Origin: Selaginella moellendorffii
Taxonomy: Eukaryota > Plantae > Lycopodiophyta
Direction: 5' to 3'
Assembly: GCF_000143415.4 (NCBI RefSeq)
Contig: NW_003314261.1
Span: 248,001-312,000, forward strand
Length of the DNA: 64,000 nt
Part shown: positions 1-64,000 of the stretch, piece after piece
How positions within the stretch are numbered: the first letter of the stretch is position 1
How the letters are laid out: each line of letters begins with the position of its first letter
Notes under the pieces: model-generated
What the model was told of the DNA's origin: nothing
The model's input: only the letters and a program-made list of their open reading frames with translations
Databases searched by the model: none
Program-made: the position numbers and the translations under genes

Positions 1-164
1 ACCCACTGCCACTACTGCTTGGAGGCGGCGATGGCGATGGCGCTGGCTCCTCCTCCCTGCTCCGCCCCAACACACACGGCCAGTAAAAAGAGATTACTTA
101 CCACTCCGTATCAGGAGTTTTGGACATGATGGCGCTCGTACGGCAACGCTACGAGGTGGCCCAT
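1..164 (-). CDS. Possible 5' end of a gene running off the left edge (transit-peptide-like N-terminus)
   Basis: ATG at 164 reads MGHLVALPYERHHVQKLLIRS, then a GTAAGT donor and CAG acceptor, and continues open as GRRSQRHRHRRLQAVVAVG to the window edge. No domain is visible. Confidence 0.3.
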
Positions 165-239
165 TTTCCCGGTCACGGGGCGCATACATTTTATCTTTGG
201 AGGGTTTTAGCTAGGATTCTTGGCTCTGGCTCTGGCGCC

Positions 240-1490
240 ATGGAGGAGGCCATGGAGCTACTGTCCCGGGAGGCGCGCGAGCTCTCGCTGGGCAGCCAGG
301 TGGAGCGCGTCGCAGCGCCCGTGTCTCCGCTGCGTTTCCTTCGCGATTTCGTCATGCCGGGTAAGCCGTGCATTGTAACGGGCGGCATCCAGCACTGGAG
401 CGCTCTCCGCAAGTGGTCCAACGATTATCTTCGCGCAGCGCTTGGGGATCAGCAGGTCAGCGTCCATTTCACTCCAGATGGCCGCGCAGACTCAATCGTC
501 GACGTGCGCGGCATGGAAATGCTACCAGATGCCGACGGCGGTGGCGACGGCGATCTGGATCCCATCGATGGCGACCAGGAAACGCTCATGTTCGTCAGCG
601 CTCACGTCCAGTCGATGCCTTTCGCCCAAGCTCTGGAAGCTGTTCTCGGCAAGAGAAGCAGTAGCAACGTAGCCTACCTCCAGCAGCAAAACGACTGCCT
701 GCGCACAGAGTACTCGCGGCTGATCGACGACGTGGAGGCCGACATCCCGTGGGCGACTCAAGCGCTGGGCTCACTGCCCGAGGCTGTCAATCTCTGGATT
801 GGCAACGAGAACTCCGTGACATCCTTCCACAAGGATCACTACGAGAACCTGTACGCTGTTGTGGCGGGGGAGAAGCACTTCACGCTGCTGCCACCCGTGG
901 ACGTCCACAGGCTCTACATCCGTGACTACCCCGCCGCAAGCTACGTGCCATCGCCGGTAAAATTCCTTGCTCGCTAGCTGATATATATATGCGTAACAGG
1001 CACAGCAGGAGGACGAGCGCAAGCTGGTGATGAGGAGCGATCGCCCGCGGAGAATGGTGCCGTGGGCGAGCGTGGATCCCGAGTGCCGCCATCAAGACAA
1101 GCACAAGTTTCCCAGGTACTTCAGCAGCGGAGGTGGCGAGCCGTTCCACTGCACAGTTGGAGCTGGAGAGATCCTTTATTTGTGAGCTCCTCCTCTCAAA
1201 ACAAACTCCATTGAATGATCTAACTGCGCTGCTCGCGTGTGTGTGTGTGCGTGTGTGTGTAGGCCCAGTATGTGGTTCCACCATGTCACTCAGCGGCCCG
1301 ACTCGGGAGGCAGGACAATCGCCATCAATTTCTGTAAGTCGTTTGTTAGCGCCGTGTCCCTCCTTTGCTTTTTCTTTATTTGGCTTGTTTTCTCTCTCCA
1401 GGGTACGACATGGCGTTCGATATCAGATACGCATACTTCAACTTCCTGGAATCCTGTGTCAACAAGAAGAAGAACACCACTATCGAGTGA
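240..1490 (+). CDS. JmjC/cupin-8 2-oxoglutarate dioxygenase, JMJD7/JMJ32-like (4 exons)
   Basis: Motifs YLQQQNDCL, AVNLWIG..SVTSFHKDHYENLY (HxD), GEILYL-PSMWFHHV (distal His) and IAINFW-YDMAFD. GT-AG introns start near 957, 1182 and 1335. Stop TGA at 1488-1490. Confidence 0.9.
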
Positions 1491-1513
1491 TATATATATA
1501 TATATATATATAT
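1490..1513. repeat. (AT)n microsatellite
   Basis: About 12 AT units directly after the JmjC stop codon. Confidence 0.9.
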
Positions 1514-1600
1514 CACTATCACTCACAGGTACCTTTTACTCGTGTCTAGGGCTGATAGATCAAAGCGGAGTTTTAGGGCTTTGTAGTGGAGCTGGGAGGA

Positions 1601-1958
1601 ATGCAGGCGGGAGAGGGCGCTCCAAGGCGCACAGGCGGCGGTGGGAGTCGCAGGAGAGTGGTGGTGAGCGATGACGACGATGGCGAGGGCGAATGCGTGA
1701 GTGGCAAGAGGAGTCGCAGGGCTGTCATTGATCCGGGGGACGAGGACGATGAGGAGGAGAGCGTGGCATTGAGGCCTAGAGCTGACGATGGCCTGGCGAT
1801 CGGCCTGGAGGAGGACGATGCGTCCATCCGGCTTCTGCAGGGAAGGCCCCAGGATGTGATCAAGCACACGCTGGGGAAATGCGAGAGGATCACTGCCAAG
1901 CTCCGGAGTGCGCTAACCGAGGCCGCGAAGCTCGTCTCTCATGTAAGTTTATTTGCTC

Positions 1959-1990
<32 letters not shown>

Positions 1991-4248
1991 TGCTCGAGAT
2001 TGATTCTTTCTACTCGCAGGCCGAGGTACAAGCAGCGTGCCAGATGGCTGGCTCCAACAAGGATCAAATGCTCTGCCCTTACCAAGTTGTGGGGGTTAAC
2101 TTCCTTCTTTTGCTCTATCGCAAGCGTCTAGGCGGAGGTGAGCACCGCTTTTCCTAGTACCAGTGCTGCTTCTCATCCTTTTTGCCCATCGCAGCGATCC
2201 TTGCCGACGAGATGGGCCTAGGAAAGACTGTGCAGGTAAGTAGGCAACTTTGGTCTCCCGGAAATACGCCAAACGTGATCGTGCTTGCAGGCAATTGCGT
2301 TTCTGGCGCTTATAAAGCACCTGGATGGCGACGCTGGTCCGCATCTCATCGTCACTCCCGCTTCGGTCCTAGAGAACTGGCAGCGGGAGCTCGAAAAGTG
2401 GTGCCCTGCCTTCACTGTCATTCCATTCCATGGTAACGAGCGCAGTGCCTTCAAAGACGAGCTCCTGTCTGCGGCGAGGTCCGACAAGCCACCCCCGTTT
2501 CACGTGTTCTTGACCGGCTATTCTCTCTTCGAGCGAAAGAGGTAGGCGGATACTTGGCTTGCTTTCTCCCACCAGTTTTCCATTTCGCCAGTGCAGCGTC
2601 CAAGGATGATCGCAGCATGCTGAGGAAGTGGAAGTGGAGCTGTATTGTCATGGACGAAGCGCATCTTCTCAAAGATCGCACGAGCTACAGGAACAGGAAC
2701 CTCAAGTCGCTAGCCCGGCGGGCTTGCCACCGCTTGATGATAACCGGGACCCCTTTGCAAAACGACCTCCAGGTGCGTTTGTGGATGTAACTTGCGCTGA
2801 GTCTCCGATTGTCTTTTTTCTCCCTCTCCAGGAGCTCTGGTCATTACTAGAATTCACAATGCCGGCCATCTTCACAAACTGCGAGTTCGATGCGATCCTG
2901 GACAACAGAAATGGGAGAAGGGTGTTGACTGCAGATAACATCGACCTTATCAAGCAGATCCAGGCCATACTTTCGCCATTTGTTTTACGTCGTGTGAAGG
3001 CCGCCGTGATGGATCAACTGACACCAAAACTTCAAAAGGTACGCGTACCTGATCCTATCTGGTGCAGTATTTCATCTTTTACGTTCTACCGTATGTCCAG
3101 GTGGAATCGGTTGACATGGTGGAAAGCCAAGATGTTGCATACAGGGAAGCGTTGGTGGAGTATCGACAGTCTTTTACGTCCTCGTGTCCCCAACGGCAGG
3201 TTTCGAGCATCTTCACGCAGCTTCGAAAGGTTTGGTTGAGTTTGTGTCCAAGTCAGGAGTGCGTGTGGCTTGCTGCAGCTGGCGAACCACCCGCTGCTCG
3301 TCCGACGAATCTACACGAATAATGACGTGGAGAAGCTGGCCAAGAGGTGCTTTCAGCATGGCATTTTTGGCAGTGAGTGTACACTGGAGCGCATCGTCGA
3401 GGAGCTCAGTAGTTACAATGACTATACGTTGCACAAGGTACCGACAAGCACCCATATAAAAATAAACTGTGTCTTGTGGTGTAGCTCTGCTGTACGCATG
3501 GGATGTTGGCGAGCCACTCCAAATTGCGTGACAAAGATGCCCTCGAATCTGCAAAATGCCAGGTGAAACCATGCCTTCTGTTATGTTTTGTGTGCCTAAC
3601 GAGTTTGTTGTTGCAGCTCCTGGTGAAGCTTCTCCCTCACTTGCAGAGCGCAGGTCACCGGCCTTTGATATTCAGCCAGTGGACAGGAATGCTGGATATC
3701 CTCGAGTGGGTGCTCCAGGTTATGAATCTCAGCTACAGGCGTCTGGACGGGAGGTACGTACCAAAGCTCTGCGTTGCAGTGAATGATCCATGATGCTAGC
3801 TGTTTTTCTCCTTGCAGCACTCAAGTTTGTGAGCGACAGAGCCTGGTGGACGATTTCAACAAGGAGCTCGACATATTTGCGTTCCTGCTCTCTACTCGAG
3901 CTGGTGGCCAGGGTCTCAATCTCACGGGCGCGGATACTGTCATCATCCACGACGTGGATTTCAACCCGCAGATGGACCGCCAAGCCGAGGACCGGTGCCA
4001 CCGAATTGGTCAGTCCAAGTCCGTGACAGTCTACAGGTATATGGTTTTATGGTGTGTTTGCAAGCTGCTTATGTTTTTCTTGGCTCAGGCTGGTGACCAA
4101 GTCGACGGTTGATGAGAACATATTTGGGATTGCGCAGCGCAAGCTCGTCTTGGATGCTGTTCTCGAGGGCGATGTGTCGTCGTCGTCGCCGTCCGCTGAT
4201 GAAGACGAGAGAACAATGGGACAGATATTATCGATGATATTGAGTTGA
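1601..4248 (+). CDS. CHR19: SNF2-family chromatin remodeler, SMARCAD1/Fun30/ETL1 (CHR19)-like, multi-exon
   Basis: [65 protein letters not shown] and [19 protein letters not shown] (typical of the SMARCAD1 clade). Confidence 0.9.
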
Positions 4249-4880
4249 TCGCTTCTTAAAATGTGTATAGACCTCGGAGGATTATTTGGAGGAACACAAA
4301 TGTGGTGCTCGGATTGACGCCGATATTATATGGCTTTGAGCCCTAAACCACGCACTTTGTAAAATTTATAATGAAAATTAAAAAAGATAAAAACAAACTT
4401 TTTGATTCGGAGTCAGGAGCCTGTTCCAACATCCACCGTGCGCGCACAGTATCAACTGGATCAGCCTGTTATCAGATTTTTGTACCCTTCATGCAACTAT
4501 AGAAATGCACCGGTACCATATGAGACGCGACTCCAGCTTGGACCTTCAGCACTGAGCCAGAAATTTCTTAAACCATGATCCATCTAATGGATCTAGTCGA
4601 TTTTATACACTAGAAATTAATGCTGTGTGGTTGACAAACCCCATAGCCCAACGCCTCTGAATCTCTCCTCGATTGCACTTGCAGGAACCAAAGTTACCAT
4701 GGTCCAAATCTTGCGTCCCACCACTTCGTGTTTTCTCGCATGTCAAGCCTAATTTTTCAAGCTTGTGTTCTTCGAAGTCAAACTGCACCAGATGGCAGCT
4801 CCAGCACCTGGAAGAGAATATATTGAAACAAAGAAAAGTAGAAGCTTTACAATCACACCTTTGACATGGCTTAGAGAAGG

Positions 4881-7612
4881 CTAAGCCTGCATAGACTTGA
4901 CCCGTGCCGCCAGCTCCCTTACCTGACTCCGCAGCCGATCAGGAGCACAGAAAAAGTTGACAAACACCTGCTTCTCCCTGCCAACCTCATGAGGGTGGTG
5001 TTTGACAATCTGCATGCAATGGATTAACGGTGAGACTTTCTAATCAGCCCGTACCTCTGCCTTCTCCCGGTGCTCGCGAGTCACTTCCTCTATTGCCAAG
5101 GAAAGCTGGGAATTCACCTTTTCCATGTCCGCCAGCTCTTTCATCAACGGCTGTTCGGCGGCGCAGCACGAAACTGAGTGTTAGTACGAGCAGAGCGGGC
5201 GGGTTTGCATACCCAAGGAGTTAGAATTGGTTGCGCAGTCGTCGATGACGCAAAGAGAAGCTGCTGCATTCTTCTGATGATGGTCAGGCTGCAACAAGCC
5301 GAGCAGTAGATTGAATATGGCACCTGTGATAGATTGTACTCACAGCTCGCTTATGCATTTCGCTTTGTCCTCAGTATTGTCAAGCTCCAGTTGTAGGGAT
5401 TGCAACTCTGCCTGCAAGTTGTTCACCTGCTGGACTAGACCTGGAACTGACACGTAGATTGGAATGGCTCCCTGTTCATCTGTAAGCCAGGCATGAGTCT
5501 CTTTCGCGTTTGCGGCGCATCCTTACATGTATATATGTTCAAGAGGTCTCTAACGCGATGCAGAAAAGTGTCGCGATCATCCACAGCGCCATGCTCTTGT
5601 GCTTCGGCACCCGCTTGCGACAATGACAGACACCGATCCTGAGAAACCACAAAAACAAGGGCCCGTCAAACAGGTCAGGAAATGTCATGCGCCATCTCAC
5701 AATGCGCCCGATGGTAGCCTGGGTGTACCCGTCGAGCTCTGACTCTATTGCCCTCAGCAGCTCAAATGCACCGTTCATAGATCTCCTCTCAAGATGGCAA
5801 GCGATCTCAAGGAAACGATGCCGAGCGAGTTGGCAGACCAAGTGGCTGATGAACTAGCAGGCACCCACCAAAATTCGTTAAAACAAGCGCGAGATCATCA
5901 ACTTGAAAGCTCAACCCGTTTCTGTTGCGACATGTAGTACTCCTGCCGCATGACCTTGAGGTCATAGTCTCCTGAAAACACATTGCCAGCACTGTTAGCC
6001 GCAGATAAAAAGTGTAGGTGATCACCTTGTAAAATATACGTGTCTTGAAGTTGCGCGAGTTCCCAGCACAGTGAAGGAACAGCCTGCGGCACAACATGAG
6101 TTACACGCGGTCTGGAAAACTCAAAGACTTGCCTCAGAAAGCAGCTTGTCCTCCTTCAAAACAAGTGGATGCAGCTCGCTTCCTACATCTGCATTCCTCC
6201 GCCTTCACTACTAGACTCGTCAACCGACGCAGCTGGAATGGAGAATGCCGCCTACCTTAAGGAATGAAGATCTGAATGGACATACGCTTGATCGGCGGAA
6301 GCCTGCAACTTGACTGTCGCAAGCACTGCCAGCTGCTTCGCCTTTTCAACTTGAGCGTCAATCCACTGTCTCTCGCTTATGCCGAAACTGTCCTATTCCA
6401 GAAAGAACAAGACAAGCAGTTACAGCAGAGCTAGCACGTAAGAAGTGACAACGTGCGTACATGGAGCGCAGGCGCTGCAGTTCCAAAACTCGCCTATGGT
6501 GGCTCTTCTCGGAGTCTCCTGAACACGAGGAGAGCCAGTCAGTCTGGAGAAAGCAAATGTGCCGGCCGTGTTTACCTTGCGTTACCAAATCATCAAGTGT
6601 CACCCACGAACATTTAGACTTTCCTTCTTCGGCTACTAACCGGGAGGGACCCTGTGACACGCGAGCATCGTTAAACCGGCGTGGTGCTCATGCACAAACT
6701 GTGCCTTACCACATCAAACTGCTTCACAAACCACTCGTTGAGCTGTTTGGTACAGGCTTGATCTTGAACCAAGAAATGACCCAAGTCGGCAAACGAAAGA
6801 AAGATCCCTTGCTCTGCAGCCGCCAAAAATCCCGTGCAAACGTAAGAAAACATAGAAAGAACAAGCAAAGCACCTTCCCCCGAGTGATAGTGCGCAAGCT
6901 CTCTAGCGGACGAGGCAAGCTTGTCAAGGACGGTGTTCATCTGCGAGTGAATTGTGGATGCCTAGCCAGCAGAGAGAAGACGAGAGAGAAAGTTACCTCT
7001 AAGTTGCGACTAGCCAGCTTCTCCTCGGCGACCATCATCTGGTTGCCTGCGGCGGATGCGACAGCAACTCTGGCTCTTCGCCCTTGCATGAGCGACGACG
7101 TGTAGGCAGTGAGCGAGTCCATGTGTGCTTGCAGAAGCTGGACCCTCCGCTGCAATGCGGAAGCCTCTTCTTTGAGGCAGTGCGTGCCTTCCCTGGGGAA
7201 AGAAAGCCGAGGGAGTCAAGAAAGAGGAAGCTGGATGGATTACCGGATCTCCTTGAGGGACTCCTCAGCACCCAAGACGGCCTCCTGTGTTGATCTCTTG
7301 CTCTCAAACGCGGAGATGCTGCCGTAGGCAAAATCCAGGTCCTCGCCCTGGAGTCGCGCACGCTGGATGGATGGCACGAGAAAAGAAGCGCAAGCTCACC
7401 TGGAGAAGCTTTCCTTGGCTGAGCAGCTGGGTGTAGTGATGGAGCTCGGGCACAGTGAGCACATTGGAGGTTCGCAGATTGGTACACAGCCAGTCGAGGA
7501 GTGGCCTCGTCTCTTCGTACTGGAAGGGCCACTCGTAGCTGTCTGGATCCAGCATTTGCCAGGAATCATAGCCGAGATCGGCCAGGAGCGTGCACAGCCT
7601 CGCCCCGCTCAT
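4881..7612 (-). CDS. AUG3: Augmin/HAUS complex subunit 3, multi-exon
   Basis: N-terminus [42 protein letters not shown] matches plant AUG3. Also [13 protein letters not shown] and C-terminus [29 protein letters not shown]. Confidence 0.88.
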
Positions 7613-7682
7613 TGCCGCGCACGCAAAAGCCCTAACACTCCAAATTTTTTAGGTCATCCACCGTTACCCAGGATCGCTCGCC

Positions 7683-9396
7683 ATGGGCAGCCATCCATCC
7701 AACAAGCTTGCCACCGATCAAGCCCACGTCTCTCCAAGTAGGAGCGCGCGCGCTCTCGTTCCCTCATTTCCAACTTTCCCACCTCTTTAATTCGCAGGGC
7801 TCGTCCTCAATGACTTTCTCTCTCCGAGGTCCAGCGTCTCAGCTCCTGCTCGAATGAATGCCTCGGTCTGCGATGGGTGAGTCGCCCCTGCGCATTCTCA
7901 TTTTTCCACTTGATCTGTGTGTTTGTGTGACCATCAGTAAAAAGGCCTGGAAGGTGTCGAGGCCATTGCCGGTGAGAAGGAAAGAGTTGATGCAAGACAG
8001 CCTTCGCAGCCGGTTCATGGAGGACAAGGTAAGCTATACGGTCATAGAAAACCTCTCAACGTTACCAGTGCCACTTCAGGCACGGAAGCTCCAGGATGCC
8101 AATGACGCAGATGAGATTTGGACCTACCATCGCTGCAGGGACTTCGAAGCCAAGGTGAAGGAGGCCGCCATCGCGATTCCTATTTCCGACTGTGGTGGCT
8201 GACAACCAACTAGCTTGACTTTGTGAAGTGTAGGATCCTTTGGAACGGCGCCTGCTAGAGCAAGGCATCACTCCTGTTTACGATCCAGCGCACAGGGACG
8301 TTCCGTGCTTCAGGCAACTCGTGCCCGACATCCTGGACTTTCGAGTATTTCTCAATGCTCCGGGCCCCAAGAGCGGTGGCCACTTCCAGTGCCACATATA
8401 CAGAAAGCACGAGCCTAACATGCTCTACTCAAGGTATTGCATCTACGCTCACTCTCTCCATATAACTTGTGCTGCTACCAGGTACAAGCTTTGCCTGGGC
8501 GAGAGGGACCGCTTTCTCTTGTCTGCCAGGAAGAGGAAAAAGAGCAGGACCAGCAACTATGCCATTTCTATAGACGAGAACGACATATCAAACAAGACAG
8601 GGAACTACTTTGGAAAGGTGGTGGAGCTCTTGTCCTCGCTCAGCTCATCTTGACAATGTGTCCTGTCTCGCAGCTACGTTCCAATTTTGTGAGGACCGAG
8701 TTTTTGGTTTATGACAAGGGCCAGCGCCCGTCATTTGAGCCTGGTAAATGGTTGGTCCTTGAGGCTTTCTAACACCTCGGCTGGCTGCTCGGGCTTTAAC
8801 GCGCGCTGGGTAACTTGACAGTTTGTCGTCCAAGAGCGTGAGAGTGGAGGTTGGCGGCGTGATTTACCGGAGAAATGTGTTTGGAAGAGGGCGCGGGAGG
8901 ATGACGGCCGTCATACCTGCATTGGCTGAGGACCTCAAGCCTTGTGTCTTCCAGCCGCTGACAAAGGGCTCAAGTACCATCCTTGACAGGTACAAGAGCG
9001 GTCGAGAGCTTGACAGGATGACGGTCTTGCACAACAAGTGCAACGTTGAAGAGCGCCACGGCCAGGCCTCGAAACGGAACTTTCAGGTTTGAGTGATTTT
9101 AATGTCTTATCTGCAGCTCTTCTTCTGTGGTGGCTCCAGCTGGTGGCAGAGAACGCGCGGAACTGCATTGCTCTCCAGTTCATAAAGGTGCTTTTATTAT
9201 TGTAATTTCTCTTGGTGCGCAGCATGACAATGTCATGGCACCCAGGTTGACAAGAATATCTACACAATGGACTACAGATATCCAATATCAGCATTTCAGG
9301 TAACTCCTGAAGCGAATTAAACTACATCCCCTTAACAATAACAATGTGTATGCGTAGGCTTTTGCGTTGTGCTTGTCCAGCCTCGACCACAAATGA
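7683..9396 (+). CDS. Tubby-domain protein without a recognisable F-box, multi-exon
   Basis: FLLSARKRKKSRTSNYAIS, YFGK-LRSNF, ASKRNFQ and [25 protein letters not shown]. The start at 7683 is inferred from a spliced open frame, MGSHPSNKL...RLVLNDFLSPRSS. Confidence 0.8.
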
Positions 9397-9411
9397 TAGA
9401 CGAGAGAAGAA

Positions 9412-11496
9412 TCAAAGGCGAGAGATTTGCAAGGGTCGCATGTCCTCGGCCGCCATTGCAGGTTGGAAGAGCTCCAGGCACTTGCCGCGCTCAACGAGGC
9501 CCTTGCGACACTCTGACGCCGCGAGTGCCCCAGTGGCGAAGGCACCGTGCACAGTGCCGGGAAAGCTCGCGCTAGTGGCTTCGCCGGCAAAGAAGAGTGT
9601 GTCCACCGGAGCCCGCAGCTGCTCATACAGTTCGTGTTGCTTCCCAACCATGTCGTAGGTATAGCAACCCAGAGAATTGATGTCGGACCCCCAGCGTGAT
9701 ACCAGGAACTTGACCTGCAATGCACACCCGGGTTCCGTCAACCTTGACAAACCACGAGGAATGAAACTACTTACAGGTTTGGCGGCATTTGGAAGGATTT
9801 TCTGCAACAGGCCGAATGCAAAGCTCGCAGCTTCCATATCCGACAGCTTCTCAATATCGTCCGCGAGGCGGCCAGCGGGCATGTACACGAGGACGGGATG
9901 GCCCGTTGGCTTGTGCAGATTCAAAAAGTAGCTGCAGCTGTACGTTGTGGAAGCAACCACGCCCAGAAACTCCACATTCGGCCAAAACACCACGTCAAAG
10001 CATAAAGCAATCTTGTTCTCATTGCCAAGTCCAAGGCCGGCAAAAGCTTCTTCCTTCCAAGCCGGCAGTCGCGGCTCGAAACGGATGATTTTGGCCTTCA
10101 AAACACCCGCGGGAACAGCCACAACTGCAGCGTCCGCCTCAAACACTTGGGAATCCTCGGTAACAATCTTCACTCCTTGACTGTGTCGAATCACTTGAAC
10201 GACTCTGTTGCATACCAAAACATAAGCAACCTGTGCGTGCGAATGGGGCTTAACTCACTCACCTATGGTTGAGCCGAATATCTATACCCTCCGCTAGATG
10301 TCGAACGACGGGGAAATACCCCCGGACCATGAGCCCGTGGCCCCCTTCAAGCAGCTCCTCCTGCGCACCAAAGTGTTCATAACTAAGCCCTCTGGGCCAA
10401 CAAACAACATACCTCGTCCCAACATCGCACAGATATCTGGTCAGCGTCCGCTCCAAACCAGCCTTCTAGCCTACATAGATACCACTCGAGTACTTTCCTG
10501 GCCAGGCCTTCTTGTCTACAATGCAGTTGTTAGTAGTCTATCACACCAATTCAGAAAATCGCCACTACCTTAACTCTGGATGCCTTTCCAGCACGACCGA
10601 GAATGCCTTGGACACAGAGATGTCCTCGGGAAATTCTTCTCTAATCTTTTTGGTCTGAAACAAAAACACGTCAGTCGCAGAAGCTGCAAGTCCCAAAAAC
10701 GCGTACCATCTCTAAAAGCGCTTCAAACGACTCGCCAACTCGAAAGACCAGCTCCGGTGGAACTTGGACCCCGTCCATATCAAACAGTGCATAGCTGGAG
10801 GAAAGGGAAAAGTTCAGTAAAGCTTGAGCAACGAAGCCAGCAACAAGATTTCAGGTTGGAGATATGGCGTAAGCAGGTGGAGATTTCACCTGTGAGAAAT
10901 GGTGGTTACTCGGGCTTGCTGCTAACCATAGCCACCAGCCACCATGCTCATGAGAATGCACCTACAGATGCAGCCTAAACACACACAAAGCAACGTGCCT
11001 TTCCAAGTCATGGTCATAGAGAACAGAGTTATCGCCGCTGGTGCGGTAAAGAGGCAGGCCCAAGCGCCCAATCACGGACGCCAGAGGATTGTCTTCGCTC
11101 ACGCCGTGTAGCCTGCAAACACGCAAAGGCAAGTTAAAATATCCGGGGCAAGAGATTGCTAGCGTTTACCAGGACGCGCCCATGTCAACTGGGAAACCGA
11201 ACGAATAGTCGGTGTGAACTCGGCCTCCAATCCGGCCACGCGATTCCAGAACCGTGACCTGCCAGCCCCCCCATTGAGCTCGGTGCTCTTGATTGACATA
11301 TAGGAAACCGACACCATACCTTAAACGAAGCCTTGTGCAGGGCCCTTGCGGCTGCGAGACCCGCGACTCCAGCCCCAACAACAATCACAGACGGCGGACC
11401 ATCATGGACGTGGCCTGCGCAGTCTCCAAGCGTAAGCAAGACTGATCCGGGAAAGCGATGACACATACCTCCTTTGTTTTGCGATGCTGGAGCCAT
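9412..11496 (-). CDS. PAO: Polyamine oxidase, peroxisomal PAO2/3/4 clade, multi-exon
   Basis: FAD motif [16 protein letters not shown], then [47 protein letters not shown] and FAGEAT. C-terminus PLQISRL* ends in the PTS1 SRL. Confidence 0.93.
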
Positions 11497-11772
11497 ATAG
11501 CAGTGCAAGGATCTGGCAGATGGACGAATCTAAGACACGGGCGCGCTGCCCTGTATTAACGGCTTGACTATCAAACACAAGTGAAGATACTTGAAAGGAA
11601 AGACGAGGAAGAGGAACATAAAGAAGACAGGATTGAAAGGAGTCATGCGGCAGGCGGCGCGCATCAAGCAGCAGCAGGCATACACACGCGCTCCCTCTCT
11701 CTCTCTCTCTCTCCGCCTCCTGGAGATTTACCACCAGCAGCCCTAAACCCCCTTTTGTAGGCACCCGTTAGC

Positions 11773-11803
11773 TGTCCACGTGTCAGTCGGCGGGTGGACA
11801 CGT
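11773..11803. promoter_or_regulatory. Paired ABRE/G-box motifs between the divergent PAO and DHNAT genes
   Basis: CCACGTGTC at 11776-11784 and GACACGT at 11797-11803, within a short TGTCCAC/GTGGACA inverted repeat. Confidence 0.4.
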
Positions 11804-12039
11804 CGACACCGTGTTGGAGCAACAAAGCCCTCGTCATGAAAATGCAAAGCTAGCTATAGGGCGCATCAAGTTCCTTACCTTTGCAAGCAACTATGATAAG
11901 AGAGGTCTTGTCTTCTGGAAGATGATGGAATGGAACCAAGGGTAGGTAGAATTTAAATAGTGGAATTGCCTTTATCCACATCATGTGGCAATTTTGTCAA
12001 ATTTGGGGCTAGACTCGTTGGTAGTGGATCGTTACAGCT

Positions 12040-12683
12040 ATGGAGGAATCGTCGTCGGACCAGCACATATCGGGCCTCGCCGTGCTCGACTACATTGGGT
12101 TCAAGCTCACGTCCGCGACACCCGAGGGCGTCCACGGCACCTTCGTCGTCTCCCGCAACTCGTGCCAGGTGAGCCACCGTCGTGAATCCATACTCACGCA
12201 GGCAGAGCGTTGTTGATCAGCCGTTTGGCGTGCTGCACGGCGGCGTCTCGGCCTTCATTGCCGAGGCCGTGGCGAGCATGGGTGCCCAGATTGCTTCCAA
12301 GTGGGAGCGCGTCGCGGGAATCGAGCTCAACATCAACCACCTGCGGGCGGTACCCCTGGGCCACCGGGTGACCGTCGACGCACTACCCCTTCTCGTCGGA
12401 CGCCGGATACAGGTGTGACACAAACCAACCAAATTTTCCTTTCTTTGCCTGCGTGATCATCATCATCATCTGTTCTGTATAACACTATGCCCAGGTCTGG
12501 GAGGTAAAACTATGGGCGCCACCGGCTTCTTCTTCTTCTTCTCCTTCGGATTCTTCTTCTGATCCTTCCTCCACCAATTCCTCAGTCATTGCGGTTTCCA
12601 GAGTGACGCTTGTGGTCGGTCTCCCAAACGCTTCCAAAGGGGCTCACTTCAAGGACGTTGTGGCGGCCAGAGCCAAGCTGTGA
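12040..12683 (+). CDS. DHNAT: Hotdog-fold thioesterase, 1,4-dihydroxy-2-naphthoyl-CoA thioesterase-like (3 exons)
   Basis: SCQ-PFGVLHGGVSAFIAEAVASMGA, RVAGIELNINHL and IQVWEVKLW. C-terminal AKL* is a PTS1. Confidence 0.88.
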
Positions 12684-12766
12684 AGAAGCTATGCCCAACT
12701 AGGCATAGAATGTCGATAGTGACGACAACAATGACGAACGAAAACGCTTATAGTTACCTCCAGGGG

Positions 12767-13404
12767 CTAAACGTCGTCTTGGACGTGGTACATGGATTTG
12801 AGCTTGGCCACGCTTGCATCCTCACTCTCCAGGCTGTGCAACATCTTGAAGTAGCTGCTCATCTGCTTGCCCTGCGCCTCAGCCAGTGCCTCCTCCGCCT
12901 CTGCGTGAAGCTGCTGGCTTTCTCCTGAGACCATCAAACAAGAACCAAGAGATTCCAGACCTTGCAAAGAGTGTCCATCTCCCGCTTGTGCTTGTCATGC
13001 AGCCGCTTGAGCTGCGCAAGCTCCGGCGATCTCACCACCCTCATCTGCGTCTCCCTGCCACGCCTCGGCTGCTGCTTACAGCTGAAATGCCCGCTGCCAT
13101 GCACGGCGGTCACGGGCCTGGGCGTGCCAGCGATCATCACCAGGAACTTGTGCAGGTGCGTCACCACGTTGTCGGCATCGGCCGCGCTGCCCATGGTCAC
13201 CAGTGCGCGCCCAATCCCCAGCTGCTGCTTGGGATCAACGGGGTTCTTGACAAGCTCTACCGCCCGGACGTCTCCAAACTGCCGCAGCGCCGCCTCCACC
13301 GCAGCGGCGCTCACGGCGGGGGCCAGGCCCTCCACAACAACGACATGCCGCCGCGGATCATCGTCCCCTCCCGCGCGCGTCGCGGCAGAAGAACACATGA
13401 TCAT
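12767..13404 (-). CDS. RRM protein, AIPP1/EDM3-like (2 exons)
   Basis: RRM VVVEGLAPAVS..ALRQFGDV..RALVTM..FLVMIAGTPRPV followed by a helical tail (LKRLHDKH..QQLHAEAEEALA) resembling AIPP1/EDM3. Confidence 0.65.
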
Positions 13405-13414
13405 GAACGGGCAT

Positions 13415-13422
13415 AAACCCTA
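13415..13422 (+). promoter_or_regulatory. Telo-box (AAACCCTA) in a 48-bp divergent intergenic gap
   Basis: Exact AAACCCTA, with a CTAGGG inverted partner about 10 bp downstream. Confidence 0.55.
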
Positions 13423-13452
13423 GCCCGGGAAACTAGGGCTTTTGGGAGCAAG

Positions 13453-14966
13453 ATGAAGCCACCGGCTATCCTGTCGTGCCTGTCCAACCATTGCATCCTC
13501 CAGCCCAGCTCCGACGACGACGCCGCTGCTGGTGATGCTGCTGGTGATGCTGCTGCTGCTCCTCCTCTCCCCGCGCCACTCCAAGTGCCCGCTAACGAGG
13601 TAACAGGTTCTACATTCTCATATGCGGAGTGGCATTCTCATCGCCACGGGCTCCTTTGCAGTGCGCGGGCTGCCCCAAACAGATCAAGTTCGACTCGGTG
13701 CCTCTCCATGGCGGCTTCACGCTTCTCAGGGTCAGTCCCCCTTTGTTCCTCGTTGTGATCTCAGCCAGCGCGCCATGCAAACACAGGGCCGAATCAATGC
13801 GTCTGAAATACTTGGCATCTCCAACTCGGACCTCGTGCCTGGGAAATACGAAGGTGTGTGTGTGTGTGTGTCAAGTGGCCCATTTTTCTTTTCTCATTCA
13901 TCACTCCTCCTGAAGGTGGCTTTAAGCTGTGGGAATGCGCCATCGATCTCGTGGACACTTTGAGGCGCGAGATTCAAGACGGGCAACTCTCATTCCGGGG
14001 CAAGCGCGTTCTGGAAGTACGTACGATATTGTCTACTGCCTGCCTGTTCTAGAGTAAGGAAAATTGGCTTTGTCTCAGGTCGGGTGTGGCCATGGTCTTC
14101 CGGGAATCTTGGCGTGCATCAAGGTCAGCTCGGGTCTAGCTCGGGTCTAGCTCGTCATTTGAAGCAACCGGTGGTGAACTTTGCTCGTGTTTTGGTGGCA
14201 GGGCGCTTCTGTTGTCCACTTTCAAGATTTCAACGCCGAGGTGTTGAAGTGCTTGACGATCCCAAACGTGCATGCCAACCTCGATTACGCTCGTGCTCGG
14301 CTGTCCCAGTCCACTGATGCGCTCACGCCCACCAGGTCAACGGTGATTGCTCCCGAAGTCCAGTACTTTGCTGGAGACTGGGACAACGTTGGCTGCCTGC
14401 TCTCCACGGTCAAATCAAGTGCGGACGATCGAGACACCACCGACGGTAGCAGTGCGGTCACGGATGCCTCGGAGCCGGAGATGATTCGGAGTGAGAGCCA
14501 AACGGAGCTCAGCAAGAGTAGAAAGCGGTCCGGAAGCCGGGCTTGTGACAGCAGGAGGGAAGAGAGCGTGGACGAGGGCGGCTACGACGTTGTTCTCATG
14601 TCGGAGACCATATACTCGGTGTCTTCGTTTCCCAAGCTCTATGCTTTGATGGCTAAGGTATGCACCGCACCGCACCGCACCGTCTTTCTTTACACAAGGA
14701 AAAAAATCTGGCTTTGCTTGCTCAGTGCCTGCGGCCATATTATGGAGTGGCATATGTTGCCGGCAAGAAGCACTACTTCGGCGTGGGCGGTGGAACTCGA
14801 CTATTTAAGCATATGGTCGAGGAGCAAGGTTTGTATCTCGTTTGCTAACAGAAAGAATAACACTCGGTTTCGTGACCCAGGTGTCCTGGGAGCTCATCTC
14901 GTTGCCGAGTTTGCGGATGGCTCGTCGAATGTAAGAGAGATATGGAAATTCTTCTTCAAGCAATAA
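13453..14966 (+). CDS. Histidine protein methyltransferase METTL18/Hpm1-like, multi-exon
   Basis: DLVPGKYEGGFKLWECAIDL, GKRVLE-VGCGHGLPG (SAM motif I), HFQDFNAEVL, YDVVLMSETIY and KKHYFGVGGG. Confidence 0.88.
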
Positions 14967-14975
14967 GAAACAAGG

Positions 14976-16838
14976 ATGAATGCTTGTGGCGGCTTGGGCT
15001 TGGACCGGAGAGGCTACATCCATGCGATGAAGTCGTGCCGGAGTTTGTCAGTGGCGGAGAGCATTCATTCCCAGGTCCAGCACCTTCTCCATGCCGACGT
15101 GCAAATGTCCAACATGCTGCTTCACATGTATGCCAACTGCGGGAGCGTGGAGCGTGCGCGTGCCGTGTTCGATGGGATCGCGCCCCGGGCCAGGAATCTC
15201 TTCTCCTGGGTGCTCATGCTGTCCGCGTATGCCCGAAGTGGGCATACGCGTCAGGCGCGCCAGGTGTTTGAAGCCATGCCCGAGCACGACCTCGTGTCCT
15301 GGACAAGCATCCTGGATGCTTACGGCCGGGAGGGGATGCTGGGCGAAGCATGGCAAGTGTTTTGCAGCATGCGCCAGAGGGACCTCGTCTCCTGGGCAGC
15401 GATGCTGGCGGCCTTTGTAGCAAATGGGAGGCTCGATTGCGCCAAGCGTATCTTTGACGCGATGCCGGAGAGGAACCTCGTGTCGTGGACGTCTATGCTG
15501 TCAGCGTATGCTCAAAGGCGGCATCTGTACAAGGCCAAGCGAATGTTTGATGGGATGCCCGAGAGGGACTTGGTGTGCTGGACGGCGATGCTGGTGGCCT
15601 ATGCACAAAACGCAGTCGTTGAGCAGGCCAAAGCCGTGTTTGATGCAATGCCGGAATGGGAGCTAGTGTGCTGGAACGCAATGCTGGCGGCGAATGCTCA
15701 AAACGGGCGTGTGAGCGACGCAGTGGCCCTGTTCGCCTCCATGCCTGAAAAGAACCTGTGCTCTTGGAACACACGCCTGTCCCTGGAAGCGGACAGTGGT
15801 AGCATGGATCGGGCCAAGCAACTGTTCTTGCATGAGATGCCTGAGTGGAACGTGGTGACCATGAACGCGATGGTTACGGCGTATGGTCAGAACGGGCACC
15901 TTGTCGAGGCTCGGCGTGTGTTTGATGCCATAGGAAAGGAGAGGGATGTCATCTCTTGGAATGCCATGCTCACCGCTTACGCCCAACACGGTGGTGGCAT
16001 GGAGGAGGCAAAGCTCGTGTTTGACAGCATGCCGGAGCACAACCTCGTCTCCTGGAATGTCATGCTGTGCTGCTACGGACAGCACGGACACGTCGGGCAG
16101 GCCAAGCGGATGTTCAGCGTGCTGCAGGAGCTTGAGCAGTGTGACCTCGTCTCTTGCAACAGCATGCTGTCGGCCTATGCGAGCTGCGGGGAGCTGGAGC
16201 AAGCCCAGCTCATGTTCGATTCGATGCAGGAGAGGGACCTCTTCTCGTGGAACATACTCCTATCGGCTTATGCGGCGGCGGGGCGCACGGTGCAAGCCAG
16301 GCAAGTGTTCGGGCGCATGCCAGAGCGAGCCGTCGTGTCGTGGAATGCGGTGCTGGCGGCGTATGCGCAGCGCGGTACCGCCGGCAGTGCGAGTGAGGCG
16401 CTGGAGGTGCTCCACGGCATGCTGCTGGTGGAGATGCCCGACGAAGTCACCCTCGTGTGCGCGCTGCTGGCGTGCAGCCGCCTTGGCCAACTCGCCACCG
16501 GGCTGCACTTGTTCAGATCCATGGCCAGCGACTTGCAGCTGCTGCATGCCACACAAAAGCACTACGGCTGCATGGTGGACGTGCTGAGCCGTGCTGGCCA
16601 TGCGGAGGCGGCCCGCGATCTGGTGGCGGCGATGCCGTTTGTGCCCACTGCCCAGGAGTGGAGGTGCCTGCTCATGAACAGCAGCAGCGGCTCCAAGCTT
16701 GCGGCCAGCCGCGTGTTTGCGTTGGAGCCCAACGACTGTGCGGGCTACGTGCTGCTGGCCAACACCCGGAGCATGCCGCAAGCTGGGGCATTGGTTTCAA
16801 CGGTGGGAATATGCCAGGGGGCATCTTCGGCCACGTAG
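14976..16838 (+). CDS. Pentatricopeptide repeat protein (PLS class, mostly 31-aa repeats, E-like end, no DYW)
   Basis: Intronless ORF with repeated FDxMPERDLVSWxAMLxAYA units, plus HYGCMVDVLSRAG and YVLLAN. Confidence 0.9.
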   Translation: MNACGGLGLDRRGYIHAMKSCRSLSVAESIHSQVQHLLHADVQMSNMLLHMYANCGSVERARAVFDGIAPRARNLFSWVLMLSAYARSGHTRQARQVFEAMPEHDLVSWTSILDAYGREGMLGEAWQVFCSMRQRDLVSWAAMLAAFVANGRLDCAKRIFDAMPERNLVSWTSMLSAYAQRRHLYKAKRMFDGMPERDLVCWTAMLVAYAQNAVVEQAKAVFDAMPEWELVCWNAMLAANAQNGRVSDAVALFASMPEKNLCSWNTRLSLEADSGSMDRAKQLFLHEMPEWNVVTMNAMVTAYGQNGHLVEARRVFDAIGKERDVISWNAMLTAYAQHGGGMEEAKLVFDSMPEHNLVSWNVMLCCYGQHGHVGQAKRMFSVLQELEQCDLVSCNSMLSAYASCGELEQAQLMFDSMQERDLFSWNILLSAYAAAGRTVQARQVFGRMPERAVVSWNAVLAAYAQRGTAGSASEALEVLHGMLLVEMPDEVTLVCALLACSRLGQLATGLHLFRSMASDLQLLHATQKHYGCMVDVLSRAGHAEAARDLVAAMPFVPTAQEWRCLLMNSSSGSKLAASRVFALEPNDCAGYVLLANTRSMPQAGALVSTVGICQGASSAT

Positions 16839-17018
16839 GACGTACATGGGTCATTCATTATCGCCAGCGCTTGTGGAGAGGTAGAGGAGGGAGCGGCGCT
16901 GCTCTATCCAGGGCTTGCGCGTGCTGGAGGATCACAAATGCGCAATGCAATTGAGGTGGTAACAGTAGTAGTAGTCGATGCGCAGCTAGACTTTTAGTGG
17001 CAACGAGAGGGTGCTCGA

Positions 17019-18422
17019 ATGGCTAGCAGCATGCCATCGACCGTGATGATTTCGAGCAGGATGGATTCGATCTGCAGGCCGTGCCTTGCTGCCAAGTCGG
17101 GCCTTCGCTATTGTAGGCCAAGAGCAGCAGCAGCAACAGCTCAGTTCTCGTCCACCAACAAGCTCAAGCTTGAGCCACTGCTCATCGGCGGAGTGATTAG
17201 TAGGCAGCAGCCCCGGGCATCATTCAAGGCAGAGACGTATGAAGCCAACCAAGGCGAGACGGCGCCGCCAAGTAGCGCCGAGCCAGCGGCTCCCATGAAC
17301 AGGCTCAAGATTGGGATCTACTTCGTGACATGGTGGTCCCTCAACGTTGTATTCAACATCTACAACAAGAAAGTCTTGAACGCTTACCCCTTCCCATGGC
17401 TCACGTCCACGCTTTCCTTGCTCACTGGCTCCACGCTCATGTTTCTGTCATGGGCAACAGGACTCGTCGCTCCACCCGACACAGATGTGGAATTCTGGAA
17501 ATCGCTCTTCCCGGTAAGCTCTCGCTCATGCTTAGCTAAACGAGAAATAACAATCTCTATTGTGTGCTCCTGTACAGGTAGCTTTGGCCCATACCATTGG
17601 TCACGTAGCAGCGACGGTGAGCATGTCCAAGGTGGCTGTCTCCTTCACGCACATTATCAAGAGCTCGGAACCGGCATTTAGCGTGGTGATCCAACGCCTT
17701 TTTCTGGGAGAGCACTTCTCCCTCCCCGTCTACCTCTCGCTGATACCGATCGTAGGTGGCTGCGGTCTTGCGGCTCTCACAGAGCTCAACTTCAACATGA
17801 CTGGTACGCATATGAGCTTAGTGATTGAGCCGATCCGAGTTTCACGTCTTTCTTTCAGGATTTGTGGGGGCGATGGTGTCCAACATTGCCTTCGTGTTTA
17901 GGAACATCTTCTCCAAGAAAGGAATGAAGGCTGGCAAGGCAGTCGGAGGCCTAAACTACTACGCCTGCCTCAGCATCATGTCGCTGGTCCTCCTCACGCC
18001 GTTTGCACTCGTAGTGGAGCCACCACAGCAGTGGATCTCTGGGTGGAATGTTGCCGTCCAAAACGTTGGTCCTCAACTCTTCTGGTACGTATATTAGGCA
18101 GCGAGCGGTGACGCATCTCAACTCGTCTCACTAATGCAGGTGGGTCATGGCCCAGAGCGTGTTCTATCACCTCTACAACCAAGTCTCATACATGTCCTTG
18201 GATGAAATATCTCCTCTCACATTCAGCATTGGGAACACCATGAAGCGAGTCTCGGTCATTGTATCCTCCATAATCATCTTCCGGACACCGATCCAGCCCA
18301 TCAATGCCGTAGGAGCTGCCATTGCCGTGCTGGGAACGTTTTTCTACTCGCAGGTACAGCATACGCTAGCTATTTAACTCAAGTCGTGACACCTTTTTGC
18401 TTACTCGCAGGCAAAGCAGTGA
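17019..18422 (+). CDS. GPT: Plastid glucose-6-phosphate/phosphate translocator, copy 1 (5 exons)
   Basis: Transit peptide, then LKIGIYFVTWWSLNVVFNIYNKKVLN, AHTIGHVAATVSMSKVAVSFTHIIKS and YHLYNQVSYMSLDEISPLTFSIGNTMKR. Ends YSQ-AKQ*. Confidence 0.93.
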
Positions 18423-18489
18423 TCAAACATGTATGCTTATTCAAAGTGTCAATTATGTACACAGGCGCAATTTACATGTCTATAAAACC

Positions 18490-19827
18490 TCAACCTTTCA
18501 AAGAGTACTTCCTGCCAGTAAAGGCTTGAAACTTTGCTTCCTTGGGAGCTTCTTCTTTCTCCTCACTGGGCTTCTCGGGTGGCTGTCACAAAGAGATAGA
18601 TTACACACCAGGGATGTAACAACAACGAGTGTGGTCTCTACCTTTGGAGTTGCGTCAGCAGCATTTGCCGTTGCTGGCCCAAACACAAGCTTTCCATGCG
18701 GTCTTTGTGCGGGATCCGGAGCAGGAGGAACTACCTTAGGCTTTGGTGCGGAAACAGCCGGAGCCTCTTGTGTGGAAGGCACAGGCCACGCCTTTGGTGC
18801 CTTCCCATCTAGTCTCCTTCCAACACCCGTAAACGCGTTAAACTTGGGCTCCTCGGCCGCCTCAGCTTCTCCGTCAGCTGCTGCACGAATCACACACACT
18901 AGTTGTCTAGACGGTAAAGGCATGGACAGATTTGTCACCTGTGGCGGCCGCAGGCGGCTGCTGTGGTGGCGCCGCCCTCTCTGGCTCTTTGTAGTCGAGT
19001 GGCGGAGCAAAGTCAACCTCGCAGTCCGTTTCGATGATTGAGATTGCTGGTGCAGGCTTGGCTTCCACAATATCAATGTAGTACTTCTTGTTGTTGTACG
19101 CCACCATGATGTTGTCACCCACAGTGAGGCACGAGAAATTCCTCAGCGTGGTTTCTAATCTGCAAAGCAAGAAAAAACGGAATTTGGAGAGCTGTTAGCA
19201 GAGTAAGTACAAGGCTGGTGGCACCTCACTTACACAGCCTTGGGGTTGGAAATGTCAAGAAAGTCCTTGGTGTGAGGCTGCAACTTGACATAGCTGCCCT
19301 TGGGGAGCGTCGCGCTTTTCACTCTCACAAGGTCGCCCTCTTGAAGCAAGAGGTTTTGCATCATCTAGGAAGCGCCGTGTCAGCCACTTGGGGTGAAAAC
19401 GATGCTGGTCTAGCTACACTCACCCAGTAAGGCATGATGATGATTCCTTCGTCGGCCACGAACTCGAGAACTCCGCAGTGTGATGTCCGCGACGTGGCGG
19501 GATTGTGCACCTCAAAGAGCATGGGATAGTCGATCCGTAACGACGCCAGGCGGTCCAGGGCGGACGGAGGCATGATCACTTTGTCGCCGTTCTCCAGATG
19601 AGGCTGGCAAGGAGAAGCGCACGTCGCAAAACCGGGTGGAGCGAGAGAGAGAGAGAGAGAGAGAAGAGTCTCTTACCTTGTCGATGAAGGAGGCGGAATA
19701 GCAGCGATAATTCTGCTCAAACGGCAAGGCCGAGAAATTGATGCCATATCCCCCGAAGTACTGCGGCATCACAAAGCACTGGTTTTCAGCTTGGTGTTGC
19801 TAGCAAAGAAGCCGCCGCGCTCACCAT
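18490..19827 (-). CDS. UFD1: Ubiquitin fusion degradation protein 1, multi-exon
   Basis: [54 protein letters not shown] and [19 protein letters not shown] boxes [14 protein letters not shown] and [13 protein letters not shown]. Confidence 0.93.
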
Positions 19828-19855
19828 GGCTGTGGATCTCTGTTGCTCCGCGCGA

Positions 19856-19863
19856 AAACCCTA
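19856..19863 (-). promoter_or_regulatory. Telo-box upstream of the UFD1 ATG
   Basis: AAACCCTA on + (TAGGGTTT in the gene sense), about 30 bp before the ATG. Confidence 0.5.
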
Positions 19864-20174
19864 AGCCTTGCCCTAATCCGCTGGAATGATGTGGCTTTAA
19901 ATCGCGTTCACGTGGCAGCTCCACCAGCCGCTGGATCTGGAAATTTGGGAATTCCCTGTCTCTCGACACACACACACACACCCACTGCACATGGTTTTTT
20001 TTTCTTCGTCCCCCGGTTGGACCAACTTTGCTTGCAAGCAACTGTTGTCTCCGAGTTTAATCTGCTGTGTCAGAGTAAAAGATTGATATATAATATCATG
20101 TGGTGATCTCGACATGGTACTTCATTCGAATGCCCCGGCCCGCTTGCGAGCGATCATCGCAAGATTTCAAGAGA

Positions 20175-22179
20175 ATGCGGCCCCAAGCCTTCCTCTTGCT
20201 GCTCATGGCCATGGCTGCCGCAGCCTTCTCCGGAGGGAGCAGCGCGAAGACCCTTCACATTGGCTTCCTGTCGTCGGAGCCGGACTGGGCAATTCCGGAA
20301 TCTCTCTCGCTCGAATGGTCGGTATCCGCCTTTAACTTAGATGATATATACAGAGGTAGATGTAATCACAGTCCTCCTCACTCCGCCCATCTGAAACCAA
20401 TAGGCAATCCGCGTTCCAAGTCGCAGTGCAGGTCCTCAACAGCGAGGCCAGGGATTCCGCACTGAGATTGGAGGGCGTTTGGGAGCGGTGTGGGTGCGAC
20501 TGGACATCGGCCCAGAACGCGGCGGCACGGCTGGTTGAGGAATCGCGGAGCAAAGGGGGGCCGGGCGCGCTGCTTGGGGTCGTCGGCCCCGCCTGCAGCC
20601 AAGCAGCCGCTGCAGCAGCCAAGGTGTTGCAAGAGCATCAGATCCCGCTCGTCTCATTTGCGGCCACAGCTGCTCGCCTCTCCAACAGGGACCTATATCC
20701 AAACCTTTTCAGAACAGTGTAAGCACTTCAGAACCCAGTGTGACACCCATTCACGATTGTGCGTGGATCTTCACCTACAGGTACAGTGACGACCATCAAG
20801 CCTCCTCCATCGCCGCAATGGTAACAATCATGCATGCATATGGTGATACGCACTCCATGTAATAAATGGTGGGTGGCAAACAGGTGAACCAGTTGCAAGC
20901 GACAAACGTCACGATCGTCTACACCAACGACGCATACAGCTTGCCCCTGGCCCAACAAATACGCGTAAGTAACGAGTGATTGCAATTTATATTCTTGCAT
21001 GCACAGTCTCTGTGCGACGGAAACGTCTTCAGGATGGAGCTGCTGGAGATGGGAGTGAACGCCACCTTGAACTCGAGGCAAATCGACGGCATGTTCAACG
21101 CGATTGAGCCTTACACCTTCCTCGTCTTGGCACTCCAACCATCGGTAGCCACGCAAATGTGGGAGCTGGTGCTTAAGCTGGTGCGTTTCTGTATAATTAT
21201 GGTTTCCGATGCCAATTACACAAGCCAGAGCAGGGCAAGGCGTCTTATCCTTGGTGGTATTTGGGCAGCGATGGCGTCACCGCAGTGGATATAACACAAG
21301 AAGGTACTAATATACTCTGACTGTACGTACACCAACTGTAGATTGAATCTAATCGAGAATCCCTGCTCAAAGGGAGTGGTCGGCTGGAAGGAGAGATTGG
21401 CATTGCACCATATGGTATGCAGTCAGCGCCATAGCTTTTGCCAAGCATGAATTCATTGAATGCGTTTTGCAGGTGGTGACCCGTCGGACGAGCTAGTGTG
21501 CCAGAAGTTTTACGAGCACTGGAGCGAGCGTCAGCAAGAGTATCCAGGCTTTGCATCGAACCGGAGCACCTCGTACGTGCCTTACTTGATCGACGCGGTC
21601 ACGTCTCTGTTCGAGGCTGCGAATCAAGCATCCGCACAAGGCATTGCAGCGGTAAACGCCAGCAGTGTGCTGGCGGCGCTGAGATCAGGGAGAGCGCACA
21701 AGGGATGCACCGGGAGCGTTGAATTCGATCCCGATACTGGCTCCAGGCTTGTCACGTCGTCTGCGACAGTCTACGAGCTCGTCTCCTACGCTGGCAGCAC
21801 CTGGCAGGCATGGAGGAGCTCTACTAGAGTTTGCCTGATTGCTTCTCTTGTGGTTTTGTGCAGTTGAAAGGAAGGATTGTGAACGGGCGCTTGTCAAGCT
21901 TGCAGCCGGTGACAAGGCCGGGCACGTTTCCAGCCAACAGCAGCGCTGCCGAGGTATGTGTACCCCTCGATCGATATGGAGTGAAAACCTTGTACTCGCT
22001 CCCAGGTGTACTACGTTGGTGGCGAGGACAAAGGCCGCAAGAACAGCAAAGTGAACGCGGCGCTGGTGGCGGCCATTCTAGTCTTGTGCACAGCCTTCAT
22101 CGTCGTCTCGGTGTCGCTCGTGTGCTACCACAAGCTACGTCACAATTCGCCACTCACATTCTTCCGGATGCAGCACTGA
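20175..22179 (+). CDS. Type-I membrane protein: signal peptide, ANF-receptor/LIVBP (Venus-flytrap) ectodomain, one TM helix and a short tail
   Basis: MRPQAFLLLLMAMAAAAFS (signal), LHIGFL, LLGVVGPACSQAA...IPLVSFAATAARLSNRDLYPNLFRTV-YSDDHQA, VTIVYTNDAYS, WWYLGSDG, YLIDAV and KGCTGSVEFD. TM VNAALVAAILVLCTAFIVVSVSLVCY, then tail HKLRHNSPLTFFRMQH*. Confidence 0.8.
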
Positions 22180-22325
22180 CTAGGCTTAGATCGTGTACCG
22201 AAAAATGCAAATGGATCTTGAGTTAAAAATAAAAGTGTTCTCGATTAGGGCACGGAGCTCCAGATCGGAGTTGTAGGGGCCCGGGGGAGCGCAGTCCGCG
22301 TCTAGGGCTGCCAGTGGTGGGAGCG

Positions 22326-24800
22326 ATGAGGATGCATTCCCTGCCGGCGTGGCTGCTGCTGGCGTGCCTGCTGCAGCTCGCCCTAGCTTCCGAATACGAT
22401 CACAAGGTGAAGATTTCTTGCCCATTTCTCTTTCTCGCTTTGCCGGATCGGGGGACTCACGCGTGCTGTGGCGGTGCGTGCTTGCTTGCTTGGGCAGTAC
22501 GACATTGGCGACGCTGTTGTGCTGTGGGTGAACAAGGTCGGCCCCTACAACAATCCCCAGGAGACTTACAACTACTACAGCCTGCCCTTCTGCCAGCCCG
22601 GAAATGCCAATCCCGCACACAAGTGGGGGGGATTGGGAGCGGTGCTGGAAGGGAACGAGCTCATCGACAGCCAGATCGACATCAAGTTCAAGAGTAAGTC
22701 AATGCCTTCGCTCTGCCGGCGCAGGCACTCACAGCGCACATCGTGTTGCAGAGTCTGTTGACAAGGTTACGATATGCAAGCTGGATCTGAATCAGAGAAA
22801 AGCCATGGAATTCAGAGCGGCCATCGAGGAAACATACTGGTTCGAGTTCTTTATGGGTAAGCCATTCTTCCTTTCTTTGAAAACTCTCTAACCGGCGCCT
22901 TTTTTCCAACCAGACGACTTGCCGCTGTGGGGTACGTCTTTCTCCATTTCTCTTTTGCGTCCAGTAGATTCATAGTCCCCGCAGGATTTGTTGGTGAGTA
23001 CCACCACGGCAAGGCGGAGGAGCAGAATGTAGCCATTTACACTCACAAGCACCTCGTTATCAAGTACAACAAAAACCAGGTGCTTACTCTCTTTTCCTCT
23101 CTCTGTGATGCTGATTATGTTTTCCGCTATGTAGATCATCCAAGTCAACCTTACGCAAGATGGTCTGCAGCCACTTTCGCCTGGCAAATCCCTGGAGTTT
23201 ACATACTCCGTGAAATGGATCGAGACAAACACGAGTTTCCACAAGAGATTTGATGCCTACCTGGACTATCCATTCTTTGAGCATCAGGTTTGTTGTCGTC
23301 TGTCTTTGTACAAGTTTAAACTCCTGCTTGTGGTATCTTCGTGCAGATTCACTGGTTTTCGCTCTTCAACTCGTTCATGATGGTCATATTTCTGACTGGC
23401 CTGGTGTCTATGATACTCATGAGAACGCTGAAAAATGACTATGCGAAGTATGCCCGCGAGGAAGATGATCTCGAGACTCTGGTACGTTTATGTTGCGCAT
23501 TGCAGTGGCTGAAAGAACTTTTCCAGGAAAGGGACGTGAGTGAAGAGTCTGGATGGAAGCTTGTCCACGGTGATGTCTTCAGACCGCCACGCTATCTTGT
23601 TTTGCTGTCTTCGCTTGTTGGTACCGGTGCTCAACTGGCTGCGCTAGTCTTTCTGGTGATCTTGCTGGCCATCGTCGGGATGCTTTATGTTGGGTAAGTA
23701 TCTGTCACGCTGCGGCCGAGGTGCTCATCGCTCGCCTCGCCCTTTGTTGATGCAGGCGGGGAGCAATAGTGACAACCTTCATTGTATGCTACGCTCTTAC
23801 GTCATTCATCTCCGGTTATGTTAGTGGCGGGTTTTACTCGCGAAACGATGGTAGGTAATGCTTCTACCTGTGGTGCTAACAATCCCTTACACGCTTTGGA
23901 GCAGGCAAGCACTGGATCAAGTCCATGCTGCTAACGGCCTCGTTGTTTCCTTTCATCTGCTTTGGCATCGGTTTTGTTCTCAACTTTGTCGCAATTTTCT
24001 ATCGCTCGTTGGCCGCCATTCCCTTCGGTACCATGGTACGTTGCAGAGATGATTTTTCTTTTCTCTCCTGAACTTTTATTTTACAGGTCGTTGTTTTTGT
24101 CATCTGGGCATTCATTTCATTTCCCCTGGCTCTTCTTGGGACTGTTGTGGGGCGAAACTGGAACGGGACGCCTGATAACCCCTGCAGGGTGAAGACCATC
24201 CCTCGTCCGATACCGGAGAAGAAATGGTATCTCAAGCCATCCATCGTGGCGCTTATGGGAGGCTTACTCCCATTCGGGAGCATCTTCATAGAGATGTATT
24301 TCGTGTTCACGTCCTTTTGGAACTACAAGGTAACCCGGTCGAGCCCAGTTTTTTCAGTCTGCTGATCTGAGTCCGTGGTGCATGGCAGGTCTACTACGTC
24401 TATGGTTTCATGCTGCTCGTGTTTCTGATCCTCCTCATTGTCACGGTCTGTGTGACCATCGTGGGCACGTACTTCCTGCTAAATGCGGAGAACTACCACT
24501 GGCAATGGACGTCCTTCTTCTCAGCTGCATCCACGGCCGCGTACGTGTACCTCTACTCGGTTTACTACTACTTCATGAAGACCAAGATGTCCGGGTTTTT
24601 CCAAACGAGTTTCTACTTCGGCTACACTCTGATGCTCTGCGTTGGACTGGGGAGCCTCTGTGGTGAGTACCATACACTCCGATTGTTTTCTTGGTCGGAT
24701 GGATTGATGACTTTGATGGTTTTGATGCGCAGGTGCGGTGGGCTACTTGGGCTCGAGCGTGTTTGTTCGGAGGATCTATAGGAACATTAAGTGCGACTAA
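22326..24800 (+). CDS. TMN1: Transmembrane 9 superfamily (EMP70/nonaspanin, TMN1/TM9SF3-like), multi-exon
   Basis: [67 protein letters not shown] and [11 protein letters not shown]-terminal NIKCD* is a KxD Golgi motif. Includes an 18-nt micro-exon at 22914-22931. Confidence 0.95.
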
Positions 24801-25018
24801 ATCACCATTTCCCACATCCATTTGTTGCTGACAGTTGTTTGTGTCCTAGTACGTAACTATCATCCGGCAAAGACGTGTCTAGTTTAGTCAACGGAGTCAA
24901 CCAACTTCACCCAGCCATTTGGAATCTTATGTTTAGTGTAGTCAACGGAGTCGCATTTGGAGTGGCCAAAGCCCTAAACCAAAGAGAATCAGGGCTTTGT
25001 ATTTGCTAGCTAGCGAGG

Positions 25019-26446
25019 ATGCAGGCCTCTCTAGCTTGTGCCGCCAAGATCGGCGCTGGATCTCCGTGTAGCACCAGGTGGGGCGGCGTCGGGAGCACCA
25101 GATCCGCTGCTGCTACTGCGTTGAGGCTCCCTCCGCTCGCAGCCGCGCTTCCAGTGAGTGGTGGAACTAGGACTAGTAGCAGCAGTAGCAAGCTCTTCCT
25201 GGGATGGGAAGGAGCGATCCAGCAGCAGCCATCGCAGCAGGCACGGAGCAAGCGGATCGTGCGAGCCGAGGCGTACGAAGCTGATGCTGATCACGAGCCG
25301 GCTGCCAAGGCTCCTCCCCAGCTCAACCGGCTCAAGATCGGGATCTACTTCGTGACGTGGTGGGCGCTCAACGTCGTCTTCAACATCTACAACAAGAAGG
25401 TGCTCAATGCCTACCCCTACCCGTGGCTCACCTCCACGCTCTCCCTGGCCGCTGGCTCTGCGCTCATGCTCGCGTCCTGGGCCACCGGCCTCGTCGCCCC
25501 TCCCGACACGGACCTCGCCTTTTGGAAGGCGCTCCTACCGGTAAGTCCTCCACCTGCGAGCTCTTGACTTTCCGCTAAAACCACGAACAGGTTGCGCTGG
25601 CTCATACCATTGGTCACGTTGCCGCCACGGTGAGCATGTCCAAGGTTGCCGTCTCCTTCACTCACATCATCAAGAGCGCGGAGCCAGCCTTCAGTGTTGT
25701 GATCCAGCGTCTCTTCCTGGGAGAGACCTTCCCCCTCTCCGTCTACCTCTCGCTTGTGCCCATCATCGGTGGCTGCGGCCTTGCCGCACTCACGGAGCTC
25801 AACTTCAACATGACGGGTAACTTACGTGGTCCAACACACTGTTGTTACTGACTGCTTCTCGTCTCGGGCCAGGCTTCATGGGGGCGATGATCTCCAACGT
25901 TGCGTTCGTGTTTAGAAACATCTTCTCCAAGAAGGGAATGAAGGCTGGCAAGGCAGTCGGAGGCCTAAACTACTACGCTTGCCTCAGCATTATGTCGCTG
26001 CTGCTCCTCACGCCCTTCGCCATCGCCATGGAGGGGCCTCAGCTGTGGGTGTCGGGGTGGCAGAACGCCGTGCACAACGTCGGGCCGCACTTCATCTGGT
26101 ATGCTTTGCCTCCTCCTCTCTGCGTGACCCTGACTCTCCGTTTGCAAATGACTCGCAGGTGGGTTGTGGCCCAGAGCGTCTTCTACCACCTCTACAATCA
26201 GGTGTCATACATGTCCCTGGATGAGATCTCGCCCCTCACCTTCAGCATTGGGAACACGATGAAGAGAGTCAGCGTCATTGTCTCGTCTATAATCATCTTC
26301 CGCACGCCTGTTCAACTCATCAATGGCGTCGGAGCCGCCATCGCCATTCTTGGGACGTTCCTCTACTCACAGGTAATGCCTACTACTACACATCACCATA
26401 ACCATCTCTTGTTTTTGTTCTTGTTGTGCCGCAGGCAAAGCACTGA
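25019..26446 (+). CDS. GPT: Plastid glucose-6-phosphate/phosphate translocator, copy 2 (5 exons)
   Basis: Same motifs and intron positions as copy 1, with a different transit peptide. Ends YSQ-AKH*. Confidence 0.93.
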
Positions 26447-26554
26447 GCCACCATAGCTTCCTTTCATACAAATAAGTGGCACCAATTTTCCGTATATAAT
26501 ATATAAACACTGTTCGGTTCAATCATATATGTTATTCTCTCTTAAGTGGATCCC

Positions 26555-29500
26555 TCAAAGCATATCGTGGAAGCGAGCGAAAGACTTCTTCTGGATGATA
26601 GCTCTGTAGGAATCACCAGGCTGGACTTCAAACCGGCTCCTTTGGCTGCCAAGACCAGCCCGTTCAGTTCCAACGTGTGCTTGCACGGGCTCTACGATCC
26701 CAGTCCCTTCCTTTCCAAGCCCCTGTCCCAAGGAGCGCATTAGAAACAAAAGCACAAGAGACTACTCACAACACTTACCGATCCCTCTTGCCAGCCCATG
26801 CTCCGGAGCATTCTGTTGCCAACGTTGCTCTCGTCCAGAGCCTTGTCCACCGTGACCGCCTCGTAACTCTCTGCCGAGCCTCCCGAGCTTTGCACCGGAG
26901 CACCGCCCGCACTGGCCATTTCCTCCAGGGGATCTCCCGGCACGCTAAGCCCGTAGAGGCTTCTCCTCTCCGCCGCCCGGTCCCTGTACTGAGGCGTAGT
27001 TTCCGTAAATCTCCGCTTGGATCCCACCCTTGGCCCGCTAGTAGCTTCAGCTCTCAACACGGCCTCGCTCTCGTCCGCTCCGGATGTTTGCTCTCTCCGG
27101 ACAGCCTCCTCGCCCTCCGTGGCTGCCTCGTTCATTCGCTGCTTCCAAAGGTTGAACGTGCTGTTCAGTTTCTTCTTGCCCGAGTTCTTGGACGTAAGAC
27201 GGACTTCCTTGAGCTTGTCCTTGGCTGCACTTGACGCCGCGGCATCTGACATCGCCACCTTGTCGGCGGCAGCATCACTACGCACAACTGCCGGGGCCGA
27301 TATGACTGCACTGGCAGCGTACTGTTTCCTGCTGCTCGCTCTATCCTTGGTTTCACTTGCAGATACGTCTTCAACGGGTTTCGGAGGCTCTGCTTCCTCA
27401 GCTGACGCTGCAGTATATGCTTGATACTGCTGAAGCTCCTGGTTGAAGGTGTACCAGACGCCATGAGTTCCATCGTAGTAAAGGTTCCTGTTGGCGTCGT
27501 AGTAGAACTTGGTTGCGGCATCATAATAGTAGCCCGAGGCTTCATCCCACACAAAGCCGGAGCTCTTGTCACCCTCTTCCAACTCTGACCTGGCGTCGTA
27601 CTCCTTGGGCTCCCAGCCGCTGGCATCGTACTACAACGACCAAGTTAGTGCCGGATGAAACGCAACACACAGAGCAAGGCACCTGCTGGGCACACGATGC
27701 AGCAGCAGTCAGAAGCGGCCCACCGTGCAGGCCATAGGGACTCTTTGCAAATGCAACCCGCAGAATCTGACCATTCTTATCGATCGCGGTGCCGTTGCTG
27801 GCCTCGAGCGCTTTCACCGCGTCCTCGACCTGCCGCTGATCCATCAGAAACAGGTCAAACAGGACTGTTTGGCAACTTACCGAGTGGAAGTGTATGAATG
27901 CATAACCCCGAGAGACGTGCGTAAACTTGTCACGAATCAGCCGCAAATCCTGCAACCCAGCGGTAAGCGATGAAAAACTTAACGACTAAAGTTCACCTTG
28001 ATGGGAGCATGTTTAGAAAACTCGTAGTGCAAAATCTCCTCGTCAACATTGTCGTCAAGCCCACGGACGGCAAGAACATGTGAAGGAGCTGCTCCAGCTT
28101 AGCACAGCGTTAGAAAAGAGAGAGCGTGGGTGAGCACAACTCACCTGGCTCAGGTCCCCTATACCCTGAAGTTGAAAGATCAGTGGCTTCTTCACCGCGG
28201 GCTTCGTTGCACTGTAGCGAGCCAAAAGTAAGCACTCATCTAACTCTAAGCCACGCATACGTACCTGCAGACAGACTACACGCCTAGCAAAGTTGAGGTA
28301 ACCGCAGAGTGCGCAGATCCAGTCAGATGGAACGGCAACTAACGGCTTGCTAGCCTGACCGGAAAATCTGTAGTCTGGAAAAGCCCCTCCCGATGGTCTA
28401 CTACTGATTCTCTTTGGTCAGTACAGACTGAAAAGAGACGACAGCCTTACCTGTATTCCAGAAAAAGCCGCCGTCCATTGACAGTTATCCCGTCAGTCCC
28501 AATAGATGCCATCAACTTTTCGGCAGCGTCCTGCAAAGTTGTTGTCCTTGATTAAGAAAACAAACACCCGGAGAGACAAGGACCACTTACCACAGACGGT
28601 AAATCGACAAAAGCAAAGCCCCGCGACACTCCTGATACCTTTTCTTTTATAACACGAACATGCCTGAGCGGACCCCATCTTTCCTGCAGCATACCGGTTT
28701 AGCATCCAAAAACCAAGGTCCAGTTGCTGCGGCAAAATACCAGTGCCCTATACAGATCATCTTCCACTGTCTTCTGGGAGAGGCCTTTGACAACAATTGT
28801 TCCCGTGGGCACCTGCTGAAGACGAGTTAGAACGACCAACGTTGTCCGAGAACGAAAGAGTTACCACGGAAGGCTGTTGCTCCTCTTGCACGGGCCTGCT
28901 CTCCTCTTGCCACGACGTGTACGGGGAGCGCGATCCATCAGGCGTGTAGACATCTGTGGTCCTATCTCTACCACCGTGTCGACCTCCTCCTCCACCGCCT
29001 CCTCTATCCTTGTCCTTTCTCCTGCCTCTCTCCCTGTCGAGATCATCATAGTCGTGCGACCGCCGACGTTCGTCACCAAAGTCCCTGCTGCTCCTATGCC
29101 TGTAGTCGGAGTCGTCGAACTTATCATGCTCCCAGCAGCTATCCTGCCTCCTGTAGGAGCTGTAGTCCCCCCTAGAGTCGTCCAGGTGGTGGCGCCTGGA
29201 ATGGCGGCGATGGCGCGACTCCCCCTCACTCCCTCTGCCAACAAGAGCATGAGACATTGGAAGAGGGAAGAGATGAGAAACATACCCAGGAGGCTCTGGA
29301 TCGTTCGCCTCGTCATAGCCCTGATCGTGAGCCTGTGCATCCAAAAGAATAAAAGGGGAGTCAGCACTTGGTTGCGAAATTGGACGTTGTTGTCCCAGCC
29401 TGCTTCCTGTTTAATGAGGAATCGAGGACACATTCTTCCACTGTCCGTGGGAGTGGGACACTACTAACACACAAAGCCAGTGTGAGACTGTAGGGAGGCA

Positions 29501-29590
29501 TACGCTGCTATTATCCCATCCCGATCGACGATGATGGTGATGGTGGTGCTGGTAGTGCTGCTGCTGCTCAAAACGCCCACTCGCTTCCAT
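26555..29590 (-). CDS. SUA: SUPPRESSOR OF ABI3-5 / RBM5-RBM10-like splicing factor, multi-exon
   Basis: RRMs (LRLIRDKFTHVSRGYAFIHF), RanBP2 zinc finger (DWICALCGYLNFARRVVC), OCRE (GFVWDEASGYYYDAATKFYYD), YRDRAAERR and G-patch ([30 protein letters not shown]). Confidence 0.92.
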
Positions 29591-29809
29591 GCTAGCCTGC
29601 ACCCGCGGAGCTCGCCGTGCTCTAGCTCTAGGTTATCGCATCAATACAAAGCACGCCTCTCACCTCCAGCGCCTCCTCTTCGCCTGCCCTGCCCTACCCA
29701 GCCCAGCCCAGCCAGCCCTAAAATCTCTTTTCAAGAAAGGTATCTTACTAATCCACCCTTATCGATCAAAGAGGAAGGAAGATTCAATCGCATCTAGGGC
29801 TACCTGCAA

Positions 29810-30925
29810 ATGGGGAAGACGTTCCGGAAGCGTGTGGCGTCGGACGAGGAGGATGACGAGGAGGAGCGCCGGTAAGCATCGAATCGCTGGCCATGGGCGC
29901 TGGCTCACATTTCCATCCCTCACAGGCTCGCTTTGGAGGAGGTGAAGCTTCTGCAAAAGCAGCGGGGGCGGCGGTGTGGCGTGATGGCCAATCCGGTGGC
30001 TGCGTCGCCGGGGTTGGACAGGGTCAAGAGCTCGGACAAGGTGGAAGTGGAGGGCGAGAAGGAGGAGCTTGTGCTCCAGGACACCTTCGCCCAGGAGACC
30101 GCTGTCAATGTGGAAGACCCCAACATGTAAGTCCCTCTCGCCGTGGTCTTCATGCGTAGCTAAACGCGACGCAGGCTCAAATATGTGGAGCAGGAGCTTG
30201 CAAAGAAGAGAGGGAGGCAAGAGTCTGGAGGCACAGTGGACGCGGACAAGCCTGCCGAGGACGACTTATACGTTATTCCTGACCACCTCAAGGTAACGCT
30301 TTTGCTTCTTTGGACGCACGTAACTGGACGAGTGTAGGTGCGAAAGAGGAACTCTGAAGAAAGCTCCACGCAATGGACGACCGGTATAGCGGAGGTGCAG
30401 CTCCCTCTCGAGTAAGTATGGCAAGAGTTGCTGCGTTTTGCTCCGGGCAACTCAACCTGGTCAGCTTGCAGATACAAGCTGAGGAATATAGAGGAAACCG
30501 AGGCAGCAAAGAAGCAGCTTCAAGATAAGCGCCCCCTGGTTGGCAGAACAAGGTGCGTGTTTACTCCAGTAAATACACATGTAGCTATCGGTGTGTTCCA
30601 CTCCAGGCCCCAGTCCAGTATTCCTGCCAGTTACAGCGCCGATTACTTCCAACGTGGTCGTGAGTATGCGGAAAGGCTGCGGAGAGGTACTACAGTTCGT
30701 GGCTAGGCTGCACTAAAAGCTCATGCCCGCGTATGTGCGCACTTTGCAGATCATCCCGAGCTGTACAAGGACAAGGACGCTGCTGTTTCTTCTCAAGACA
30801 ATACGCAAGCAACTAGTGGTCCCGATGGTGCACCCGAAGGTCGCACCAGGAGGCAGGCAGCGACGGATGAGATCATGCTGGAACGCTTTCGAAAGCGAGA
30901 AAGGAGCCGCCTCATGCGGCGGTAG
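29810..30925 (+). CDS. CSU2: C9orf78/Tls1/HCA59 family (plant CSU2-like), multi-exon
   Basis: LQDTFAQETAVNVEDPNM-LKYVEQEL, DDLYVIPDHLK, WTTGIAEVQLPLE-YKLRNIEETEAAKK and ATDEIMLERFRKRE. Confidence 0.88.
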
Positions 30926-31204
30926 CGCAAGGTAGTGGCATACCTTTCGCTATCTCTGTGTAAATTTATGTAACACTCGGATTCTTCCAGCTTGATGGAA
31001 GGGTGCGCCAGGCAAGGTTCATGTACTTGAATGCAAAACTCTGTCGTGGTTGACTTTAAACACCATGTCTCGTGATGCCATGTCGAAAACATGCCATCGT
31101 GCTGGACGACGCGGCACATGAACATTGCGGAAGTCTTCTCAGTGGGCTATAAGAGTGGCAAACTCCGCATCAGTTCCTCAAGCAAGGATCGACTTTAGGA
31201 AGCA

Positions 31205-32369
31205 ATGGCAGCAGCAGCAGCGCAGGTGCTAGTGTCGAGCTTGGTGCTCATGATGGTTGCAGCCGCGGCTGCTACTTACAGCTATCCGGACCAGCCGACG
31301 GACTACATCCTTCTCAGCCGCCTGTACAGGAGAGGGCCGGAGCGTGCTCAGTGCATTGGCAGGAACAGGAAGTGCCGGTTGATGGTGCTCCAGTGCCCGT
31401 GGCAATGCCCCGACCGGAAGAGCACCGTCCAGGGGAAGCAGTCGTGCTTCATCGATTGCTCGCCTAAGTGCGAGGCTACGTGCAAGCGTGAGTTGTGCTT
31501 TCCTCTTATTCTCTTTGCAAATGTTTCTGCTTCTCACGGCTAGCTTTGTTTTTACAGGCCGGAAGCCCAACTGTCGAGGCTATGGCTCCGTCTGCTACGA
31601 CCCCCGCTTCGTGGGAGGAGACGGAGTCATGTTCTACTTCCACGGCATGTCGGACAAGGATTTCGCCATCGTCTCGGACAGCAGCATGCAAATCAACGCG
31701 CACTTCATAGGCAAGCGCGTCCAGGGACGAAGCCGAGACTTCACCTGGGTACAAGCTCTGGGGGTCATGTTTGGCGAGGATAGCAGGAGCTTGACGGTGG
31801 GAGCCAAGAAAGTTGGCGTGTGGGACGACGAGGTGGACCAGCTGGTGTTCACGTACAAGGGCGAGCCAGTCGTGGTTCCGGCGGGAGCCAACTCGGTGTG
31901 GACTTCGGACAGTGGAGACGTGAGAGTGGAGCGAATCGCGGAGACCAACAGCGTGGAGCTTGCGGTGGAGGGGCTGCTGTCGGCTTCCATCACCGTGGTG
32001 CCCATCACGGAGAGAGACAACAAGATCCACAAGTACGAGCTCACCCGGGACGATTGCTTCGCTCACCTCGACATCCAGTTCAAGTTTTTCAACCTGTCGA
32101 GCGCTGTGGATGGAGTGCTGGGGCAGACTTATCGGCCAGAGTTTCACAACCCGGTCAAGGTGGGCGTGCCCATGCCGATCATGGGCGGGGAGGACAGGTT
32201 CCAAGTTAGCTCTTTGATCAGCGCGGATTGCAAGTCGTGCGTGTTCCAGGCCCAGGCCCAGGCCCAGGCCGCCGCTAGTAGCACCATCACCGACATGGGA
32301 TTGGGAATGGAAGTGGCGACTCAATGTAGCAGCAACAGTGGCAGCGGTGGAATGATGTGCCGCAGATAA
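31205..32369 (+). CDS. Late-embryogenesis-abundant-related root-cap protein (2 exons)
   Basis: Signal peptide, Cys-rich CP.QCP...C..KCEATC, RKPNC.GYGSVCYDPRFVGGDGVMFYFHG, RDFTWVQALG and DCFAHLDIQFKF..VDGVLGQTY. Confidence 0.92.
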
Positions 32370-32442
32370 AAGAGAGCTTCTTGTTTGGTTCGAGTGTCTT
32401 TTTAACATAACGGAGCGTTTCTCCTTTCCTCTGTTTAAAATG

Positions 32443-32477
32443 TTTCCCGCCACTGGCCAAATCCCTAGCTAGGGTTT
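32443..32477 (+). promoter_or_regulatory. E2F site plus telo-box in the DNA2 promoter
   Basis: TTTCCCGC at 32443-32450 (E2F consensus) and TAGGGTTT at 32470-32477, overlapping the palindrome CCCTAGCTAGGG. Confidence 0.6.
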
Positions 32478-32488
32478 ATGCGGCAACC

Positions 32489-35400
32489 ATGCCGAGGAAG
32501 GGCAAGCGTCCGCCCAAGGCATCAGCGGCAGCGCAGCCAGCGAGGTTCGGCATCCAGCATTTCTTCCAGCGCCAAGCATCGCCCTCCTCGCAGCCGCAAG
32601 AGATCGCGCTTCCGGTCAAGCAGGAGCATGTCGACAATGGTCATAGGAAACGTGTCAAGCTGCCGCCTTCGGAGGTTTCGGCGTCGCCGCAGGGGTCTGA
32701 TGATGGAAGCGACGAAATCGTCTGGGAAGCCTCCCCCACTGCCGAGCGATGGCAGGGCTTGAAGCTTGCTTTGCGCCCCTGTCAATCAGGAAAGAATGTG
32801 GGTATAAGCATCACCTCGCCTCGTCTCAAGGTAAAAGCTATATTCTTTGAGGGAGCGTCTAATGGAATTTCTACCAGCTGAATGATCCGAACAAGGAAAA
32901 TGTACCAATCACACAGCCAACGAGCAAACAACAGCTGTTGAGAGTCCCGTCCCCAGCTCCACAATGCAAGGTACGTGGTTTCTCTTTTGTCAGCAGCCGT
33001 TTCCCGATTAGTCATATCCAGGCGCGCTCTGTTATAAAACATGGATCTAAACGGCAAGGAAAGCGCAAGGTATCACATGAAGCTTTCTTTCTCTTTCCCT
33101 TAAAGTTTCTGGTGTGTTTCTTTTAGGTGCTGCTTGATCTACTCGATCAGGTTGAGCTTGTAATTTCTGATGACAAGAAAGCTCCTGGAAGTGAGCCTTG
33201 TGTGGTCCAACCGGCAAGTCACATTCCAAAGAATGACGATGAACAGCACACTAACGTTTCTCGGATCGCGGAGGACACTAAGCCGGATATTTATTATCTA
33301 GTTCTTGAAGTAGGCTACAAGTTTGCTTGTAGACGTATTTCATTCTTTTCTTTTTCAGGTAACAGAATCCGAGTATCAAAAGGAACATGGTCCTGGTTGC
33401 TATCCTCAAAAGGTATCTGAACTTCTTTCTACGAAAAAAACTTATAAACGTCACCGTGCTGCCAGGTTTTGCGGCTGTTCGATGAGAAAAATGCGGTTGA
33501 GAAACTAGTTCACCTTCGTGATGAATGGTAGGCTTGTAAGCTGCTGCATTTTAAAGAGCTCACGTTATCGTTGTGCAGGAGTTCTAGTGTCATACGACCT
33601 GGTGATACTGTAAACATAATCGGAGACTTCGGGGCTGACAACAAGTGCATAGTTGACCACAAAGCTAATTTGCTTGTACTTCACCCAGATGTGCTTGTTT
33701 CTGGATCACGGGTATGTTTTTTCTTTTTTATCTTTCTACGTGGATGTTTTTCTTTTATGCGTATATTCAGGTAGGATCAAGTTTCAGTTGTTCCAGAAGA
33801 GCTGTCTTGAACGAGAGGCTCAAGTCGTTCGATAGTTCTATGGCTGCATTGCTAGGGACAATGCTTCATCGTCTCTTTCAGGTGTAACAGTGTTGATTTT
33901 GTGATCTCATTTTCATCCTGTTCTTCTGTTTGGCAGAAAGCGTTAACTGCTGAAAAACCATCGCATGACGATTTGCAAGTTCAAGCCAAAAGGATTGTTT
34001 TGGATCATATAGATGGTTTGTATGCTCTAGCAGGTAAAATTCTGGTTATATTTTATTTTTGGAGGTTTCTATTCATCAATTGTGCAGGGAATGAAAAGGA
34101 AGCGCTCATCAAGCTTGTTGACGCCATTCCTCCACTATTGGACTGGTTGCAAACCTACAGAAACCCCAAGGTAACCTGAGTCCAGCTGTGCTTTGACTCA
34201 TCTTCCCTTCAGGAATCATCTGAAGCTAATATTGACTTTGGTATGGGGACTGGTGAACGCCGTGTCGCCATTACAGAGGTACTGCACCAAAACTTTAAGA
34301 TGTATGAATCACGCTTTCACTCTTTTCAGGTTGTAGATATTGAGGAGATGATCTTGTCGCCGAAGTACGGGCTCAAAGGAATGATCGATGCATCGGTAAG
34401 AGTCGACGAGGAACACATGCCCCTTGAGTTCAAAACGGGGAGAGCAACAACTGGTCAGGTTAATATAAACACTAGAATTCGGCTTTGAAGCGTAAAGCTT
34501 GAACAATTTTGACAGGCTGGAGTAGAGCATCGTGCCCAGGTTATTTTATACACGCTTTTGATGTCCGACAGGTGCGTTGCTTTTCTTTAAAAATACTCTT
34601 TTATAGTTTCTTGCAGGTATTCCCAAGACGTGAATCAAGGAATGCTGTATTACCTGCATACCAAACAGACTCTGGTATTTCGAGGATTCATGTAGTGTCT
34701 AATCTGATCAAGTTCAAAGCAGGGCATTCAGGCTCAACGTGCGGACGTTACAGGTCTTTTGATGCGGCGGAACGAGCATGCATCTCATCTGCTTCGTGCT
34801 TTGTCAACTCAGGCTTTACCGCCAATGTTGCAGGTTAGATGTTTCTTTCTTCCACCAAAAAGTAACCGATTCTATGCAGAGCTCGCACATGTGCCGTGGA
34901 TGCCCGCTCCTTGACGTGTGCACTATGTACCATAAGGTGTGTGCTCACAAATGTCGATGTTTTCGAGACCCTGACAATGAGCTTCAGTTGCAAGACGGTG
35001 GAACGGGAGAGTCCAGTGGGCTCGGGGAAGTTTTTGATGCATTCACTGCCCACCTAAATCACAAGCATGGGAAATTTCTTCAGCATTGGGAACATTTGAT
35101 TGATTTGGAAGCTCAATTGCATTTTGTAAGTACGTTATGGCGTTTTCTTTGGTCTCAATTCTGCTTGTTATCTCAGTCCTCTCAAAGCGAAATATGGAGA
35201 ACTTACGGTGGTCAGCGGGAAGAACGTAATCGATGTCTTTCGTCAATGGTCATAACATCCTTCAATGATGACAAGGAAAGGCCTGGAAGCGTTATTTATC
35301 GTTTTCAAAAGGCAGCATCATCGAGTAATCTACAAAAGGGTAACCAGGAACAAATATTCACATTAGGAGATTACGTGGTATGTGCTTTGGTTGTTCTTTT

Positions 35401-37669
35401 TCCCTTTATGATGTTTTCCGCAGTTGTTGAGCACGGAAAGTGGTTTTTTCGCACTTGCCGGAGGTATTGTCAGAAGTGTCAACCCTGACTGCGTTATGGT
35501 AACGCTTGCTTGTCTTCTCTGATTATGACTTACATTGTTTCCAGGTCTCCGTATCTCGTGCGCTAAGGTTGCCTGGAACTACCAAGGCAAACAGAATATT
35601 TCATGAAGTGTGGCGACTAGATAGGGATGATAGTAGTTCCTCTTTTGCTGTTATGAGGTAAGCCATCTGGAAAATTTTGTTGCTCTAACTTGTCCTTCGA
35701 AGATATAATGTGTTACAACTTTTTGTGAGAGATGGGGCTAGGCGTTCCCGCGAACTTATTGTCGATCTTGAGGTAAGCATTTACGATTTTAGATGTTCTG
35801 TGTGGATGTTCTCGACCAGGCACCGGTGTTCGACAATTTTTTAAGAGTTAGCCAAGACCCTGCTTCAACTTATGTTAATACACTAACAAATCTGAACAAA
35901 GACCAGCGCAGTGCTATCGGGAAGGTAAGCTTGGTTTTATATGTTCACCCCAAGTGTACTCACGGGAATGTTTCGTGCAGATAATCTCAGCCAGAGACTA
36001 CTGTCTAATACTGGGAATGCCTGGCACAGGAAAGACCTCAACAATCGTCTATGCGGTACGGGCTCTGCTCTTAAGAGGCTTGTCTATTTTGTTGGCGTCG
36101 TACACGAACTCTGCTATTGACAACATACTTTTGAAACTGAAGTCCCAGGTGTGATGAATATTGTCGTTCTTCTCAAGCACGTGGTGTTGCAGGGCGTAGA
36201 CTTCGTTCGTGTGGGTAGGCCAGAAACGATTCATCCCGAGCTTGTTCAACATGCCATAGGGACAAACGTGACATCTGTCGACGAGCTGAGTTTGAAAATA
36301 AGTCAAGCTCGAGTAGTTGGAGCGACTTGCCTTGGCATAACGCACGCTTTATTTTCCAGACGGAAGTTCGACGTCTGCATCGTTGACGAGGCTGGACAGA
36401 TTACTTTACCTGTGAGTGTTTGTGACAGTGTACTATCACTGAAGCTGCTGTATCCAGGTTTGTTTAGGACCGCTGCGGTATGCACGAGCCTTCGTTCTTG
36501 TTGGTGATCATTATCAGCTCCCTCCTCTTGTTCAGGTGCTAAATTAGTCTTTTGCTGTAGTGACATCACACATGCATTGCAGAGTGCGGAGGCTAGAGAA
36601 AAGGGAATGGCTATCAGCCTCTTTCGCAAGCTTTCCGAAGCGCACCCATTTGCTGTTGCGGCTCTTGAATTCCAGGTAAATTTTCTGCTGTTAGCTGGAT
36701 ATTAGTTGCGTGTTGTGCAGTATCGTATGTGCTCAGCCATAATGAACCTTTCGAATGTTTTAATTTATGGCAATCGTTTGAGATGTGGATCAACCGAAGT
36801 CGCCAACGCTCGGCTTTATGTAGATATTTCAAAGGGATTACCTCCATGGACTCAACAGGTAAATGAGTCTGGTACTCCTAAGACACGATTTTACTAAAGT
36901 ATGCTCTGCAGGTTTTAGATTGCGCGCTAAGTGTACTTTTCCTGGACGTAGGTAATGTTTCACTTTGATTAGTTTTGTCGGGTTACAGATTTCGGATAAA
37001 TGCAGACAATATTAGCTCACAAGATAGGCATCATGGTCACGCAAAGCACAACTCTGTCGAGTGTTCTGTATTGATTGATGTGAGTATCGGTTTCCTCATT
37101 CTTTTCTGAGACCCAGAGTTCGCTCCCAGATACTCCATAATTTAAAGAAAGGTGGTGTGGATACACGCTCCGTGGGGGTGATCAGCCCTTACAAAGGCCA
37201 GGTAGATTACATCAGGCAACGGATAAGTGACAATGGTGCAGGCCTCGCGGACGTCGAAGTCCATACTATCGACAAATACCAGGTTGGTTTCCTATGTTCC
37301 ATGAAACGTAACATCTGTTTGTCAGGGAAAAGACAAGGATTGCATTCTAGTATCGTTTGCGCTATCCGAAGATCATCGAGTTTTAGGATCCCTTCTAACA
37401 GACTGGCATCGAATCAATGTTGCAATAACCAGAGCCAAGGTAAAGCGGCACTTACATCTATCCACTCAGCTGATGTTCAACTGCAGAAAAAGCTTATCAT
37501 GATTGGCTCCATGAAGGCACTTTCGTCAATTCCATTGCTTGGGCTTCTTATTCAGCAGGTGAGATTCGTTAAGAGCTCGAGACGGATGCTTTAAGTATGT
37601 TCCTTTCAGGTGCAGGACCAAGGCGGCCTAGTTAGGCTTCCTGAAGATCCATACAAGGTTGTAATTTAG
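32489..37669 (+). CDS. DNA2: DNA replication ATP-dependent helicase/nuclease DNA2 (JHS1), many exons
   Basis: Nuclease motifs [22 protein letters not shown] and [13 protein letters not shown]. Fe-S Cys [12 protein letters not shown]1 helicase motifs [35 protein letters not shown] and [10 protein letters not shown]. Confidence 0.93.
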
Positions 37670-37709
37670 CAGCAGGATGAGGCAAAGGAGTAATCATACC
37701 TATTATCCT

Positions 37710-39600
37710 AGACTGAAGAAAACGATCACGAGCCAGAAGATATCGGCCACCATGTCTCCAGTGCAGTATGCCATCTCAAGAATCAAGTGATGATGAATGT
37801 CAAAGGTGAGCTGGTTGTCACGCCACAGCCTCATTGGAACTTGCTGAGGGAGGCCAATCTCTACAAGTAATGCTCTGAGCCAAACGGTCGTTCTTTGGCT
37901 GCATGAGAGGCAGCCAAATACTCCCTTTAGAGACTCATATGGAAATTAGGCTCATAAAAGATAGAAATCTAGACTTCTTAGATTATGCTACACTTCCTCT
38001 TGAGGTTCTTTACCACCCAACCACCTCAAACTACCTCAAAAGTTCCATTGCACCACAGTGTGAACCCTAGGATAAATTAAGTCTTTTACCCTAACATGCT
38101 TTAATATCTTGTCCCGTACCATGGAATCCAACTTTTTGGAATAAAATTGGAAGTGAGTATCCTTGCCCAATCAGCGTCACTAAAGCTAAGTTGCCCACCC
38201 TGGTACCACAAGTAGGCGATATAACAAGCTCCCGATTGACTGGATGAGTTTGATAGAGAATGTTAATTCCTTGTGCACAGTCACCAATCAGCTCCATCAT
38301 GCCAAGAAAATATCTCAGAAGTGCCTTCATCTCGAACTGGGTCGACAGGTTCTTCTTCACATGAGCAAACATGGCAGTGACCAGATTGTCATCGACATAG
38401 AGGCCAAGGATGGTGAAATCCGGTGGGCAGAACTGGATGTAAAGATTGCTGCGACTCTCTTTTCCTAGTTTAGCAAATCCATCTGGCTGCTGCATGTAAA
38501 TTTCCTCCTTCAATTCTCCATAGAGATAAGCAGTAGTGACATGTAACTGCTCTATGTCCTAGTCACCCGCACCAGCAAACTTGAGAAGGCATGAAGAATC
38601 CATGAAAGTCAGTTCCAAGGACTTGTGAGCAGCCTTATGCATGCCTTGGAATGCAAGAAACAAACACGTGCCATTCTTCCTCTGCGAATGCGAATGCATC
38701 TCATCCTCCATTGCAGCAAGCTAGAATTTAGCTCCTGGAGAATCCATGGCTTGAGCATAAGAGCAGGGCACCATCAGAAGTTTCTAATAGTGGAGGCGAT
38801 TGTCTGGCATGGACTGTCAAATCTGGAGGAACGAGATCCAGGGGACATTCACCACTGGTGTCACTGAGATGGAGATTGAGCCCACTCAAAGCTCCTCAGG
38901 AGGATATCTCAAAGATGAAGAAGCTCCCACAGTTTCTGGAGGAGTTAGGCTGTGAGACAAGCTTGTTAAAGGTCACCTGCTGATAATCACTATGTGTGTA
39001 GCAGGATTCCGGAGATGCCAGGCAGCATGAATTTGGAGACGCCAAGCAGCCTGTAACCCAAGAATTTACACTCAACGCTCTTAGCATCAAGCTTTCTTCA
39101 TGTGGCCCAAGCTTCACAGCCAAAGATGCGCAAGTGTGAAACCAAGGGCTTCCATCCAATGTCCGTCCACAGGGTAACAAATTTTGGACGTAGTTAGCTA
39201 GCTGAATAGCGTCAACTGGGCCACTAACCTGTAGCATCGCTCGTGTACTTTCCACCAGAGTGTGATTCTTCCTCTCAACACAACCGTTTTGCTGGGGAGA
39301 ATAAGCAGCTGTGAATTCTTCAGCCTCTTGGCAAACTCGATTGAATTCACCTTACCACCTCCGTCACACCTGAGTAGTTTCAAGTGCTGCCCTCTTTCCT
39401 ACAGCTTTGAACCTGAGAAATGTTGTAACACTTCAGATTTGAGGTGTAGAAGATACACCACCGTGCAACTAAAAAACTAGAACTGCCACAACTCCAGCTT
39501 GTGCTGGTCATGGATGCCTCAAGCATGAAAACTCACATCTTCATATAGGATCACCTTATGCTCTTGGTCTGCTAGTCCAATGTCAAGGTTGTACAGTCAA
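37710..39600 (-). mobile_element. Degenerate Ty1/Copia retrotransposon remnant (IN-RT-RNaseH fragments)
   Basis: Integrase LRCDGGG..NSIEF and VERKNHTLVESTRAML. RT EEIYMQQPDGF, GLYVDD and FEMK..YFLGM. RNase H LWRDNQ..DIHHH..YCTGDMVADIF near 37740-37830. Many frameshifts, and no LTRs found. Confidence 0.85.
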
Positions 39601-39799
39601 TAACTTGAACGATGAGCAATAAGAGCCTCTCCATCAAGAGGTGAGCAAGAGAGGAATTTTCGTGGGGAGCTCAATCCACCAACTTAGAGCATGGTCATGG
39701 AACATCTAGCACATCCCAATCCCCTCAAGCATCATGTGAATTAGAAGTGTTGAGATCCTTGTTCACTTTTTCAATGCATTTTAATTTTTTCCGGTGGAC

Positions 39800-40634
39800 T
39801 AGGATATTCAAAGTGTGCCACAGGATCTAGCGCATTTTAATCTGCTCCACGAAAGCAGCCACACTCCATCCGAGGTTGCATCGCCTGTTAAGGTAAGGAG
39901 TCCTGTAGCCTAACGTTTCCCTGCCAGGAAGATCATCCTGGCCGAGAATCTTCTAAGCTGCGAGACGGGGAGCCCCAAGATCCTGGCCTTCACAAAAGCC
40001 CCTCGTTGAGCATCCACCACTGTCTCGACACCGAGTTGGACATCTTGCCTTCTTCCAAAAAACCACACCAGGTACATACATTGTCAATCAATTCTGTAGA
40101 GTGTTCTTCCTTGGAACCGTGACACAAGACTCCTGAGAGATGCCCCTGAGAGCGTGGACGACTACTACCTCATACTGGACTGGAGTTGCAACAACACAGT
40201 CGCCGTCGCTCTGGGGCCTGGCGTCTACCTGTGGGACGCCGACACTGGCTAGAGCTTCCAACTTAGCAAATGCGAGGAGCATGACACGGTGACAAGCATT
40301 GCACAGTGGGACTGAGCAGCGCACGCATCCATGCCACCAGCAGTAGCCAGGTTTGTGATCTCAACTTCCTCGTGCAAGCTCTTCTTTCTTGGAACATGTA
40401 GATTCGAACCTTTAGCAGTCACTCATCACGTGTCACGTCTCTGACTTGAAATGGATCATCCAAAAGCTGCGACCACAAGATCATAAACCACGACGGTAAA
40501 ACCTTGGCTTGCTTCCGATGATGGAACGATTAGCTTTGCAAGGCGTCAGTTCTCACGGGACACTGTCAAGAGGCGTGCGGCTTGAAGTGGTCACCATGTG
40601 CAGCGGCAGCAACGATAATCTACTCCATATCTGG
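39800..40634 (+). pseudogene. CDC20: CDC20/FIZZY (APC/C activator) pseudogene, 5' part
   Basis: [61 protein letters not shown] and SGSNDNLLHIW, with stops and deletions. Confidence 0.85.
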
Positions 40635-42333
40635 TGTGAGAGATAGAGATGATGTGGCATTTAATTCAATAAAAAAAATTATCACACAATTATTATTTCT
40701 ATTATTATTCAATAACACCATACTCATACTTGTATGGTGGAGATTTGTAATAGTTGGTGGTGGAGGTGACTCGTATTTGTACTCCTAAAAGGGACATTGA
40801 AGATAAGAGAGAGGTAAATAAGCTATTTGAAGATATTTGACATTATCCAGTAGTGTCCTAGTATGTTTTTTACATTTATTATGGCACATTAATATATGAC
40901 CATATTTTATTATAATAAATAAAGAAGTAAAAATATAGATAATTAAACATTATTTAATTACTCAAGGGTTTGCTATAGAACACCACTCAACACCAAGGTG
41001 TTCCAAATGGTGATTGCAATTTATATCTTAGAAGGCAAATGACTCACAAGATGCTTCAATCTCATAAACCACATAGTACCATTAAGAATATAAAAAGTAA
41101 GTTATTGTGGTCAATGGGCATGCACATGCCCTTTAATAGGGAAGATTTCGTATAGTAATTTTTTGAATGTAATTAGGATGATTAAGTGTTTAGTAGTAGT
41201 AGAAGTGGGAACTTAATAAGTTATGGCTAAAACCACATATTAGTGACAAAATTGAAGTTATAATAATAAGCAAAAATGTGTGTAAGAAAGGATTAAGGAT
41301 TTAAAAGATGAGAGGAAAGGGAAAGGTATGAGAAGGGCCACATTAGTTACATACACACACAATAGGTTAAACTATTTTTCATATCTTTGCATAGGGTATT
41401 CTTTTTGTAAAATGTTTGGTTAAACAAGGCAAGGACATGACAAAGAAAAGAAGATCCAAAAGTTTAAAAATACTAGACTAAAACGAAATAAAATAAGTTG
41501 GAATGCAAAAACAATTATTATATAATATTAATTTTATTACATCTATATACAATTGATGTATAGAAAGTTCTTCTTCATAGTCTGCATATTTCTTCATTAC
41601 TTTTATGGTATTAGAAAATTGACTCCTTGATTTTGGGTGTGAATAATAATAAAAAAAATAAAGGCACAATAATTAATTACTAGTAAGAGAGAGAAAAATT
41701 GAAAATTTATTTTTTACTATTACTTTTAGTACTCTTAGACACTTAATCATCTTTCTTAATTACATAAAAAAATTATTATACAAAATCTTAATATAATTCT
41801 TAATGTAAATTGTTGAAATTGCTTATTGTTACTTGTTGTCAGTGCTTTCTGAATAGCTTAAAACCTAATGTGCTTCATAGTTACTAACTTATTTTTCATC
41901 AAAATAAAAGTTTATTTAAATACCACCCAAATTTAACAACAATACATGTTTAACATTAATTAAGACTTTTTGAACTATTTAGAATCTTTAAAAATTCTAG
42001 AATCAAAGAATAATAATGATAGAAAAAATATTTTTTATCCTTTGCAAAGAAAAATGAGACAAAAGTATCTTTGATGTGTTTTAGTTGGATACAACATAAT
42101 CAACTTGGAAATGTATCAAAAACAAACATTTAATAATGATATTACCGAAGGGAGCAAAGTTTTATCTCAAGTTTTTGAAAATTTTAAACCTTCTTTAGTT
42201 TTAATTAATTTTTTAGATTTAGAGGCATTTTTAGAAGTGATGAAATTAGTAGAAGTCTTTTAAATTTAAAAATATCATTTAAATTTCTGAATTACAAAAT
42301 CAAATATCTAACTAATAAAAATTTATTATGTAC

Positions 42334-42505
42334 TGTGAAGGCCAAGTGTACGGCTACGATGCCGTATACTAATATTAGCGTAGTGAGATTTTGGTAGCCG
42401 TTGAATTGGTTTCAATCCGGACCACTTGCTCCTGTATATAAGCTAGGGTTTTTGGGCTAATTGATATGCACATTTCTGTATCTTTCCATATTCCATGCAC
42501 TCACA
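42334..42505 (+). repeat. 5' LTR (172 bp)
   Basis: Direct repeat of 47147-47321, differing by 9 substitutions and one 3-bp indel. Contains a TATA-like TATATAA. Confidence 0.97.
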
Positions 42506-42506
42506 T

Positions 42507-42524
42507 TGGTGGAGATGAGGGGCA
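42507..42524 (+). promoter_or_regulatory. Primer-binding site, tRNA-Ala type
   Basis: TGGTGGAGATGAGGGGCA versus TGGTGGAGATGCGGGGTA, the complement of the plant cytosolic tRNA-Ala 3' end as I recall it. Confidence 0.75.
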
Positions 42525-42768
42525 CCTTTGATTGTCCCTGAGGAGTGCTTAGATTTGGGATTTCAGTTTAGATCTAACTTTTGCATTATCTAGATCTAGC
42601 TTTATCCATTTCCTTTCTTTTGTTCTTTTCTTTCAGAATTTTGGTTTAGATTTAGCTTTTTGCATTTTCTAGATCTACCATTTCCTTCATTTCTCTTCTT
42701 TTGCTCTTTCTTTTTCATTCGTCTCTATGGCAGATCAGTAATCTCCTCCTTTGACTCTGGAGTAGCAG

Positions 42769-43659
42769 TTGGTACAATTGCTTGATGTTATGCGCTTGCA
42801 ATTGAACAACCAAACTCAGTTGATGGCGGCGTTCACGGCACATGGTACAACTCCTCCTGCTCTTGGTGCCAATCCTCACGTTCGGCCGGAGTTCTTTCGC
42901 GGGAATCCTAGGGATGATGTGTACCATTGGTTTGATCACTTTACGGTGATTGCCACATATCATTCTTGGGATGATGCTCGACGTTTGTGTGAGTTTCCCA
43001 CGTGTCTCCAAGGGACGGCGTTGCAGTGGTACAACGGTTTGGGAGCAGTCACTCGCGGGGATTGGAGTGTTCTTCCGGATGTCTTCAAACGCACCTTCGG
43101 ACATGCCGATGACTATGATGATGCTTTCCAAAAATTGCATCGTCTTCGCCAAGGGCCATCTGAGTCAGTGATGCAATTTGGTGTTCGTTTCCGAAGTCTT
43201 TTGCTTCTTGTAGAGCCAAATATGTCAGAGCAGGTCAAGCTAGGAATGTTGTGGCTAGCACTTCGTCAAGATCTTGTCAGACTTGTGCATGCACTTGCTC
43301 CTGCCACCCTTGATGATGCCCTTCACTTGGCACAATGTTATGAGACATTGCCTTTTCCACTTCTCGCTGCATGCCCTTCAGCTCCACTTCCTGTGGGTGA
43401 TGGTCCTGTTTCAATGGAGGTTGATGCTGCTGCTGCTCGAGTCCAAGGTCAAGGGCGAGGACATGATCGTGGCCGTGATGTTCGCTACTGGGCATGTGAT
43501 GAAGTTGGTTATACTTATCGGCGTTGTCGGCGTTTTCCGGATTGGCGACCTCCATTTCCTGGGTGGAGACCTTGGCATCAACAACGTCCCGTTGGTGCTG
43601 TTGCAATTGAAGGTTTGGACACCGAGATGCATCTGGGAAACGAGGAGTCACGCGAGTAA
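42769..43659 (+). CDS. Retrotransposon gag
   Basis: Open frame with PEFFRG..DDVYHWF, LQGTALQWY, LRQGPSESVMQF and PVSMEVDA. The zinc knuckle is degenerate (YWACDEVGYTYRRC). Confidence 0.85.
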   Translation: MVQLLDVMRLQLNNQTQLMAAFTAHGTTPPALGANPHVRPEFFRGNPRDDVYHWFDHFTVIATYHSWDDARRLCEFPTCLQGTALQWYNGLGAVTRGDWSVLPDVFKRTFGHADDYDDAFQKLHRLRQGPSESVMQFGVRFRSLLLLVEPNMSEQVKLGMLWLALRQDLVRLVHALAPATLDDALHLAQCYETLPFPLLAACPSAPLPVGDGPVSMEVDAAAARVQGQGRGHDRGRDVRYWACDEVGYTYRRCRRFPDWRPPFPGWRPWHQQRPVGAVAIEGLDTEMHLGNEESRE

Positions 43660-46600
43660 CAGAAGGACCTTGCGCGAATAAGTCAGTGACCCCTCCATCT
43701 TTCTTTCGGGAGTATCATCAAGGGGTTCACTTGGCACCAGTTCATCCAGTGTTTACTTTCCAAGCTCGTCTTTATAACAAGAGGTCTCCTATTATTCTCT
43801 CTGTGTTGGTTGATACAGGTTCGAGTTTATCTTCTATTGCTCAACCTGTTGCCACACGTTGTCGTCTACACTTGTGTCGTGCGGCGGAACCAGTTTTCAT
43901 TCTTTATGGCAACGGTTGTACACATGCATGTGCACGGGATGAGGTAGGCCTGGTTGTGCGTGTGGGTGATCTCGAGCTTGAGTTGCAGTCGTTGCGGGTG
44001 GTGCCGAGTCAAGCTTTTGACCTCATTCTTAGTATGGATTAGTTGCAGCGCAATCATGCCAAGTGTGACTTTGAGGCTTCTCCCCCTTGTCTCATACTTC
44101 CTTACGTTTTATCCATTCCTCTCACTTCCATACCTCTTTGTCCCTCTACTTCTACCTCTGCTTCCATTACTTTTGGTTCCCCACTATTTCTTCTTGTGTT
44201 TCTATCTTGTTCTACTCTTCCCTTTTCCGATCCCTCCGACGATCTTTGTGTTGCAGCAGTTGACTGGCTCATGAAGGAGTATTCTGATCTTTTTGACTTT
44301 AACCTATCATCTAGAGCCAAGATTGCCACATGTCATCCGATTCCAACTGGGGATGCTCATCCAATCAAGGTTCTTGTTCATCGTCGGTCACCACAGGAGA
44401 TCAAGATTTTACGTGCAAATGTCCAGGAGATGTTGGAGAAGGGTATTATTCAGAAATCGCGGAGTCCTTGGGCATGTGAACCTCATCTTGTGACGAAGCC
44501 TGATGGGAGCATTCATTTCTGCATCGACTATTGTCCGTTAAACGACATAACGATCTTGGATGTGTACCCTCTTCCTCACACTGCTGATCTCTTGGATCGT
44601 CTGGGGTGAAGTCATTGGTTCACCAAGCTAGATCTTGCTTCTAGGTACCGGCAAGTACTGATGGCCAAAGAAGATATTCCTAAGACTGCTTTTCGTACAC
44701 CATTTGGTTTGTATGAGTTCCTGGTGATGCCATTTGGTTTGAACAATGCTCCAGCAACTTTTTAACGGATGATGGACGAGGTTCTTTGCGATATGCCAGA
44801 GGTGACTGCTGACTTCATTGATGATGTCTTGATCCACTCGGAGGGGATGTGGGAGGAGCACGTTCGTGATGTTTGTAAAGTGTTGGATCAGCTACGCGAT
44901 GTTGGTTTAAAGCTGAAATGGTCGAAGTGTGTGTTTGGATCCAAGGACACAACTTACCTTGGGTACTGTATTTCTCGTGAGGGTTTGCAAGTTGATCATG
45001 ATAAACTTGTGGCTATTTTGAAGTTCCCTATTTCGAAGTGTGTGAATGATGTGCAGTGCTTCTTGGGCAAGGTGCAGTATCTCGGGTGTTTTGTGGATCA
45101 TCTTTCTGATTGCACTGCACCATTGCGAGTATTGCTAAAGTCATCAACGTCATCTTTCATTTGGTCTTTGGATTGTGAGCGGGTGTCCGGGGATCTCAAA
45201 GAGTTATTGACAACTCCTCCGGTTTTGGCATATCCTGACTACACTCAACCTTTTATTTTGCGCGTGGATGCTTTTGACATTGATCTTGGAGGTGTGTTAA
45301 TGCAAGAGAGCTTGAGTGTGCTTGGTCAGTGCCATCCCATTGCATATTTAAGCCGTACATTACAACCAGCAGAGATGAACTACTCCACGACAGAGAAGGA
45401 GTGTTTAGTAGCAGTCTGGGGTTTCGAGAAACTTCATGCATATTTACATGGCTTTCAGACGTTACTTGAAGGTGACCATGCTACTGTTACTTCGTTATTA
45501 AAGTGGAAGAACCTAGTTAGTCGTACTACTTGGTGGGCTTTGAAGCTTCAGATATATGATTTTGATGTTGTTCACCGCCCAGGGAGTTTTATGGCTGATG
45601 CTAATTCCCTTTCTCAAGCTCCTCTTCCTTCTTCACTCTCTTCTTATGTTTCTGACGAGCCTGTCCTTCCAGCATCTGTGGATTTTCTAGACGAGGATTC
45701 AGTGCCGTCGGCGGTTGCTGTACTTGACGTTAAGTGTCCACAAGGTGCAGAGCAAGATCTACCTTCGCATGATGAGGTTCGCGAGGCTCAAAAGATTGAG
45801 CCATAGATTCGAAGGCTTCGAGATGGGTTTGAGGATCCTGCATCACTTGCTGATGACTTGCCTTTCCGGCATTTACATTCTCAATATCATCTTGAAGGTG
45901 GCCTTTTTTATTTTGTGGGGACAGATCCTGATGATCATTTACGGCTGGTGGTGCCTTCTATCTTTATTCCGCGGTTTCTCCATGCCTACCATGATTCTCC
46001 TGTTCTAGGTGGGCATATGAGACATCGTCGTGTAATCGAGAAGCTACATAGGTCTTTCTATTGGCTGGAGGTGTGACGTGATATTATCCGGTATATGTGT
46101 AGCTGCATTTGGTGCCAATCTCGTAATACTCCCCCTCGGGTTGCAGAAGGACGATTGGAGTCAATTGCAATTTCCCGTCCGTTTGAGTTGGTGGCGTTTG
46201 ATTTTATGGGACCTGAATTTATGGGCAATGAGTATGTTATTATTGCTTCTGACTACTTGACTCGTTGGGTGGAAGTTAGTGCTCTTGCTAGTGTCTTTAC
46301 AACTGCTGTTGGATACTTCCTCCTCAATCGAGTGGTGTTCTAACATTCTTGTCCAGAGCGGATTCTTTCGGATAATGGTCCCGCATTTATGGCTGAGGCA
46401 TTTCATGTTTTGATGTCTCGGTTGGGGATTCGCCACACTTTCACAAGTGCTTATCATCCACAATCAGACGGTCTGGTAGAACGGCTCGTTTGGACGTTCA
46501 AGGGGATGATTGCGAAGTATGTGAACTTTCAGCATTCGGATTGGGATAGTTATTTGCCGTCTCTTCGGTATGTATATATCACTGGGGTGTAGAGTTCTGT

Positions 46601-47114
46601 TGGTGCTTCACCATATAAACTCTTATATGGTCATGATCCAATATTACCAACGGAGCTGGGTTTACCTTCGCGATTGCCACGAGCTGCAGATGCTAGGTCA
46701 TGGGATCAATATTTGACAAGCATTCTTCCACTTGTCCGAGCGGAGTCTACCAAACATTTAGGCCACGTACAAGTAGGACAACAATGGCGTTACAACTCCC
46801 ATCATCGTCCACCTGTAGAGTACAAAGTGGATGATTTTGTGTTAGTCCGTTTTCCCCATCTTACGGTACATGGTTTATCTAAGGGGCTCCTTGCACAGTG
46901 GAAAGGACCGTATCAAATATTGCAGCAAGTTGGACCACAAGTTTATGAGGTTCGGCATGACGTCCAGCAAGCCGATCCTCCAAAGATTGTGCATGTGTAG
47001 CGGTTGAAACGCTTCATACAAAGGGATCAGAAGTGGTTAATACCATCTACAGATCTGCCGATGCCTCCTCCTGATGTTCCTCCAGATCCCGGCCCGTCTA
47101 CAAAAGAACTTTGA
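43642..47114 (+). pseudogene. Retrotransposon pol (PR-RT-RH-IN), one reading frame with in-frame stops
   Basis: ORF pieces starting 43686, 44043, 44769, 45858, 46095, 46389 and 46674 are all in the same frame and separated by stop codons. Confidence 0.9.
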
Positions 47115-47146
47115 TGGTCTTCCATTATTCCAAGAGGAGGGGATAA

Positions 47147-47321
47147 TGTGAGGGCCAAGTGTACGGCTACGATGCCGTATATTAATATTAGCGTAGTGGG
47201 ATTTTGGTAGCCGTTAGATTGGTTTCAATCTGGACCACTCGCTCTTGTATATAAACTAGGGTTTTTGGGCTAATTGATATGCACATTTCTGTATTTCCTT
47301 TCCATATTCCATGCACTCACA
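47147..47321 (+). repeat. 3' LTR (175 bp)
   Basis: Preceded by the polypurine tract AAGAGGAGGGGA and followed by the TSD GTAC. Confidence 0.97.
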
Positions 47322-48458
47322 GTACTAAAATTAATTAAATTATTTATTTAATATGAAAAATTTAGTATTTTATTTATTTTATCAAATCAATGTTAGTATC
47401 TAACTGAACATGTAAAATGTATTATATAAATGTTTTTATGATACCTTTATGTTAATTCTTATATTACCTCCATTTTTTTTATAAAAAAATTGAAATATAA
47501 AATGAAATTCACAAACCAAAGTAGCATTTACGAACACAAAATGGACTCAGTTGACTAATGTAAACTACTAGAATTGCAAATTCTCTAGCCTTATATATAA
47601 TTATCAACTTTGTTAGAAAGTGAAACTCATAAACCTTGGAAACACACACAAGATAAATGCATATACACAAAGAGAAAGAACTTTAGATATATTAATTATA
47701 TATAGATGGGTATATAGAATTTTTTGTATTCTTTTCTCATCAACTATCATTTTAAATTAGCTAGACATGATTTAAGCTTAGATTCAGGCTTGGATTAGTT
47801 GCTTGATCGTGAGTGGGAGTTTTAGAGGTAGAGATTATATAACATGTTATTATGCCTATGTGACAGTAATTTCTATATAATCAATCAACTGCCCAAAACT
47901 TAGTTCTTGGTCTTGGCCTTGCTTGCACACATTTTTGCTTATTGTTATGGCTTCAATTTTGCCACTAACACATAGTATTGGCCATGAATTGACAAACTCC
48001 CACTTCTGCTGCTACTAGGCATTTGAATCTTTATAAATATTCTTCCCACTTGCTAAAAATCTCTGCAAAGAATTGTTATGTAATATTTTTAAATCTTGGC
48101 TAATCTAAGTTGTTGAAATCTTTCAATCTCCCATTTGCTTTATGCTCTACTTGCTGCTATTTGTTAGTCAACACCTCTTCACAATCTAGTGCTTTGATGC
48201 AATGCCTCAAACATTTAGTGCATCCAACAAAAGCCTCCAACATTGCAAAAAAAATTTCAATCAAGAGGTTCATCCTCTTCTTCCTCAGTAGCCTCTTGGC
48301 CAACAAATGCCATCCATAGGATCAAAGAGCCAATTGCTCCAATACAATAAAATAAGAACAACAAGAAAGAAGAATTTTGTGTATATCATGTATATAGATG
48401 GGTATATATCCATAAAAACTACTACCATCTAGGCATACTTATATGCCACATCATCTCT

Positions 48459-48858
48459 TCTGGGACACAGGTGTATGTATGTTCCGGTCCAACTGAGGCG
48501 TGTGCTCTACAGTGGAGCCAGCATCAAAAGGAGATTCTCAGCAGCCATGGCTCAACCAGCTGTATGTGTGGAAGTATCCGTCGATGATCAGGATTGCCGA
48601 GCTCCAGGGCCATACTGCTCGAGTGATCCATTTGGCACAGGTTTATCACCAAACAATTCACAAATTGTTTTCTTCTTCTCCAGCTTTTGCCAGTGGCTTT
48701 TCCTGTTTTGCGTGTAGAGCCCCGAGGAAACAACGGTTGCATCTGTGGCCGCGGACGAGACGCTGCGCTTTTGGAGGGTGTTTGGATCGGCCGACAAGAA
48801 ATGTGGCAGCGACATGAAACCCGGTGGCCTCTCCAGAAGCGCCAGTAGCATTCGATGA
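48459..48858 (+). pseudogene. CDC20: CDC20 pseudogene, 3' part with IR tail
   Basis: [63 protein letters not shown]. Ends SSIR*, the APC/C-binding IR tail. Confidence 0.88.
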
Positions 48859-49149
48859 GTTGCATGCATATCATGGAGACTTTGTATTTGTAGAACCTAT
48901 TGAGTTCTCCACTTGCCTCTCTAAGCCACGGCAGCGAAGCGATCTTCTCGAGCTCACTACAAATAGCTGCTTTAGTTTCTCATTTTGGGCATTTTGAAAC
49001 TAACAGAAGTTAGCACCCCAAGTAAAGTAGCGCTGGGTTCTTGCCTGTCTGCCTCCGCGTCGCGTGACTTTACGAGAACTTTGACACCGTCCTCGGTCTA
49101 GAACTCGATTCCCGTAAAGGCATCTCATGATCATGAGGCCGGAGAGAAG

Positions 49150-50500
49150 CACACCCAACACCGTTGGTTGTTCACTTAGCAGTCTGGATTTTCTTCTCTG
49201 CCCGGACAAGTTCAGCATTGAACGCGGAGACTATTGGAATTCGCATGATGCTCCATGGTTGCGTAGGTCTTCTTTGCTCCTCTGTGGCCACTCGGTCCTT
49301 GCCTTTCCGCATGAGAAAGGCTGCTTTCGCATTCGCAAGAGATTCATCCACGAGGTCCACGTAGCCAACGGGATCAATGACTGCAACGCCCCACCACCTC
49401 AGCCCCAGAGCAAGGAACCTTGTTGTGCTTAGTCCTTTTACATTTCGTAGCATGGCTCCCCACGAGACGGTGGTGTACGTGGTTTGTAGCAGTCTGTCCT
49501 TTACCTTGTTGCAGCTGCTCCTGGACATCGTCAAAGGTAAAACTTTAGTGTTAGCCCGATATGGCATTTCCCAGCGGCTTGTGAAGCAAATTCAACCCAC
49601 CGTCGCCTTCATTGCCGAGGAACTCAGGTACCTGAGGACAGTGTTTCCAAGCCTCTCCGTTCTCACGCACTTGGCTCCTCGAGCTGGCGAAGTTGTCTCT
49701 GGTGAGCCCGATGCAACGCAGTGCAGGACGAAGGTTTTTTCTCCTGAATCTGGCTTTCATCATTTCCATGTTTAGCCAACGATCTGCAACTGAACCAACG
49801 TTCCTGCCCTGCTCATCGATGCCAAGGGACACCATAGATCATGCGTAACCTCAAGCTGGGAAGAAACTGTCTTGAGAGCCTAGAGAATATTTGTAACGAT
49901 TCACTAAATCCCAATTGGTGCAGTTTCAAGCATGAACGACGTAATGAGGCATCGAGGATTTTTATGTATAAATTTCAAACTTTGCGTTCCACGCATGAGA
50001 ATGTGCTCGTGCATTGTAATAAGAACTCTGCTTGTTTCGGCTACCCTGCCTTGAGTCGTGTAAGCATACGAGATGATGTCCCATTCCCCGTTCCTCCAAA
50101 GCAGCATCTTGTCGAACACACACTTTGCATCATGCTCCAAGACAATCTCGGGTTGCTAACTTCTCATTTCACAAGATGCCCTCACTTGGGGTGTTATCTC
50201 CTGGAACATTTTGTTCTGGGAGATTTTTTTTTCTGACTGGACAATCGTCGTTAAAGTTGATGCCATCGTTGAAGTCATTCGCTGATAGCAGCAAATGCCT
50301 TGGTGGTCATCCATGTGGCAGTTGACACCATGCCTTCTGCGACGAAGTTTTTGGCCCGGACGACAATGTTGGCGGCTTTCGCAGGTCAAAGAAACATGGA
50401 GAAAGCACATGAGATGCTTGGAATAATCCAAGTTTATGCCCAGAACGGAAACATCTTTGCCACACAGGAGAAGTGGAACTACGTTGCAGAGTGATCAGAC
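49150..50500. pseudogene. Degraded PPR gene fragments on both strands
   Basis: HDAKCVFDKM..IISYAYTTQGRVAETSRVL (-) and TTMLAAFAGQRNMEKA..YAQNGN (+). No continuous ORF. Confidence 0.5.
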
Positions 50501-51065
50501 ACACCGAACGAGCTATCCAAGTTGCCCACTTTGACTATCTTCACGGCAGCCAGTGGATATTCCTAGTTAATGGAGCATAATCCACGTGGCGCCAGCGTGG
50601 CCACGGATGATGACGGAATCGCTCTATTTGGTGTCCGTCTGGCAAACAGAGGCGATTTTACTCCCTTTTTTACCCATAAATCTTTCGCGTCAGGGTAATT
50701 GCTTGCGTGCGACAGGGAAAGAGAGAGAGGAGGGCAGCATCGCACAGGGCAAAGAAAGGTGAGAGAAGACGAAGAGCAGCGGAGGGGCAGGGCTTCTTCT
50801 CTTCCTTCTCCCTTTCTCTCTGCCCACGCAAGCGCAGGCGCAAGCGATCGAGCGATCCCCAGATCCGGCATTGCCCTCTCACTGCGCCGCCGCCGATCGA
50901 GCGAGGAGATTCGTGCGTGTGGGGACTTCTTTAACTCGAGCGCGCTGCGAATTGGAGCTAAGCTTACAGGTTTGAAGGAGCGAATGGATGTGAATTACAC
51001 TGGGTGGGCGGTGGGCTGCTACTAGATTGCGCTCCTCCTCCCTTCCTTTCTTTTGCTTCTCGGGG

Positions 51066-52276
51066 ATGGCGTCCATAGCGGCAGATCAGATTTCCAAGCT
51101 CTGCCCTTGCTCGTCGCGCGTGGACGACATACTGGATCGCTCGGGTGAGGAGCGGCTTGCTAGAACGGGCGGAGGGCCTCAGGATCTCACGCTCTCGCAG
51201 GAGGAGGCGCTTAACAGGTTTAGATCGCTGCTGGTGGAGCACAATCTGGTGCGCAAGCGCGACACTGACTGCGATCTCTTGCGCTTCCTGCGAGCTCGAT
51301 CTTTCGATGTCGCCAAAGCCAAGGCCATGTACGAGGCAATGCTGGACTGGCGCATGCAAGTCGGGGCCGACACCATTCGAGAGGTAAGTACTCCAAAAAC
51401 ATTCCTTTTTTTTTTTTCCGGTGTGTTCTTACTCTTTTTTTTTCGGTGTGTTCTTGGATTCGTTGGATCTGCTTGCTCGTTCCAGACATTCGATTTCCCG
51501 GAGAGGAATTTGGTGAAAGATTTGTACCCACATTTCCATCACAAGACGGACAAGCTGGGGCGACCCCTGTACATCGAGAAACTGGGGCAGCTCCAGGTGG
51601 ACGAGCTGATGAAGATCACCACCATGGACAGGATGATGATGGAGCACATCCAAGAGTGGGAGATTCTCATCGAGTGGAAGTTCCCGGCGTGCTCACGCAA
51701 GGCCGGCAAGACGATATCACAGTCGCTGGCCATCCTCGACTTGAAAGGAGTGGTGAGTGTTTCTTTCCATTCTAGAGGATCTAGCCAGGATCTAGGTGGT
51801 CTATCGATCGCTTGCTCACTCAGCAAACAACGCTTTTGATCTGGCAGACGATGAAACACATGAGCAAGCAAGTCCGGCATTTCATCCAGAACATCTCCAA
51901 AGTGGACCAGGACTACTACCCCGAGTTTCTGGGCAAGATGTTCATCGTCAACGCTCCCATGGCGTTCAAGGCCATCTGGACGGTGATAAAGCCGTGGCTG
52001 GACAAGCGCACGCAGAAGAAGATCGAGGTCCATGGCAGCAACTTCGCTCCCAAGCTGCTGGAGCTGGTGGACAAGCAAAACTTGCCCGAGTTCTTGGGTG
52101 GCAGCTGCCGATGCCCGCAAGGCTGCGAGTACTCGGATGCCGGGCCTTGGAACGAAGCTCGCTACCACATATCGGCCTTGGCGGAGGAACAAGACGATGG
52201 AGCAAGCTTTGGCGATTGCCGCCACCGGAATGTCAAGGACAAGGGACCCATGCAGTGGTCGTGCCTCGACACTTAG
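51066..52276 (+). CDS. SEC14/CRAL-TRIO phosphatidylinositol transfer protein (SFH-like, 3 exons)
   Basis: LLRFLRARSFDVAKAKAM, YPHFHHKTDKLGRPLYIE, KFPACS, ILDLKGV, DQDYYPEFLGKMFIVNAP and LPEFLGGSCRC..GCEYSDAGPW. The 3' end is uncertain. Confidence 0.9.
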
Positions 52277-53108
52277 TCGCGACTCCAGGGATGAGTTATG
52301 GAAATCCGGGGAGAGAAGCACTCACTCGAGCAAGCGTTACAATCCAATCAAAATTAAACTTGGTTCACTGGAGCTACCTCCGAGCGAGTTCACAGAAGTT
52401 GACAGTCGGCAGTGCTAGGTAGACCTTGGATAGCATTGCTGCCTTGGAAGTGATGATACTACAGAGATCTACACACGAAAGAATCCTGGATTTTGTTGTG
52501 GCCGGACCAGCCAATTGAAAAAAACAGTGACACATCTTTTTTTCTCTCTAGCCTCGATCGTCTCCAAAATCCCTCTCTATCATCTATAGCTAGCCAGGAC
52601 AATAAATGCAAGTATCAGGAGATCAACAGGAGAAAGAATGATCCTGCCATCCTGGGCGCGTGGATTGACTCTCTGCGGGTGTAAGATGGACTTTTTTAGT
52701 GCGATGGGTCAACGCTATGTCAACGTCCATGATTTACTCGTTGTCCGAGGCGATTAGTCGTTAACCTCTCGGTTGATGGGGTTTTGTTGTTTGTGCGGAG
52801 GGAATACTCTTTTTGTTCTTGTTTTTTTGGACGCGAATCAAAAGCACATTATTCCTACAAATGCATAGAATCTAGCTCATTGATCGAGAATCGCTTCCAC
52901 TAATGGACGTTGTGAAGTGCTCGCCTTGTAGCCTCTTCGATCATGCAATTATCAAGAGCGGACGAGGAGGAGGAGGATCGAGCAACAACAACAGGGGATG
53001 CGCAGCTCTGGGAGTGAGCAGATCACCATCGCCCAAAATGTAAGGAGAAATTATCTATCCATGGGTGAATAGTATTTTTCTTCTTTGTTTTTTCTGCAAA
53101 CAAGACGC

Positions 53109-55227
53109 ATGGCTTCTCTAAGAGCGGCCCTGCCCCTGTGGTCCGAGGCAGCGGCAAGGAAGCTCGAAGACATGGCGAAAAGCGGCGGCTTGGATCAAGC
53201 TTTCGGGGAATTTGGTGCAGGGTCTTTTCTTCCTCCTGCCGCCACTGCCGCTCTACTGGGACTGGCGCTGCTTTGCATCACCGTCGCCATCTTACACAAG
53301 CATTCTTCGAAACGACGCCGCAACAATCTACCGCCAGGTAACCATTCAATGATCTAAGTTGTTCGAGCATGCATCTGTCGATCAGCCAAAACATTACTGT
53401 AGAGTTTGCTTGTGTGTGGCAGAGGTGCCAGGGCTGCCGTTTGTTGGAAACCTCCTCCAGATGACGGTGGAGAGGCCACACCGCAAGCTTACAAGCTGGA
53501 GTAACGAGTATGGGCCGATCTACACCATCAGGACCGGCCAGAAATCCCAAGTCATTGTCAGCTCGCCAGAGCTCGCAAGAGAGGTGGTAAACAGCATCTT
53601 TCATGGCAAAGCTAACTCATTGGTGGCAGGCTGTTGTCGCCAAGTATTCCTCCATCTCCAACAGGGATTTGGGATCAAACCTTACCATTCTTACCAGGAA
53701 CAGGAAGATCGTGGCAATGAGTGACTATGGCGATCGGTATAGGATGCTCAAGAGAATGGTGGTGAACAACTTGCTCGGACAAACTTCGCAGGTTACTTTG
53801 CTTGATTTATTCTCTAAATCACATTTCCTTTCAGAAAGCTCTGCATGTTCAGCGCGAAAATTACTTGGGAATTGCACTCGACGGCCTGTTTGATGAGCTC
53901 GGGAGGTTTCCTGGTTCTACAGGTCAGGTGAACGCCAGAGATTGCATTGCCAACTTTCTCTTCCGTTTAGGAACGCACCAGGCAAGTGTAAAACATCTCG
54001 AGGAAGAGCTAAAGTTTCGTGATACGTAGGTTTTTGGCCGAGATATCGAGAGTGTTAGAGTTCCAGAGCTTGGAGCAGAGGTGACGAGATGGGAGATTTA
54101 CCGCATCCTTGTGCAGGACGTGATGAAAGCGGCCGTCCAGATCGATTGGAGAGACTTTTTCCCGACCCTCAAGTGGATTCCCAATTGGAAGTTTGAGGAT
54201 GGGATCTACAAGGTGGAGCGCAAGAGGTCTGCGGTGACCAAAGCATTGATGGAGCAGCACAGGCAACTCTCTCGCAGCCAGGTTTGTTTCTGTTGTTTAT
54301 GAGACGCTAGTTTATTCACGAGGTTTGTGTCTTCTACTTTGCAGCAGCGAGACAAGTGCTACTGCGATGTTCTTCTCGACAATGAATCACACTACAGTGA
54401 GGACGAGCTGTTGCTGGCTGCGTGGGAGCCGATCATTGAGAGCTCCGACACGACACTGGTGACATCCGAGTGGGCTCTCTACGAGCTGGCCAGCGCTCCA
54501 AAACTACAGGTAGCAAGATCGACCATCACAATATACACTGGGAAGCTAACATCAAAACTTTTGCAGGAGAAGCTATACAACGAGATCAAACGCGTGGTGG
54601 GAGATGAGCGGATGGTAAGCGAAGACGATCTTCCAAATCTTCCCTTCCTCAACGCTGTCATCAAAGAGACGCTGAGAAAATACAGCCCCGTTCCAATTCT
54701 ACCCCCGAGATACATACACGAGCAAGTCGAGCTGGGTGGCTACACCATTCCGGCTGGCTACCAGGTGAGTGAAAGCCAAAGGTTTCTTGTTCATAGCTCG
54801 ATCACAATGTAAAAATTTCCAGCTGATTGTCAACATCTTTGGAATCCACCACGACCCGAAACGCTGGAGCAATCCCGAGACGTGGGATCCATCACGGTTT
54901 CTAGGAGTCGAAGGTGGCAGCTTCGACATGGGATTGACGGACATGAGACTCATGCCCTTTGGCGGAGGCAAACGGATTTGCGCCGGGATGGCCCAAGTTT
55001 TTTACGTTGTTCCCATGATCATCGCCACTCTCGTCCAGCACTTCGAGTGGACTTTGCCGCAAGGTGATATGGACAAGAGGAATGTTGTGGAAGACACGGT
55101 CTATCTCACCACCCAAAAGCTGGAACCTCTCCAGGCCTGTGCCAAGCCTCGCGTGCCTCGCAGGCTTCCTTCCAAAACGCTCAACGCCGTTCCTTCCAAC
55201 AACAAAGTCCCAAAGCACAAGCATTGA
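53109..55227 (+). CDS. KO: ent-kaurene oxidase, cytochrome P450 CYP701 family, multi-exon
   Basis: EVPGLPFVGNLLQM..PH, YGPIYTIRTG, KYSSISNR, VAMSDY, IDWRDFFP, IIESSDTTLVTSEWA, KETLR, PFGGGKRICAG (heme Cys) and LTTQKLEPL. Confidence 0.92.
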
Positions 55228-55350
55228 TGGTGGCTGCCTTTCCCAAAGGAGGGCGAGAAGTGGAGGATAGAATCTCTTCTTCTTTTTTCTTCCACCGCCT
55301 TTAGGTGAGCCACATTGCGTAGCTATCTAGCCAAACAAGTGAGTTGCTTT

Positions 55351-56324
55351 ATGGGAAAGTCTTGCGTGACAAAGCGCGTCTCCTCGTCCTCGACTTCGTG
55401 TTCCTCTTCGTGTTCTTCGTGGTGGTCTCAGACAACACAGAGATTTCTTCTACTCATTGTTTTGATTTGTTTAGTTCAAGTGGAGGCCACGAGCACTCCA
55501 GCTCCAGCTCCAGCCACAGCTCTAGCAAGCAACAGTCTCCAAGGTAAGCAAGTCGCAAGATCTATACATACTTCACACTTTTCTACAATGTAGAGCCAAG
55601 CTTCTTAGTACTCAAAAGATCTTCGGCAGGCAAGGCTTGCATCGCTCAAGCTCGAGGGCGAGGAGCCGGAGTGCCAGTAAGCTCGTGCCACAATGGAAGC
55701 GAGCGGAATGGCATGCTGTGCTACAAGCAGTGCTCCGCAAACCACACCGGAGTCGGGCCGGTGTGCTGGAGATCGTGTCCGAGCGACACCCGCGACATGG
55801 GCGGTGTTTGCTGGAGCTCCTACGGCAAAGGATGCTGTTGCACAGTCTTCGGCTGCTGCGGAGGCTGCAAACCAGGATACAAGGACGCCGGATGCTTCTG
55901 CCGGAGATCTTTCACGAAACATTCGTATGGACGAGGGGCCGGAACTCCGCTAGTTTGCAAGCCCGATGAGGAAGAGAATGGAGGCCTGTGCTACAAAGCT
56001 TGTCCGCAGGGATTCGCGGGCCAGGGCCCGGTTTGCTGGGAGGAAGCGAGCTCTGTGTCGCGCGCATTCCCACACAAGTGCAACGCGGTACTCTACACGG
56101 TTGACAGTGCTACCTGTGCCGCCATAGCCGCGGAGCTCGCTAAAACTGGGAGCTTCACCGCCGTTTGTGTCGCGCTGGGACTGGCCGTCGCGTTCGCTGC
56201 TCCTGGAGCGTCACTGCTCATGCCGGCCGCTTCTTTCTTCTGTGGCAAATCCTTCGACGCCATCGTGGAGCAAGCGCAGCACATATTGGAGATCACGCAG
56301 GCTAAAGCCTGTGCTGCTGCCTAG
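55351..56324 (+). CDS. Secreted or membrane-anchored Cys-rich protein with two GRGAG..C..E.NG.LCY..C....G.GPVCW repeats (2 exons)
   Basis: Hydrophobic signal FLLLIVLICLVQVEA, a GTAAGC donor near 55544, then an open exon with two ~38-aa repeats and a C-terminal hydrophobic stretch. Confidence 0.75.
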
Positions 56325-56557
56325 ATTCGTTCCACTCATATAACTTGAAAAATACCTCGTGGTAAGAGCGAAAGAGGTGTTTGTTTCTTGACGTAGCTAG
56401 GTACGATGGAACACAAGATATGTTTTTCTTTAGTTATATCGATGCCATCGTTGGTTAAGTAGCTATGGAAGTTCACTAGGAAGAGATAGCAGCGTTCTGC
56501 AAGAGCAAGCACCAAAGCTTGTCAGGGAAAGGAAAACATGAGAAGCGAACTTGCCTG

Positions 56558-58242
56558 TCAGCTGGAAGACGCGGGAGTAGCCAGAGTGAGCTGCAGCCGA
56601 TCGGAGATGGTGGCGTTCCTCCCTGGAGCATTCGAGTCATTAGTAGCCATGGCTTGTAGCCTGGTGATGGAGCTTGTCATCTCCAGGTCCAGCTCGTGTA
56701 AGCTCCTCTTCCGCTTGCCAGTCTCCACCACAACACCACACACGCTCGACGAGCAAGGCGAGCATTGCTGCTGTTGCTGCTGCTGCTGCTGGTGATCCTC
56801 ATCCACATCGCCATTACTGTTGTTGGGGGTGGTAGTGTTAGCAGCAGCAGCGGCGGCGGCGGCAGTGTTGGTGGCGTAAAAGTTATTGTCACGCTCATGA
56901 AAGCCGCCGCCAGCGTGGAACACCATATGAGCGTGAGCGTGATGGCTGGCCAGAGCCTGCGCCTGCTGTTGCGCTGGAGCTGTTGGAAATCCGGATCCAG
57001 ACGAAGCGAGCGGCAAAGATGCTGCTGTTGCTCCCGCTGGTTTCATCCACCCGCCACCGCCACTGTCCACAAAGTGATGGTGGTGCTGCTCCAAGTGGTG
57101 CTGGTGCTGGTGCTGGCCATAGCTCCTTCCAGCGGTGGGAGTCGCGGTCCCGGACGAAGAGATGGTTGGGACCATGCTGTTGGAGCCAAAGCCACTGAGA
57201 ATCCCGGGACTGTGGTGGCCGGTCAAGTTGACGCTCACGTTTGCGTGATGGTTGTTGCTTGGAGCAGCGCTAACAGCGGCAGCGGCGGCGGCGGAGCTCG
57301 GATTCACCACCACTCGCATTCCATTGATCCACCTCCCGCTCTTGTTACCGCTATATCTGCTGAGGAGCTCCGTGACGTTGGGCTCCGAGTCACCAACGTC
57401 CGAGCATGGAGTCATACAACCGTCGGGAGTTTCGCAGGGACGAACAACGTTGGCTCTCGCGGCTGACGGACTCGGAATGGCCGGTCCGACGATCACCGGG
57501 CTCCAGCTCCCGCTCGCGTTTCCATACCCGGTCGTGGAGTCGAGCCAGTGCTCGGCCATGGTGACTCTGTCCCACTCGGCCTGCTGGTGGTTCTTGACAC
57601 CCGTGGGATGGTGAGCGTGGACGAGAGGCGCTGGAGCTATGGCACCACCTCCGCCGTTAAGGCTGAAAGGCTTGCTTCCTTTGGGAGAGCTCAGCGGTGG
57701 CGTGACTGGAGCGCTTGAGGCGCCGTGGAAGCAGCTTGTGGGAGTGGTGGTGCCGGACAGACCTTTGAGCCAGGGTATCAAGGAGGCGCCGGACGCGGTA
57801 GTGGTGCCTTGCTCGGTGGGAGTCGTGGTGGTGAGAGTGTGACCATTGCTGCCACCACCATGGTACGAAGAAGTCGGGCTTGGACTCGCCGGGGCCGACG
57901 CGCAAACTTCCATTCTCTCCACGGGCTTGGCACCCTGCATAGTACCACCACTCTGTGAGTCACACTTGGCAGAGAAGCCCTCTCTCTCTTTCTCTCTCTC
58001 GCTTCTAGCAAGCGAAGAACACATACCTTGCGATAGGTGGTTCCATCCTCCTCCACGACCCATCCGGCCTCGGCACACAGCGCCTTGAGAACCTCATTGT
58101 TGTCGCAGTGCTTGGGGAGCTTGTAGTTGCCGAACTGGCGGAGACCCGAGAAGATCTTGGAAGCGATGGCTCGCCGCCGCCGCTCGCGCTTCTTGTTGTT
58201 CTCCCGCTCCTTCCAAGTGGGAAGCCGCGCGCCCGAAGTCAT
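56558..58242 (-). CDS. BZR1: BES1/BZR1 family transcription factor (2 exons)
   Basis: [61 protein letters not shown] and [15 protein letters not shown]-like LQLTL near the C-terminus, plus poly-Q/A/H tracts. Confidence 0.95.
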
Positions 58243-58697
58243 GGCCGAGTGGTGGGGAGAGTGGAAGCAAAACTCTTAACTATTCTCCCAGATCTGATAG
58301 ATGGAAGGAAAACGAGCTAAGCGAGAGAAATGCCACAAGCATTGCTACACAATACCTGGAGCTGCCGCCACAACTAGCTCGCCCTCATCGCTCGCTCGCA
58401 AGAGAAACGATTCCAAAAACCTCTCATTGCCATCACGCCGCGACGGCTGGGCAGCGGCGCTGCCGAGGAATGTAGCCTGGCACCATGAGCTAGAGCTCCA
58501 CAGCAGTAGCAGCAGCGCGCACGCTACCAAGCACCGCCTAAAATCCCCCAAGAAACACGCCAAAGCTAGCCGGGTATGGCGGGGGCGCGGAGTGAAGAGA
58601 AGAGAGAGACGAAGAACACACTCTCTCTCCTCTCTCTTACCGTACGGTAGGGCTTCCGTGGGGCTAGCGGCGCTAGGGTTCCGTTAAATGGGGCCGT

Positions 58698-59168
58698 CAC
58701 GTGCTGCGCGTGCGCCCGTGCGGCCCGCATGCGCACGTGCCGTGGTGGTGCCCATGCATGCATCCGGCCGTGCGCATCATCGATGGCTACATTGTAGATA
58801 GTATCGTATTCTTCTTCTTCTACCTTTGCAATCGTATGGCATCACGCTCACAAGAGGGGAATGTGGATATGGATAGATGGAAAGAAGGGATTTATACTCT
58901 CATCCATACACTCGAATAATGCGCACCCATACGTGACGGGCATGACGGGCGTAGTGGGTGGCGGTTGCCTTGACCGCGAACACAAGGGATATTCCGTGCC
59001 CGCGACGCAAGGAAGGCAACGTGGGGGTGGCTGGTTGGCATTTAATAGGGGCGGGTCACATGCACATGTCATGAGCAACCCAACATATATATGTAAATAA
59101 AAAGTATGACATGACATGGCCACTGGCCACTAGACACACGTGTTGCCCGGCCCCACCAATCACACGTG
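58698..59168. promoter_or_regulatory. Cluster of G-box (CACGTG) and BRRE (CGTGYG) motifs upstream of BES1/BZR1
   Basis: CACGTG at 58698, 58734, 59137 and 59163. CGTGCG at 58709, 58717 and 58769. CACACG at 59135 and 59161. Confidence 0.5.
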
Positions 59169-59316
59169 GGGATGGAGCGCTACGACGTACTCGACTTGGT
59201 ATGGCCCACACTATGGTATGCCACATGGTAATGGTGGCGAATCTAGTAGCATATGCCTCAACGTCCCAACAAACAAACGAATATGCCTTGGAATAATCAT
59301 AGGCCAATAATCATAC

Positions 59317-61308
59317 TTAGCCGACGACGAGCCCACCGCTTGGAGTGAGCCAGTTGTGGCGGAGCATCCCATTTCCCTGCGGCGACACCACCTCCTCGGG
59401 GCAATCTAGTCTCGGCCCGGCGAGCGAGCGGTAGATCAAGCACTGGATTGGATCCCGGCGCGTGCACTCGACATTGCGGTACTTCTCCCCGCCCAGCACG
59501 TCCAATTTCCCGTAGTCGTCCATCCTGAATCCCTGGATCCACATGAGCTTGAGGTCCTCCATGCATCCCACGCCGCGCAGCAGCCCATCGTCGGTGAAGG
59601 GGCAGTCGCGGATCTCCAGCCGCTGGAGGCGCTTGCAGCCCCGCGCGATGGCCAGGAAGCCGGCATCGCTGTCGCCACAGCAGCCGAGGAGCAAGGCCTT
59701 GAGGTTTGCGCCGCGGTGGCCGATCCGGACGAGGCCGTGGTCGGACAGCGCGCCGGGGCGGACGTAGATGCACAGGCGCGACAGCCGGTGGCAGCCGCGC
59801 ATGAGCTCGTCGAAGCCGGCGTCCAGCGGCAGCTCGGTCATGCTGCTCAGATCGTTGGCCTCGGTGAGGATGAGGCGGAAGTCGCGGAGGTCGGGGCAGC
59901 CGCTGCCCACCGCGGCCAGAGCCTGGTTGGACATGTCCGCGACGTAGATGGCCAGCTTCTCGAGCTTGGAGCAGCCGCGAGCCAGGGCCATGAGACCCGT
60001 GTGTGACACCGAGGTCCCCTCGTCGTTGTGGTCCTCGATCCGGACCTTGCGAAGATCCTTGCAGCATTCGCCCACAATGGCCAGGCCTTCATCGCCGATG
60101 ACTGTCCGCACCTGGTTTTCCCGTCAACCATTGCCGCCATAGCCATGCATGCACGTACGTGACATGAGTTATGATCAATCACCGACTCTGTATACCTGAA
60201 GGTTTTGGAGCCTGGTACAGCAGCGGAGGAGGGCGTGGTGCTGTTCCGCCTCGATGGAGGTAGTGGTCATGAGATCCAGCTTGAGGAGCTGCGCCGCCAC
60301 GGAGGTGTAGAGCGGGACAGGGATATCCCCCGAGATGCTGGTGAGATTTCTGGGTAGCAGCGCTCTCATTGTTTGCTGGCCTGTGCTGCTGGTGCTCTGA
60401 TCGATCTCTTCCTGATCGTCTTCCTCTTGCGCGGTGAGGAAGATGCCCAGCTCCCGGAGCGATGTGGACGACGCCAGGGCCTTCCTCAGCCCATCGCCCA
60501 GCCCGTCCTCGCCCTCCACCAGCTTGAGGGACGTCAGGTTTGGGCACTTCTCGATGATGGTTCTCACGTCCTCCACGTTCACCTTGGAGATGCCAATGGC
60601 GAGCTGGAAATCGAGCACCTCGAGCACCCGGTTGTGGAGCGCCAGCTCGTTGAGCCACTGCCCGCCCTCGTCCGAGACGTAGCTGTTCTCCACGTAGAGC
60701 ACCTTGAGGCACCTAGATAGAGTGGATCCAATTCAAATCAATCAGGAGCTATATCATCTTAGAGCTTACTTGCAGGATCCAGTGATGGCTCGCAGGCCGG
60801 TGGTGGAGAAGCCGGAGCAAAAGTCGAGCTTGAGCGTCTCGAGGCTGGCGGCGTAGGCGGTGGCGACGGCGGAGAGGTCCTGGTCGCGGACTTCCATGCG
60901 GCGGAGATGGAGCGCAGAGAGCTGCGGGTAGGCGGGCCCAATGTTTTCAAGCCAGGGGTGGACATGACCCCCCCAGTTGTGGGGAAGGAGATCAAACTCG
61001 TAGGCCCTCGGCTTGGCCTTGAGCTTGAGGCTCCGGAGGTTGGGGAAGCGGCGAGTGAGCGTAGCGGGCGACACCGAGTAGACGAAGGCCACATAGACGT
61101 GCTTGCGCGTCTCCCTGTCCATGGCGTGCCACTGGCGGCACACCTCGGACATCGCCCGCCTCTCCGCGGGGCTGTCCACCATTCCAAAGATGATGCTAAG
61201 CACGCTCTCCAGCAGCAACGGATGCTCGCACACTTGATCGATGATGCTCGCATCGCCATCCCTGCTGTTCCTCTGCCTGGTCCTGCTGCAGCAGCTACGT
61301 TCGCCCAT
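59317..61308 (-). CDS. COI1: COI1-like F-box/LRR jasmonate receptor (3 exons)
   Basis: F-box, then RRFPNLRSLKLKAKPRA..F.LLP.NWGG, WLNELALHNRVLE, VIGDEGL, AIYVADMSN, DFRLIL, ELPLD.G, YVRPGALSD and MWIQGF. Confidence 0.88.
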
Positions 61309-61613
61309 TCTGTGGCCTTCTCGGATCTGGAGCGCGCTTAGATCTAAGCTCTACATCGCCCTAGCTACAGTGCTGGACGAGACAGCGCCCAGTCTCCTAG
61401 ATTCAGTCTAGCTGTACTCTACCTTGAATGGATCCATGGATCCAGCCTTCGAAGCTTCTCGATCTGCTGCTTCTCCGTTAGCGCGCGGAATCAGCCCAGC
61501 CCGACACTATCCCGTGGTTGACTCTGATATTCGATCTCGGATATGGCCACGTGGCACCTCCTATAACCACTGTGCTTCCCACCACACAAATTTAGGGTTC
61601 TTGACTAGGAGCG

Positions 61614-63890
61614 TTGACTAGCTCATACATGTGGAAGTGTTCTTCGTCTCTTTCTCCGCGCTTTTGGATACCAACGCCATCTTGGGTCCCTCCGGATCTC
61701 CTCCTCGCTCCTCTCTCTTGCCTGGATCGATCGCCCAGTTCGTCGCTATGGCTCGCGGCGGCCAAGGGATGCGGGATTGCCAAGGAGGTCGAGATTGGGA
61801 GGAATCTCGAGCTCCACAGGGGCGCCCAGCGATGGGGCCTCGATGCGATGGTGGCGAGTAACGCGCTCATCAGCATGTACGCGAAATGTGGGAGCGTGAC
61901 GGATGCGCGCGTGGTTTTCGATGGCATGCGCCGGCGGGATGTGGTGTCGTGGACGGCTCTCATTCTTGGCTATGTCGAGTCCGGGCAGGAAGAGGTGGCG
62001 CTCGCCTTGTTCTCGCGATCGCGATCGAGAGGGGAAGGAGGCTCTGGCTCGTCGTATCCTTGTGTTCCAGATGCTCGCCTCTTTGTCGCGGCTTTGAAAG
62101 CTTGCACGAGTCTGATCACGAGAGAGGAAGAAGATGGTGCTGGAATTAATGACTGTGATCGCTACAGGATCCTGGAAACTGGCAATGCCATTCACCACAA
62201 CGCAGTTGCCAGCGGCCACGCCTCCAATCTCTTCGTCCAAAACTCGCTGCTGGCAGTGTACGCCAAGTGTGGGAGCTTGGCGAGCGCGACCAGGATCTTC
62301 GAGGCCATGGCGGGTCATCGAGACGTGGTGTCGTGGAACTCGCTCATGCTCGGCTACGTAGACAGCGGCGAGCCACGCCTGGCATTGGACTTGTTTGCTC
62401 GAATGACGCAACGCTCCGTCGCCATCTCGCCGGACGCCAGGACTTTCCTCATCGCGATCAAGGCTTGCGCTGGGCTCGCAGCCGCCGAGGAGGGCGAGCT
62501 CCTTGCCGATGGAAAGCTAGCCAAGACGAAAGCGCTGGAATCGAGCATGGCGATTCACTCGCAGGCTCGCGCGTGCTCCCACACGGACATGTTCCTTGCC
62601 AACGCTCTGGTGACCAGCTATGCCAAGTGTGGGAGCCTGCTGGACGCTCGCGCGGCGTTTGACAAGGCTGTGTGTCACGACGTTGTCTCCTGGAATGCTT
62701 TGATCCTTGGCTGTGCCGAGAACGAGGAACCCGCGATGGCACTCGAGCTCCAGTCGCGAATGGAGGTTCCTTGCAAGCCCAATGCGCCAACCTTCGTGGC
62801 GGCGCTCAAGGCTTGCTCGATCATGGCCGCCAACGAAGATCTCGAGCCTCGCGACGCGAAGAAGAAGCAGCAAAGAACTAGAGCTGCTACACTCGAGCGA
62901 GGACGTGTTCTTCATTCCCAGATAGTTTCCTGTCGCTGCGAGGCAGACGTCTTCGTGGTCAGCGCGCTCGTTGACATGTACGCCAAGTGTGGAAGCATGG
63001 GCGATGCTCGGCGAGTGTTTGAGGAGACTTCCAGCCGCTCCAGGAACGTGGTTACTTGGAACTCGATCATACTGGGCTATGCCGACAATGGAGACGCGAG
63101 CTCGGCGCTGGAGCTGCTCGGCCGTATGGGTCTCGAAGGAGAGTGTCCGGCCCCGAATGCTTTGACGTTTGCTGCTGCTCTCAAGGCTGGTTGCGATGGT
63201 GCCGCCGGCTTGGAGACTGTCAAGGCGATCCACGCTCACGTAAGCCGGAGTGGAATGGAGGACGAGATCGTACAAACTTCGCTCGTCGATAGCTATGGCA
63301 AATGCGGTAGCATTGGCGACTGCGAGCTTGTCTTTGGTGGCCTGGTTCCATCCAGAAACTCCGTGACTTGGAACGCGCTCTTGGCAGGGCACAGTCGAGT
63401 GGGAGCTTTCCGCCGGACCGTGGAACTCTTTCATCAGATGCTGGAGGAGACAGTCCCGGTGAGCAGCGTCACCTTTGTGTGCCTTCTCACTGCTTGCAGT
63501 CACGCTGGCCTGGTCGACACTGGCCGCCGGTACTTCGAGCTCATGGTGTCCACCTTTGGAGTGAGTCCAAGCTTGGAGCACTACCACTGCCTGGTTGATA
63601 TGCTTGGTCGCGCTAACAGGATCAAGGAGGCCGTGGATGTGGTCGCTGCGATGCCTTTCAAACCCACTGTTGTCACTTGGACGACTGTTCTAAGCGCCTG
63701 TTGGAAGTGGAGAGACGTAGAACAAGGAAGGATGGCTTTTGAGAAGTTGGTGAGGCTGGACGGGAGGGACGATGCAGCTTGTTTGTTGATGGCAAAGCTC
63801 TATGGAAGCAAAGGAATGTGGGAGGAGCAACTCAAGATACAAGCCTTTAGCTGCAGAGAGATAGATAGCAATGCTCAGTATCATGGGTGA
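61614..63890 (+). CDS. PLS-class pentatricopeptide repeat protein (E-like end, no DYW)
   Basis: Intronless, with repeats NALISMYAKCGS..ARVVFD..RDVVSW, VTFVCLLTACSHAGLV and HYHCLVDMLGRA. The true start is uncertain (ATGs at 61629-61848). Confidence 0.9.
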   Translation: MTSSYMWKCSSSLSPRFWIPTPSWVPPDLLLAPLSCLDRSPSSSLWLAAAKGCGIAKEVEIGRNLELHRGAQRWGLDAMVASNALISMYAKCGSVTDARVVFDGMRRRDVVSWTALILGYVESGQEEVALALFSRSRSRGEGGSGSSYPCVPDARLFVAALKACTSLITREEEDGAGINDCDRYRILETGNAIHHNAVASGHASNLFVQNSLLAVYAKCGSLASATRIFEAMAGHRDVVSWNSLMLGYVDSGEPRLALDLFARMTQRSVAISPDARTFLIAIKACAGLAAAEEGELLADGKLAKTKALESSMAIHSQARACSHTDMFLANALVTSYAKCGSLLDARAAFDKAVCHDVVSWNALILGCAENEEPAMALELQSRMEVPCKPNAPTFVAALKACSIMAANEDLEPRDAKKKQQRTRAATLERGRVLHSQIVSCRCEADVFVVSALVDMYAKCGSMGDARRVFEETSSRSRNVVTWNSIILGYADNGDASSALELLGRMGLEGECPAPNALTFAAALKAGCDGAAGLETVKAIHAHVSRSGMEDEIVQTSLVDSYGKCGSIGDCELVFGGLVPSRNSVTWNALLAGHSRVGAFRRTVELFHQMLEETVPVSSVTFVCLLTACSHAGLVDTGRRYFELMVSTFGVSPSLEHYHCLVDMLGRANRIKEAVDVVAAMPFKPTVVTWTTVLSACWKWRDVEQGRMAFEKLVRLDGRDDAACLLMAKLYGSKGMWEEQLKIQAFSCREIDSNAQYHG

Positions 63891-64000
63891 TAACGCAATT
63901 CCGGATAAGTATTTGTGAAAACTGACAAGACGAAATGACCCTGGACGGGATAGCAAAATTCCCGATAGAAACTACAAGCAAATGGGGAAAACTGTCATAC

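What the first reader, a model, noticed from the sequence alone, without database searches (positions are those of the whole stretch)
20175..22179. Stand-alone Venus-flytrap (ANF/LIVBP) receptor with one TM helix and a 16-aa tail
Seen: the spliced product has a signal peptide and a complete-looking LIVBP/ANF-receptor fold (GVVGPACS, IPLVSFAATAARLSNRDLYPNLFRTV, YTNDAYS, YLIDAV, GCTGSVEFD). This is followed by ONE TM helix and a short tail ending at 22179, and the next gene starts 147 bp later, leaving no room for a channel, kinase or 7TM part. Known: in land plants this domain normally occurs only as the N-terminus of GLR channels. A VFT + TM + short tail layout is that of the animal natriuretic-peptide clearance receptor NPR-C, and the motifs also recall GABA-B/class C GPCR ectodomains. 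Inference: an undescribed plant cell-surface ligand sensor, decoy or co-receptor (amino acid, GABA or peptide), possibly a non-seed-plant retention or an HGT.
Basis: partly seen in the sequence, partly recalled or inferred. Interest (0 to 1): 0.82.

Follow-up and report, generated by a model that had tools for sequence, protein, structure and literature searches.

The report
Stand-alone membrane-anchored Venus-flytrap receptor gene
This Selaginella gene is real and expressed, and it encodes only a ligand-binding "Venus flytrap" domain, one membrane helix and a 16-residue tail; it belongs to an uncharacterised family kept from conjugating green algae to ferns, not found in seed plants, that keeps the residues animal receptors use to hold an amino acid.

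Summary
A 10-exon gene at 20175-22179 (+) encodes 487 aa: signal peptide, one complete PF01094 Venus-flytrap (VFT) domain (E 2.9e-30), linker, one TM helix and a 16-17-aa tail. Intron-free contigs from 4 runs of 4 studies show all nine splice joints, including the GC-AG intron at 21808-21863. None skips the stop.

The genome is Selaginella moellendorffii. The product equals RefSeq "metabotropic glutamate receptor-like protein E"; two older public models are mis-spliced.

This is not a truncated GLR or an HGT. The same layout occurs in Zygnematophyceae, liverworts, a moss, lycophytes and ferns. The family tree follows the species tree, and dN/dS is about 0.2. No seed-plant member was found.

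The five mGlu1 alpha-amino-acid contact residues are invariant or nearly so, as are a Cys pair and a C-terminal F-x-R-hydrophobic motif.

Best reading: a cell-surface binder of an amino-acid-like ligand that acts through partner proteins. Ligand, location and partner are untested. I found no paper on it.

The scan had already found this on another piece of the same genome (s1-398828), with the same conclusion.

The parts
20175..22179 (+). Whole coding span: 10 exons, 487 aa plus stop
   Evidence: Hand model, identical to P0111 residues 16-502. All nine joints are present in intron-free contigs of 4 runs.
20130..20132 (+). Alternative upstream in-frame ATG used by the RefSeq model; it adds 15 aa before the signal peptide
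   Evidence: P0111 starts MPRPACERSSQDFKR before MRPQ. Three of four contigs begin at 20129-20134 and one at 20066, so use of this ATG is uncertain.
20175..20317 (+). Exon 1
   Evidence: Joint 20316>20403, cut +1, GT..AG
20404..20718 (+). Exon 2, carrying the Cys pair, GPACS and SFAAT
   Evidence: PF01094 E 8.7e-14 on this exon alone; joints
20781..20820 (+). Exon 3 (40 nt)
   Evidence: Joints
20884..20964 (+). Exon 4
   Evidence: Joints
21007..21180 (+). Exon 5
   Evidence: Joints
21234..21303 (+). Exon 6, carrying YPWWYLGSDG
   Evidence: Joints
21373..21414 (+). Exon 7 (42 nt; missing from the old model EFJ15097)
   Evidence: Joints; comparison with P0001
21473..21807 (+). Exon 8
   Evidence: PF01094 model positions 250-337; joints
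21808..21863 (+). Intron 8, GC-AG
   Evidence: Joint 21803>21860 skips 56 nt and can shift by 4. Only the +4 placement gives a known splice pair, GC..AG.
21864..21953 (+). Exon 9
   Evidence: Joints
22006..22179 (+). Exon 10: linker end, TM helix, tail and stop
   Evidence: Joint; contigs run through the stop to 22182-22240
20175..20246 (+). Signal peptide, aa 1-24 or so; cleavage predicted after the small residues SSA
   Evidence: Charged start, 14-residue hydrophobic core and small residues at -3/-1, read from the sequence. Every orthologue has an N-terminal hydrophobic leader. No SignalP run was possible.
20247..21920 (+). Venus-flytrap domain, aa 25-419 (with introns). Includes C79/C112 and S113, T136, D156, Y184, D264
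   Evidence: Pfam. AF2 mean pLDDT 85.5, mostly above 90 here. VIA-align Z 35-38 to mGluR, LIVBP and GLR3.4 ATD structures. Residue mapping.
21921..22056 (+). Low-confidence linker, aa 420-447, with one N-x-S sequon
   Evidence: pLDDT below 50. Length varies among orthologues, and the linker is Ser/Thr/Pro-rich in the algae.
22057..22125 (+). Transmembrane helix, aa 448-470, starting with a small-xxx-small motif (A-L-V-A-A)
   Evidence: Hydropathy up to 2.87; AF2 helix. Orthologues mostly have G-x-I-A-G here.
22126..22176 (+). Cytosolic tail, 16-17 aa, with basic residues and then F-F-R-M near the C-terminus
   Evidence: An [FY]-x-R-[MILVT] motif lies in the last 9 residues of 21 of 28 TM-bearing members, and near variants occur in others.

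Best explanation
The gene is intact, expressed and single-copy per haplotype in Selaginella moellendorffii. It encodes a type I membrane protein: a cleavable signal peptide, one complete Venus-flytrap (type I periplasmic-binding-protein fold) ectodomain, a flexible linker, one TM helix and a 16-17-residue cytosolic tail. It is the lycophyte member of an old, vertically inherited family present in Zygnematophyceae, liverworts, mosses, lycophytes and ferns. No seed-plant member was found.

Most likely mechanism (inferred): the flytrap faces the apoplast and closes on a small alpha-amino-acid-like ligand, held by the same Ser/Thr/Asp/Tyr/Asp set that mGlu receptors use. The protein has no catalytic or pore-forming part, so its output must go through other proteins. 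The candidates for that contact are the flytrap itself, as a homo- or heterodimer; the small-xxx-small TM helix; and the conserved C-terminal F-x-R-hydrophobic motif, which may instead be a trafficking signal.

Shown here: gene structure, expression, architecture, family, conservation and purifying selection. Inferred: topology and location, ligand class, dimerisation and partner.
For: - Gene and expression: nine joints in intron-free contigs from 4 studies. Variants matching the other haplotype's protein model appear in the contigs, which suggests both alleles are expressed.
- Architecture: only PF01094, at E 2.9e-30. AF2 pLDDT is 85.5 with a C-terminal TM helix. Z is 35-38 to amino-acid-bound mGluR, T1R and LIVBP structures and to the AtGLR3.4 ATD.
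- Family: 25 or more full-length proteins of 480-590 aa with the same layout score 540 bits or more against the family HMM. The best single domain of anything else scores 189 bits or less.
- Named sources: Mesotaenium, Spirogloea, Closterium, Netrium, Marchantia, Riccia, Calypogeia, Physcomitrium, Diphasiastrum, Pteridium, Psilotum, Ceratopteris and Adiantum.
- Descent: the embryophyte clade has 100/100 support, with liverwort, moss and fern subclades.
- Selection: dN/dS is 0.19-0.23 in fern-fern and moss-moss pairs. The Selaginella protein keeps all 33 invariant columns and 73 of the 83 columns that are at least 80% conserved, within the family range of 71-83.
- Ligand site: P0111 S128, T151, D171, Y199 and D279 align with mGlu2/mGlu7 Ser, Thr, Asp, Tyr and Asp. 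These correspond to mGlu1 S165, T188, D208, Y236 and D318, the residues that bind the alpha-amino-acid function (PMC2680970). Four are invariant in 29 sequences and the Ser is at least 90% conserved, with Thr in one member.
- Disulfide candidates: the invariant Cys pair C94/C127 aligns with Cys in a GABA-B2-like VFT.
- TM and tail motifs.
Against: - No binding, localisation or genetic data exist.
- The AtGLR3.4 ATD also keeps 4 of the 5 motif residues (Tyr replaced by Cys). From memory, that ATD is not known to bind amino acids, so the motif is suggestive only.
- The Selaginella branch is long (0.82). Its tail motif (FFRMQH) and TM motif (AxxxA) are diverged versions of the consensus.
- Two Closterium paralogues lack a TM helix, so membrane anchoring is not universal.
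- Absence from seed plants rests on database searches, not on genome tblastn.
Confidence: 0.5

Rival explanations
1. A membrane-tethered binding protein that serves another membrane protein. It would capture an amino acid or similar solute and hand it to, or gate, a transporter or a GLR channel, acting as an auxiliary subunit. This resembles the anchored solute-binding proteins of Gram-positive bacteria and archaea.
For: The fold and the closed model match amino-acid-bound ABC solute-binding proteins as well as they match receptors (Z 37). The best profile hit among solved structures is the ATD of the plant channel AtGLR3.4, over the whole domain (E 3.5e-27). The protein has no signalling domain of its own. 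A small-xxx-small TM motif suits helix-helix packing with a partner.
Against: No partner is identified, and no conserved gene neighbourhood was examined. The neighbours here are UFD1 and TM9SF. From memory, eukaryotic amino-acid transporters are not known to use binding proteins. This overlaps with the best explanation, differing only in the kind of partner.
Confidence: 0.2
2. A decoy, clearance or sorting receptor. It would bind ligand and cycle through the endomembrane system without signalling, as proposed for NPR-C, or like type I cargo receptors with short tails. The conserved tail would be purely a trafficking signal.
For: The layout is that of NPR-C and of cargo receptors. The tail is short (13-25 aa in most members), with a juxtamembrane basic cluster and a conserved hydrophobic C-terminal motif. 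From memory, that is the general form of COPII/COPI or adaptor signals.
Against: NPR family structures are not among the 60 best profile hits or the 50 rows listed for each fold search. The F-x-R-hydrophobic motif matches no sorting signal that I could verify. A decoy presupposes a signalling receptor for the same ligand, and none is known.
Confidence: 0.15
3. A recently truncated or decaying GLR or class C receptor copy, or a mis-modelled gene that continues into channel or 7TM exons.
For: The best solved-structure profile hit is a GLR ATD. One contig (X5) runs on into the next gene.
Against: The same layout occurs in orthologues from algae to ferns. dN/dS is about 0.2. All invariant residues are kept. 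No joint skips the stop, and the downstream gene is an EMP70/TM9SF protein with its own start and signal peptide.
Confidence: 0.02
4. Horizontal transfer of a bacterial LIVBP-type or animal VFT gene into Selaginella.
For: The domain family is abundant in bacteria. The nearest non-family relatives by profile are cnidarian multi-VFT proteins.
Against: The gene has nine spliceosomal introns. The family tree is congruent with the species tree from Zygnematophyceae to ferns. Bacterial hits score 65 bits or less and cnidarian domains 189 bits or less, against 540 or more within the family.
Confidence: 0.02

Closest known systems
Amino-terminal domain of plant glutamate receptor-like channels (AtGLR3.4, PDB 7lzh)
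   Same: Best profile hit among solved structures, aligned over the whole flytrap (E 3.5e-27). VIA-align Z 36.5 over 368 residues. Shares the Ser, Thr and two Asp of the amino-acid motif.
   Different: GLRs continue into an S1-S2 ligand-binding domain and a pore, and this protein stops after one TM helix. GLR3.4 has Cys where this family has the invariant Tyr. Identity is only about 19%. I could not build a joint tree because no GLR sequences were retrievable.
Class C GPCR flytraps (mGlu1-8, CaSR, T1R, GABA-B)
   Same: Top Foldseek and VIA-align hits. All five mGlu1 alpha-amino-acid contact residues are conserved. The Cys pair is shared with a GABA-B2-like protein. RefSeq names the gene 'metabotropic glutamate receptor-like protein E'.
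   Different: No cysteine-rich domain and no 7tm_3 domain. Identity is 17-21%.
Natriuretic peptide clearance receptor NPR-C
   Same: Same overall layout: signal peptide, one flytrap, one TM helix and a short cytosolic tail without an enzyme domain.
   Different: No specific sequence or structural affinity was seen: NPR structures are absent from the 60 best profile hits and from the 50 rows listed for each fold search. From memory, NPR-C binds peptides across a dimer and lacks the amino-acid motif. The tail here is 16 aa, against 37 aa as I recall for NPR-C, and carries a different motif.
Venus kinase receptors of invertebrates (PMC2680970)
   Same: A flytrap joined to a single TM helix. The same paper reports VKR activation by amino acids and analyses the same 5-residue motif.
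   Different: VKRs carry an intracellular tyrosine kinase, and this family has only a 13-25-aa tail.
Bacterial and archaeal LIVBP-type solute-binding proteins
   Same: Same fold, with Z 36-37.6 to Leu-, Ala- and Ile-bound proteins. PF13458 also matches.
   Different: Those are periplasmic, lipid-anchored or TM-anchored partners of ABC importers. Sequence scores are 65 bits or less. The gene here is eukaryotic, with nine introns.
Uncharacterised cnidarian triple-flytrap single-pass proteins (Pocillopora verrucosa LOC131795997, P0142)
   Same: The nearest non-family relative by profile. Its last flytrap, linker and TM align over family HMM positions 32-497 at 189 bits, with a similar G-G-I-I-A-L-G start to the TM helix.
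   Different: Three flytraps instead of one. About 25% identity. It lacks the GPACS Cys-Ser. Its tail is about 55 aa.

Membership tests
Pfam PF01094 ANF_receptor / type I periplasmic-binding-protein (Venus flytrap) fold | Significant match to the family HMM over the whole domain | tested here: met
   E 2.9e-30, 105.9 bits (cutoff 25.4), model positions 2-337 of 353
Pfam PF01094 ANF_receptor / type I periplasmic-binding-protein (Venus flytrap) fold | Bilobed alpha/beta fold superposable on solved flytraps | tested here: met
   AF2 pLDDT 85.5; VIA-align Z 35-38, rmsd 2.3-3.1 A over 336-381 residues
Streptophyte stand-alone flytrap family (unnamed; Marchantia Mp1g13780, Physcomitrium XP_024381514 and others) | Signal peptide + single flytrap + one TM + short tail, with the GPACS, SFAAT, FRT..D..Q, YPWWY.G.DG and GCTG motifs | tested here: met
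   All 33 invariant columns kept; 548 bits against the family HMM; placed inside the embryophyte clade at 100/100
Streptophyte stand-alone flytrap family (unnamed; Marchantia Mp1g13780, Physcomitrium XP_024381514 and others) | C-terminal [FY]-x-R-[MILVT] motif and a small-xxx-small start to the TM helix | tested here: met
   FFRM and A-L-V-A-A in Selaginella, which are diverged forms of the FVRM(L) and G-x-I-A-G consensus
Plant GLR / ionotropic glutamate receptor channels | S1-S2 ligand-binding domain (PF10613/PF00497) and pore domain (PF00060) after the ATD | tested here: not met
   No such Pfam match. The transcript ends after the stop at 22179 and no joint leads to further exons.
Class C GPCRs (mGluR, CaSR, T1R, GABA-B) | 7tm_3 heptahelical domain (PF00003) | tested here: not met
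   Only one hydrophobic helix; no PF00003 match
Class C GPCRs (mGluR, CaSR, T1R, GABA-B) | Five-residue alpha-amino-acid contact set (mGlu1 S165, T188, D208, Y236, D318) | tested here: met
   Aligned to P0111 S128, T151, D171, Y199 and D279 in HMMER alignments to mGlu2 and mGlu7. Motif definition from PMC2680970. The mGlu1 to mGlu2/7 residue equivalence is from my own knowledge.
Natriuretic peptide receptor C | Flytrap + one TM + short non-catalytic tail | tested here: met
Natriuretic peptide receptor C | Specific sequence or structural kinship with NPR ectodomains, and peptide binding at a dimer interface | tested here: not met
   No NPR among the 60 best profile hits or the 50 listed Foldseek and VIA-align rows. 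Peptide binding is not testable here.
Venus kinase receptors | Intracellular tyrosine kinase domain | tested here: not met
   The tail is 16-17 aa

The most novel reading that the evidence does not exclude
This family is a true ligand-sensing cell-surface receptor system of streptophytes. It would be a non-channel, non-GPCR, non-kinase Venus-flytrap receptor for an amino acid or related metabolite that signals through an unknown partner. It would have arisen before plants colonised land and been lost in the seed-plant lineage. That would make it a receptor class with no Arabidopsis counterpart, which would explain why it has gone unnoticed.
Probability: 0.35. Interest if true: 0.85.

Novelty: new variant of a known kind. 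Interest (0 to 1): 0.66.

Why it matters
In plants, extracellular amino-acid sensing is attributed mainly to GLR channels, and the models come from seed plants.

This family has several features that make it worth testing:
- It is conserved and under purifying selection.
- It is single-copy in most land plants sampled.
- It keeps the full amino-acid contact set of animal mGlu receptors.
- It has no output domain of its own.
- It occurs in the lineages that bracket the move to land (Zygnematophyceae, bryophytes, lycophytes, ferns), and no seed-plant member was found.

If it is a sensor or co-receptor, it adds a new receptor architecture to plant signalling. It would also show a signalling component lost on the way to seed plants.

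The question is directly testable, because Marchantia and Physcomitrium each have one copy and efficient knockout methods. More practically, two of the three public Selaginella models of this gene are mis-spliced. The RNA-supported structure given here matches the RefSeq model.

Tried and rejected
- **Naive intron 1 donor at 20322.** It breaks the frame. The donor at 20318 is correct and RNA-supported.
- **Alternative GT donor at 21781 for intron 8.** Rejected, because the contigs show the 56-nt GC-AG intron.
- **Intron-8 retention.** It would end the protein in a short hydrophobic peptide. It is not seen in the contigs, but contigs drop rare forms.
- **Fetching the other haplotype's locus for an allelic dN/dS.** P0001 is not on record. 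I used the variants seen in RNA contigs instead: 4 synonymous, and 2 non-synonymous in the linker and TM.
- **A joint tree with GLR ATDs, mGluR, GABA-B, NPR and LIVBP.** Not possible. The word-index searches returned no GLRs, PDB sequences are not retrievable as files, and I did not type sequences from memory. The outgroups used were two tandem-VFT 7TM proteins, one class C GPCR and one bacterial binding protein, all on very long branches.
- **Fold ranking.** It cannot say which flytrap class is nearest. All the best rows are tied at Z 35-38.
- **ESM Atlas searches.** These confirmed only the domain family.
- **Literature.** Searches by gene identifiers and by domain plus taxon terms found nothing on this family. 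A GLR review does not mention it. Supplementary tables and subscription journals were not covered.
- **Organism names.** Several Logan and EukProt members could not be named. They are placed only by the tree.
Full report
**1. Observation**

The region 20175-22179 on the + strand holds a 10-exon gene. I rebuilt the exon chain by hand from the three-frame translation.
- Exons: 20175-20317, 20404-20718, 20781-20820, 20884-20964, 21007-21180, 21234-21303, 21373-21414, 21473-21807, 21864-21953 and 22006-22179.
- Introns are 42-86 nt. Eight are GT-AG and one is GC-AG (21808-21863).

Sequencing runs holding 50-60% of the sampled words of the locus were found in seven studies. That is about the exon share of the stretch. 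I laid contigs from four runs of four studies on 19800-23300.
- All nine joints are present in all four runs. One is a 56-nt skip whose only sensible placement is GC..AG at 21808-21863.
- The runs are only guessed to be RNA, but contigs lacking nine introns cannot be genomic DNA. The gene is therefore transcribed and spliced as modelled.
- Contigs cover 20066/20131 to 22182-22240 and run through the TGA at 22177-22179.
- No joint leaves exon 9 or 10 for other exons.
- One contig (X5) continues unspliced into the next gene. The tool warns that a contig across two genes shows no single transcript. Either way the stop would end translation.

**2. Identity of the gene**

An exhaustive HMMER search with exon 2, followed by look-ups, shows that the genome is Selaginella moellendorffii.
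- My model equals residues 16-502 of the RefSeq protein named "metabotropic glutamate receptor-like protein E" (P0111). P0111 starts at an upstream in-frame ATG at 20130.
- Two older models, SELMODRAFT_423282 (the other haplotype) and SELMODRAFT_450418, are mis-spliced relative to the RNA. They have wrong intron 1 boundaries, a wrong or missing exon 6 or 7, and a partly retained intron 8.
- Variants seen in the contigs match the other haplotype's protein, which suggests both alleles are expressed. Of six coding variants, four are synonymous and two are conservative changes in the linker and TM.

**3. Architecture**

- The whole protein matches only PF01094 ANF_receptor (E 2.9e-30, model positions 2-337 of 353) and the overlapping PF13458.
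- The N-terminus from 20175 has the form of a signal peptide.
- There is one strongly hydrophobic segment (aa 448-470), followed by a 16-17-aa tail.
- AlphaFold2 with a 29-sequence family alignment gives mean pLDDT 85.5. It shows a confident bilobed domain, a disordered linker and a C-terminal helix.
- Foldseek and VIA-align place the domain with mGlu, CaSR and T1R flytraps, the AtGLR3.4 ATD and amino-acid-bound bacterial binding proteins. All are tied at Z 35-38.
- The flanking genes are UFD1 on the minus strand and an EMP70/TM9SF gene whose ATG is at 22326.
- There is no room for further domains, and none is present.

**4. A conserved family, not a one-off**

The searches recover proteins of 480-590 aa with the same layout.

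| Group | Named sources |
|---|---|
| Zygnematophyceae | Mesotaenium, Spirogloea (3 copies), Closterium (several paralogues), Netrium |
| Liverworts | Marchantia polymorpha Mp1g13780, M. paleacea, two Riccia species, Calypogeia |
| Moss | Physcomitrium patens |
| Lycophytes | Selaginella, Diphasiastrum |
| Ferns | Pteridium, Psilotum, Ceratopteris, Adiantum |

- Family members score 540 bits or more against the family HMM. The best single domain of any other protein recovered scores 189 bits.
- A maximum-likelihood tree gives an embryophyte clade at 100/100, with liverwort, moss and fern subclades. The algal sequences lie outside it. [quoted passage not shown]
- Unnamed Logan sequences fall inside the fern, moss, liverwort or algal clades.
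- No seed-plant protein appeared in any search, although seed plants dominate plant protein databases. This is good evidence of loss but not proof.
- No named hornwort or earlier-branching streptophyte alga appeared either.

**5. Selection**

- Transcript-derived coding sequences give dN/dS of 0.23 (two ferns, dS about 1.0) and 0.19 (two mosses, dS about 1.1). Comparisons with Selaginella are saturated at synonymous sites.
- The Selaginella protein keeps all 33 invariant columns. It also keeps 73 of the 83 columns that are at least 80% conserved, within the range of other members (71-83).
- This rules out a decaying or recently truncated copy.

**6. Clues to mechanism**

(a) Ligand site.
- HMMER alignments to mGlu2 and mGlu7 place family residues S128, T151, D171, Y199 and D279 (P0111 numbering) on the Ser, Thr, Asp, Tyr and Asp of the mGlu binding site. 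In the numbering from the 20175 start they are S113, T136, D156, Y184 and D264.
- In mGlu1 those residues are S165, T188, D208, Y236 and D318. They bind the carboxylate and amine of the ligand's alpha-amino-acid function (PMC2680970, citing Acher and Bertrand 2005).
- Four are invariant in 29 sequences. The Ser is at least 90% conserved, with Thr in one member.
- Caveat: the AtGLR3.4 ATD keeps four of the five, with Cys in place of Tyr. The motif is therefore suggestive, not decisive.

(b) Cys pair. The invariant pair C94/C127, in the motif GPACS, aligns with two Cys of a GABA-B2-like flytrap. It is probably a lobe-1 disulfide, which fits a secretory-pathway protein. So do the five N-x-S/T sequons.

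(c) TM helix. In most members it begins with G-x-I-A-G, a GxxxG motif. Selaginella has A-L-V-A-A. Such motifs commonly mediate helix packing; that is general knowledge, not tested here.

(d) Tail.
- Tails are 13-25 aa in most members, with a juxtamembrane basic cluster.
- An [FY]-x-R-[MILVT] motif lies within the last nine residues in 21 of 28 TM-bearing members. The consensus is Q-F-V-R-M-L in the algae, and Selaginella has F-F-R-M-Q-H.
- A motif kept this long in a 16-aa tail implies a cytosolic binding partner. That partner could be trafficking machinery or a signalling protein.

**7. Best explanation and rivals**

The most likely reading is a type I cell-surface protein whose flytrap binds an amino-acid-like small ligand and which acts through partner proteins, as a co-receptor or sensor subunit. 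My estimates for each step are:

| Step | Probability |
|---|---|
| Architecture, expression and family | about 0.95 |
| Ligand is amino-acid-like | about 0.55 |
| Output goes through a partner, not pure buffering or clearance | about 0.5-0.6 |

The live rivals are a tethered binding protein serving a transporter or GLR channel, and a decoy or sorting receptor whose tail is only a trafficking signal. A truncated GLR, a pseudogene, a model artefact and HGT are all contradicted by the data above.

**8. Comparison with known systems**

- The layout is that of NPR-C, but there is no specific kinship to NPRs.
- The domain is about equally distant from the plant GLR ATD (best profile hit, 3.5e-27, full length) and from class C GPCR flytraps (best fold and single-sequence hits).
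- It shares the amino-acid motif with class C GPCRs.
- It lacks the defining output modules of GLRs, class C GPCRs and Venus kinase receptors. It should not be filed under any of them.
- The automated name "metabotropic glutamate receptor-like" overstates what is known.
- The nearest non-family relatives by profile are uncharacterised cnidarian proteins with three flytraps, one TM and a short tail. This hints that the flytrap-TM module may be older than streptophytes.

**9. Novelty and earlier work**

- Gene models exist in RefSeq, GenBank and UniProt.
- Searches of 8.4 million papers by gene identifiers and by domain plus taxon terms found nothing on the family.
- The scan's own index shows that the same gene family was already noted on another piece of this genome, presumably the other haplotype. 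A follow-up agent reached the same conclusion (s1-398828).
- That note is not independent evidence. My tests were run afresh and agree with it.
- I rate this a new variant of a known kind: a Venus-flytrap receptor-like protein with a single TM helix and no output domain, as a conserved streptophyte family.

Noticed in passing
window 22914-22931 (within the TM9SF/EMP70 gene that starts at 22326): The downstream gene appears to have an 18-nt micro-exon. All four runs join 22856 to 22984 with 17 extra letters that match 22914-22930 apart from one G>A difference. The boundaries give AG/GT sites and keep the frame, reading D-D-L-P-L-W.
   Followed up: partly
window 22180-22330: The gap between the 3' ends of the flytrap transcripts (22182-22240) and the 5' end of TM9SF contigs (22252) is only tens of bases. 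One high-depth contig (X5) spans both genes unspliced. This could be read-through, overlapping UTRs or an assembly merge.
   Followed up: no
window 18907-19772, minus strand: A UFD1 gene (PF03152 E 1.8e-21; PF24842 E 1.2e-23) is transcribed divergently from the flytrap gene. The roughly 400-nt shared upstream region holds a (GA)n run at about 19645-19665 and a (CA)n run at about 19966-19982.
   Followed up: partly
public protein models P0001 (EFJ15097, SELMODRAFT_423282) and P0112 (SELMODRAFT_450418): Both older models of this gene are mis-spliced relative to the RNA contigs: wrong intron 1 boundaries, a wrong or missing exon 6 or 7, and a partly retained intron 8. Only the RefSeq model P0111 matches.
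   Followed up: yes
P0006 / P0142 / P0143 (Pocillopora verrucosa LOC131795997, about 1,390 aa): These uncharacterised coral proteins have a signal peptide, three flytraps, one TM helix and a tail of about 55 aa. They are the nearest non-family relatives (189 bits for the last flytrap plus TM). The start of their TM helix is similar, and the tail holds a Q-V-F-R-Q stretch that recalls the plant Q-F-V-R-M motif.
   Followed up: partly
Closterium proteins P0126, P0127, P0116, P0103, P0181, P0029: Closterium has several paralogues of the family. Two have no TM helix and may be secreted forms or truncated models. Several long models (851-1,348 aa, one with an OTU domain) look like fused neighbouring genes.
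   Followed up: no
P0002, P0003 ('CASR protein, partial', Polypterus senegalus; 3,171 and 2,496 aa): These giant proteins have 6-7 flytrap stretches and came up as strong exon-2 hits. They are probably tandem receptor genes fused by annotation.
   Followed up: no
window 40001-48000: This block is markedly AT-richer (GC 0.35-0.45) than the rest of the window (0.50-0.60). It may be repeat or transposon sequence.
   Followed up: no
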